The notes: generated from the sequence alone by a model not told the origin. A stretch of 64,000 nt of DNA from Leucoraja ocellata (GCA_036785375.1 JAWMAR010000115.1:4154001-4218000); one strand, 5' to 3'. Positions 1-64,000 are shown, numbered from the stretch's first letter. Translations and numbers: made by a program.

Positions 1-194
1 TGAAGCCTGCTTATCCAGAGCTATGAAGATTACAGACTATGATTGATCAAAACAAAAAAATAACCAGGTCCTTTCAATAATTCAGCTTTGGAACCGTCAT
101 CACGGTCTTCTGGGAGTGAACAGCACCCATTGTCATTTGGATTAAAATACAAAAATATAATTCCCTTCCAGTAATTATACCTTATTATCAGTCT

Positions 195-820
195 TATCAG
201 TGTTCCCGTCGTGAACATTATCTACCAGTTCCGGTGTTCCTGATGTGGGCTCCTGTACATTGGCGCAACCAAGTGTATGCTCGGCGACCATTTTGATGAA
301 CACTCGTGCTCGGTCCGCCAACTGGATCTCCCGGTTACGAACCACTCTATCTCCCCTTGCTATTCCCATACTGACCTTTGTGGGCTGGGCCTCCTTTAGT
401 GCCAGAATAAAACCTCACTAAATAGGAGGAACAGCACCCAACGGTATGAACGTTGAATTATCCAATTCTAGGTAAATTCTACCTAAATGTCCCTCCCTCT
501 TCTCACCCCTGCCCCCCCCCCGCCCCCCCCCCCGCTCTCGCACTAAATGTCGCTTAACTAGATCCACAGTTCATAACTATTCATCCCTCTTGGGCTCACA
601 CCTGTCTCTAGCCACAATTAGCATATCAGGGAACCTCCTTGCCTGAGGTAATCTATTGCCAGCCCTGATTTGTCCTGTATTTCTTTGCTCCAGATATTTC
701 CCCCACTCACCCTACCACAATCAGCCGGAAGGGTTCCCCCCTGAAATGTCACCTGAATCAATTTTCTCCAGAGATGCTGCCTGTATGCTAATGTCACTCC
801 AGCATTTTGTGTCTATCAGT
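195..820 (+). mobile_element. Penelope-like element 3' fragment (decayed GIY-YIG endonuclease followed by terminal repeat)
   Basis: From ~238 it translates as S*CGLLYIGATKCMLGDHFDEHSCSVRQLDLPVTNH, matching the YIGxT..R..EH GIY-YIG pattern of Penelope elements. A C-rich tract follows, then the abundant 'gaaatgtcacc...ctccagagatgctgcctg...ctccagcattttgtgtctatc' repeat. Boundaries approximate. Confidence 0.75.
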
Positions 821-2089
821 CTTATGTGTTTTAATGCCATTCATTACAATATGGTGGCAGTATGGTTATTATATCAAGCAATCATTGTGAATTTTCAAAT
901 CTGTGGATGCCTACCAAAACAAACCTGTTCATTATGCTTGTAAATTAATTTTTAATCCTACTTCATTCTTATAATGCAATTAATTAAATAGAAAACTCAT
1001 CAATTTTCCCAACTTGGTTTTAACATAACCAAATTTCCACTGCTCTAATAAGAGTATTTTAAAATGTATTGAACTTTTTTGTTTGTTTACTATATATGTT
1101 ATTAGGTATTGTGTTTACAGACCTGTTATGCTGCTGCAAGTAAGAATTTCATTATTCCGTTTCGGTACGTATGGCAATTAAACCCTCTTGACTCTCAGTC
1201 TACTTATGTTTTGTTACTTCATTTGAGTTCCCATTATGCCCAGGAACATCAAAAATACTGTTAGCTGATGGAACATTCAGTCACAGTGCAAATAGACAGC
1301 TTCATGAAAGGATTTTTACTACCCATTTTATTCACGCACAGAAGTCTTTGCATTGATGAGATGTCAAGAGCATCAGTGGAAACCATGTATTCTGAAAGGT
1401 ATAATGCACAGTTTGCTCATCTAAATCAAACACAAAGTGATTGCAAGTGGGTTACCTTGCCATTTTACAGGGATCTATTGCAGACTGTTAAGGCTAATTT
1501 CCTGACTACAAGTGCTTCAAATTCTGAGCTGGGTAAAAACCAATGATTTGTACAAGGACTCTGTGTGAACACCTCCAGGGACTCAGGATATCATGCCGAG
1601 GAGGTCAGGAAAGCAGCAATTTACAGAGTCAATCATCGCTCACAAGAAGATCAATATAATTTAATGATGTACTGAGGACCGACTCAAGGGAGGCAATTTT
1701 CATGTTTGAATCTAAACTGGTGGATGTAGCAAGCGGAGAGATGCACACTTACTAAATGTTTCAAGTGAAAATACAACAATGATATCCGCTTCATTGGCTC
1801 CATCAACAATTCAGTTTGAACAGCATCTTCAATTCAGTAAAGCATTCCAAAGGGCTTTACTAGAAATTCAACAAACATTTTTTCTCACTGAACCACAAAA
1901 GAGATATTAGGAAATGTGACTCAAAGCATGGTAAACAATGCCGTTTGAAGAGAAGCAAGACAAATAATCATGGCTGTTTATTCAAGGTATTGACATAATT
2001 GCAAACTAATAATCACACGGCTTAACAAGAAATAACACATTTTTTTAAATCATTGCTTCGTGCAAACCCAGCCTGTAACATCTCAGGCT

Positions 2090-3395
2090 TTGGTTTATTA
2101 TCGTCACAGGTACCAAGATACATTTAAATATTATCCAATCAAATCAGATAATACTGTAAGAATACAATCAAGCCAAATTAAATACAAAAGGCAGACGCAA
2201 GAAAAAGAGTGCAGACTATAGTTTCTCAACATTGTAGCATAACAGTTGCAGAGAAAAAGTCCAATGTTTGTAATGAGGTAGGTTGGAGAATCGGGTCTGT
2301 ACCTTTGCTTATGGAAGGACTGTTCTAGTGGTATGTGCTTTCAAGCTTCTGATTCTTCTGCCAACGGGCGTGGGGAGAAGGAACGACCAAGGTGAGAAAG
2401 GCCTTGATCATGTTGACTGCCTTTCCAAGGCAGCATGAAGTGTAGACGGAGTCAACGGTGGGGAGTCTAATCTGTGTGACGGAAGGGCTACTTCCACAAC
2501 TCTGTAATTTCTTGCGGTTTGGGCAAAGCTGTTCCCATGCAAGCACCAATGCTACCTGACTGTGCTCTCTACATTGCATCTGGAGAAGTTTGTATGTCGT
2601 TGTGAGATGTTGAATTTCTTCATCTCCTGAAGATTTTAAGATGTTGGTGTGCATTTTCGATTGTCACTTCAATGTGGTTGATCAATGACAGATTGTTTAT
2701 AATATTTATGCCAAGGAATTTATCCATCTAGATAATAAGGACACCAACGTCAGACTGCTATTTGTTGACAAAGGCTCTGCCTTCAACACTTAAGCCCAAA
2801 CAAACGCATCTCCCAACTCCTGGACCTAGGAGTCAGTGCCCCCCTCTGTAAATGGATTCATAGCCCAAATCAACAAGGATTGGTGATAAAACATCCTTCA
2901 GGATAATCCTCAATGCCGGTGCCCACAAGGTTGCATTCTCAGCCCCTGACCACACGCTACATACACTCCATTTATAAGTTTGCAGATTACACCACAGTAC
3001 AGGCCCAGACCTCAAACAATGTTGAGATGAAGTACAGGAAGGAGATGGACAAGAGAAAAACCTCACCCTGGATGTCAGCAAAATGAAGAAACTGGTTACT
3101 GACTTCAGGTGGCAGGGTGGAAATAGTCGTGGGCTTCATGTTCCGATGCATAAATATCACCAACAATTTGTCCTGATTCAACCACATTGACGCAATGGCC
3201 AAGAAAGTGTGCCAATTCCTCAAAAAAATATTGCATGTCTCCGATAATTCTTATCATTATCTACAGATGCTCCATTTAAAAATATCCAATCAGAATGAAT
3301 CCAACCTTGTTTGACAAATGCTTTGTCCCAAACCATCAAAATTTGCAGGGAGTTGTGGATGTTGCCCAGTCCATCACACATACCAGCCTTAACCT
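2090..3395. mobile_element. Two decayed Rex1/Babar-like LINE fragments (about 2090-2720 minus, 2735-3395 plus)
   Basis: At ~2752 + reads RLLFVDKGSAFNT, resembling the Rex1/Babar RT motif RxLFxDxSSAFNT. The minus-strand part resembles the 3' end shared with the copies at ~22.5, ~33.4 and ~53.3 kb. Boundaries approximate. Confidence 0.55.
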
Positions 3396-4248
3396 TCCCT
3401 CCCCCCACCCCCTCCCCTCACCCCCTCCACCACCCCCCCCCCCCCAACCACCCCCCACACCACCTTACCAACTCAATATCCAAGACAAAGTTGAAATCTC
3501 AATGTCTAAGGACATTTCTGAGATTCAATTTATGCGCCCAAGTGGTAAATTCAAAATGGAAGCATTGAAATGGTACCATGATTTAACCCACCACATCTCT
3601 ATCATCTGAAAACAAGCTACCAACCTAGTATTCTGTGGCAGTCTCAAAGTCCTGCAGGTCATGACTCAAGAACGTGCCTATTTATCAGGGAGACTCAGGA
3701 CCGCAGTTGCTGGAATCCTGAGCGAAAAACAAAGTACTTGAGGAACACAACAGTTCAGGCACCATCTGTCGAGGGATCTGAGGACTGTTTATCAGGGATT
3801 AGGAGTGTGAGGAACTTCAAAAACATTAACCCTCTGATAACAGTGCCAGCAATAAAGGAAGGGACAGTGGGCTGATAAGAGGCAAGCTGTGCTCAGGAAC
3901 TGGGTCTCTTATCTGAAACAACCAAACACACGCTACTGTTGTTGGGAGAAGGAAAGGGCTACGGTAAAGAGGCATTACAATAGACGTGTTCTTCCTGCAG
4001 GATATGATTAATTGGTTGTCCTCCATTTCCTAGCCTGGACAATGCAACCAGTGCTTAACCCTTTTATCCAGCGCTACCCACACTACACCAAGGTGATGGA
4101 GACCAGGGATGATAGACTTGGGCAATGGAGGGAACTAATGGCTGAGTTAGAGAGAATATGTTACAGGAGAATAAATGGGGGGGGGGGGGGGGGGGGGGGA
4201 ACAAGACTGATGGGACTGACACAACTCAATAAGGCACAATAAGTCATA

Positions 4249-4527
4249 AGGCACAGGGTAGAGTTGCTGCCTTCCAGTGCCGGAGAACGGAGTTCAATCC
4301 TGACTACAAGTGCTGTCTGCAGGGAGTTTGTACGTTCTCCCTGTGATCACATGGGTTTTCCCTGGATGCTCCGGTTTCCTCTCACACTCCAAAGATGTAC
4401 AGGCTTGTAGATTAATTGGGTTTGGTCAAAATTGTAAATTGTCCTTCATGTGTAATGTGTGCTAGTGCAATGGGGATCGCTGGTCAGCACAGACTCAGTG
4501 GGCTGAAGGGCCTCTATCAGCGCTGTA
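4249..4527 (+). mobile_element. tRNA-derived SINE (HE1/V-SINE-like)
   Basis: Head ggcacagggtagagttgctgcc with B-box gttcaatcc, core 'tgctgtctg..ggagtttgtacgttctccc', and CR1-like tail 'ggactcagtgggctgaagggcct'. Confidence 0.8.
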
Positions 4528-7229
4528 GCTGTGTGGGAGGCAGAAAAAAAACTTTGTCTGATTTATCATTTTCTTTTTATGCAAATCAACTTCTGCAGTT
4601 CCGTTTCTACAAGCAAGGAGCTTTGGAAGGCACCATATAACTAGACTCCATTATGCCATTATTTCATCACCCCAACTGATATACTGTTCAGTCTCTTGAT
4701 GCAGTTGCTAAAATACAACTGTGCCAAAGTGGTTCAGATGTCCAATTTATAGCCCATTTGTCTTGATTAACAATCCAGCCATCAGATTTCAACTCCCACC
4801 ATAGCTGCTCTGGAATTTAATTTCTGTTAATAATCTGGAATTTGCACAACAACTGTCCACAGTAATGAAAACCACAAATATTGCCTGTCTCAGCACACAG
4901 TGAATCAGTCGCCATGGGAAAATAATTGCGTCTCCCCGACCTCTGAAGATGACAAAACACAGACCACTGTACATCATCAGAGACAGGGTTAGAGACAGTG
5001 TACACTGTCAAAACAGCAAGTCACCCAATTCTTGAAGCATATTGGATTAAATGATCATGGAACCTAAATGTGTTGTTTTGACCAATGTTCCGCTCTTTCT
5101 TGGAACGCTTGGCTTAGTAAACTGCCAAGGAGGCCGTTTATCACATAACTTTCCAAAATGAGTTAGTTACAAGAAGATAATGACTGCAGAGAGAATTGGA
5201 GCAGAATACAAACCAGTCCTAACATTCAAACTTACAAGGACAGAACAATATTAAGCCCAAACTATACCTGCGATATTAGCCACACCCCCCCCCCCTTTCT
5301 CTCCCCCTTTTCTCCCCCCATCCCCCCAACTTCTCTTGCCCTCTCCCCCCCGCCACACTTTCCTGTGCATCACCTGGATGCACACCCATTTCACCCAGTA
5401 TCCCACCCCATTTCTCCTTGGCGCCTCCACCTACGTCCTCTTCCACCTTTATCCCTTCCTCTAGCTTCACATTTCACTCCCCTTCTCTCCTTATCTGACA
5501 CCCACTTTTCATCTGTAGCCTTCCCCAGCCACCTGCCATTCAAATATACCTATCACTTGCCAGACTTTGTCCAACTCCCCCCTCTCTTCCACCTTTCTCC
5601 TCCTCACTACAATCAGTCTGAAGAAGGGTCCTAACACAAAACATCGCCGCTCCGTGTCCTCTCGAGATGCTGCCTGACCAGTTAAGTCATTCTAGCAATT
5701 GTGTTTAAATTTGCCAATAATTGATCTTTAACATGAAAAATTTGTTACCATGCCAGTCAGGTCTAGGAGTCCATCATTGACATTGTTGAAATCAACAGGT
5801 GCTGCCTCCTGTTAACGGGTACAAATGTAGCCAGTAATAAATTGTGTTATTTGTATTCTTGCTTCCTAATCAAGGCATGGGTTTAGAATTTCAGAAACTT
5901 TAGTTTGGATCGGTACTCATGGGCTGCTGCAATGTTAAAGATGTCATCTTTTGGAAGGGACACAAATTCAAGATCCCTCTTGGGTCCATAATATAGATGC
6001 TGCAGTTATCCAAGTATCCCAACCAATATTCATCCCCAAACAACATAACTGATTATTTGGTATAACCCAATATTCTGTTTGTTGACAATTGTTGCCACTA
6101 AATTGGTGCTTGCAATTCCTCCTCTACATGTGACCGTACACTCAGAAGTATGTCAACATCTGCAACGCACTACAGAACATTACAAGATGGGTATGAAGAG
6201 TACTATAGATATACAAGTCACTCCCTTTCTTTCCCGGATCCTAGCATAGCGTGCAAAACTATTCTTACAGTCCTGCCGAGAAGCAAGTTAATGCGCTTGC
6301 ATATATTCAATAACAAATTGCTCCTTCTCACTGACAGCAGAACTAAAACGATGGGCGTCAAAATTCAAAGGGATCAAAGCCCACAGGAATAAGATAATTT
6401 GCCAAGAACCATGTGTAAAGAGAGATCAATAGTGGTAACCACATATTTGGAAGATAAATTATAAAATAAAAAAAAACACAAGCAGCTCCCAGCAATCTTT
6501 CACTGCTCCCACAGCACTGGGGCACGCAGAGTAAATTAACCATCGGCTCATCTGAATCAGTGGCTGCACTTCCAGCAACTTGAAGCGGAGCTGGAATGCA
6601 CTTGCTCTTGACTGAACTTGTTCCAACAGGTTGAATGTCTGGCTTGGTAATGTCATGACTAAGTTCCTCACATACCATTCCGACACTATAAATGTAAGAC
6701 GCCCTTAAAGAGGTGTTTTAGGATAGGTTCAAAATTGCATTCTCATTCTGACCGTGGCTTTTTTATTAAATATAAAAGAACATGATGAATAAGCATTAAA
6801 TCAAGTTACATGGACCTGACTGGTCAGAGTTGCACAGTACCAAAAACTGACATTTTGACCTAACTTGTCCGTGCCGACCAACGTGTATTCCAGAGCTAGT
6901 CCCATATCGCTTGAAATCTTTCCTATTCATTCACCTGTCCAAATTGTTAATTGTGGCTCTGCAAAATAATTTTTGATTCCATTCTCATAATCATAATCAT
7001 ACTTTATTAGCCAAGTATGTTTTACAACATACGAGGAATTGGACCAGAGCAAGGACTTCAGATATCTTGCTATGTCCTCCCCTCCCATCCATGTCAAGAG
7101 TACTTGGAAGTTAAAACATGCACCAATGCCATTGATAACATTCATGTCACATTCAGCTTTGAGCAATGGTCTGTATCCTTCGCTATCTCTCTGAAGGGTT
7201 CCAAGATAAATCCAGACTCCAGCACATTT

Positions 7230-7510
7230 TAGTTTTTAGAGATACAGCACAGGAAACTAGCCCTTCCTTCCACCGAATCTGCACTGACCAGCGATCCCCG
7301 TACACTGGTTCTATCCTAGTCTAGGAACAATTTACAATTTTTATTAACCTTTAAAGCTTAACATCTTTGGAGTGTGGGAGGAAACCAGAGAAACCCCTTA
7401 TGGTCATGGGGAGAACATACAAACTCCGTACAGACAGCCCCTTAGTCAGTATCGAACCCGGGTCTCTGGCGCTGCAAGGCAACAACTCTGTTGTTGAGCC
7501 ACCATGCCAC
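7230..7510 (-). mobile_element. HE1/V-SINE-like SINE
   Basis: Reverse complement of the SINE family seen at 13567-13880. Confidence 0.75.
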
Positions 7511-8119
7511 CCTCTTTATGTCATGTTATCTTATGTTATGTTATTTTATGGAATCATAGACATTTATAACACAAGAGATGGTGTTTCAGGCCGTTTGAAA
7601 AATTCCCAGCCTTGTAGGTTACAGCAGTTCAAATGGTCATTTATTTTATATTGTATTTTCATCCACCACATTTACAATTCGCTTTTCACATGTGTTTTCC
7701 TCAACTCTCACTTCCCTTTCAGTCTACCAACTTTAATCAATGCCCCTAATTACTGACCTTTCCCCTGTGCGATTTTGATCATTCTCTTCACCCTCTATAA
7801 TTTTACATACCTCAATAAAATTTCCCCTTTGATCCAAGCACTACAATCCCAGTCCATCTAGTCTCTTCCTTTACTTCTAGGGTTGTCAATTTTTAACAAA
7901 TATTCAATAGCTTAAAATTTCAACATTACTGACACCAGCTTTTAATTCCACAGCTGCCGTTACTGGATTTGAACTCACATCTCTGGAGTAATAGTCCAGG
8001 ATTCCACATCCTTTGAACATCTCTGTTGCCTCCTGTCCATTAACACATTGCATAAGCATTAACACGAGGCACAAATCTGCTGGGGAACCGACATCAACAG
8101 TAGAGCAAGACTAAATTCG

Positions 8120-8870
8120 GACACCACCAGGGGCGCCGGGGGAGATGGCCAGCCCTGCCGGCAGTCTGTTCGTTTTTTCATCTTTTTGTTATTTTTAGCA
8201 TCTGTTAAGAGTTTGTTTTAATGTACTTTGTTTTGTTTTATGTGGGGGGAAGGGGGAGGGGACAGGGGGGAAACTTTTTTTCAAGTTCTTACCTTCCTGG
8301 AGATGTGATCAATTTTTGGATCACATTCTCCGGGCTCTGCGGCCTACCATCGCTGGAGCTGGGAGACGCCTCGGCCTGTCGTGAGCCCCACTGCAGGGCG
8401 CGGACTTAACATCGGAGCGGATCCCTTGCCTGGGATCGCTCCCACCGCGGCCTGCGGACTTACCATCAAAGGTTCGCAGTCTTGGGAGAGGCTAGTCGGG
8501 ATCTCCAACGCCGCAGAAGGTTCGACCAGCCCTGACACGGGGTTCGATCGCCCGGCGCGGTGGAGCTGACAACCCCCCGATGCAGGAGCTGAACGCCTCG
8601 ACGCGGAGGGCCCGAACGCCGCCGGCTACGGGAGTCAAGATCATCCCGCCAACAGGGGCTCGAGGTCCACGACCAAGGAAGAACAAAAGGAAGGACTTGA
8701 ACTTTATTTTGCCTTCCATCACAGTGAGGAATGTGTAGGAGTCACTGTGGTGGATGTTCATGTTAAAATGTGTTTTTGAGTCTGTTGCTTTTAATGGTAT
8801 GGCTGACCTGGCCAGTGAAATTCCTCGTATGTTGCAAAACATATTTGGCGAATAGAATCTGATTCTGATT
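8120..8870 (+). repeat. GC-rich non-coding interspersed repeat (non-autonomous retroelement-like)
   Basis: Shares the blocks 'gcagtctgt', 'gcggactta(a/c)catc' and 'gccttccatcacagtgaggaatgtg' with 30600-31270. Ends in a short tandem tail (atctgattctgatt). Confidence 0.6.
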
Positions 8871-9254
8871 ACATCAATAATAAAAGTGCGGCTCCACTGG
8901 TTGAATTGAAAGCACATGTCACCTTTTATTTCTAATTTGTTTCTATGATATTTTTTTGGGAAAATCCTCGTAAATCCTCGTAAAAATATAGAAAATTAAT
9001 GCAAAAAACTGCATGGTTTTCATTAACATTCATAATGTCGTTCAGTCTATAAATTCATCACATTATTGATTTGATAAATTTGTACTGTTAGCACATTCTT
9101 TGTTCAGAACGCCACTCATCTCTTGGTAAAATCTTCAAGTGTTAGAGAAGCTTCTACACAGGGCTTAACCCGTCAGTGTCTGTGACAGAAGAACCTTAGA
9201 CTGCAGTCCTTCCCCACAAAGTGCTTTGAGTTGAGCTGACTGCACCAAGCTTCC

Positions 9255-9620
9255 GAAGGATGAGGGATCTTATTGAAACCTAGTGGATAATGAAAGGTCT
9301 AGATAGAGTGGACATGGAGAGTATGGGAGAGTAAAGTGCACAGCCTCAGAATAAAAGGACACACCTTTAGAATGCAGATGAGGAAGAATTTCATTAGTCA
9401 CTGAGCCTGTGGAAATCACTGATACAGACGGCGGTGGAAGCCACATCATTAGGCATGTTTAAAGCAGATATTGATAGGTTCTTGATTAGTAAAACTGTCA
9501 AAGGTTATGGAGAGAAGGCAGGAAATGGGTTTGAGAGGGAAAATTAGATCAGCCATGATCAAATGGCAGAACAGACTTGATGGGCTGAATGGGCTAATTC
9601 TGCTCTTAGGTCTTACGGTC
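9255..9620 (+). mobile_element. CR1 (HER1-like) LINE 3' fragment
   Basis: Contains 'gatcttattgaaac...gcacagcctcagaataaaagga...gagatgaggaagaatttc...aaagcagatattgataggttcttgattag...gggctgaatgggctaattctgctc', the typical elasmobranch CR1 3' end. Confidence 0.75.
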
Positions 9621-10104
9621 ATTTGCTTATGGACATCTTGTTGTACTAGACGACCAACATGGTTAATGTAGAAACAAGTGTATCGTTCACCGAGTTGGTG
9701 ATCATCCAGCAGAGTTCGATGTTTTACATTCACTGAAAAAGCAAGCAAAAGGGCAGGTTGTGGTGAAGGCGTGCGGAATTCTGTATGCTAGGATTTGTGT
9801 CAGCCTGCTAATTCAATAGCACTCTTGCCTCAGGGTTAATAACAGGCCTGTGACACAATAAACATAGGTAATATATAATAAACAAAAAATCTTAAATTAA
9901 AAAAATAATAACCGCATAAACAATAGCCCGAAGTGCAACCAAAGACAGTCCATTGTTAATTGGTTGATGTTGTGTACCTGATGGTTGCTGCAAAGAAGCT
10001 ATTTTTACAGGGTCAGAATTTTCAGACTCCCCTGCTTTCTTCCCGATGATTGGAGTGAAAGGAATGGGTGGCCAGGGTGGTGCGGCTCATACGAGTCATA
10101 TTTC

Positions 10105-10362
10105 GGTTTAGTTTAGCAACACAGCGTGGAAACAGGCCCCTTTGCCCGTCGGGTTCATACCCACCAGCACTCATCCATACACCAGTCCTATCCTACACAC
10201 TAGAGGCAATTTTATAGAAGGCAATTAACCTACAAGCCCGCACGTCTTTGGAATGTGGGGGTAAACCGGGGCACTAGGGGAAAACCCACGCAGTCACAGG
10301 GAGAACGTACAAACTCCGTACAGACAGCACCCATGGCCAGCATCGAACCCGGGTCTCTGGCG
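10105..10362 (-). mobile_element. HE1/V-SINE-like SINE (5' truncated)
   Basis: Reverse-complement match to the SINE core and tail. Confidence 0.75.
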
Positions 10363-11924
10363 TGCGGCATGGTGCTGGCCTTTGGGCTGCGTCACAAATC
10401 AAATCAACGTGAAAGATCCTACAACACAGAATTTGCATTTGTTGATGTGTAGGATATAGCTCTCAGGACTACAGGACTCAGTGGGCCAAAGTTCCTATTT
10501 CCATGCTGTATTTAGAAACTAAATGGTACAACTCTAGTTTTCTTTCATCTGCTCCAGTTGGAGACAAATCTCTGGCTATAGCGGATATTTAAAAAGTTTT
10601 GTCGGACAGCTTAGATATCCCTCAAGTGGCCAATGTCAACTATAGGTTGTACAACCAGTACTACAGGGAGAGTTTATTGACTGTTCATCCTCCTCAGCTC
10701 TCCAAGTGATGGATTGGTGCAGAAATAACATCACATTCCTCAACAAGTAGGCTGTTAAATTGCAGCTACAACATCTGAAGAATTTAACCCTTGATCCACA
10801 CTGAATAGCAACTGATTTGATCAGCAGACTTTTCCACGCTGACATCAATCAAAGTTCAAATCAGAACTGCAGCTCAAAGCAAGCAAGCTACTTTAAATTA
10901 TGCCTCCTCAGTAGCTCCTTCCCTCAGCGTGGAAACAGATGATTGATTTTCCCCAACACAAGTTCAGTTTGCTTGGCCCATCAATACTCGTGGAGGTGAA
11001 ATGATTTGGACCATATAGTCTATACAGTTCAGACAAAGTGCCACATTTATTCACTTCAAAATGATCCAAAACAGCAGAGACATTAGCAAAGTACAAGGAG
11101 TCACATAGTTCACAGTATATCAAAGTGCCACCAACTAAACAGCACTAAAATGGATTATATTGAACCACTTTCATCATAAATTGCGACTGTGATGAGCATA
11201 CTAAAGAGGTACCCTCAGCATTATTGCATATCGTCTAATGCATATCCCACTTTTAATGTCTGTGAGATTAATTTTTAAACCTTATTTCTTTTCAACCATC
11301 CTTGAACTGTTTGATAACCAAACACGTATTAACTCTGTAGGGGTGAAATTCATCTTTAGTCTTGCAAGCACTAATGGGAAATTGGTTATATTCACCATTA
11401 GATATTCAGTTCCACTGAAGCCAATAACCAAATGTGTTTGATTTCTACTGTCAGACAATATTCTTGTATGTGAAAGCCACGTTCCCCTATATCTTTGGAA
11501 CAAATATTTAGAGAGGAAGCTTTGTTAAAAGAATCAACACTTTGTCTATGCTGCAGCAAGGAGCCAAGCTCTTGATCATCAAAGCTTAGTAGTTAGCCTG
11601 ATGCTTACGGCTAAAACAAACACTCATGGACCACACCATCATGGAATCTTTTTTTTATAACAGCTTCCCTACACAAAGTTTGATTGCACAGATTAAAATA
11701 AAGTCCCATAGAACTGGCACTGAGAACATTAAAAGCATATAAAACAAACTGTTGGAGGAACTCAGCTGGTCAAGCAGCACCTGTGGAAGGAAATGGACAG
11801 ATGACATTTCACGTTGGAACCTTGTCTCAATCCAGACTGAACAATTTACATTAGTGCAGAAGTGTCATCAGATAAAACTGCTGCAAGCCCAATGATTGAA
11901 CTCAATTGTAGATTTCTTTTAGAT

Positions 11925-12215
11925 TTAGATTTAGAGGTACAGAGTGGAAACAGGCCCTTCGGTTCACTGAGGCAGCGCCGACCATCGATCATGCCATACA
12001 GTAGCATTATCCTACAAACTAGGGACAATTTACAGAAGCCAATTAACCTACAAGCCTGCACGTCTTTGGAATTTGGAAGAAAACGGGAGGACCCGGAGAA
12101 TATTAACGCTGTCACAGAGAGAACATGCAAACTTTGTACAGACAACATCTGTAGTCAGGAACAAACCCGGGTCCCTGGCGCTGTAAGGCAGCAATACCGC
12201 TGCACCACCGTGCCA
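11925..12215 (-). mobile_element. HE1/V-SINE-like SINE
   Basis: Full head-to-tail reverse-complement copy with a (tttaga)n tail. Confidence 0.8.
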
Positions 12216-13566
12216 CCAACCCACTGGTGTTGCCACTACCTCAAGTTCAAGAGAGTTTGTCATGTGTCCCTGATAGGACAATTAAATTCTTGCTTTGCTT
12301 CAGCACAACAGAACATAGTAGGCATTGACTGGAAAACACATGAATAAATAAACTGATAAAGAGCAAATAGCAAATGACGGGTTATTAATGTTCAGAGTTT
12401 TGTCCGAGCCAGGTTTAATAGCCTGACATAAACACCTCATTGACTTGTGGGGTTGAATGGCAAGTCCCTATACTGTAAAACCTGTGCAGCATGTGGTATG
12501 CATCTGAGCCCGAGGTTGGAAACATTCTGCATGTTCCAACCAAGGCGGCAGAACTTCCTTAAACCAACTCCACAAAATCGCAAGAAGCAGCAGAGCCATA
12601 AAAAACTTAGACTGAACTTATTTTTTTCTCTCCTCTGGACATCAATGTTTCCAACTTAATGCTTTTCCTCTGATTCACGCCAGTATCAGGCAAATAAAAA
12701 TCAGAGCCAAATTTAAACAAATGGGATTAGTTATGTGGAAATATAATGCTGGCTGTTACTGAAACCTGTCGATACAGATGGTTCACAAATTTCATCCTAG
12801 GTTAAGGAAACTAATCTGTGAAATTCCCCATGGAGTCACAACCAACACTCCCTCTGTCTCTCCCCGCACCCTCTTTAATCATCCCCAAGTCCATCATCTT
12901 CTTATTGACGACTGTAATGTGATAGAAACATATTGGGCCAATCATCCCAGACCGATTAGAAGAACTAAATAATCCTCACCCATCTCATGACACCGACTCT
13001 TGTCCTCATCTCACCTCCCAACCTAAGCAGCCATATTGCCCAGAAAGATAGTCGCAACCTTTAATTACAGAAATCCCACTCTAGAGATAGCCAAGAGCAG
13101 CTGGTTTTAACTCGAGTGAGTATACTGTGGGCCATTAGTACAAGACGGTGACAAACAAATCCAACAAACAGCTCAGAAGAAATGTCAACAGTTGGAGAAT
13201 GTTTAGGCTGGTTCAATTCACTATTGCATGGAGAAAGAAATCAAATACACAGAAGCATTTAAGAGGGCGCAAGATAATTAAGTGGGAAAAAGATGGGTGA
13301 AGTAGGCAAGGAGAAAGTCAGTACAGAACATAAACACCTCATTGAATTGTGGGGTTGAATGGCAAGTCCCTATACTGTAAACACTGTGCAGCATGTAGTA
13401 TGCAATAGTGTTTATTAAGAGGTCTACAATTTAAATTCACAAATCCATAGTGGAACATGGCTCATATATTGGCAGCTACAGAGGTGTCTTTAGAAATGTA
13501 AACAAAATCTTTAAATCGGGATAATGCAGAGGTTGATCTGAATTATAGGCATTTAACCAACACCTG

Positions 13567-13880
13567 GCGTGGTGGCACTGTGGTAGAGTTGCTGCCTTAC
13601 AGTGCTTGCAGCGCCGGGGACCTGGGTGCGATCCCGACTACGGGTGCTGCCTGTATGGAGTTTGCACATTCACCCCTTGGCCGCTTTGGTTTTCTCCGAG
13701 ACCTTCGGTTTCCTCCCACACTCCAACGACCTACAGGTTTGCAGGTTAATTGGCTTGGTATAAATGTAAATTGTTCCTAGTGTGTGTAAGATAGTGTTAA
13801 TGTGTGGGGATCACTTGTCGGTGCAGACTCGGTGGGCCGAAGGGCCTGTTTCCGCGCTGTATCTCTAAATTAAACTAAAC
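13567..13880 (+). mobile_element. HE1/V-SINE-like SINE, near full length
   Basis: Pol III A-box-like tggcactgtgg, B-box-like ggtgcgatccc, central V-SINE-like core, and CR1-derived tail 'ggtgggccgaagggcctgtttccgcgctgtatctctaaattaaactaaac'. Confidence 0.85.
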
Positions 13881-15830
13881 TTGGAAATAAACTGGGTCTC
13901 TCTCTCTCTCTCTCACACACAGTTTAGAAGCTCCCAAACAAACCACAGGTTTCACAATTTATCCTTTGATGTTTATGATCTCACACAAGCATAATTAAGG
14001 ACTGCCTGTTCAGTAATCGAATAGACTTCAAGCATTGGGCAGCACAGTGTTATTGCGACAAAGCTCCTTTTAATATCCTGTTCAACATTTTTCAACCATA
14101 ATCCCTGAAAGAAATGTGCAACCTGCCCAATATCATGTTGCTACTTGAGGATTTTTAACACGCAAAATTTGGTTGCTGGAATTTCCAATTCATTATACGC
14201 TAAAATGGACTTCAATGGCTATAAGCACTTTGGAATGCTGCAAGTTTGGGAAGTGTGCTCTGCCATTGTAAACCTTTCCCTTAAGTGACAGGGAGCTTTC
14301 AAAAGTGAACAAAATAAATTGGGAGAAGGTATATACAATGCGCTGGAGTAACTCAGTGGGTCGGACAGCAGCATCTCTGGAGAATATGATTAGGTGATAT
14401 TTCGAGATCCTTCTTCGAGATCCTTCTTCAGACAGATTGAAACATCAGCTATTTCTTTTCTCCAGAGAAGCTGCCCGACCCGCTGAGTTACTCCAGCATT
14501 CTGTGTCTATCTTTGGTGTAAACCAGCATCTGCAGTGGAGTCTCAGAATTCCCTTGACCTACGTGAACTATTGATGTAACTGAAACACAATTCCAAAGTC
14601 AAGCCAAAACATGACATCAATCGTGAAGGTTTTACAGAGATTACTAACATTACCCAAACACTGATTGCTGGTGAATTTCTCTGGTTTACTTAGCAGCTGC
14701 ACCTAATCTGTTGAGTCTTGCCCCGTTTTCCCGATTGTTTGTCAAATACCACACCGTTCCACTTCAACCCAACCCATGCTTGGCACAATTATCAGTACTT
14801 TACTGCAATGTTTCAGGATTGCTTCACTTCAGCTGTGGTGGTAAGCAGCAATTTCTTTTCAAGTGCCTTACAACCTGAGCTCATTTGCTTATTATAGTCA
14901 ACTTCACTGCAGGGCATACCCAGAGAACACAATTTTCTACTTAGTGTCCAAGGAATCGGTATGTTTGCCAAACACATGTGCAAAGATTTGGGGGAACTTC
15001 TTCAAAATATATGGCTGGAACTGAATGAAGCTGCAGTCTATGATGACTTGGTAACACGGTGGAAGCTTGCAGTTCTCTGCGCTATCGAGGTCAAATGACT
15101 CATCTGGTGACATGCCAGGCACAAGACCAAAGGCGAAGCTCAAAGATCAAGATCGCCTTTTGCAGCCTGCCAAGCCACTGAACCAAGCCAGGTACCTTAG
15201 GACAAGGGAAGAAAGTGGGAGTTGATGTAACAGATAGGGGGCTTCCCGAACCATTCACCACATATTTCCACTACAGTGAGGATAACAAAATTACTTCCAA
15301 ACTTCCATCCGAGCCACTGCTGCCATTTACAGGTTTGTAGGTTAATTGGCTTGGTATAAATGTCAATTGTTCCTAGCGTGTGTAAGATAGTGTTAATGTG
15401 TGGGGATCGCCAAGGGGTTAGTACACAAAATCCCTTTTAGAAGAAGACAAGAGCTTTTTGAAAGCTTTGGAAGAATCGAGTGAGGCTGTTGGAGGGAATG
15501 GCACACATCAGGGGGTACAGTTGTTTAGGAGGGAACTGCGGATGCTGGTTTATACCACATTTGCTAGTTTCTGGTTTATTCCTTTTCTTTAGAAACACTG
15601 CCTGACCCACTGAGTTACTCCAGCATTTGGTGTCTATCTGTAGGGTATAGTTGCCTGGGGTGTCCAGCCTATGGGTTTAAAACAAACATAGCACACGAGG
15701 AACTCAGCGAGCCAGGCAATATCTTATTGAGGGAGTGTGCAGACGACGTTGAGGGTCGGGATCTTTTGAGCTTACTTTGTCTCCCTTTGGGGTTACTGTG
15801 TCCTCCATATAAACTCCTTTTGAGGGCAGA

Positions 15831-16985
15831 ATTACTTCTTCTACTTCTTCTATGTAGTGTTTTATGGCGGTTGGCAAACAACTTTTTTGGTGCATTACCG
15901 CCACCAACTGGCATGGAGTGTGGATCAAACAACACCATTACATATACTAATAAGCTATATCCTTCTGAACAAATTGGTTACCCTAAGAAAAAGCAACAGG
16001 ATTTGATAGCATTTATATGAACTCCCTTGCAAAATATCTATCAAATTAAATTGTACTCTTTCTTTTCTGAACTGCTCACTCATCCGTCCTCTCTCCTCCT
16101 CATACCTCTCACAATTTTACAATGACATGCTCTATTGTCTCTTCTTGCCCACAGTATTCACATCTGCCTGTATTATGCTTGCCTATTATAAAAGGTGTAC
16201 TGTTCAGACCAGTGTGTCCAAATCTAATTCTTGAAATTACTGTCTCCTCTTTTCTGTTTTTTCCTGCACATCTCATTTCTCCCACTTTCCTCTGGACTCT
16301 GTAGAACCACCATCCTTTTCGCTCTTCCTCCCATTGCTTTTGCCATCTTTCCTTCAGTCTTTGCTTAATAATGTCTTTGATTTCAGTTTTACCTATGTTA
16401 ATACTTAAATCAATCTTACTTCTTTTTGTTACCTCTTTTGCTACCTTATCTGCCATTTTGTTTCCTCTAATGCCAATGTGTGCTGGTACCCATAAAAATA
16501 TGACTGTAAGCCCCATCATTTGAATTCTGAATAGTGTTTGTTGTATTTCAATCAAAATGTCTGGTCTACTATCTGAATGGCTGTGCTGTAAACTCTTTAT
16601 TGCTAAACTTGTATCTGAACAAATAACTGTCCTTAAAGGCCTAGTATCCTCGACCCACTGTACCGCTAACAATATAGCAATCATTTCACCTGTGTATACT
16701 GAGACTTCATTATTGATCCTCTTCCCTACTTTGATGTGAAATTCTGGTACAATAAATGCTACTCCTACTTTATCTACTGAATCTTTTGATGCATCTGTAT
16801 AAATTTGGACAAAACTGTAGTATCTGTCAATGTATTCCTGTATGATGACTGAATTATACATATGTTGTTTATCCCTGTTTTCCTGTTCTAATATTGTAAA
16901 GTCTACTGTTGCATCTGGAAATATCCAAGGTGGAATTGAAGGTAATGGAACCGTTGGAACCACATTTAATTGTGCTATGCTGATT
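15831..16985 (-). mobile_element. Nimb/I-clade LINE, 5'-truncated: RNase H, C-terminal Cys/His knuckle and 3' UTR
   Basis: ORF 16109-17104(-) contains IYTDASK, YTGEMIAI, ICSD, WVPAHIGIRGNKMAD (cellular-type RNase H), then RIRFGH and CEYCGQEETIEH. The 3' UTR has a tggcggt/accgcca stem (15865-15871/15897-15903) and a GAA-rich tail. Confidence 0.85.
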
Positions 16986-17162
16986 TGTAATAGGGCAGAA
17001 TTACTGGGAATTAATTCATTTAAAAGGTGCAACCCGAGCAGACTAAACAAGCCCATCGCATACTCTGAAAAAAGACCTGATTGCAGCATCTCATTCCCAT
17101 CCACACAAAAAGACTGTTGATTCTAAATAGATTTGGTCTTCACCCTTGTAGGTATACTTATG

Positions 17163-17652
17163 TGTCACAGTCTGCCCTCTCCTCATTCTCATCCACTTCA
17201 CCTCCCAGTACTCTTCCACCGGTCCCTCCTTCTCCTCGCCTGCCACGCCCCTCTCATCAGCCCAACTCTCCTCACCTGTTGCAATCAGTTACCTCTGATC
17301 ACCAATTAACCCGGTATATAGACTCTCCTCACCGTTCACACAGTGCCAGATTGTTCTCAGCATTCATGCAAGATTCTCCAGCGACTTCTCGACTTCCTGC
17401 CTGGCTTCGACTCTCCTTTCGTCTGTCCCTCGTTGGTTTGTTTGCATCGTGTGTTGGATCTCCTGGTTACCGGACTTTCTGCTACATTGCCTGCCCCTCT
17501 TCGGAACCCTTGCTCAATCCTGAGCCTCTGTGTGAGTACGGTGTACCCATTCCTGTGTTACTACTCTGTGTTACAGTTTCGTAATAAAGTTCATTACCAA
17601 TTATACCTGCCTGATTCTGTGCTGCTATTGGGTCCAAGCTATACCCGTTACA
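17163..17652 (+). repeat. 5' LTR (490 bp)
   Basis: Starts tgtcacagtc, ends ccgttaca. TATATA at 17315-17320, AATAAA at 17583-17588. Confidence 0.93.
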
Positions 17653-17669
17653 GTACAATCTGGCCAACA

Positions 17670-20600
17670 ATGGACTCAGCGCACACAACGTCTCCGTCAA
17701 ACTGCTTCGAGAGGATTGAGCACACGCTCCTGCAGCACGAAGCTATGCTCACTGCCTCCAACTCTGAGGTTTGACAGACTGTGTCAAACCAAGAGCAGGC
17801 ATTGGTTGCACTAGCCACCCAGGTCCAACAGCTGACAACCACCCTCGCCCAGGCTACACCCCATGCTTCACCTCCGGCTCCGACAGCACCAGCTCCCGGT
17901 CCGTCAGGATCATCACCTGAGCCCCGGGTGGGAACTCCGGAGCGCTACGCTGGAGACCCGGAGGGCTGCAACCCATTCATCATGAACTGTTCCATTCTCT
18001 TCGCCCTACAGCCCTACACCTTCGCCCAGGAAGCGGCGAGAGTGGCGTTTACCATTAATCACCTGACTGGCAGAGCTCGGCTGTGGGGAACGGCTGAATG
18101 GGAGCGACGCAGGCCGGCTTGCTCCTCTTTCCAGGCCTTCGCCGCGGAGCTTCGCAAGGTGTTCGGTGAGGTTTTGATGGGTCCGGATGCTGCGGGAGGT
18201 CTGCTGGGGTTGAGCCAGGGGAACCAGAGCGTCGCTGACTTCGCCATTGACTTTCGCACCAGAGCTCGTCAGAGTGATTGGAACGCCCTGGCCCAGTGTG
18301 ACGCTTTCTTGCTGGGCTTGAATGACTATATCAAGGAAGAGTTGGTGTCCCACGACCTTCCTTCTTCTCTGGATGGGCTTATCGAGCTAACGACCCGTCT
18401 GGACCAATGCATCCTGGCGAGACGTCGGGAGAGGCGACAGGGTCATTACATCTCCAAGTGTCCAGTAAAAGGGCCAGACTCGCCAGTAGCGGAGGAATTA
18501 CTGGTGAGTCGAACCTCTGAACTTTCCTCTGCCCGACGCCCTCTTTGTCATGCCCGTCTGCTGTTGTCTGATGGTTCTCACACCCTCGCCACCTTCATAG
18601 ACTCTGGTTGTGACATTAATCTTATGGACATGGAACTAGCCCGTCAGCTAGGCATCAGTTGTGTTCCCCTGCCTAAACCTGTTCCCGCCAACGCCCTCGC
18701 CGGCCATCTCCTGTGGACTGTTTCTCACCAGACGGTCCCAGTGCGCATGCTCCTGTCTGGTAATCACCATGAGACCATCCAGTTCCACATCCTGCAGTCT
18801 CCCCGTCTTCCCCTCATCCTGGGTTACCCCTGGCTTCGGCGATACAACCCCAACATCGACTGGAGGACGGGGGTCATCTTGGGTTGGAGCCCTTCCTGCC
18901 ACCAAGTGTGCCTGAAGCAAGCCTCAGCTCCTCAACCGGCCACCTGCTCCAGTTCTGCTCCAGATCTGACGGGGGTCCCAGCCGAGTACCATGACTTTGG
19001 GAAGGTTTTTAGCAAGTCTAGGGCCACCTCCCTTCCTCCTGATCGGCCCTATGACTGCGCCATAGACCTCTTGCCTGGTTCCGCTCCTCCTAGGGGTCGC
19101 CTTTTCTCCCTGTCCGCCCCTGAGGCGCCATGGAGAAATACATAAACGACTCCTTGGCTGCTGGTCTCATCCGTCCCTCCTCGTCTCCTGCTGGGGCTGG
19201 GTTCTTCTTCGTGGAGAAGAAGGACAAATCTCTGCGTCCCTGCATAGATTACCGGGGGCTCAACGGCATCACGGTGAAGAATCGCTACCCTCTCCCACTC
19301 ATCTCCTCTGCTTTCGAGCTCCTGGAGGGGGCCACCATCTTTTCGAAATTGGATCTACGCAACGCCTACGCAACGCCTACCACTTGGTCCGCATCAAAGA
19401 GGGAGATGAGTGGAAGACCGCCTTCAACACTCCCACGGGACATTATGTATACCTGGTGATGCCCTTTGGCCTCACCAACGCCCCGGCCGTCTTCCAGGCT
19501 TTGGTCAATGACGTTCTCAGGGACATGTTGAACAAGTACGTGTTCGTCTATCTTGATGACATCCTCATGTTTTCACGGACCAAGGAGGAACACGTACACC
19601 ATGTCCAGGCAGTTCTACATCGGCTCCTGGAGAACTCGCTCTTCGTTAAAACTGAGAAGTGCGAGTTTCACTCCCCGTCAGTCTCCTTCCTAGGATACAT
19701 CGTTGGCCAAGGGAACATCAAGATGGACCCCGCCAAGGTCTCTGCTGTCACCACCTGGCCTGTTCCTGACTCCCGCAAGCAGCTCCAAAGGTTCCTGGGG
19801 TTCGCCAATTTTTACCGACGGTTCATCCGTGGCTACAGTACTGTGGCCGCACCCCTCATGGCACTCACCACCTCCAAGGTTCCGTTCCGGTGGTCTGCCG
19901 CGGCCGATGAAGCTTTTCAGACACTCAAGGCATGGTTTACATCGACCCCCATCCTCCAAGTTCCGGACTCGGAGAGACAGTTCGTGGTGGAGGTGGACGC
20001 CTCCGACGTGGGGGTGGGAGCTGTTCTGTCCCAGCGGGCTGCTGGGGACCGGAAGCTCCATCCATGCGCCTTCTTCTCCTGACGCCTAACCCCTGCTGAG
20101 GGGAATTATGACATTGGCAACCGAGAACTGTTGGCGGTTAAGTTGGCGTTGGAGGAATGGCGTCACTGGCTGGAGTGAACCGAGCAGCCTTTCTTGGTTT
20201 GGACTGACCAAAAGAACCTTGAATACCTCCAGTCAACCAAGAGGCTCAACTCTCGTCAGGCCCGCTGGTCTCTCTTCCTCACCCACTTCAACTTCTCCCT
20301 CTCCTACCGACCTGGGTCCCGCAACGTGAAGCCCGATGCCCTCTCTCGGCAGTTCTTGGCAAAGGAGGAGCCTGCCTCTGGCCCCAAGACCATCCTCCCG
20401 TCCTCGCACAGGGTTGCCTCCCTCACCTGGGAAGTGGAGGAGAAGGTCAAGGCGGCCTTGGAGAACCAGCCGGGACCCAGCGCATGCCCTGCTGATCACC
20501 TGTTTGTGGTTTCTGCCCTGCGGTCCGACGTCCTTCAGTGGGCCCACAGCTCTCGACTCGCCTGTCATCCCGGCATTCAGTGGACCAAGGAGATGGTGCT

Positions 20601-21933
20601 ATGGAGGTTCTGGTGGGCATCGCTGGATGAGGACACTCGGGAGTTTGTCAACGCCTGTCCCGTTTGCAACCAGCGTAAGGTCTCACACCAAGCTCCTGCG
20701 GGTCATCTGCTTCCACTGCCTGTACCCCATCGACCATGGTCCCACATCTCCCTGGACTTCATTACCGGCCTGCCCCCATCCAGTGGTCACACCACCATCC
20801 TGACCGTGGTCGATAGATTTAGCAAGATGGCTCACTTCGTGCCCCTGCCCAAGCTTCCGTCAGCCAAGGAAACTGCCGAGCTCAAGTTACTCCATGTCTT
20901 CAGGCTCCATGATCTCCCCGTCGATATGGTCTCCGACCGGGGACCCCAGTTTGCCTCTGTGTTCTGGAGGGAGTTCTGCACGCTGGTGGGGGCCACCGTG
21001 AGTCTGACGTCCGGATTTCATCCCCAGTCCAACGGCCAAACTGAGAGGAAGAATCAGGAGATGGAGACGGTGCTGCGGTGTATGGTGTCCAAGCATCTCT
21101 CCTCCTGGTCCCAGCAGTTGTTGTTGGTGGAGTACGCCCACAACACCCTGACAAGCTCAGCCACTGGGCTCTCCCCTTTGCAGTGTGCCTATGGTTTCCA
21201 GCCTCCACTGTTCCTGGCACTGGAGAAAGAGGTTTCCTGCCCGTCCGTCCAGGCCTTCATTCGTCGCTGCCGCAGGACGTGGACCCAAGCCTGGGCGGCT
21301 CTTCTCCGCTCCGTGGACCGTTACGCCACGGCTGCCAACCATCACTGCACCCAGGCCCCCACCTACCTCGCCAGCCAGAAGGTGTGGCTGTCGACCCGGG
21401 ACCTTCCCTTGAGGGTGGAGTCCAAGAAGTTGGCACCCAAGTTCATCGGTCCCTTTGAGATCCAGAAGGTCATCAGCCCAGCAGCTGTGAGGCTCAGGTT
21501 GCCTCGTTCCATGCGGGTCCATCCTACGTTCCACGTGTCCAGAGTTAAGCCAGTCCAGGAGAGCTCCCTGATCCCCACAGTCCCTCCTCCTCCACCTCCT
21601 CGTCTCATCGACGGAGGCCCCGCCTTTACGGTGCACCACCTCCTGCGCTCCCGCCGTCGCGGGAGGGGCCTCCAATACCTGGTCGATTGGGAGGGTTACG
21701 GTCCAGAGGAGAGGTCCTGGGTTCCTGCTCGACACATCCTGGACGCCTCCCTCATCAGAGAGTTTCATCGGCGTCCTCCCGACCAGCCGTCCAAGTCCGC
21801 CACTCATAGAGGGGTCGCCGCCCCTGAGACTCTGTCCCCTCTTCCGTCTGAGGCGCCCAGTGACGACGAGATGGAGCTTTCCTCTGATGCCATGGAGGAG
21901 GATGCGGACATGGATGTCTCGGATGAATATTAG
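17670..21933 (+). pseudogene. Gypsy gag-pol, disrupted
   Basis: ATG at 17670 (MDSAH...) with an in-frame TGA at 17772. Gag PERYAGDPEGC; only the GHYISKCP remnant of the zinc knuckle. Protease FIDSGC, RT YLDD, RNase [10 protein letters not shown], integrase HPG..CPVC / SLDFIT / SDRG / GQTER, chromodomain [17 protein letters not shown]. Frameshifts near 19130 and ~19370 (tandem duplication ctacgcaacgc); stops at 20080 and 20176. Confidence 0.93.
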
Positions 21934-21951
21934 CCCTCCTGCGGTCCCCCT

Positions 21952-21973
21952 TGAGGGGGGGGGGGGGGGGGGG
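21952..21973 (+). other. Polypurine tract (PPT) of the Gypsy element
   Basis: ga(g)n run ending 3 nt upstream of the 3' LTR. Confidence 0.85.
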
Positions 21974-21976
21974 TTC

Positions 21977-22485
21977 TGCCACAGTCTGCCCTCTACTCAT
22001 TCTCATCCACTTCACCTCCCAGTACTTTTCCACCAGTCCCTCCTTCTCCTCACCTGCCTGCCTGCCACTCCCCTCTAATCAGCCCAACTCTCCTCACCTG
22101 TTGCAATCAGTTGCCTCTGATCACCAATTAACCCGGTATATAGACTCTCCTCACCGTTCACACAGTGCCTGATTGTTCTTGGCATTCATGCAAGATTCTC
22201 CAGCGACTTCTCAACTTCCTGCCTGGCTTCGACTCTCCTTTCGTCTGTCCCTCGTTGGTTTATTTGCATCGTGTGTTGGATCTCCTGGTTACCGGACTTT
22301 CTGCTACCCTGACTACGTCTCCTGCCTGCCCCTCTTCGGAACCCTTGCTCAATCCTGAGCCTCTGTGTGAGTATGGTGTACCCATTCCCCTGTTACTACT
22401 CTGTGTTAGTTTCATAATAAAGTTCATTACCAACTATACCTGCCTGATTCCGTGCTGCTATTGGGTCCAAGCTATATCCGTTACA
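21977..22485 (+). repeat. 3' LTR (509 bp)
   Basis: Starts tgccacagtc, ends ccgttaca. Colinear with the 5' LTR, with scattered substitutions and small indels. Confidence 0.93.
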
Positions 22486-22509
22486 CTTATGCTAGTTCTG
22501 ACTTTAAGC

Positions 22510-22885
22510 CAAGAGTGTTTGATTGTCATATGTACCAACAAGAGAACATGGAAATCTTACTTGCAGCAGCAGAACAGGCAATTAAACACAATATTCATAG
22601 TTGACATAATAAACAAAATCAATAAATGAAAACTGCCAACATTAGTGTAAAAACCCCAAAGTCCTTAGTGCAACCAAGACAGTCGTAGTTCATAGTCAAG
22701 TTAGTGTTTGTAGTGTTCAAGAGCCTGATGGATATTGGGAAGAAGCAGTTCTTGAACTGGTGGTCATGGTTTTCCGACTCCTGTACCTTTATCCCGATGG
22801 TTGGAGTGAAATGAGAACATGGCCAGGGTGGTGAGGGTCTTTGATGATGCCTTTTTGAGGCGGAGCCTCCTATAGATCCCTTTGA
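22510..22885 (-). mobile_element. Rex1-like LINE 3' fragment
   Basis: Minus-strand remnant reads ..FKNCFFPISIRLLN, similar to the RxRxSFFPxxIRLLN C-terminus also seen at 53250-53700(-). Confidence 0.55.
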
Positions 22886-23886
22886 TGGAGGGTGTATGGG
22901 GAGAGATGGAATAAGGGGTGAAACTGCGAACATTGCAGTACGGGAACGTTGGGAAAGAGTTGAGGGATTGAAGACAATCCGAGTTAATCCAACTGGCATA
23001 AACTGAATGGGCCAAATGGCTTGGCTGTGGTCTGTTGGTAATTCAGAGTCCAAGCGCAGAGAAACTGCCGCCAGATCTGCTGTTGTTTATTTAATTATAA
23101 AACTATTCACTGAGTTCATACCATTTCCACCCCAGCACAGCTGGAGACAGCTCGAATAAGTTCTGGAAGCTTCCTCACAGTTGACTCCACATAGTCAAGA
23201 GTGTTTTATTGTCATATGTCCCAGGTAGAAAACATTAAATTCTTACTTGCTGCAGCACAACAGAATATGTAAACACGCACGCACACACACACATACCTAG
23301 CCTAAATCCACCAATATTTGCCGCCTTGGGCTACAGTTAAACCCCTCTCAGAATACTTGCGGCAGTCAGCAAAACATCTTCCTCTCTAACACACACACTG
23401 GAAAAACTACTCGCAAAATATTAGAGCAACAACGCCTCGCCTAAGACACCATAGAACATGTTTTGCTACGATTACTTCTTTATATATAGTTATATAAAGA
23501 CGTAATCGCAGCAAAATCGTATACATTTACATATATATTGCGAAGATGAAACAAGTCCGGGGTTAGTAAATACTTGCATACTTCTTAACTAAGGGAACAT
23601 GACAGCATTGAAAGGAAATCCCCGGGAACCTTCTTCGGGATAATATGCACAGCACAGCATGTCAGCAGTCAGCAACACTCAACCACCCGAGAACAGCGGC
23701 TCGATCAAGGAGGGATGCTGGAGATAAGACAGGTCCAAAGGACGGCAGCGAGAAAGATCGCTCAGGGAAGTAGGACCACATCCATCCACCGCGATCGGGC
23801 TTTCTCCCTGATTTCTGACTCCCTTGCCTGGGATTTCAATCAGCTGATTCTCAGCCCCAGAGCTCCGGACCGGTGCTTGTGCTCAC

Positions 23887-24060
23887 CTTCAGCGGAACAC
23901 CCCTGAAGCTCCAGCTCGGCTGTTGCACTGCCTACTTCCACTCGCTCTCTGTTCGCCTTTCCAAATTCTCCAGCAATCTCTCTCTCTCAGCTGCCACGTG
24001 GTGATCCGCCTTTCCAAAGCCACATTCCTCCTAATAAACCCTTCCTCCCTGTGCAGCTGC
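23887..24060 (-). promoter_or_regulatory. Probable promoter and non-coding first exon of an unidentified minus-strand gene
   Basis: Unique, CpG-enriched region (~23.4-24.1 kb). Strong minus-strand donor AAG|GTGAGC (exon end 23887). E-box CACGTG at 23995-24000. No coding exon recognised. Confidence 0.4.
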
Positions 24061-25967
24061 AGTGACACTGTCCTTGGGTGGCGGGGAACCACGTTTGTGA
24101 GTGAGATTAGGGGATAAAATCTGTCAAAACAAAGTATGTCCGATACAGACCATATGTAGAAACAAAGAACTGCCGATGCTGATTAATACACAAAAGGGCA
24201 CAAACTGCTGAAATAACTCAGCGGGTCGGGTACAATCTCGGGAGAACATGGATAGGTGCGTTTCGGGACCAGACCCCTCTCAGTTTGTTGCCTGGTTGTC
24301 CAAACAAAAAAAAAATACATTGCTGGAGATACTCGGGGGAGTCAGGCAGCATCTGTGGGGGCAAACGAACAGATGACGTTTCGGGTCTGAACCCTTCTCC
24401 CACCTTGTCTGTCCATTTCATTCAACATATTCTGCCTAACCCACTGAGTTCTGCCAGCAGTTTGTCTTTTTGCTCAAGATTCGATCATCTGCAGTCTTGT
24501 GTCTCCGTTACAGACGGTTGTCTTTGTTTGAATAGACCATTAGAAAGATATTCTTTCCACAAATTAAATACGTGTATTATTTTTCCTTATGGAATCATAA
24601 AACATTAAGCACTGAAAGTCCCTTTGGCCCACTGAGGCCACACTGACCATCAAACACTCATTTAAACTGATCCAAAACCTATCCCTTCTTCAAAGAGCTT
24701 ATCAACTCTGCACACTCACGTACATACAGGGTCAATGACGAGTGGCTAATTAACCTCCCAATGCCCAATTAGGATGAGTGAGGAAACCAGAGCATTCAGA
24801 GGAACTCTATATGGTTTCATGGAGAATGCGCAGACTTCAAAATGACAGGACCTGAGGTCTGGATTGGCCGGGTCTCTGGTGCTGTGGGGTAGCAGCTCTG
24901 CAAGTTGCATCACCATGCTGTCCATTTCTAGCCCTGCAAAAGTGTCTGTGCTGTGGACATTGGTCTTGGAGAGGACACATATTGGTTCAGCTATCCTGCC
25001 AATGCAATATACATTAGTGGTACCTCCGGTATGTTAACATGCCAACAGTCGTGTGATGGTGTTCCAGTGCATACAGGAGGATGGGAATCATTGCCACAGC
25101 TTAGACCATGGGCTTGATGCCTTGTTTCTCAGCTTCGAGACATGGGAGTTAGCGATGGATTTGTTGATGTTCTATGTCCTTGCTAAGAGGTGACTCTTGA
25201 GATATAACTTGGTCCAAGGTCTCGGTGTGGCTCTTCATTTTTGGGAGCCTCATTGTGCAATAGACCAGGTTGGTGAAGGATCTTATTCCTCCAGAAGTTC
25301 ACTGTAAGGCACATCCTCCAGTGAAGGAATCAAAAACAGGTTAGGAACTCTGCCTCCATGTTGCATACTGTAACTCTTTGACTAAGATAAGAGTAATCTT
25401 GTTTCCAGAGTGCAGACAATGAATGTTGAACATTTTCCTGAGGGTTAACTCCTGGGGAACATGTCCAAAGTGAAATGCAGTATTGCAGCCAGGAGGATTG
25501 AGAAGAGGGTTGATGTGTGGTGACACAGCATAGCCTAACCCCAGACTGCATTGGAATTTGATTTGCAGGGGATCCCTTGAAGAGGATCACAGTTTGTGGA
25601 GCAGGCTTTACATGGACAGATTACCGAGGACAGGTTTTCGAGGATTGCTATATTTGATTCTCAATCTTCCCTCTTTGAAGAAGAAAACGGAATATTATAC
25701 TATCTCATGTTCAATACACTCCAATTCTGTAATGAAACAAATTCCAACAAATGGATTGCGCTATAATTTTGGAAAATATAAAGTGGTGGAGGAGCTCAGC
25801 GGGTCAGGCAACGGACGGCGACGTTATAGACCGTAATCCTTCTTCAGACTCCTGTATGGTTGCATGTTTCACTGTGTTTTACTAGAACGGATATATTATT
25901 AATTAGACTGTGCTTAGTATTAAATTCTCAATTGACATTCAAAGGACATTTGGACAGGTACATGGAC

Positions 25968-26066
25968 AGTCTGAAGAAGGATCTCGACCCGAAACGTCAC
26001 CCATTCCTTCTCTGCAGAGATGTTGCCTGTTCCATTGAGTTACTCCAGCTTTTTTTTTTGTCTATC
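25968..26066 (+). repeat. Penelope-derived terminal repeat with hammerhead-ribozyme-like core (best copy)
   Basis: agt-CTGAAGA-aggatctcgaccc-GAAA-cGTC-acc: CUGANGA, a stem II hairpin, GAAA, then GUC. Confidence 0.6.
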
Positions 26067-27269
26067 TTCTGTACATGGACAGGGTGGATTTATGGAATAT
26101 GGGCCAAATGCAGGCAGCTGGGATGAGCGTAAATGGGGAAGCTTGGTCGACATGGGCAAGTTGGGTCAAAGGACCTGTTCATTTTATGCTGCATAACTCT
26201 ATTGTGGGAAATTATTGTATTAATTGTTGAAATTCCCATACTTTTATTTTAACTTTTTTTTTTAAGCATACAAAAAAAAGTCTGATAATATTGGGCCGTT
26301 TGTTTCGATGCATTACGGTAGCAGAAAGCCGCTTTATTCACTAGCTTGACATAGAATCGTGTATAACTGCACGCTCGCACAAACAGGCAGTGGCCAGCGC
26401 CCGGGCTAGAAAGCAAACCCATGTTCAGAGCCCTTCCCAGCCGTCATCGATATATTACGCTTCGCGAATCTTGAAAGTCTTAAAAGTAAACGTTTACTTC
26501 GCCAATTTTGGGTGCTTTAATAAAATTCACTCCTTATGCCAATGTACAAATGTGTGCATGCAAAATACTGCAGATGCGGGACATCTGAACTCAAAGAAAA
26601 GAACATTCTGGAAACGCTCAGCAAGTCGGCCAGCAATTTTGGAAAGGTTACCGCACTGTCATCTGCTAAGTCCCTTTCATCTGAAACATTAACTCTCTCT
26701 ATGTAGATACAGTGAAAAGCGTTTGTTTCATCCATACCAGTCAGCGGAAAAAACAAGACAAGGTCTATTTAAACATTTACTGCATTAAACCTCGCTGCAT
26801 ATCCCATTTCCATTTGTACCGACCTGTACACGCCTACACTATGAGCAGTACCATTCTGAGATAGGACATCATCGGGTTGTCTGCTAATCCAGAGGCTAAG
26901 TACGGAAGTTGTTCTGCATTCCCACCAACAGTACCGTGATCAGGACCAGATATTATATTTCAGCTGGTGTAATTGTTGAATTGTGATAACTGTCCATAAG
27001 ACATAGGAGCAGCTTTAGGTCATCGCGTCTGCTCCACCAGTCGATCACAGCTGTAATATTTTCTCCCTTTCAACCCCATTTCCTGCTTTCCACCCGTAAC
27101 CTTTGACACTCTTCCTAATCAATAACCTATCAATGTACTTGAGTTTGAGTTACTGTATTTACTTAAACAAGGAAACGGAGAGAAAATGTGTAGGAAGCAA
27201 CTGCAAATGCTGGTTTACACTGAAGATAGGCACACAATGCTGGAGGAACCAGACTGCGTTTGGCCTGAG

Positions 27270-28025
27270 TCTATTGGATTGGATTCAATGTTATTGTCAT
27301 TGCACTTTTCAGTGCAACAAAATGGTTTAGCCTGCAGTCATAACATAGAATAAATAACAAAACAAACTCAACACAGTTTAAAATCCCAAAGTCATTGTCT
27401 CTTCCCTCCTTGCTCTCCCTCTGCACTGAGGCAGTCCAGGCCTCCGATGTTGTGACCCCGCCGGGTGATGGTGAGCAAGTCCCGCGGCTAAATCCAAGCT
27501 CCACAAATGGGCCGGTTCAACTTCAGCCCGGGGTGGTCGAAGCTGCTGAAGCTGCCGCCCTCCAGTCCAACGGACGCAGCTGTAGTTGCGGGAGCTCCGG
27601 AAAAACAGGTCTCCAACCTGTGACCTGCGAGTTCCCGACGATGTCATCTACTGGCCCGTGGCCGAGCCTCCGAGGCTCCAAAGTTAGGTCGGAAGTTGGA
27701 TCACCCCGCAATCACAGCCCCGAAGTCGGCCAGCGTCGCGTTGGTAAGTCCTGGCTGGCTCTGCCTCCGGAGCCTCGAGGTCGGTCCCAGTTGGAAGCCG
27801 CCAGCTCCGTGATAGGCCTCAGCGCAGACGGACATGGAGATGGGGGATAAGGCAAGAAAGGTCACATCCCCCCGAATGAAGAGTCAAAAAACATGTTACG
27901 CCCACCTCCCCACACATACACAACTAAATAAACTGAAATAAACTAACAACGGGACAAAAGAAAACAAAAAAAAGAAGACAAATGGACTGCAGGCGAGCCG
28001 CAGCTGCAAGGCAGTGCCGCCACTT
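27270..28025 (-). repeat. GC-rich interspersed repeat, related at its 5' end to 8120-8870 and 30600-31270
   Basis: Minus-strand head 'gctgcggctcgcctgcagtcc..ttttgttt', GC-rich body, short tandem tail (attgg)n. Its ORFs show no recognisable homology. Confidence 0.5.
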
Positions 28026-29589
28026 CCGGAATTCCAGTCTATCCTGCGTGGCCTACAAATTTAGTTCAGAGATGCAACAAGGAAATAGACCCTGGCGGCC
28101 CACTGAGTCTACACTCGCCACCGATCACCCATTTACTCTAATTCTATGTTATCCCACTTTCTTATACATGGAAACCACATGGTACGAAGAACTGCAAACT
28201 CCACATAGAGAGCACCCAAGGTCAGGATCACACCCAGGTCTCTGGTGCTATGAGACAGCAGCTCTACCAGCTGCGCCATTGTACCATCCATCCACTCTTT
28301 CTGATAAAGCATCTACTCTTTTAGCTGGGATAATAATTAATCATTAGGGCTTTCTTTGGCTTGCTTGGGCTTATTTATAACTTGCCTTAAAAGTGCCACA
28401 TTAAAGTGCCACATGTGATAAGTATTTGCCAGATATTCTTTCCCCTGTGTACAATACTGGAATAATTCCTTTAAAAAGCCATTGAACGTCTATTGCTTGA
28501 ATTCTACATGAGAAAATGTTGAAAACACCTTTATTCAACAGCAGTCTAACTAGTCTCTCATTTATGGAGATAAGGAAGATGTGATGACACATTTACACAT
28601 GCAATGAATTAATCAGGTTGTTTTCCCTGCACTGGGAAGTTGTAATGACTATCAGCATGGCAGTGTTCACACATGTGGGTTTCCTGGACCTGTCACACCT
28701 TTGATCATTTCAGTAAATTTTTTATGCAGTTGATACTCGTCAAAATGTTGGAACCCAAATTCATCCTAAACTTGTAGCTTGACTCGGATCATTTGAGCAG
28801 GAACAGTAGCAGGAAATAACAATTGAATCATATTGACGGACTCAGAGGAAAGAAAGATATTCCAAAATAGGAAAATACATTGTATTCAATTTCCCATGGG
28901 AGTACCTTTACAACACCCAGACACACTGGATCAAATATTAGCTCATTGCCCCCTACTCAAGTACAATGTAGGGTGAGAGCATTACATGTTCATCTTACGG
29001 GAATGTATTTTTAACATTATCTGGATGTTCTAGAAATGATTAACCAGTAGACCAGATTAAGCTGAATGTCCGTCACCCAATAGTTCTCTGGGTGCTGCCT
29101 GCTGCTAGGTGCTCACAACTCAGATAAGCCTCGATTTCAGGATGTTCTTGGCCAAATCAAGCAGTACCAGTCCACCCGGTCTCCTGTTTCAATGCTGGCC
29201 CCACCATGGAACAGAGCAGTGGCGTACTGATGTGCTGAGAAAATTCAGCCCGCTCCCATTATAAGACCCGAACTACAAATATTAATCCCATTCAACTGCT
29301 AACTATGTAGAAATGGTAATTGCAGGTGTATGTTTAAATAGACCTTGTATTGTTTTTCCGCTGACTGGTTAGCATGAAATCAAAGCTTTTCACTGTACCT
29401 ACAAAGAAAGGAGAGAGTTAATGTTTCAGATGAAAGATCTTACATCAGACCTGAAACTACCTGTAAGTTCATAAGTTTGATGTGGGCTAAGGTTTTCACC
29501 CCTAGAAATTTGCAGCATAAAGGTTGGTTACTTCTATCAATGTACTATCTCCACCTAACTACATCAGCCTATTTGCAGCTGTAAATCTT

Positions 29590-29892
29590 CAGTTTAGTCT
29601 AGAGATACAGTGCGGAAACAGGCCCATCGACCCATCGAGTCTGCACAGCCCAGCAATCCCCACACACAAGCACCATCTACACACTAGGGACAATTTATAA
29701 ATTTTACCGAAGCCAATTAACTTACAAACCTGTATGTCTTTGGAATGTGGGAGGAAACTGGAGGACCCGGGGCAAACCCATGCCGTAATGGGAAGAACAT
29801 ACAAACTCCGTACAATGTGCCTCCGTTGTCAGGATTGAACCCGGGTCTCTGGCGCTGTAAGGCTGCAACTGTATCACCATGCCGTGCCACCC
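29590..29892 (-). mobile_element. HE1/V-SINE-like SINE
   Basis: Near full-length reverse-complement copy. Confidence 0.8.
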
Positions 29893-30599
29893 AGCTCATC
29901 TACTTCTTTCTCACTTCTAATTGCATTTGTCTCATTGGTAGGAGAATGGAGAAGGTTCAACTGCCTTCTGATCTGTCAATCCAGTTGAGAAGAGTTTCTC
30001 GATGAAGCGTTTACAATGTGGAGCAAGAACCGCAGATACAATGTTAAAGGTAGAAAATGTGAATGATTCAGAATGTGCTTGAAATATTGTCGATAACTTA
30101 AATAATGTTGAACACATATCTATCCGCAATTGCAATTTATAAATGTGGGACATATTCTGATATATCTAACATATGAAAGTTATTTTGACTTTGTTGCCTG
30201 GATTTTTACACTTGTTTTGTCCTAGAAAAGATTCCTAAATATTATCAACATTGTAAAATATCTGTATGCCCAATATGTTCTGACAGTGATTGATAGAATT
30301 ATTATGCAAAACAAGAAACTGCAGATGCTGGTTTACAAAAAAAAGGCTGCAAAGTGCTAGAGTTTCTCAGTAGGCCAGGCAGCATCACTGGAGAACATGG
30401 ATGGGTAACGTTTCGTGTTGAGACCCACCTTTAGACTATATGTGATGGGGGAAGAAAGCTGAAAGAGAGGAGGGGCAGGACAAAGCCTGGCAAGTGATAG
30501 GTGGACCAAAGGGCCTGTTTCCACGCTGTATCTCTAAACTAAACTAAACTAAACTTTCACATTAGATATATCAGAAAATGTTCCACATATGTAATATGT

Positions 30600-31270
30600 T
30601 CCACTGGGTGGCACCAGCAATGGCTGCCTCGCCAGCAGTCTGTCTATCCTTTCCTTCTTTGTGTTTAAATAGTATGTGTTAAATCTATGTTTTTAGCTTG
30701 TTTTATGTGGGGAGTGGGGGGGGGTTGGGGGAAACCTTTTATTATCTCTTACCTCGACGGAGATGCAATTTCTTTGAGTATCGTATCTCCGTCTGCACTG
30801 TGGAGAAGATGGTGGCCTTTGCTGGAGACCGACTTTTGAGAGCTTCATACTAAGGGTTTAACATCGCAGAGCCCTCGATTGACCTTGGAGCTCCAACCGT
30901 GGGTGCTTGCGGACTTAACATCACGGAGCCCGCAGTCTCTGGTCAGACACTGACATCGGGAACTCCAAGCCACAGGAGCTTCGACCGCCCTGACACGGGA
31001 GCTTCAACCACCGGCTGCGGGAGCTTTGATCGCCCCCTTCGGATGGTTCGACTGCCCCGACCTCGGGAGAAATAAAGAGGAAGAAGATTGGACTTTTTCT
31101 GCCTTCCATCACAGTGAGGAATGTGGGGAAACCACTGGTGGTGGATATATATGTTAACTTTTATGTATTTGTGTGTCTTTGTTGCTTTTTTATTCGTATG
31201 GCTGTATGGTAATCCGTATATCACTGTACCTTAATTGGTACATGTGCCAATAAAATACCTTTTTGAAACC
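30600..31270 (+). repeat. GC-rich interspersed repeat (same family as 8120-8870)
   Basis: Shared blocks as listed for 8120-8870. Ends aataaaata-(cctttgaaa)n. Confidence 0.6.
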
Positions 31271-34200
31271 TTTGAAACATTTATAAATTGCAACTAGTAT
31301 ACTTGCTGCCATTATTTGCTCTGCCTGGTTCTGTCTTGTTAGTATGAATGTTCATCACATCTATTATAATATCACTTTACACAAGTGCCACTAGGTTGAC
31401 CTATGCAATAGAACATAACATTTGATAATTATGATTAAAGAGCTTAGCGAAAGCAAAGGCCTTGTTGAATTGTGTAAATGGCTGTGACTTATGTTCAGAT
31501 GAGAAGCACTGATAAACCTGGCTTAATAAAATCTCAATAAAACAACACCTGTTTCATGTTTCGAGAGGGGAACTCATTGAAAGCTCAGGGAAAATTATTG
31601 ATTGGAAAACCGCTTTTATTCAAACCAAGTGGTGATTAATAACAAATTAATTCTGCATAGAGATATTTGCTAAATTTGTTTAATGAAAGTAATGTGGAGG
31701 TTAAAAGAAAACACTCGACAGATGTCAGAAGAGTGGAAAGCTAAGGCTGAGTCATCAGTTAGAGGACAAGAGTTCAGTTGTGAATCAATAAGGTTACTTG
31801 TCTGCTACAGAAAAAAGACCTTCTGTTCCTGCTTCAGACCTGAAGGGCAGGGTTCACCCATCAAGTTCTCAGATTCTGCTGAAATATATTTCCACTGCAC
31901 TACCTTCCACTCTCTAAAACTGTCTGCCACTTAAATAAACATCAGGAACAATAAACTCCTTTAATGTAGCAAGGATGCTTTACATTTGACAGTAACAGCA
32001 TCGGGAGATATCCAAGGTATAGAACCAAATATTTGTTCAGATGGAGGATTTAAGGAGCTTTTTACAGGAGGAAAGAGAGTCGGAGAAGTAGCAGGGTGTG
32101 AGAATGTGAATTCCTGAGCATGAATGCTTGGCAGCTGAAGATACAGCTACCATTGAAGGAGCAATTAAATTCAGGTATGATCAACGGGCTTTCAGCCATC
32201 GTTGCCAATTACACAATATGTTGTTTTTAACAAACACCCATAAAAAGCGATTTTATGAGGCATAGCTGGCAGTGAGCACAGATCAGAGATCCAGACTCAA
32301 AATGTTGCAGTTACATAGAAAAAGCAATGAAATCTTCAAAGAATTACTCTGACAATACTTCGGCCGATGTGGTCCAAAAGGTTTGATGATACCATATCTG
32401 TTCAACATCTAAAAGCTGCAAACATTTAAGAAAAACACACATTTCTATTTTAACAGATGATTTGGCTGGATTCGAAATGCCGTAATGAGAAATCCAGCAT
32501 GGATTGTTGGATTAATGTGTTACATGACATGGAGTCACACAGAGTACAGTTCCAAGTTTGCTTCTTGTTTAATTCTACCCATTGTACGATGGGTAGAATT
32601 AACTGTTCCTAAGCGGTTCAGCTGATTGGACATGTTGCAGATAGAAAAGAAGAAATTACTTTGCATTGCACCTCATGGCATCCTTAGTACCATGGCACCC
32701 ACATATAAGACCTGAAGAAGGGTCCCGACCTGAATCATCACCATCCATGTTCTTCAGGGATGCTGCCTCACCCACTGAGTTACTCCAACAGTTTGTGGCT
32801 TTTTTTTTTTACAAATAAGGACTTCATACTTCACTGTCTATATCTCTCATTTCCTTTTCCCCAGACTAGTCTGAAGAAGGGTCTCGACCTGAAAAGTCAC
32901 CCATTCCTTCTCTCCAGAGATGCTGCCTGTCCCGCTGAGTTACTCCAGCATTTTGTGTCTGGCTTCAGGACTTCATATCCAGTGAGTTGGTATTTGAAGT
33001 GCAATAAATATTAAGTGGAGAAAAAACACGGTAGATGCGTTCACAAAGAAGCAATGATAATTAACTGATGTTTCTGTTATTGATTGAGAATATCTATGTA
33101 TATTTATTTATTCATAAGATATAGATGTCACTGGCAATGTCTCTAATTGTCCCTGATATGTTCTGTGTTTTTTTCATTGCTCCACTCTTCCCCCCCCCGA
33201 CCGCTATTTTTCAATCTGAAGAAGGGTACTGACCTGAAATATCACCTATTCCTTTTCTCCAGAGATGGTGCCTGACCCACTGAGTTACTCCAGCATTTTA
33301 TGTCTATCTTTGGTATAAACCAGCACCTGTAGTTTCTTCCTGCAAATGTTGCCTACAGTTCCTTGTTTCTATATCATTCATAAATACATCAACTCAAACT
33401 CAAATACAATAGATAGGACAGTGGGGAAGATATGGAGTGCAGAATATACTCAGCATTGTAGCACATCAGTTCCATAGATGAAAGTCAAAATGATCACAAT
33501 AGGGCAGAGGTGAATTGGACAGTGCCCAAGCTTCTGGAAGGACCATATAGAAGCTGGATAACAGAGGGGAAAAACCTGTTCCTGAGGCTGACGGTGCACA
33601 CATAAGCTTCTATACTTTCTGCCAAACAGGAGAAGGGAGAAGAAGGAATGACTGGAATGGATCAAGACTTTGATTTGATGGCTGTTTCTCTGAGGCAGCC
33701 TCAGCAAAGCAGCCAACATAGTCAAAGACTTGATCCATCCTGGTCAATCCTTTTTCTCCCTTGCAGATGAAGTCAATGGTGGGAAGTCTGGTCTGTGTAA
33801 TGGAATGGGGTACTACTCTCTGTAATTTCTTATTATCTTGGGCAGGGCTATTTCAAAACATGTTGCAGGCCAACATTCCCCTCATGCACCTCTATAAGAT
33901 CAGCCCTCAGTCTCCTGTGCTCTAAGGAATAAAGCCCTAGCCTGCCCAGCCTCTACCAATGTCTTGTACAACTGTAAATTTACATCCCACCTCTCTTCTC
34001 AATACCTGACTAATGAAGGCCAATGTACCAAAAGCTTTCCTGACCACTCCAGAGATGTTGCCTGACCCGCCAAGTTACTCCAGCTTTTTGTATCTTTTTG
34101 TGTAAACCAGCATTTGCAGTTCCTTGTGTGTACAATGTGGGCAAGATAAATCGTAACCATCCAGTTGAGAAGAGTGCAGTGTAGTGTTCTATGGACCTTT

Positions 34201-35369
34201 TTTTTTTTGGGGGGGGGGGGGTAAGGGGGGTGGTGATTCATTAAAATTTCAATGCCCCCCTTTTCAGTACATTCATTTTTTTGTTTGCTTTGAAAGCAAT
34301 CTAAATGCCAAAAATTTGTAGCCTCCCTTTAATCTGGTATTTTGTTGGTTCACATGCTTGACCGATGGTGTTTTATCATTAATGTCTTATTATTATTAAT
34401 GTTTAGTGTTTTCTGAGTCATTCGTAACTGTCACTGAATGTCATGTTGTTACTTGGCCAATAAACTTACTTACTTACTTACTTACTTACTTTTGGCACCA
34501 CCTAGTGGACAAGTTGAATTTTGCTCTGATTTCAAGGTAAAGTCACTTGTACAGTCAAGTGCTACAGCAACTCAGCAAGTCAGACAGCATCTCTGGAGAA
34601 CATGGAGAGGTGACCTTTTCCAGAGATCCTGCCTGGCCTGTTGAATTATTCTAGCACTTTATCTCCTTTTGTATATTAACCAACATCTGCAGTTCCTTAT
34701 TTCTGAAGTCACTTGTACATGCTTGGGATTTGTAGAACACTTCCATTCCTGGGGAGTTGGGAATAGGTCTATAATTTATTTGCTCTGTTTTGACCTGTAA
34801 AACTGGAGCACCCGGAGAAAGCCCACACGGTTACAAGAACAATATACAAACTCCATGCAGATAGCAGCCGTAGTCATGATCAAACCCGGGTCTCTGGCGC
34901 TGTAAGGCAGCAACTCTACCGCTGCGCCACTGTGCTTCTCCTCAAATGACCTGGAATTCTTATATAAAATATGTTGAGATATTTTACAACTTTGAAGCGT
35001 CTACTTAAATGCAATCTGCTTTTGTTGAACTCATGGGAATTTTATCAGTCAAGTATCATGAGTCAAGTGTTTCATTGCCATTTGCACCAACAAAACAATT
35101 TTTTTTTAATTTGTCGCAGCATAACAGGCTTATAACTTAATACAAATAGATATAAAATAATCACATTTTGATAAATGAGTAACCCCGATACTCATATAAA
35201 AATTGCCATCTTGTTCTGTGGGTTCCAGTGCTGTTTGCTCCCAGACTGAATGACTTGGTTCCTGAAACTTTCAAGATAAAAGGAACAGCTTGCACCTATG
35301 TAGCTGTAATTCAATCTGATGTTCAAAGGTACTTAGTGGGAATATTTTCAGGATATATTTCTGATATGG

Positions 35370-35490
35370 ACAGGAGCCCATCTCGGGAACACCGGATGCA
35401 GTAGATGAAGTTTTTGGAGCTTCATGGGAACTTCTATCTAACCTGAAAGGACAGCTGGGGCCCCTGGATGGGGTCAAGGAAGGAGGCATG
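35370..35490 (-). mobile_element. Penelope-like ORF fragment
   Basis: Minus strand resembles the QGPK..FQV...IYCIRCSRCGLL region preceding the GIY-YIG motif, overlapping the start of the fragment at ~230. Confidence 0.55.
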
Positions 35491-37199
35491 AGGGCAGTTT
35501 AATTTTGGGATACAGCACGGAAACAGATCCTTCAGCCCACCAAGTCCACGCAGACCAGCATTTCCGCACACTTACATTACACACTAGGGACAATTTACAA
35601 TTATACCAAGCCAATTAACCTACAAACCTGTATGTCTTTGGAGGGATTAGTGGTGGGATCCCTTTGGAGGTGGTGGATAACGTGTTTGATGTGGAGGCTG
35701 GTGGGGTGAAATGTGAGGACTAAGGGAACTCTGTCCATGTTGAGTCCGGGGGGGGGGGGGGGGGGGGGGTGACAGCAGCACTACAGAACACTGAGGAGAC
35801 ACTTGTGAGGGCCTCACCTTATGACAGAAGAGGAACCCACAGTCTCTGATGGATGAGATCCAAGTGAGAAGGGGTTGATGGGCAGATAGAGCTTAAATAT
35901 CATAGATATTTAAAATAAGCCTAAAGAACATTAAATAAAGTGAAAATTGGTGATCGTGGTTTTGTTTCCTAAATTCTCCATCCCTTTTGCTTCCCATACT
36001 GGAACTTACCCAAGAACTACAAACACTACCTGATGTTGGCACTGTCGAATGTTGAATGAAGACAGGGGGTGATCAATGTTTGGGGTTAATCCATCCTGAA
36101 ACGTCAATCATCCCTTTGCTTCCACAGATGCTGTCTAACCCACTGAGTTCCTCCAGCATTTTTATTTTGCTAGTGATTCATTCTTTCCACCACTGGTGAA
36201 CAGTGGTTGCAGTGTGTATCATCTATAAAATGCTCTGCCGTTACTCACCCAGACTATTCTAGTAGTAACTATCAAAGTTTCATTCTCTAGCATCAAGAAA
36301 GACATGGCCACAGGCAACACCACCACCAGCAGGTTTCCCTCCAAATCACGTACCATCCTGACTTGGAATATATCATCAATCCTTTGTACCTGTGTAGATA
36401 GATTTCCAAGAAAAAGATGGAAAATAAAGGACATTTTATTTCAATACCAATCTGTGGTGTTGCTTAGAGACATTCCATTCCTCCCAGACATAAAGGAAGC
36501 TGAATGAAAGACAGACATAAGAACAATGAGGCGAAAGGATCGGCTGTTAGACCAACAGCTCCAAAGTTAAACAGGGGGAAAATTAGATTACGGGATGCTG
36601 ATAACTTCTGAAGTGAACTACAAGGATGTTCCAGAGGAAAGAGGTGGTCATACATGCAGGGATGTTTGAGGAAGCTTCGGCTTCAAGCAGCAGCTGCAAT
36701 ATAAAGGTGAGCCCGGTGACAATCCTGTGAACAACAATCACAGAAGAAAGGGCCCAGTGTGCAGAGAAGTCCCGTAATTCTTGTAGTAAGTCTGGTTGGC
36801 TGTATTTAAATTAGGTAATACCCGAGTCTAAACTAGAATTAACTGATTGAATGTTTAAACTAGTGATTGTTTTAAGGGATGACTAATTTAAAATAAAGTA
36901 ATAATTATCATTAAAGTTCTTTGTCTGATGTATGACTTGGCCAAAGGATGGAAGGGTCAAATCTTTCACTGTTGTTGGATCTAAATCATTGAACTTCTTG
37001 CTCCACAGCATTATATAGGCATCTACGCCAGATGATAGCACCAGTTCAAGAAGGTGGCTTCACAAGAGCAGTTGGAGATGGGAAAACACTGCTGGCCTTC
37101 CAAATGGATTCCAAAAATGAATATTGAAAAACAATGAAATAAACAGCTGAGAGCACTGTAAAATAGTCTGGAAAAAGCTGGACATACCAATCCAGCTTT

Positions 37200-38175
37200 C
37201 ATCAGTAAAGTGTTAGAAATTGCTGACAATAGAACAGAAAAGTAGAGCATAGGTATAGGCCCTTCAGCCCACAATGTCTGTGCCTAACATGATGCAAATG
37301 TAAACTAATCATCTGCCTGCACATGATCCACGTGCCCATTCCCTGCATATTCATGTGCCTATATAAAAGTTTCTTAAATGCCCTTATAACTGCCACCACC
37401 ATAATTAAAGGACATTCTTTTACGAAGGAGATGAGGAGGAATTTCTTTAATCAAAGGGTGGTGAATTTGTGGAATTCTTTGCCACAGAAGGTTGTGGAGG
37501 CAAAGTCTGTGGATATATTTAAGGCAGAAATAGATAGATTCTTGATTAGTGCAGGTATCAGATGTTCTGGCGAGGTGGCAGGAGAATGAGGTTTGGAGGG
37601 AGAGATAGATCATGATTGAATGTGTGGAGTAGACTTAATGGGCCAAATAGCCTAATTCTACTCCAATCACTTATGATCTTATGATTCACCACCAGCCCTT
37701 GCACTGCATTCCAGACACCCACCACCTTCTGCATAAAAAACCTGCCCAGCACATCTCCTTTAAATGTTGTCCCTCTCACGTTACAGCTATGCCCGCTAGT
37801 CTTTGACATCTCTACACTGGGAGAAATGTTCTGACTGGCTCCCTATCTATGCCTCAAATGATTTAATAAACTTCTATCGGGTCTACACTCAGATAAAACA
37901 ATTTACATTTCTCCAACCTCTCCTAGTAGCTAATTCCTCCTCATCCAAGCAGCATTCTTGGAGAAAAAGACACAAAATGTTGGGATAACGCAACAGGTCA
38001 ACCAGCATCTCTGAAGAACTTGGATTGTGATGTTTCAGGTCAGGACCATTCTTCAACATTCTAGTAAACCTATTCTGCACCTTCTCTAAAGCCTGTACAT
38101 CCTTCCCATAATGGGGCAACCAGAACTGCAAGCAATACTCCAAACATGGCCTAAACAATGTCTTAGAGAGCAGTA
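37200..38175. mobile_element. Nested CR1 LINE fragments (minus-strand copy interrupted by a plus-strand copy at ~37405-37680)
   Basis: ORF remnants RPCLEYCLQFWLPHYGKDVQALEKVQNRFTRM (minus) and EMRRNFFNQRVVNLWNSLPQKVVEA (plus) are characteristic of the CR1 ORF2 C-terminus. Confidence 0.8.
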
Positions 38176-38373
38176 ATAGTGGGTAAACAGGAACACCTAA
38201 GCAACGATAAGGTTGTCAGGCTTTCGCCAGGACTATGGAGCGCCAGACTTCATCAGACTGTTGGTCCAAACCGGAACCAAAAATCGGAAACCAAAAGTGA
38301 GGTGAAACTGGCAAATGTGACCAAAAGGATCTCTGGTCAGTCAAGTGGAAAGAACTAATTCTAGTGAAGTACA

Positions 38374-38679
38374 TGAAATGTATAGGAAGGAACTGCAGAT
38401 GCTGGTTTAAACTGAAGATAGACACGAAAAGCTGGAGTAACTCAGTGGGACTAGCAGCATCTCTGGAGAGAAGGAATGAGTGACATTTCGGGTCAAGACC
38501 TTTCTTCAGACAAAAAGCTGGAGTAACTCAGCATGACAGGCAGCATCTCTGGAGAGAAGGAATGGGTGACGTTTCTTCAGAGTGGTCTGAAGAAGGATCT
38601 CGATCTGAAACGTTACCCATTCCTTAACTCCAGAGATGCTGCCTGTCCGGCTGAGTTACTCGAGCTTTTTGTGTCTATC
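38374..38679. repeat. Inverted cluster of Penelope-type terminal repeats flanked by a 15-bp direct repeat
   Basis: Two minus-orientation units followed by one plus-orientation unit. ttctagtgaagtaca at 38359-38373 and 38680-38694. Confidence 0.65.
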
Positions 38680-40029
38680 TTCTAGTGAAGTACACCATGC
38701 CTAAGTGATTACCTGTGGTCAACCATCCCAGCTGCAGGACACTGCAAGAGTTGCTCAAGATTCTTATTCACATCAGTTATTCCAACAGCCCTTCCAAAAA
38801 ACGAGACATCTATCAGGCAGAAGGATGAAAACAGCAGCTGCATTGAAATACCACCATCTGCAGGTTCCCCTCCAAGCCACACACTATCCCGATGGAAATC
38901 CATTGCCATTTTTTCACCATTGCCGGGACTAAATCCTGGAACACCCATTGCAACAGCAGGAGCGCTTTCACAAGAAGAGCATTGGCAGTTCAAGAAGGTG
39001 GCTCAGAGCCACCTTCTCCAGCGCTGTTAGGATAGGGAAATAAATATTGGTCTTATCAGATACACCCAGAAAAACAAGTTAGTGTCATAAATATACTCTT
39101 TTAACCACCATTTAGATATTCTGATCAAATATGTTTTACTCTTTATGGAATTTCTCCGCAAGTTAGCTGACAATTCTTTAGATTATATGAAATTATGTTT
39201 GAAATGTACATCTTTGTTTGTAAAATGTTTCCAGATGTTACAAAAGCCTTGTATAAATGGTACACTTAAGTCTGAGCCAATGATCATTCCATTATTACAG
39301 CAAAATTGAATAAATATTTAATGTTGGATAAGATTTAATGCTGAGTTTGTTGGAATGGATGAGGGTGTGAAGAGTTTGAACAAAATACTAGCTCAGGAAT
39401 GAGAAGAACAAATCTTCTGATGTAATTTCCACAGTGTCTCTTGAATAGATGAATAGCATAAGAGGTGGGTGTGAGGAATTATATCTTTCCTTCATGCCAC
39501 CATCGACTTCCTATACATTTACCACTGCCCCAGAAATGCAACAGACATAATCAAGGACTATTTACACCTCTACCATCCGTCAATTGCCCTCTCCCATTGG
39601 GCAGAGACACAAAAGCTTGAAAGCACATTCCTTTTATCAGACCACTGAACAGTCTTCCCATGTGCTAGGGCGCAGTCCAAACCTCTCAACCTACCTCATT
39701 GTGGACCTTTACCTTTTTCTAAGATAGATACAAAATGGAGTAACTCAGCAGGACAGGGAGTATCTCTGGAGAGAAGAAATGGGTGACGATTCAGGTCAAG
39801 ACCCTTCTTCAGACTTTTTCTACTCTGACACTTATTTTCCTCCAAATTAACAATCTTCATTTACTCATCGCACGTGCCTTAAACAGATGAGGGAGCTTTT
39901 AACCTGCCCTCCTTCAAGGAAAAGTTTTGGATAGACAAAGTTAAACAGGGGAAAAAAACTTCCAAATGCTGTTATAGTATAGGGTTATGTTGTATTTATC
40001 TGAATTCCAACCATTCTCCTGCTCATTAA

Positions 40030-40893
40030 TAGACAATAAACAATAGACAACAGATGCAGGAGTGGGCCATTCGGCCCTTTGAGCCAGCACCGCCATTCAC
40101 TGTGATCATGGCTGATCATTCACATTAAGTAACCCATTACTGCCTTCTCCCCATATCCCTTGACTCTGCTATCTTTAAGAGCTCTATCTAACTCTCTCTT
40201 GAAAGCACCCAGAGAATCAGCCTACACTGCCTTCTGGGGATTCCACAGATTCACAACTCTCTGGGTGAAAAGGTTTTTCCTCATCTCTGTTCTAAATGGC
40301 TGACCACATCCCTTAAACTGTGGCCCCTGGTTCTGGACTCCCCCAACATCGGGAATATGTTTCCTGCCTCAAGCGAGTCAATTTCCTCAATAATCATATG
40401 TTTTAATAAGATCCCCTCTCGTCCTTCCAAATTCCAGTGCATACAAGCCCAGTCGCTCCATTCTTTCAACATATGACAGTCCAGTCATCCCGGGAATTAA
40501 TCTTGTGAACCTTTCGTCACTTCCTCAATAACAAGAGTGTCCTTCTTCAAATTTGGAGCTCACAACTGCACACAATACTTCAGATGTGGTCTCACCAGGA
40601 CCCTGTACAACTGCAGAAGGACCTCTTTACTCCTATACTCAAATCCTCTTGTTATGAAGGCCAACATGCCATTAGCTTTCTTGACTGCCTGCTGTACCTG
40701 CATCCTTACTTTCAGTGGCTGATATACAAGGACACCCAGATCTCGTTATACTTCCACTTTTTTAACTTGACACCATTCAGATAATAATCTGCCTTCCTGT
40801 TCTTGCCACCAAAATGGATAACCTCACATTTATCCAGATTAAACTGCATCGGCCATGCATCTGCCCACACACCCAACCTGTCCAAGTCACCCT
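40030..40893 (-). mobile_element. CR1 LINE 3' portion running into the assembly gap
   Basis: GDLDRLGVWADAWPMQFNLDKCEVIHFG (CR1 RT C-terminal region) through to the CR1 3' tail. Confidence 0.88.
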
Positions 40894-41093
40894 NNNNNNN
40901 NNNNNNNNNNNNNNNNNNNNNNNNNNNNNNNNNNNNNNNNNNNNNNNNNNNNNNNNNNNNNNNNNNNNNNNNNNNNNNNNNNNNNNNNNNNNNNNNNNNN
41001 NNNNNNNNNNNNNNNNNNNNNNNNNNNNNNNNNNNNNNNNNNNNNNNNNNNNNNNNNNNNNNNNNNNNNNNNNNNNNNNNNNNNNNNNNNNNN
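40894..41093. other. Assembly gap (200 N)
   Basis: Run of 200 n characters. True length unknown. Confidence 0.99.
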
Positions 41094-41739
41094 CAGGGAT
41101 TGGCTGCGAGAAGTGCCAGGGAGTCTGGAACTTGGATACCATTTGCAAGCAAAGAATGGGAAGCCTTGCAAACCCTGTCAATCTGGAACTAAATGCATTG
41201 AATGGATTGGATGGCTGCAAACCAGGCATACATCTTGTAAATAGTTTGTAAATCATGTGGCAGAGTCTGACTCTGCTAAGTGTTGATTGGATGAGGTGTT
41301 GAGCCTTGTCTGAGATTTCTGTTAATCAGGGTAAAGTCTGTTGTGAATACAATGTATTGAACTGTTGTATCATTGGGTTAGGGAAATGCCTGTTATGTGT
41401 GGGGTTAATCAATATCTGTAATTGGGTGATTAAGAGACAACCCCCATGTGGTTCGGCCCTCGAGTTCCCAGGGCATATAAAAGTCCGTGGTCACGAGGCT
41501 CAGGGTCGATCTTCTGGAAGAGCGCTCAGGACCGAGTACCCTTCTGGAGTGCCTCTGTCTGCGCGAGGCATAGAGGGCTTGAACAGATAGATGCAAGGAT
41601 CGAACCTGTGGTGGGATAGGGTACATTGTGTGATATGTGACGTGCTTTTGGTAAAATAAAATCGAGTTGATTCAAGTGCTTGATTCAGTGATTTTACTGA
41701 AACTAGACTGGGGGGATGCTTGGAAACGAGCAATTATCA
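41094..41739 (+). mobile_element. Endogenous retrovirus 5' LTR (5' end lost in gap)
   Basis: Several ATTGG (reverse CCAAT) boxes, TATAAAA at 41476-41482, AATAAA at 41655-41660. Ends ...ttatCA one base before a PBS. Confidence 0.7.
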
Positions 41740-41740
41740 T

Positions 41741-41758
41741 TGGGGGCTTGTGTGGGAT
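41741..41758 (+). other. tRNA-Pro primer binding site
   Basis: tgggggcttgtgtgggat matches the MLV-type tRNA-Pro PBS TGGGGGCTCGTCCGGGAT at 15/18 positions. Two of the three mismatches are CpG-to-TpG changes. Confidence 0.75.
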
Positions 41759-43130
41759 CTCAAAAGACCCCCAAACAAAAGTTTGCGATCAAGGGTGTTG
41801 AGCTGTTTTGATGGCGGGTGCAGAAATCGGCACCACTGTGTGGTTTTTGCGTTGTTTTTCGGCACCTCATGAGTTAGAGCGGATCAAACATTCCTGGGCT
41901 TGGGAATGGGTCTAAACTAGATAATTAGAGCAGAGTCTAGCAAGCACGAGAGAGTGGTTAGCACGCCTTTGGGTTGAAGGCCCATAAAACCAGGCTAGTG
42001 TTAGAGGCCCTGGTCCTTGGTTAGAGGCCTAAATTGGTCATAGTTGGGCAGACTGCAGCTGCCTTTAACGAGAGCCTAGCGTGCTTCATCGGGCGAGGGG
42101 TGGCCCGAGGGTAGACCTGGTATCCGAATTAGGTGGGGTATTCAAGACAGGTCTCATCTTCGACCGGATCGCTGCCGGGAGCATGAATTGGAAAGCTGCG
42201 CTTCGAAAAATGGCATTGATAATTCACAGCACGAAGCGGCAAGGTGCTGGGTCCTCGGCACTCAGCAGAGGGTGTGTCTGTGTGTAGATATCTGAGTCCT
42301 GTGTGACGGACAAGGAATCTTGAAAAGGTACTGAGCTTGGATATAGATTGGCCGGAATACTCTAGTTTGTTCAAGAAAATTTAAATTGAGCAATTTTAGC
42401 TGATTTGAGAGCACGTGTAGTAATAAGACACGCAATACAAATTAGAAGATTGAGTTCTAGTTCAAGTGTTCTAAATTTGCAGCGAAATTTCCAAATACTG
42501 GATTTCATATTGAAGTTCTGTGTAAGGTGGGATTCGAATACCTGTATATAGAATTTCGAAGTTGGTGCATGTCCGTGATCGATTCTGAATAGCGGCTGAT
42601 CAACAGTGAGTAGTAACCCTCTGGTCGATTGTTGATTAGTACCTGATAGCGAAGAGTACCTGAGAGTTGGGAGCCTTCCTACTTGAGGAAAAGTAATGCG
42701 AATAGCGAAGGGTACCCCTAATTCTGTCGAACTTAGAGAGGAGGGATGGAGGTCCCCCTATAGTAGTCCAGTCTTAGCAGAGGGATAGTAACATTCGGGA
42801 GGAAAAGTAATAATTTTAGGGAATAGTACCCCTCAACAAAGAGTAACCTAGGAAAGGGAAAATCTTCGGTATCAGAGGGAGAGGTTCACTGCGTGATACC
42901 AACGTGATGCGGCTTAGAGATCGAATGTTCGTGAATTGTGCGCTAGTGCTTTAAATAATTTTGTTAATTGTAAAAATAGCTTTCTGCATCGTTATCCGGA
43001 TTTTGTAAATATGCTCTGTGTAAATAAATTTAGAGTAATTAAAAGTTAAGATTTAGAATGTGTTTAGTAGTCTGCGGACCGTCATTGTGTTGCTGCTTGT
43101 ACATATTTAAAACTTGAAGTGAGAGTGTGT
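41759..43130 (+). pseudogene. ERV leader and heavily decayed gag-like sequence
   Basis: Follows the PBS. Stop-riddled. A DIDWPEYSSL segment (~42340-42370) resembles the class I matrix WPxxG[ST]F motif. No pol found; 3' boundary uncertain. Confidence 0.35.
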
Positions 43131-43289
43131 TTAAGTTAGATATTCATAGTGTTCAATTTAGATATTGTTCAGGATTGTTTTGTAAATACAAATCGGAGTG
43201 GTTTGATCAGGGGTTGTACTCCTTCGATTGCTCACCCAACCTCTCCACCAATTCCAATATTGCTGGCCGGGGGGGGGGGGGGGGGGGTT

Positions 43290-44954
43290 CTGGAGCGCAA
43301 GCAGCTGCTGTGGGCCGAAGAGACTAGTTTCCAGAGGGCTAGTATGGACATTGTTGGCCAAATGGATTCTTGGGCTGGCAGCTCAGTCACTGAGACCACT
43401 CGCACACACGCGCACACACACACACAAATACATACACACACACACTCACTGACACACACCATGTATATGGCAGTAAACTTTCTTGAATACTAACACGGCT
43501 GAGCGCAGTCTCTGCACTTTGGGGCTTCCGCAGTCAGCGGCACTTCCGCAATCAGCGTGACATCTGCCTTACTGGAAATTACGCAATCAGCGCAACCTGT
43601 CCACTAAGCGAAAGTCACAAAATGAACGGGACTTTTGAACCACACACTGTTGGACCTAATAAAGCATTTATTCCTTCCAAACAGTCAGACCTAAGAAAGC
43701 ATTGCAGTTTCAAGCACAGGCAGGGCAGCAGGCCAAATAACTCATTGTCATTAAGCGCTAACAAATCATTTATTGCAAGTACATTGCAGACTCACAGTTC
43801 AGTTCCCTGGGGGTCGGTGTCCCAATGAGGGGGCGCAGCTCGGGCTGTGGGCGAACTGCCATGTCGCCGTAGCGGCCCAACGGGGAGCGGCTTCTGGTGG
43901 TCCTGATGTCTCTCAGCTCCTGTCCAGGGGGGTGGCCGGAGATGTCAGGACCAACAGGAACCCGCTCCCCGATGCGCTGCTACAGCGACAAGTGGCAGTT
44001 CGCCCACAGCCCGAGCTGCGCCCCCTCATCCGCAACCCGGGTTCCTCTGGAGTTGGAGCGGGGCTGGGCTAGAGTTGCTGCTGGCTGTGAGTCTCTGGGA
44101 TCTCCGTGCTTGCAGTCGGTGTCCCGTTGGTCATGACGTCTCCGGCCACCCCCCTGGACTGGAGCTGAGACTGGGAACTGTACCGCCCTTGCCCCCTCCC
44201 TCTGCAACTGCAAACAACCCCACAGTTCCTAGTCTCAGCTCCTGTACAGGGGGGTGGCCGGAGACGTCACAGCCCGAGCTACACCATCTCATCCGCAACC
44301 CCAAGACCAAGACGTACCTTGCACACCATCAGCTTCTGTCCCTACGGGGAGCGTGTTCCTCTGAAGTTGGAACGGGGCTGGGCTGCTGCTGGCTGTGGTT
44401 CTCTGGGATCTCCGTGCTTGCAGTGGGCCTGGGGGTCGGTGTCCCGTTGGTCCTGACATCCCTGGTGACTGGCACTGACCTGCTGGCATCGCCGACGTGA
44501 AGACAGTGCAAAGGCCCTGCGTCGGTGCAATGGGCGGGGAGCTGGAGAGGGGAGGGAAGGGGTCACGCACATGGCCGGGAAGCAGAGGGGTGTAGGTGGG
44601 GTGAAACTGAAGGGAGCGACAATCTGCTGCTGCCTGCCCGCTGACTTTAAAAAGTTCCCACGCAAGACTCACGATACACTGTGTATCATGATTCCACCGT
44701 GGGAACTTTTTAACTCAGCGGGCAGGCAGCAGCAGATTGTCAATTATTAACCCTCTCGCGCAATATACCCTCACCTCTTTTATGAATGGGGATTTAGTTC
44801 CCCTTTCTTCGAGGACCAACTGGAGGTTCCGCTGTCACCTCTGCGGGCCGCCCTCGGTGAACGTCTTCAAGGACCTTTCTTCAAGGACCGAAAAAATGTC
44901 CGCTATTCGGAGCTTTTCGTTATTTGGAACTTCGGATAAAAGGTTGTGCACCTG
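43290..44954. mobile_element. Non-autonomous DNA-transposon-like composite repeat (Tc1/mariner, Tigger/pogo-like right end)
   Basis: Ends ...cggataaaaggttgtgcacCTG|TA (CAG-type TIR plus TA). The interior is made of GC-rich sub-repeats in direct and inverted orientation. Left TIR not found. Confidence 0.5.
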
Positions 44955-45079
44955 TACTAATATAGGCTGCTGTGCAACCAGAGGAGCCTCCAACCTTCAT
45001 TGGGCCATCCCTCTGTTGTGAGTCAGTTGCCAAACTGCTGATCCTCGTCCTTTCACAGAGCAGCATTTCCTGGATTTAG

Positions 45080-45438
45080 GTTTTGCGAAAACCAAAAACC
45101 GAACTGACTGGGAAATAAACCAGGCAATTACGTGACTGAGCACAGACTTCCTCCAGAAATGGAGGGCGGACTATCCGCGGCCCACCACCCCCTGTCTTGC
45201 GGCTGTGAGGCCGAGTTGAGAAACGCAAGTTTGATGTTCTTTTCTCAACTTGCCTCTAACCATTCAAGGCTTTGATCACTTCCTATTTTGAACTGGGGTT
45301 GCCTCTGTTTGCTCAGCCACATTCAATATCAACGATGAATGAACCATCCGAAAATGAAGAGGAAGTTTGTTTGTTCTGGTTTCATGTGAAACTGCTTTAA
45401 CTGTTCTGTGTAGAGCGGGCCAGAGAAGCTCAGTTTAG
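45080..45438 (+). promoter_or_regulatory. Putative TATA-less leukocyte-type promoter and non-coding exon 1 of the Ig receptor gene
   Basis: ETS/PU.1 sites aagaGGAAgt (45357-45366), cacTTCCtattt (45277-45288) and gacTTCCtc (45145-45153); GC box gagggcgg (~45162); ISRE-like gaaaaccaaaaaccgaact (~45087). Donor TAG|GTATGT at 45438/45439. The ATG exon has its own acceptor, so an upstream exon is expected. Confidence 0.55.
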
Positions 45439-47014
45439 GTATGTCTGTGCTTGGAACTTTGCTGATCTAGTCCCTGAACTTCTTCACCATAAGACAAGTG
45501 AACTGCTAGCAGTCACACTTCATTTCAAAGGGATGTTGTCAATGAAACTGAAAACGGAATCTAAAGATCTTGTAGTTTTTTGACCAAAAAACAGAAAACT
45601 GCAAGGACTAGAGATCTGAAATACAAGCAGGAAATGCCTTGATGGACAGGAGAACTAAAAAGGCTGTAACTGTAGTCCTGGGATATCCTTCAGTCTGAGC
45701 CAAGGGATCCAAAGAGTGGTCATCAATCTGCATTTGGCTTCTCCCAAATGCCCTCATTGTGAACAAAGCCCAGTGTATGCTTAAGGAACAGCATCTCATT
45801 GTCCATCTGGACACAAGCAAGCTTCTGGATTGAACATCAAATTCAATAATTTCAGGTAACTCATGTTTTCTGTTTGCGTCAGAAAGGGCCAGTGTCTTCT
45901 ATAAGTTATCCATCTGTAATATTGACTCTATGTTTTTCTCACTCCTGTAACAATGTTTAATCTGCTGAATATTTCCTATACACCTGACCTGTATTACACA
46001 GCTCATACATATTCCCTTGTTGGTCTTTTTCTAAATTCCCATCTTAAAATGTATTAACTAGATTGGTTCATCATATCAACTTGGTCCTTCCTGCAGAGCA
46101 AAACACAAAAAAAACCTGTCCTGAAATATTGCCTGTCCATTCTGTTCTTAGATGCTGTCTGACTCACTGAGTTCCTCCAGCACTTTATGTTCCGATAAAG
46201 AGTTTAAGACCTAAAACTTTCCTTGTTTTTCTACAGATTCTGTCTGATCATCTTTGTGTTTCTGGTATTTTCTATTTTTTATCTTTTTTTAAAATGTTAT
46301 ACTATTTTGATGTTCCCTATTGCACCATGTATCTCTTCAAACTAATCTGGAAACTCTTACTTCAGTCTGAAGAGGGGTTCTGACCCAAAATGTTGTCTGA
46401 CCATTTCCATCCATAGATCCTAGCTGATCTGCTGGGTTCTTCCAGCAGTTTGCTTTCAGGTCTTATTTATTTGAGTTATTCATCCAATTACACGAGGGGG
46501 TTTCATACAACTAGATGGTTGCATTTATTACTGTTTTTAAGATTTCCTATCCCTTTTCTGATCAAAATTAATGAGTTTAAGTTCATATTTCCCATGTGAT
46601 GCTCTGATGCTTTTTATGGTTTATTGTCTTTCATAGTTCTGCAGCTTCTTTATTTCTTTGACAAATGGTGATGTGCTACTTAGTTAAAAACATCTGGCTG
46701 ATAATCAAAAGGCAGAAGGAACAAAATCTAACATGTAAGGGGCAGTATATAATTGTCAGCATTATCTACAAGCTTTGGTGTGTTATGTTGCCACGAATGG
46801 CATTTTCTTCTACGTAATTAAATACTTTCTGTCATGTTAAGCAGATTCTCAGTGAGTTATTTACAGGAGTTCTATGCCAGGTGAAAGATGAAGGGAGTGT
46901 CCTAATGAAAAACTGTGAGCCAAATTTCCAAAAGATCTCTAAGACGCAAAGTAAATTCTGAATTAAACTAATGTTTAACCGTACAGCAATTATGCAGAAA
47001 AATGTCTCGAACAT

Positions 47015-47440
47015 CATAGAAACATAGAAACATAGAAAATAGGTGCAGGAGTAGGCCATTCGGCCCTTCGAGCCTGCACTGCCATTCAAGATGATCATGG
47101 CTGATCATCCAACTCAGTATCCTGTACCTGCCTTTTCTCCATACCCTTTAGCCACAAGGGTCACATGTAACTCCCTCTTAAATATAGCCAATGAACTGGC
47201 CTCAACTACCTTCTGTGGCAGAGAATTCCAGAGATTCACCACTCTCTGTGTGAAAAATGTTTTTCTCATCTCGGTCCGAAAAGATTTCCCCTCATCCTTA
47301 AACTGTGACCCCTTGTTCTGGACTTCCCCAACATCGGGAACAATCTTCCTGCATCTAGCCTGTACAACCCCTTAAGAATTTTGAAAGTTTCTATAAGATC
47401 CCCCCTCAATCTTCTAAATTCTAACGAGTTTAAGCCGAGT
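47015..47440 (-). mobile_element. CR1 LINE 3' fragment
   Basis: LEFRRLRGDLIETFKILKG..LDAGRLFPMLGKSRTRGHSL, with a (catagaaa)n tail. Confidence 0.88.
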
Positions 47441-48729
47441 ACAAGCGAGTACAATCTTCTAAATTCTAGCGAGTGCATCAAATCTGAATCGATGGTTGCA
47501 AAGGTAGATTGTAGGTTGATGTCTCACATGGAAAGCCTGATCTTCTGGGAAGTATTCAGGCGAAGTTGCATCATCTTTCGTCTGTCCTCTCATCTAAACA
47601 TTAATTACAGGATACTATCTAAAGATGAACAGAGTACTTTGCCAGTTGACCTGGCTGGCACAAATCTTACTAGGTACGCTAGTAGGAAGGAACAGCAGAT
47701 GCTGGTTTATACCGAAGATAGACACAAAGTGCTGGCATATCTCAGCAGCTCAGCGGTGACCCACAGAGTTACTCCGGCACTTTGTGTATAACAACCTGGC
47801 AAAAATAATCAAACTAATTTCTGACAACTTCAATCAGCATTTTGTTTTGGGATATTTGGGCATGTTGAAAGGTGATACAGAAGCATTTCAGGAACACTTG
47901 AGGCAACATTTTACATTGCTCAATCCACAGGTCACTAACCCGAGGGGCAGCTAAAAAAAAGGTCAGACACTTGATGTGTAAAATGTTCAGGAGAGATAGA
48001 ATTTAGTTGCTGTACGGGCATGGAGGTGGAAGCAATCTATTCCTGTACACCAAGGCTTTGTTTTGTTCTGAGATGTACAGAAAAATATCAGAACGAAACT
48101 ATGCTTTCTTGTACATATAGAAAATTGACAGCATGGCAGCACCCATTGGGCTGGATGAGCCTTTTTCATGTCTGCATCCACAGCCAAGGTCAATGTTGGC
48201 TGGCATGGAGGCTACATTTTACCTGCTGGGTTGTTATATCAATTCAGAGTAGAATTCACAATCAACCACTCTGTATCAAGAGCTACATTATGGTGTGACT
48301 GGATATAGACACAGTAGTGACCTCATTTCACAGATTTAGTCTTTTTTTCTTTAAAAGTGTTTCACTGCCATGGTTGTAATTTAAATATATTTAAGCAAAA
48401 AACATGGTAGTGAAACACTTTTAAAGAAGTCTGCTTTTTGTTCATTTTTCCTATAAGAAACAGTAATATTTATTTTAATTCCTGCTTTAGTCAGTTTATT
48501 TTCATAATGAATAGCTTCATCGAAACTTATTATAGGAAGAGGTTTAGTAACTCTGATCTTCCATTTAGAATAAGGAAATAATTTAGCACATCACATTGTT
48601 TTCTTTATTTCAATGTGACATGTTGAACATACTGAGAAATCATACAATTGCAAAAAGGTTTTTTGGCACTGGGTTTACATTATAAATTATTTGTTTCATT
48701 CTTACAGAAAAAAAGACTAAATCTGTGAA

Positions 48730-48814
48730 ATGAGGTCACAACTGCGCAGCAACATACCAGCTACTTTGAAGTTACATTTTTTTTTCCTTCTATTTCCATC
48801 AGTTTTCACCCAAA
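48730..48814 (+). CDS. Signal peptide exon (MRSQLRSNIPATLKLHFFFLLFPSVFTQ)
   Basis: Acceptor ttcattcttacAG (exon starts 48708), aaaATGa start, hydrophobic core LHFFFLLF, phase-1 donor CAAA|GTAAGT. Confidence 0.8.
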
Positions 48815-51800
48815 GTAAGTGTTTTATTTTAACCAGTCAAAATCATATTGTTTTGTTTTATCATTATGTTTAATTAATTTATACACCTGTACTGAGAAAG
48901 CAACTTGGACTTTATTTCTTTATCTCTGCTCTGTTAAATGTCTTAGAAGAACACCACAAGCTAAAACAACTTGCATCTCCATGAAACAAAACGTAGGTAC
49001 TCAGCGGGTCAGTTAGCATTTGAACATGTTGAAAATCTAGCGGCTACCAAAAAGATGCTATGACTCTTTGGGCGACGGAGGAGACTACTCACGACCATAC
49101 AGGCGACACCCTGGTGGCCATGTGGCGACAGCTTAGTCGCCTGTAGTCGTCTAAAAAATAGCCTATGTGGGACAGGCCCTTTACACTTCCACATCTGTGT
49201 CTCCATCTCCGCTGACTCTCAGTCTGAGAAGGATTTCAACCCGAAACGTCACCAATTCCCTCTATCCAGAGATGCTTCCTGTCCCGCTGAGTTACTCCAG
49301 CATTTTGTGTCTATACCAGTATAAACCAGCGTCTGCAGCTCCTTCCCACACAATTAACAGTTAGATACAGGTGAGAGGGGTTTGATTGGTAGATGTATGG
49401 AGTAAGTGATAATGCTTAAAGGTGAAAAGTAGACAAAAGGGTGTCAAATAAAGAGAGAAGCGGAGTGAAATGTCAAGTTGGAGGGAAGGATATTTGCTCA
49501 AGATTCCAACATCTGCAGTTTCATTTTTGTATCTATCTCTTTGTTCATCAACACCATTCCCCACTATGCCTATTAATGAATGGTTTTCCATTGATCCTAC
49601 TGATAATGAAGTTTCATAGTGAAAACAGGATGCTCATTTCAGAATTACATTGAGAACACATCTTGTATTCCACATTTCACTCTTGGGTTGTATGTGGAAT
49701 AGTTTAAAATGTAACCTTAAAATCAAGATTAGAAACTATTGAAATTATTGTTCTACTGCTCCCCAGTAATATAAAGCCTGCAGAGGAGGACTCTTGAGCA
49801 TAACACAAAATTCTGGAAGAATTCTCAATGGGTTATGCAGCATCTGGAGAGGGAATAAACAGACCACTTTTAGAGTCAAGATCACTCATCAGACTTCTTC
49901 TGTTTGAAGAAGGGTCCCGACCGAAAATTACATCTGCCCCTTCCCTCCTCAGATGCTGCCGGACCCCCTGAGTTTCTCCAGCATAATAATAACTATGGGA
50001 TTAAGAAGTTGCTATTACACGTTAAAATGTTTCCATCATTCCTCTTTCTAACAGGAAATCCAAATCATTTTTATTTTTTGGATAAGAAAGGTGACTTTCT
50101 GTTAAAAGGTCCAGGTGGTTTTGGAAATGGCCGCGTGGTCTGGGAATGGAAACCACACACAGAGCAGGAAGTTCAGCTGCTTGGGACATTCCACAATGGG
50201 GGTTGGACCTGGTGGAACGCACAGTGGAAGGATGACAGCAACTTGTACCAAAAGATTGAACGGGATCCTGAAAACATCGACCTGAGAATTAGAAACCCTG
50301 CATTTCAAGTTGCAGGGTTGTTTACCTTGACTCAAACACAGCCGAGCAAGAAAATTCTAAAGCAGTATGAAATATTTGGGATCAAAGGTGAGTGGCAAAA
50401 TTCTTTGGGATCATATGGGTCTCATTAAGTAATTTGATTTTTAAAGATGGGATCGGCAGAGGGATTGGTGAGGGATTGGTCTGAAGAAGGTTCCCTATCT
50501 GAAACGTTGTCAGTCCATTTTCTTCCACAGGTTATCCCTGACCCATTTAATTCGTGTAGAACATTGATTTTTGCTTTATGATTCTTATATTGTCTATTAT
50601 AGAGTAGATTGGTTATCAGTGTTATCAGAGGAAAGATTTTGGACTCAAAGTTCTGTATCACTAATTTAAATCATTTGTACCTCAAAGCATTATAAGAGCA
50701 AGAGTAGGCTCTTTGGCCTTTTGCTCCTGCTTCACCATTCATTGTGATCTTGCTTGATCTACTACCTCAGCACCATTTTTCTAAACTATCCATTGATTCC
50801 CTCATATGCAGAAATCTATTTATCTCTGGTTTTAATGAACTCAATAATCAATGCCACTTTGGGTAGAGAATTGCAAAGATTTAAGTCTCTCTGCGCTACA
50901 GAAATTTCTCCTCATCTTAGCCCCGAAGAGCTCACCTGATTCCTGAATTGAGCATTCTTACAGGGAAAGCAGCCTCCATGCATCCATATTGTCTCGAAAA
51001 AAAATGTAAATTTCAGAGATCCCCCTTTATTCTTTAAATTATAGTGAATACAGGCCTAGCCTACTCAATCTCTTCTCAGCCCTGGAGCGAGTCCAGTGAC
51101 TCCTTGCTGCACTCCTTTTATAGCAAGCATGTCAGTTTATTAAAATTAAGAATTAAAAACTGTACACAATTCTCCAATACCTGTCAAACCTAGAGACTTG
51201 GGTACAATGGTGATTTTAGTTGCTGTCTGTATGGAGTTTGCATATTCTCCCTATGACGGCATGGGGTTCCTCCAGGTGCTCCAGATTCCTCTCACATCCC
51301 ATTGATGTGCGGGTTTGTAGGTTAATAGGACTCTGTAAAAGATAAATAATTATCTTTTACACAAATAAAAACATTTCTTCCATCGAACGTGTCCAAAGAC
51401 ATGCAGCTCGATTTGTTACTAACACCTATGAGAGAGCAGCGAGTGTCACCAAACTTCTGAATTCTCTGGGGTGGAACCCTCTCCAAGACAGACGTGAAGC
51501 TCACCGTTTGACCTGTTTTTACAAAATGTTAAATGGTCAGATGGACATAGACTACAAGACCTACACCAAACCCAAACCAATTAGGAGCAGACGAGGGCAT
51601 TCGATCCAATTTGTGATCCCAGCTACAAAGGCAGATGTGTACAGCAATTCGTTCTTCCCCCGCACAATTAAAGCATGGAATAATCTCCACCCAACTAAAG
51701 TTACCCAACCAGATGCAACTAAATTTAAAGTAGCTCTTTCTTCCCAATAACCCTTCTGGCTTAAGCCTTCCCTTCACCACCTCCAGTTTAAATTCTATTT

Positions 51801-54800
51801 GGAATATTTTGGAAGACCAAGAAACCAAGAACCAAGAATTGCCCTGAGTAATATAAGATAACATAGAACAAGAGTGAATGGGTGATCAACGTTTGGTGTG
51901 GACTATGGGCTGAAAGACCCGTTTCCATGCTTTCTAAATTAAACTAGACATCTCTATTCCTGTATTCTAACCCTTGCTTGCTGCATCTGCATTTTGACTT
52001 TCCTAGATTTGTGTACCAAAGTACCTTTTAATTTCAAAATTACCCATGACTTAAAAGGTATTATAATAATGTTTAAAATTAATTTTGTGCCCAGACTCCC
52101 ATGTGTCGGGTGATGTGACTGAAGAGCGCTGGCACATTGAGGACAGAGGTTGACTGGTGCCTCCTCCTTGTCCAATAACACAGTCACTACATTTCCAGCC
52201 CACCCTTCTTTAGTTCCTTTATCTACCCACTGTGGTGTCAATGGACACAAAACACAGGCCAAACTGTGTGGCCCTGAGCTGAACCCTGACACCTCAATAG
52301 ATTCAGTGGGGGGGGGAATGTCAGTGGGTCTGTTCATCCCCACTGAAGTTGGTGTAGCCAGACTGATCTTTTATGGACCCACTATGTTATTCTATGTCTG
52401 AGGTCCACCAGTGTGACTTCACTCACTGAGATAGGGAAGTGTAATCTGATAATGGGAACATCACAAGGTTGCTTTGAATCACTCATTGCACTACTCATAA
52501 AGTCATAGAGTCAAACAGCATGGAAATAGGCTCTTTGGCACAACTTGCTCATGTCGACCAAGATGCCCCACCTACACTAGTCCGACCTGCCTGCCTTTGG
52601 TCCAGATCTCTCTACACCACTTTGAATCTCATTGATCTGTTTTTTACAGTTGAGGCAAGTCCACAGCACCCTCTGCTGGGCAGTGACATCACACTCAGCT
52701 GCACCATCTCCAGACTCTCAGATACAGTCAGTCTTCAGTGGAGACCAATGGATTCATCCCAGCAGAACAGGAGGGACACTGATCAGATCCGCCTGAATAA
52801 CACGGTCTATCTGATTGTTAAACATGTTACAGTTGAGGACGAGAAGCAGTTTGTGTGTGAAGTGCAGGAAAATGGAACCATTATTCACACAGAAAAAGCA
52901 CATTTTTCACTCATTCAGGGTAAGTGCTGTTACCACAAAAATTCTGATATCTAAGCATGGCATTTAAAATGAAATACAAGGATGTAGTTTCTGTGCAATG
53001 AGCCTAGGTTGGTTGAATGAGCCATATCCTTGATCATGTGATTTCTTGATCATACTCAAGGGTGAATGATGGACAACAACAACTCCTGCTCACAGTGGGG
53101 ATCCAGGAGAGCCAGATGCACGTCACCACTGAGCAAAAACTGCTCACTCTCTCTCCTCAGTGACCTTTCTCACTGAGAGTTGCTGCAGTTTGCAATGATT
53201 GTACCTGCGACTGTATCCTTGCACTTTGATGAGCCATCAGCCGGGAGCACGAGTCAAGAGTGTTTTAAAGAGTGTTTTAAAGAGTGTTTTATTGTTTTAC
53301 ACCCCAAAAGGAAACAATGAAATTCTTACTTGCGGCAGCCCAACATATATCTAAACATAGTACACAGTAAAAACCATATTAAACAACAAAAAAGTTCAGT
53401 ACATATATTAAAAAACAAATAACAACAATAATAGTGAAAATTCAAAGATAATGTCTCCAAGTCTAACTAGTTGTAGTATTTAATAGCCTGATGATTGTAG
53501 GAAGGAAGCTGCTCCTGAACCTGAACATTATAGTTCTCAGGCTCCTGTATCTTCTTCCCGATGGCAGGAGTGAAATGAGAGTGTGGTCAGGGTGGTGTGT
53601 GTTTCTGATGATTTTTTGAGGCAGCAAATCTTGTAGATCCCTTTGATGTTGGGGAAGTCCGTACCCATGATGGACTGGATAGTGTTCACCACCTTTTGCA
53701 AGGTGATGGGAATATCGAAAAAGTTTACAAACTTCCAAATGTTTTCATCTGCAGAATTTTATTAAGTAGAAGTTAAAACTCTGGGACAATTTCGTTAAAA
53801 GATACAAGTACCTTTCAGAGGAAAAACAAAAGTGGGATAAACAGACCAACCAAAGGCTGGTGTAATGTTCCATCCAGAGATTGCCAGAAAGAATATAAAT
53901 TTTACCTGGAGACTGGCTCCAGGCCGGAGGAGGAGCAATTTAAAGTAGAGAGCACCAATATCAATTGGTTTCACATTGTCCTGAGATGAATTTATAGCTC
54001 TGAACAACCTAATTGACAGATTGAATGGCCAATAAGCAGGTGTCTGCACCACAGGTAGAAAGCTTTAACACCAGGTTGGAGCATTGCGGGAATGAGCGAG
54101 ACATGGTGGAGTAATGGTGCTTGGGATGCAGTGGTTGCCTTGTGGTGAGGTGCAAAACATGGTGTTTGGGAAACTGGAACAAAGCTGTTGAACTAGACAC
54201 AAGGAACTACAAATGCTGAAATATTCAGCAAAAAATAGAAAGTTCATAAGAGCAGAATTAGACAATTTGGCCAATTGATTCTACTCTGCCATTCACGCAT
54301 GGCTGATCTATATTTCCCTCTCAACCCCATTCTACTGCCTTCTCCCCATAACCCTTGACACCCTTATTAATGAAGAACGTGTCAATCTCTGCTTTAAAAT
54401 ACCAAATGCTCTGCCTCCGCAGCCGACTGTGGCAATGAATTCCACAGCTTTTCCACCTTCTTCTAAAGGTACGTCCTGTTATTTGAGCCTTTGCTTTCTG
54501 ACCCCAGATTCTCCCACTAGTGGAACATGCTGTCCACATCCACTGGAATAACTAAGTGGGTCAGACAGCATCTTGTGAGAAGGTGGATAAGTGACATTTT
54601 ATGTCAGACTTCCAGACCTGAAACATCATCTATCAATGTTCTCCCCAGATGTTGCCTGACATGCTGAGTTACTCCAGTACGTTGTGTATTTTACTCAGGA
54701 TGCTGTCACAGTTGGGGTTGGTTGGTAAGGGCAAGGATGTGGCCTGTTTAAGTTATCCCAGGGCCCGAGAATCCAAGCTGCCTCTGGTTCTAAGCAATGG

Positions 54801-57800
54801 GGGATATCTTGTGATGATCCATGCTTAGCTTCTCCTGCAACTTATATCAGAAGATAGGCAAACTAGTCTAAACTACATGCCCAACCCCTGAACGGTCAAT
54901 CCTCAAATCAGCAGGAGCCTGCTGCAGTATTGTTCCTCTAGTGGAGCTCCATAAAGCCCAACATTTGGTTCTTGTGTCAGAGGAAGGTTGGGTAATGAAT
55001 TCCACTCATTTTGACAAAAAATCGATCAGTGAAGGTCAGTGATCAGGACAAGAAGTACGTTTGTAAAATAGTCGCCATTAAGTAATCGTCGGTTTTGATC
55101 TGTACCTCTGAAATACTAACATTGTTTTCCTGTCCTCTCTGCAGGTTTATATAAAAAGAGTTACACACTTTACCGCTCAGGCTCCGATCACAGTGAATTC
55201 CACATGATCTGTCAGTCTGTCACCTATTACAATCAAGCTACATGGACCCGAAGGGCTCCTTTTCAAAACGCGGGGAAAGAAATAGCATCAGCGTTGAAAT
55301 ACCGACAGATTAATTTCGACAGGACCTATTTTGGGAATCGACTAGTCTCTAAAGTGACAAATTTTAATGGCGTTAAGTTCAACGTGAGGATTGTCCCTGT
55401 ACTGTTTGAAGATGCAGGGCTTTACACATGTTTTCTGGAGTCAAATAGATTTGTGAATATTAAACTGATCACAGTTAAAGGTAGGAGACGGGAATGTTAT
55501 TACGGTTTTCAGAAGAAAATTCCATTGATTGAAATCTAAATAATTTTCTTGTTTTCAGTCACAGCTGAGCCGTCTGATGCATTGACTGAGGGAGACAACG
55601 TTACCCTGACCTGCTCTGTGTCTCACGTCACTGAGTCAATGAGACTTATTTGGATCAATGGTGATGGCAAAACTGTTGGAGAAAAGGCACTGACTGTGGA
55701 AGATAAATCACTGAGGCTGGTTATACAGAAAGCTGCGAGAGGTGGAGGGAACTGGAGATGCGGTTTGTTTATTGGACACCTTCCCCAGGTTTTTATCGCA
55801 TACTATGTGGAGCAGAGTGGTAAGTGACGCAGAGTTTGCTCTTTATAATTTAGTTTGGTTTCGTTCAGAGAAACAGTATGGAAACAGGCCCCTTTGGCCC
55901 AATGAGGCCACAGTGACCATAGATCACCTGTTCACGCAAGTTATTTGTTATCCCAACACACCTAGAGCAATTGTTTTTCAGAGGCCAATTACCCTACAAA
56001 TCCAAGATAGGCACACAATGCTGGAGTAACTCAGCGGGACAGGCAGCATCTCTGGATAGAAGGATTGTTCTATCACGAGATGCTGCCTGTCCCGCTGAGC
56101 TACTCCAGCATTTTGTGTCTATCTTCGGTTTAAACTAACTTTGGGATGTTGGAGGAAACCAGAGCATCTGGAGGAAACTCATGCAGTCATTGGAAGAACG
56201 TGCAACACTATCCACTGTGCCACTCTTAATATACTCAGAATGTCATTCAAATATTCTTATTACTTACCAAGGGTGGCACGGTGGCACATCTACCTTACAG
56301 CACCAGAGATCTGGGTTCGATCCTGACCTCGGGTGCTGACCCCGCGTCCTCCCGGCCCCGTTTCGTCAGCCCCTCATGTTACGCCCACCCCGCCTTTGCG
56401 GACCACACGTTCTGGTCATTCCATACGGGTCCCCGCTCGGTTCCGTACCTCGGGTTCTGGGGGGGGGGTCCTTTAGCGGCACCTACTGGTGCCTGTAGGT
56501 AGTCGAACCCCTTCCCACAATCATGTGACTGTGGGGAGGGGTTTTTGTTTTTGCCCGTTTTCTGGGCAAGCCCCATTCATTCTTTTGAGCACCGTCGTGG
56601 TAAGAACTTTTGTGTTTAGCTGTTGTATGATCGCCGTTGTTTTCACCACTTTAACAATAAAGCTCGTTTGGAAATCAACCATCTCGACTCACAAAAACAT
56701 TTTCTTTCTTCTCTGCCAATCTCACTGAGTGAGATTGGAGTTTCATCCCTTCCCTTTTCACTGAGAGTTGGTGCACTGTGGGGACCGTGGGGCCATTCAG
56801 CATCTCTTAAATATATGGGGATGGCATTTGGGAAGGCACCAGGCAGATCAATGGAAGGGTACAATCAAGCATATTTAGATATTTATTTTTCAGTGGAAAA
56901 AAAAGTCAAAGGAAACTATTTCTTCTCCATTTCACTGATTAATGGCTCTCATTGAGTTTTGTGACTGCAGTTTCCCTTTTAAAACAAATCAGTTCCTTTA
57001 TGCAGCTTTCTTTAATCAGATAAAACACAGGTTAAAACATAGCAGATTGCTTATACATATATCTCTTTCTCTTACTCGTGTTCGTTAACTGGGGCATTGA
57101 AAACTCGAATCAGGAAGTCATAATGCAACTCTGAAGAAGGCTCTATATAAGGGTCTCAACCTGAAACGTCACCTATTCCTTTTCTCCAGAGATGCAGTCT
57201 GACCCGCTGAGTTACTCCAGCTTTTTGTATCTATTGTCAGTTTCAACCAGCATCGGCGGATTCCTTCCTACACATGCAACTCTGCAATCTTTGGTCACAC
57301 CGCATTTGGGGTATTATATGCAGTTCTGGTTGCCCTACTACTAGAAGGATGTGGAGGCTTTGGAGAAGTTGCAGACGTTTAACAGGATGCTGCTTTGATT
57401 AGGGGGTATTAGCTCCAAGAAGAGGTTGGACAAACTTGGATTGTTTTCTCTGGAACACCATAGGTTGAGAGAAGACCTGATACAAGTATATAAAATTAGG
57501 CATAGTTCAGGTAGAAAGTCAGAATCTTTTCTCCAGGGCAGTAATGTCAAAGCTTTATTGGAAGAGTGGCAAGGTTTAAAAGGGATGTGCATGGCAAGTA
57601 TTTTACACAGAGGTGTCTGGAACACACTGCTAGGTGTTGATGGAAGCAGACACGATAGTGGCATTTAAGAGGACTTTGGATAGGCACAGGGATACGCAGG
57701 GAATGGAAGGATATTGATCATGATCACTCAGATGAGTTCAGTTTAGCTTGGCATCACAGACTTTACAGACTGAAGGAACTGTTTCTGTGCTGGACTTTTC

Positions 57801-60800
57801 TATGTTCTATTATAATCAGGAAATGACTGATTAACTGGATGACTCATTTGCCTAATATGGATGTGCTCTGAAACTTGAAATCTGAATTATTAATAAAACT
57901 GGTCTGAGAACAATTTTTCCACAGCATGAATTATTACTTGAAATAGATTGAGAAATTGCTTGCGTTAAAAGCCCTGATTCTTTTCCTTGCAGGAATTGGA
58001 AATTCGATTTACTTTTACCACCAGGAAGGCAACTTTGTATTGAAAGGACCAGACAGTCCTGGAAATGGTCCCATTGACTGGGAATGGAGGCCACACTCAG
58101 GGCAACAAACCACAAAGCAATTGGCCACTTTTCACAGAGATGATCAGCAGTGGGCCGTACAATGGAGTGATGAGTACAATCAAATACCAGGCATTTCCCA
58201 GAGGGTGCGTGCAGACTGGGGTACCCTTAATCTGAGGATCAGGAAGCCCACCTTTGAACTTGCGGGGCTATACACCTGGACTCAGACACAGTCCGGTGGG
58301 AAAATCCTAAAACAGTGGGAATTATTTGGGATCAAAGGTAAGTTTGACAAGAAATATAAAAGGTTCAAGAACGCAACATTTTGTTAGTAATACCACAGGT
58401 TCCCTCAGCACACATTTGGATTCCAATTAGAGATACAGGTCAGAATAGATCTTATTTAAAATATTACACACAGTCAGATTGATAACCTTGCATAGCGCCC
58501 GAGGTCTGGACGAAGCCCTGAAAGGGGTACAGTGTTTCAGCTGATAGAGCGGCCGTCTCACAGTGCAGGATAGACTCTGGTTCGATCCTGACCTGAGTTG
58601 CTTGCTGTCTGCGTGGAATTTGCACGTTCTCCGTGCATCGGTTTCCTCCAACATCCTAAAGATGTGCAGGTTTGTAGGTTAATTGGTCTCTCTAATATTG
58701 CCCTGGCATGCAGGGAGTGGATGAGAAAGTGGGATAATATAGAACCAGAGTGAATGGGTGATCCATAGTTGGTATGGACTTAACGAACAGAAGGGTCTGT
58801 TGCCAAGCTATATCTCTAAAATAAACAAAGCTAAATGTTTTATCCAACATTCTGCCTGCAGCAGTTCAGAAAGCTGGTGGCGAACGTAACCACATGTCAT
58901 GTGTTTGTTTCCACAGTTGAGGCAGACTCACCGAGCCCAGTAATGGGCAGTGACATCACCCTCAGCTGTACCATCTCCAGACTCCCAGATACCGTCAGTC
59001 TTCATTGGAAACCAAGAGGCTCATCTCAGCAGAACAGGAGGAACAACACTGATCAGATCCGTCTGATTAACACCGTCCATCTGATGGTCCAACATGTTGG
59101 AGCAGGAAATCCCAATCTGTACACATGGGAAGTGCAGAGAAATAGCTCCATTGTTCTCACTGGAGACACCAATGTTGAAGTGGATCAGGGTGAGTCCAAA
59201 GCTGCCTTGCATTTGAGGTTGGGGTTGATAAGACCAGAGATAAGACAGAGGTGTGAAACAGGTTCCCCCCAGGATCAGTCTAAAGAAGGGTCTCCACCCG
59301 AAACATCGCCTATTCCTTTTCTCCAGAGATGCTACATGACCCGTTGAGTTACTCCATCATTTTATGTCTATCTTCACTTTAACCAGCATTTGGAGTTCCT
59401 TCCTACATGATTTATTTCAATTCACAGCTATGAATTAAAAGGAATACATATTTTTTAATAATAATTTCAGTTTGAGTTTCAAATCAAACAGAGAAATACA
59501 AAGAACTTAAGTGTCTCAATAAAGGCATTGCAATGTTAAGGTCTTCACTGAGACTATCGCCTGCTGTCAGTCACTCACCAAAGAGAACAGGGTGTCCATA
59601 TATGACAGGTGATTTCATCCTGTCCATTATCTGATGAGCTGCATATTAATGTTAGAACATACTGCGGTTCTTGAGAAATTTGATCAAACATCTCTTGTTA
59701 ATGCAAGATTAACAATGAATTGTTAACTATTTTAGTTCAAATGAAAAACCCAAACAAATCAAAGGTGCCAAATACAATAGTTGAGACCATTAGAGATGAC
59801 AGAATCCTAACACCATGTAACAGATTGCTTATTATCTCCAGTCCACCAGCATCACTTTGCCTGGCCTGTGTCTGGGGAAATGGACTTTGTTCCACAGCCT
59901 GGCATTTGAACAATGGGCACCTGGACCAGCAGCCGATGTATTCCAGCTCCCAGTCGACTTCCCTGTCCCAGTGCAGCCCTCCCAGCTGACGTCCCAGAGT
60001 CGGGGGTTTGTCCCTGTGGAAACTCAGAACATCTGTATCTCAGCATCTGTGGAAATCTAATTATTTTTTTTCCTGACCCTCTCTTGCAGATTTACACAGT
60101 AAGGCGTACACAGTTTATCGCTCAGTCACAGATCACAGTGAACTCGACCTGATTTGTGAAGCTTCTCCTGAGCTCAGTGAAACCAAATGGACTTGGAGAT
60201 CACAAAATTTCCAGAATCAAGAAAAAGAAATAGCTTATTCTCACAGGTCTGAGCCGATCCATGTGAACAGGAGCTACTTTGGTAATCGAATGGAAACCAC
60301 AGAGGGAAATGTGAATGGCAAGAATTTCAGTGTGAGGATTGTCCCTGTGCGATTAGCAGATGCCGGAGTTTACACATGTTCCATGGGATCAAATAAATAT
60401 GTGACCATTGAACTAATCACAGTTACAGGTAAGAAAAGATTCCAAGATACAATTTATTTGTCATTTGGACCCCTTGAGGTCCAAACGAAATGACGTTTCT
60501 GCAGCCATACATTACAAACAAATAGACCCAAGACACAACATAATTTACATATACATCCATCACATTGCTGTGATGGAAGGCCAAAAAAACTTATCTCTCC
60601 ACTGCACTTGGAGATCAAAAGAAAGAATGTTCCATTAGTTTCCTGTTGTTAAGTCATTTAGTTTGGTTTGGAAAAACAAACCAAAGTCATTGAGAGAAGG
60701 TTAACACTTTAGGAATTACCAAACACAGTATTACAAATGTTTCTTTCTCTCCATCACCACACCAAAGCTTTACTTTAAAGGTTTACATATGTTGCTGTAG

Positions 60801-63617
60801 TCAAAAATTTCCTCTGAACTGCCAGAGACTGGTAACATTTTAAAATCACTTTTTGTTGTGATACGTCATAAATATCCTTTAAAGCATTTGCATTTTGATA
60901 AAAGCGGAAATAAATGTGTCAAAGTAGGCAACACTGTGGTGTAGCTGATAGATCTGCTGCCTCACAGCACCAGAGACTCAGGTTTGCTCTTGCTTCGGGT
61001 GCTGTCTGTGTGGAGTTTGCACACTCTCCCTGTGATCATATGGATTTCCTTTGGGTGCTCCGGATTTCCCCCTCATTCTCAGGACGTGTGGGTTTGTAAG
61101 TTAATTGGCCTCTGCAAAAATGCCTCTATCGTGTTGGAAGTGCAAAAGTGTGATTACATAGAACTAGCGTGAATGGGTGAAAATTGGTCGGCATCGAGTT
61201 GGTGGGCTGAAATTCCTATTTCCATGCCGAATAAAAAAAAAACCCCAGTGATAATCCAAAACCATTTTAATATCTGTAGGAAGGAACTGCAGATGCTTGT
61301 TTACACCGAAGATAGACAGTAAATGCTGGAGTAACTCAGCGGGACTAGCAGCAACTCTGGACAAAATGTCACCTATTCCTTTTATCCAGTGATGCTACCA
61401 TTCCCGCTGAGTTACTCCAGTGATTAGTGTTTACCATTTTAAAATCACTAAATATAAATGTAAATATATACTAAACAATGTTCCAATTAAACAGTAATGG
61501 TAGGTTAATGACTTATTACATTTAAACAAAGTTTCACTAAAAACCCATTATATGTACTTAAGATTGTCCTTGCCTCCACAGTTTCCTTTTATATTTTGAA
61601 TCATCCCCAATGTACCCATATCTAATGGAATCCTTGCATGTGATTAATACACTGTGGGCTGTGTGTGTATGAGTGATTTTAAAGTTTGGGACCTATGTTT
61701 TGAGGCTTGGTAGATTTTTTCTCTACTAATTTATTTACAAAGGCAGCATAAAAATCGTAGAAACCCGAGTCCATTGAATGCAAATAGTGCTTGAATTCTG
61801 GTGACCTTTCATGTTGGCTACATCAATTCAGGTGAGTTACATTGAAAAGTCAAATAGAAATTTGGGGGTGCTGTTTGTAATTCCAGTGGTGTCCTTGTTT
61901 CCACAGTCACAGCTGAACCGTCTGATGCAGTGGCTGAGGGAGACAATGTTACCCTGACCTGCTCTGTGTCTCACGTCACTGAGACAATGAGACTAGTTTG
62001 GATTAATACTGATAGAAAAACCATTGGAGAGGAGCATTTTAATGAACACAGACAGGATAGGAAATCTTTACAGCGGACTATTCCAAAGGCAGATGCAGAC
62101 AGAAGGAAATGGATTTGTGGTTTGTTTCATCAAAATAAGCCCAAGATTTTAATTTCTTATCAGAAGAAGAAACGTAAGTGTTCTCTGTGTTCTTTGTTCT
62201 CTGTGACGGCTGCAGAAAGATTAGCTTCTCTTTCAGTAAGATAAGCTCCTGCTTTTTTTTAAATCATTGTATCCACTATTACAATCTATATTATTCAGTG
62301 TTCAGTTACAGATGTTCACATATAAAGAGTTTAAATTACAATTCATCGCCACAGGTCAAAACACTGCATTAAATGCAATGCACTCTTCACTCAGGCACAC
62401 TTTAAGGGAGAGGGGGAATTAGGTAAAATAGGGATTAATGTTACATTATGGTAACTAAAATAATTACATTATTACATACATTATTATAGGAACACACATA
62501 ATTTGCACATTAATGCAGTAAGATGCCAATAATTACATTTAAATAGCTGTATAAAATATAGTGATTTATTTTATAAAACAAATGCCAAACAGTGTTCTCT
62601 CTTTGTCTCGAACTTTGACGATTAATATCTACCCAAACAAGACCAATACAGGACCCATGACCGAGACCTGAGCAGCCGGGTCTAAAGTCACAACTTTACA
62701 CCTTTAGTTGAGGCCATATATATTTTGTTTCAGTTCAGGCAACCGATATTCGAATATTGTGCTTATTTTTTCCTTCATTCACCTGATAATGTTCATATTA
62801 ATTTGAACCTATTGAAGCAAAAAGACTCAGACAAAAATGACCAACCTCATAAAAATAAAAACACTCTAGACCTGGTCTCCCATAATTTGATGCAGAATGT
62901 TTTCATTGTTGCATCATTTATAGGATATAGAATATTGCACAGGAACAGGCTCTGCAGCAAAGATTATATAATCTTTGCTTTGCAGTGTACAAAGTCCGTG
63001 CCAAACATGATGCCAGGACCAAGTCTTATCTGTCTGCACATTATCCATATACCTCCATTCTCTGCATATCCATTCCCCACGTATCCATATGCCTTTCCAA
63101 AAGTGGCCAATATCATATCTGCCTCAACCACAGCCCCCACCGGGTGCATTCCAGGCACTCACCACCCTCTGTGTGAAATAACTTGACCCGCACATCCTGC
63201 CCCACTCGCTTCAAAGCTATGCCCTCTAGCAGTTGATTTTTCCATCCTGGGACAAAGGTTTTGACTGTCTACCCAAATCATGCCACTCATAATTTTATAG
63301 ATTTTGGTCAGGTCTCTCCACAGCCTCCAATGTTCCAGAGAAAGCAATCTGGTCTGTCCAACCTCGACCTGTAACTGATATCCCCTAATCCAGGCATCAT
63401 TATGGTAAATCTCATCTGCCCAGAATGAATGATAGAAATATTTAATTGCTGAACATTATTGGGAGTGAAACTGAAAATAACAAATTTGTCCTTCACAGTG
63501 AGACTACTTGCGAACATTTGGATCATCATAGTTTCAAGCTACTTGTTTCTTAAACTGATCGTTGCTTTTGGATTAATTTGCTGCTTGAAGGGGATAAAAA
63601 GAAGAAACAATTCTTGA
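48730..63617 (+). CDS. Spliced gene model (10 coding exons, 875 aa): type I membrane receptor with eight Ig domains, CD4/LAG-3-like, with TM lysine and short tail
   Basis: join(48730-48814,50055-50387,52650-52919,55145-55480,55559-55819,57993-58337,58917-59189,60090-60428,61907-62173,63499-63617). All introns GT-AG and phase 1; total 2628 nt with no internal stop. Confidence 0.88.
49010..49180. mobile_element. PIF/Harbinger-like MITE fragment (one end)
   Basis: Ends gtgggacaggccct|tta (GGGCCTGTCCCAC-type TIR with a TWA target). Other end not found. Confidence 0.45.
50055..50387 (+). CDS. Ig domain exon D1 (V-like, no cysteines)
   Basis: tctaacAG|GA...ATCAAAG|GTGAGT, 333 nt. C-strand WEW, LRI E-strand, AGLFTL in place of DxGxYxC. 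Confidence 0.88.
51440..51840 (+). mobile_element. CR1/L2-group (Crack/Daphne-like) LINE 3' end inserted in a SINE
   Basis: LQDRREAHRLTCFYKMLNG...YSNSFFPRTIKAWNNL with an (accaaga)n tail. Splits a SINE copy (~51195-51340 and ~51840-51945). Confidence 0.6.
52650..52919 (+). CDS. Ig domain exon D2 (C2-like)
   Basis: tttttacAG|TT...CAGG|GTAAGT, 270 nt. VEASPQHPLLGSDITLSC...LQW...FVCEV. Confidence 0.92.
53250..53700 (-). mobile_element. Rex1-like LINE 3' fragment (intronic)
   Basis: HPDHTLISLLPSGRRYRSL...RFRSSFLPTIIRLLN, the typical Rex1/Babar C-terminus. Confidence 0.7.
55145..55480 (+). CDS. Ig domain exon D3 (canonical V-set)
   Basis: ctctctgcAG|GT...AAAG|GTAGGA, 336 nt. MIC...W...YFGNRL...FNVRI..V.FEDAGLYTC. 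Confidence 0.93.
55559..55819 (+). CDS. Ig domain exon D4 (C2 with WxC)
   Basis: gttttcAG|TC...AGTG|GTAAGT, 261 nt. VTAEPSDALTEGDNVTLTC...LIW...GNWRC. Preceded by a 78-bp intron. Confidence 0.93.
57275..57810 (+). mobile_element. CR1 LINE fragment (intronic)
   Basis: LDKLGLFSLEHHRLREDLIQVYKI and a CR1-type 3' end. Confidence 0.75.
57993..58337 (+). CDS. Ig domain exon D5 (paralog of D1, no cysteines)
   Basis: ccttgcAG|GA...ATCAAAG|GTAAGT, 345 nt. LKGP..GNG...WEWRPH...LRIRKP.F..AGLYTWTQTQ..KILKQ..FGIK is shared with D1. Confidence 0.9.
58524..58830 (+). mobile_element. HE1/V-SINE-like SINE (intronic)
   Basis: B-box ggttcgatcc, core and tail as in the other copies. Confidence 0.7.
58917..59189 (+). 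CDS. Ig domain exon D6 (paralog of D2; F-strand Cys replaced by Trp)
   Basis: ttccacAG|TT...CAGG|GTGAGT, 273 nt. GSDITLSCTISRL.DTVSL.W...SSQQNRR...LYTWEVQ. Confidence 0.9.
60090..60428 (+). CDS. Ig domain exon D7 (paralog of D3, V-set)
   Basis: ctcttgcAG|AT...ACAG|GTAAGA, 339 nt. DHSELDLICEAS...KWTW...YFGNRM...FSVRIVPVRLADAGVYTC. Confidence 0.92.
60935..61230 (+). mobile_element. HE1/V-SINE-like SINE (intronic)
   Basis: Diverged copy of the SINE family. Confidence 0.7.
61907..62173 (+). CDS. Ig domain exon D8 (paralog of D4, WxC)
   Basis: ttccacAG|TC...AAAC|GTAAGT, 267 nt. VTAEPSDAVAEGDNVTLTC...LVW...KWIC. Confidence 0.92.
62930..63415 (-). mobile_element. CR1 LINE fragment (intronic)
   Basis: LSLEHWRLWRDLTKIYKIMSG...ARGHSF on the minus strand. 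Confidence 0.7.
63499..63617 (+). CDS. Terminal transmembrane/cytoplasmic exon (LRLLANIWIIIVSSYLFLKLIVAFGLICCLKGIKRRNNS*)
   Basis: Acceptor tttgtccttcacAG (63498), phase 1 and in frame with D8. A ~23-aa hydrophobic stretch with one Lys (63552-63554), CC, basic stop-transfer KGIKRR, and TGA at 63615-63617. Confidence 0.8.
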
Positions 63618-64000
63618 AGTTTTCCGGAATGCCAAGGTGCCATTGACTTTGGCAAAGTGGATGTTCATTAATTAGATCATTTTGTATACAATTCAGAATT
63701 TAAAGGGATTATTACTGCTTGACACAAGGATACAATTGTTCAAAATTATGTGACATATTCTTCAACATTCAAACAGCTGTAATTTCTCTGCTCCCACTTT
63801 CACTGAAGGAATTATAGAGTTCATGTAGGACCATGGCTAACGACTAAACAATGCTCAAGACAAGAGCCCAATGTTGCTACATTTTCCACTGACCGTCACA
63901 AATATTTATTTTGGAGATTCGTAACTTCAGCGACGTCAGAATTCAATCTTTGTTTGTTTGTGAAAGTATTATCAGAAAAATTACTGGAAATATTACTGTG

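Follow-up and report, generated by a model that had tools for sequence, protein, structure and literature searches.

A predicted eight-Ig-domain receptor of Leucoraja ocellata, likely the activating member of a CD4/LAG-3-like family of sharks and rays

Gene structure and the transmembrane exon

We analyzed a window of 64,000 nucleotides, i.e. the whole stretch of DNA to which all positions refer. The exons listed below were joined into a model of 10 exons encoding 875 aa, with no internal stop and with all introns in phase 1. The predicted protein is composed, in this order, of a signal peptide, eight Ig domains (D1 to D8), a transmembrane (TM) segment and a tail of 9 residues.

48730..48814, plus strand: exon 1, signal peptide with phase-1 donor (ATG ORF, GTAAGT donor; alignment to the N-terminal part of sawfish P0012 at E 0.13, weak by itself)
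50055..50387, plus strand: D1, V-like Ig domain without Cys (AG/GT, phase 1, no Pfam match)
52650..52919, plus strand: D2, C2-like Ig domain (Ig_3, E 1.3e-6; two Cys)
55145..55480, plus strand: D3, V-type Ig domain (V-set, E 0.042; two Cys)
55559..55819, plus strand: D4, C2-like domain with WxC (Ig_3, E 2.4e-6; WRC at residue 407)
57993..58337, plus strand: D5, Cys-free duplicate of D1 (53/110 identical to D1)
58917..59189, plus strand: D6, duplicate of D2 with Trp in place of the second Cys (one Cys left; 50/89 identical to D2)
60090..60428, plus strand: D7, V-set duplicate of D3 (V-set, E 3.7e-10; 54/111 identical to D3)
61907..62173, plus strand: D8, C2-like duplicate of D4 with WxC and phase-1 donor (ig, E 3.7e-6; 48/86 identical to D4; WIC at residue 816)
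63499..63617, plus strand: TM and cytoplasmic exon, with Lys-type TM, Tyr-free tail of 9 residues and stop
63540..63542, plus strand: TM Tyr, four residues N-terminal of the Lys (invariant in 17/17 Lys-type TMs)
63552..63554, plus strand: mid-membrane Lys, residue 855 of 875 (codon AAA)
63579..63584, plus strand: Cys-Cys at the inner membrane edge (6/17 Lys-type TMs; the pair is not conserved)

The eight Ig exons are all bounded by AG/GT and in phase 1. They form a V-C2-V-C2 block, D1-D4, repeated as D5-D8 with 48-56% identity. Pfam recognises six of the eight domains, D1 and D5 being unmatched; D1 is probably V-like, judging from its position and a weak similarity to D3 and D7. D1 and D5 have no Cys, D6 has one and the others two, with extra Cys in no domain, and WxC is present in D4 and D8 and absent from D2 and D6. 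We considered two tandem four-domain genes and rejected this arrangement: nothing convincing as a TM exon lies between D4 and D5, and the model of the sawfish gene LOC127569165 (P0012) also has eight domains. A weak TM candidate at 56499 falls outside the regions matched by relatives at the reporting threshold.

Sawfish P0012 is identical to the skate protein at 667 of 875 positions (76%) and agrees with it in length, TM, stop position and D8-TM junction. D1 is 78% identical to P0012 versus 41-49% to seven skate paralogues, and D3 78% versus 46-51%. In the surroundings of the gene (1-49.8 kb), the search for neighbouring genes among 142 ORFs of at least 70 aa gave Pfam matches to four retroelement ORFs only. 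An Rfam search returned 0 matches, and tblastn with the relatives found no paralogue of the receptor gene inside the 64-kb window.

The TM sequence that the preliminary description had placed at 63499-63617 is indeed there, and it forms the last coding exon of the model. This exon is preceded by a CAG acceptor of moderate quality (10/15 pyrimidines). Frame 1 from 63499 is closed because the exon is in phase 1; the reading frame begins at 63501 and gives RLLANIWIIIVSSYLFLKLIVAFGLICCLKGIKRRNNS (exon translation), followed by the stop codon at 63615-63617. The donor of D8, GTAAGT directly after 62173, is also in phase 1, so the predicted splice is in frame. No GT was found between the end of the TM and the stop, and thus the tail cannot be lengthened by a canonical splice. 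A relic of the second cytoplasmic exon of sharks, sought downstream in six frames, gave no match.

Lys 855 lies within a hydrophobic stretch, with 12 mostly hydrophobic residues on its N-side and 11 on its C-side, and the best 21-residue Kyte-Doolittle (KD) mean of the exon is 2.44. The stop-to-stop ORF holding the exon is only 54 aa, and hydrophobic segments are frequent (51 of 19 residues at KD>=2.0 in the six frames of the window); the case therefore rests on homology and gene structure. By tblastn, 7/65 relatives match the TM exon in line with the order of the other exons, the best at 67% over 39 aa (E 6.7e-9). Homology thus raises this predicted exon above a chance hydrophobic stretch.

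An elasmobranch family and its transmembrane types

A query with D7 gave 65 named proteins among 97 candidates, all from sharks or rays and none bearing an immune-receptor name; the nurse-shark member P0041 is deposited as “obscurin-like”. Classified by motif pattern, in counts that include isoforms plus some fused or truncated models, 44 of these relatives have ITIM-like tails, seven a Lys TM, five, all from Mobula, an Arg in the outer part of the TM and two an uncharged TM without ITIM, while seven have no TM. The seven Lys-type proteins come from six species, all of which also have ITIM-type proteins, and Lys TM and missing ITIM tail coincide in 7/7. A named skate protein with the Lys TM was found in 0/7 of the skate proteins retrieved, and two Leucoraja models end without TM. 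Adjacent LOC numbers among family genes in sawfish and catshark, on contigs of the same length, suggest that they lie in tandem clusters. Where genes lie in tandem, database models may be fused (P0001 has 1710 aa), which could mimic mosaic ancestry and inflate a signal of homogenisation.

To follow the lysine independently of the residue itself, its site was masked in a query run against 270 stored proteins. All 16 matches at E<=7.1e-4 have K at this site, and the next matches, from E 0.002, have other residues. Together with the window's own TM, these 16 sequences, chosen by similarity, make the 17 Lys-type TMs, in which Y-4, L-3, K, L+1, G+6, L+7 and I+8 never vary. Of the 17 tails, 15 lack Tyr, the two exceptions being unnamed representatives.

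The two cysteines, also singled out at the outset, fare differently. The pair is present in 6/17 Lys-type TMs; at least one juxtamembrane Cys is found in 12/17 and none at either position in 5/17, whereas 33/33 uncharged-type TMs (matched by pattern) have a juxtamembrane Cys. On these counts (6/17 versus 33/33) the di-cysteine is not a mark of the Lys subtype, and we rejected it as such. Extra constraint on an extended TM motif finds no support either: mean TM identity is 62% for the Lys type versus 70% for the uncharged type. The conservation of the Lys TM is thus no higher than that of uncharged TMs, and the extra invariants may reflect slow evolution.

The suggestion that the receptor is one half of a paired system finds good support in the inhibitory counterparts, i.e. 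the 44/65 named relatives with ITIM-like tails. In sawshark, P0058 (Lys) and P0062 (ITIM) are identical at 416/429 ectodomain positions (97%) versus 26/78 (33%) from the stalk onward. In a tree of the membrane-proximal V-C2 domains (84 chosen rows, outgroup not monophyletic) the Lys-type genes of sawshark and of catshark adjoin ITIM-type genes of their own species, and monophyly of the Lys type by ectodomain is rejected (p-AU 1e-53, 37 named rows). The TM tree, with the Lys column masked, joins the Lys type in one clade (SH-aLRT 100; 40 rows and 38 columns only, with a long-branch warning) and gives the Arg TM of Mobula, which also has a short tail, a separate origin. There would thus be one Lys TM lineage, whose ectodomains appear to group with those of inhibitory paralogues. 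Ectodomain homogenisation is the pattern reported for mammalian paired receptors (PMC3210942), and the elasmobranch trees, as far as sequences tell, match it. In the skate gene, the best identity of D5-D7 is 86-90% to a skate paralogue versus 77-82% to the sawfish orthologue. Homogenisation is therefore partial, D1 and D3 reaching only 41-51% with the seven skate proteins. An inhibitory twin with matching distal domains D1/D3 was found among none of these seven.

An exhaustive profile search gave 367 matches at E<=0.001, 150 of them listed. In named follow-up searches, relatives were found in bowfin, sturgeons and paddlefish (5/6 matches) and in other bony fish, including zebrafish si:ch73-7i4.3-like genes (71 matches); nearly all bony-fish relatives go under uncharacterised, hypothetical or generic Ig-domain labels. 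The names DICP, CD4 and LAG-3 appear on none of the named relatives of the elasmobranch and bony-fish searches. The alignment of a bowfin protein spans the four domains as well as the TM (E 2e-35), with GYLxVK in register; this motif, common to bowfin and sturgeon relatives, comes with the TM Tyr. Shuffle tests of the bowfin and sturgeon TMs gave 4-74 of 20000, for sequences picked out through the motif itself; of 190 unrelated TMs, at least 10 outscore the bowfin TM when allowed up to 17 registers. TM homology between skate and bowfin or sturgeon is thus suggestive only.

Comparison with known receptor families

Among solved structures in the PDB, the family profile matches LAG-3 best (E 1.4e-14) and a narrower profile PD-L1 (3e-7); Atlas places G6f-like and CD4 clusters among the nearest (G6f-like score 0.96), as leads only. 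With the CD4/LAG-3 family the skate protein has in common the V-C2-V-C2 block and the WxC in the fourth domain (D4 and D8), and with shark CD4 and LAG-3 the lack of an intron within D1 (PMC10768021). It differs by the duplication of the block to eight domains, D1 and D5 without both Cys, the lack of WxC in D2 and D6, the charged TM and the multigene family. The tail of CD4 is encoded by several exons and carries a Cx(C/H) Lck-binding motif, that of LAG-3 a (F/Y)xxL(D/E) motif, and sharks have distinct CD4 and LAG-3 genes that have already been identified (PMC10768021). Neither identity applies to the skate gene: Cx(C/H) and (F/Y)xxL(D/E) are both absent, and the tail of 9 residues is inside the TM exon. 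The ids of the catshark family genes had no match in the available supplements of PMC10768021.

DICPs are also clustered Ig receptors with ITIM and charged-TM forms, some having four domains arranged D1a-D2a-D1b-D2b. Reports of them come from teleosts, holosteans and coelacanth, and their genes are linked to the MHC; their domains keep C23/C104, and most have extra DICP-specific Cys (bioRxiv 2021.06.11.448072). With no Cys in D1 and D5, one in D6 and extra Cys nowhere, the skate protein departs from this Cys pattern, and DICP identity was rejected on that ground. Teleost G6f-like proteins resemble it by four Ig domains but have their own cytoplasmic ITAM and YxN (PMC3528668), whereas the skate protein has no cytoplasmic Tyr. 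It therefore has neither ITAM nor YxN, and G6f-like identity was discarded.

Teleost NITRs and LITRs are paired activating and inhibitory Ig receptors as well, but NITRs have V/V-I domain types and are reported to be restricted to bony fish. The domains of teleost LITRs are C2, FcR/LRC-like, and skate MDIRs have CD300/TIM-like V domains. A parallel in working is with KIR2DS, TREM, SIRPβ1, PILRβ and Siglec-14, which have a central TM Lys, a short tail, ITIM-bearing paralogues and ectodomain homogenisation, but an unrelated ectodomain. Sharks and rays, unlike mammals with their DAP12-using receptors, seem to have retained a single activating TM lineage. By this comparison the predicted skate protein resembles KIR2DS/TREM-type receptors in its working and belongs to none of those families.

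Adaptor use and meaning

The architecture described above would be that of an eight-Ig type I receptor unable to signal alone. Its central TM Lys would bind the two acidic TM residues in an ITAM adaptor dimer of the DAP12 type, and this pairing would enable export to the surface, presumably of leukocytes. Binding of a ligand by the V domains would then lead to ITAM phosphorylation and to Syk-family activation. The gene would be the activating member of a clustered elasmobranch family, the other members having an uncharged TM and two ITIM-like motifs. Coupling to an activating adaptor of any kind, DAP12-type or other, is probable, and we lean towards activation through a DAP12-type ITAM adaptor. 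Adaptor coupling was what the preliminary description had predicted: the conserved Lys, the Tyr-free tail and the inhibitory counterparts speak for it, but not the di-cysteine (6/17).

For a DAP12-type partner speak the type I topology with a signal exon, the Lys near the TM centre, the short Tyr-free tail and the retention of the Lys in orthologues. Mammalian receptors follow a rule in their choice of adaptor, DAP12 going with a central TM Lys in type I proteins and FcRγ with an N-terminal Arg (PMC1440944; PMC13107469), and a DAP12 partner would fit this rule here; in zebrafish, Nitr9 signals via Dap12 (PMC2442602). Catfish IpLITR2.6b breaks the rule: despite its TM Lys, the partners it binds are FcRγ, FcRγ-L and CD3ζ-L rather than DAP12, and K-to-A leaves this unaffected (PMC4810170); by analogy this counts against the DAP12-type version. 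It favours an activating receptor with another acidic-TM module as partner (CD3ζ/FcRγ-type, DAP10 or a CD3 dimer), in which the conserved Tyr and Gly of the helix possibly matter as much as the Lys. Seven TM columns are indeed invariant in 17/17, versus the Lys alone that mammalian DAP12 clients have in common (PMC13107469), and cd247 is the only one of four adaptor names among the markers listed in a bamboo-shark marker sheet (PMC11372145). On elasmobranch DAP12 itself, no statement was found in the available portions of PMC3964593, PMC11372145, PMC6795676 and PMC4701786. But mammalian FcRγ partners carry an N-terminal Arg (PMC1440944), and a 2014 screen, as far as its available text goes, did not find FcRγ in sharks (PMC4016189). 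Moreover the extra invariants may be due to slow evolution (62% versus 70% in uncharged TMs), and a Lys-independent mechanism would have no need of an invariant K; we hold this other partner to be possible, though rather unlikely.

The Lys could also act in assembly or in quality control together with a partner lacking an ITAM, or the protein might not signal at all and, as a decoy or adhesion molecule, compete with the ITIM members. Its tail without motif agrees with this, and ionisable TM residues are generic signals for ER retention and assembly. But Lys TM and loss of the ITIM tail go together in 7/7 named proteins, and the separate Arg TM in Mobula is what one would expect of a family that has recruited activating adaptors more than once, which leaves such a role improbable. 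Should the exon not be joined to D8, the gene would end elsewhere (as a secreted form, or in a hydrophobic 21-codon ORF at 62739) or be a pseudogene. The 0/7 skate proteins with this TM, the two Leucoraja models without TM and the moderate acceptor point that way, but the frame is open across 10 exons with all introns in phase 1, the junction and stop position are the same in the sawfish model, and the ORF at 62739 has no homologue among the 270 stored proteins (best E 2.8). This alternative is highly improbable.

Coupling to an adaptor of the DAP12 type thus being the reading that we retain, the skate gene is likely the activating “on-switch” of a CD4/LAG-3-like family of sharks and rays whose other members have inhibitory tails. 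The signalling mechanism itself is already textbook knowledge. A CD4/LAG-3-like paired family in elasmobranchs is apparently undescribed: no description was found in the open-access literature searched, most subscription papers being outside this coverage, and the gene identifiers pointed to a single paper, on a zebrafish brain transcriptome. A broader scenario, speculative and on balance unlikely, would make it an ancient paired system of jawed vertebrates derived from CD4/LAG-3 stock; a single activating TM module, GYLxVK, would predate the split between sharks and bony fish and would have persisted through repeated ectodomain exchanges with inhibitory paralogues, and these proteins would act as MHC- or pathogen-sensing NK/myeloid receptors in cartilaginous fish.

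NITR and KIR/LILR-type genes are reported as not found in cartilaginous fish in the available text of two sources (PMC4016189; bioRxiv 2021.06.11.448072), so the receptors that balance innate leukocyte activation and inhibition are poorly known there. The family, in which both signalling classes occur on an ectodomain resembling that of CD4/LAG-3, provides concrete candidates that can be cloned. With such candidates in hand, adaptor use, MHC binding and the age of the Lys-adaptor coupling become directly testable.

Unusual Ig domains and teleost relatives

Three of the Ig domains of the window gene depart from the usual cysteine pattern:

50055-50387, V-position domain D1, cysteine-free and without a Pfam match
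57993-58337, V-position domain D5, likewise cysteine-free and without a Pfam match
58917-59189, domain D6, F-strand Cys replaced by Trp

A W-E-W-x-x-H motif is conserved in the cysteine-free domains of the D1/D5 type, and is common to relatives as far as bowfin and sturgeon. The Trp of D6 is likewise found in sawfish and in skate relatives. In the cyprinid, characin and catfish relatives, the first domain is apparently missing (C2-V-C2) and the tails look ITIM-like; nearly all of these proteins are labelled “uncharacterised”.

Last intron, retroelements and assembly gap

Other features of the window are the following:

16112-17122 (-), RNase H-containing fragment, adjoining the Gypsy LTR element
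about 17240-22410, Gypsy/chromodomain LTR retrotransposon, terminal repeats 95-97% identical
about 40900-41100, assembly gap (200 N)
62739-62806, hydrophobic ORF of 21 codons in the last intron, preceded by a good acceptor

The coding region of the Gypsy/chromodomain element is broken into several ORFs, and the RNase H fragment probably derives from a non-LTR retroelement. The intronic ORF has no homologue among the 270 stored proteins and probably arose by chance.

Tail length and other charged TM types

The Lys-type tail ends about 9 residues on in both the window (region 63600-63640) and sawfish, whereas the tails of the named shark Lys-type proteins reach 35-45 residues; no relic of a longer shark-type tail was detected in the window.

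Five Mobula proteins (P0004, P0030, P0031, P0033 and P0054) have a second kind of charged TM, whose outer part contains an Arg; their tails are short and lack the ITIM-like pair. In the TM tree this Arg-type TM groups with the uncharged TM of ITIM-bearing P0009, which suggests that the Arg form arose independently, as a putative activating form of FcRγ style. The central-Lys TM of P0114, a more distant member of the family, differs from the window type and is possibly another independent activating form.
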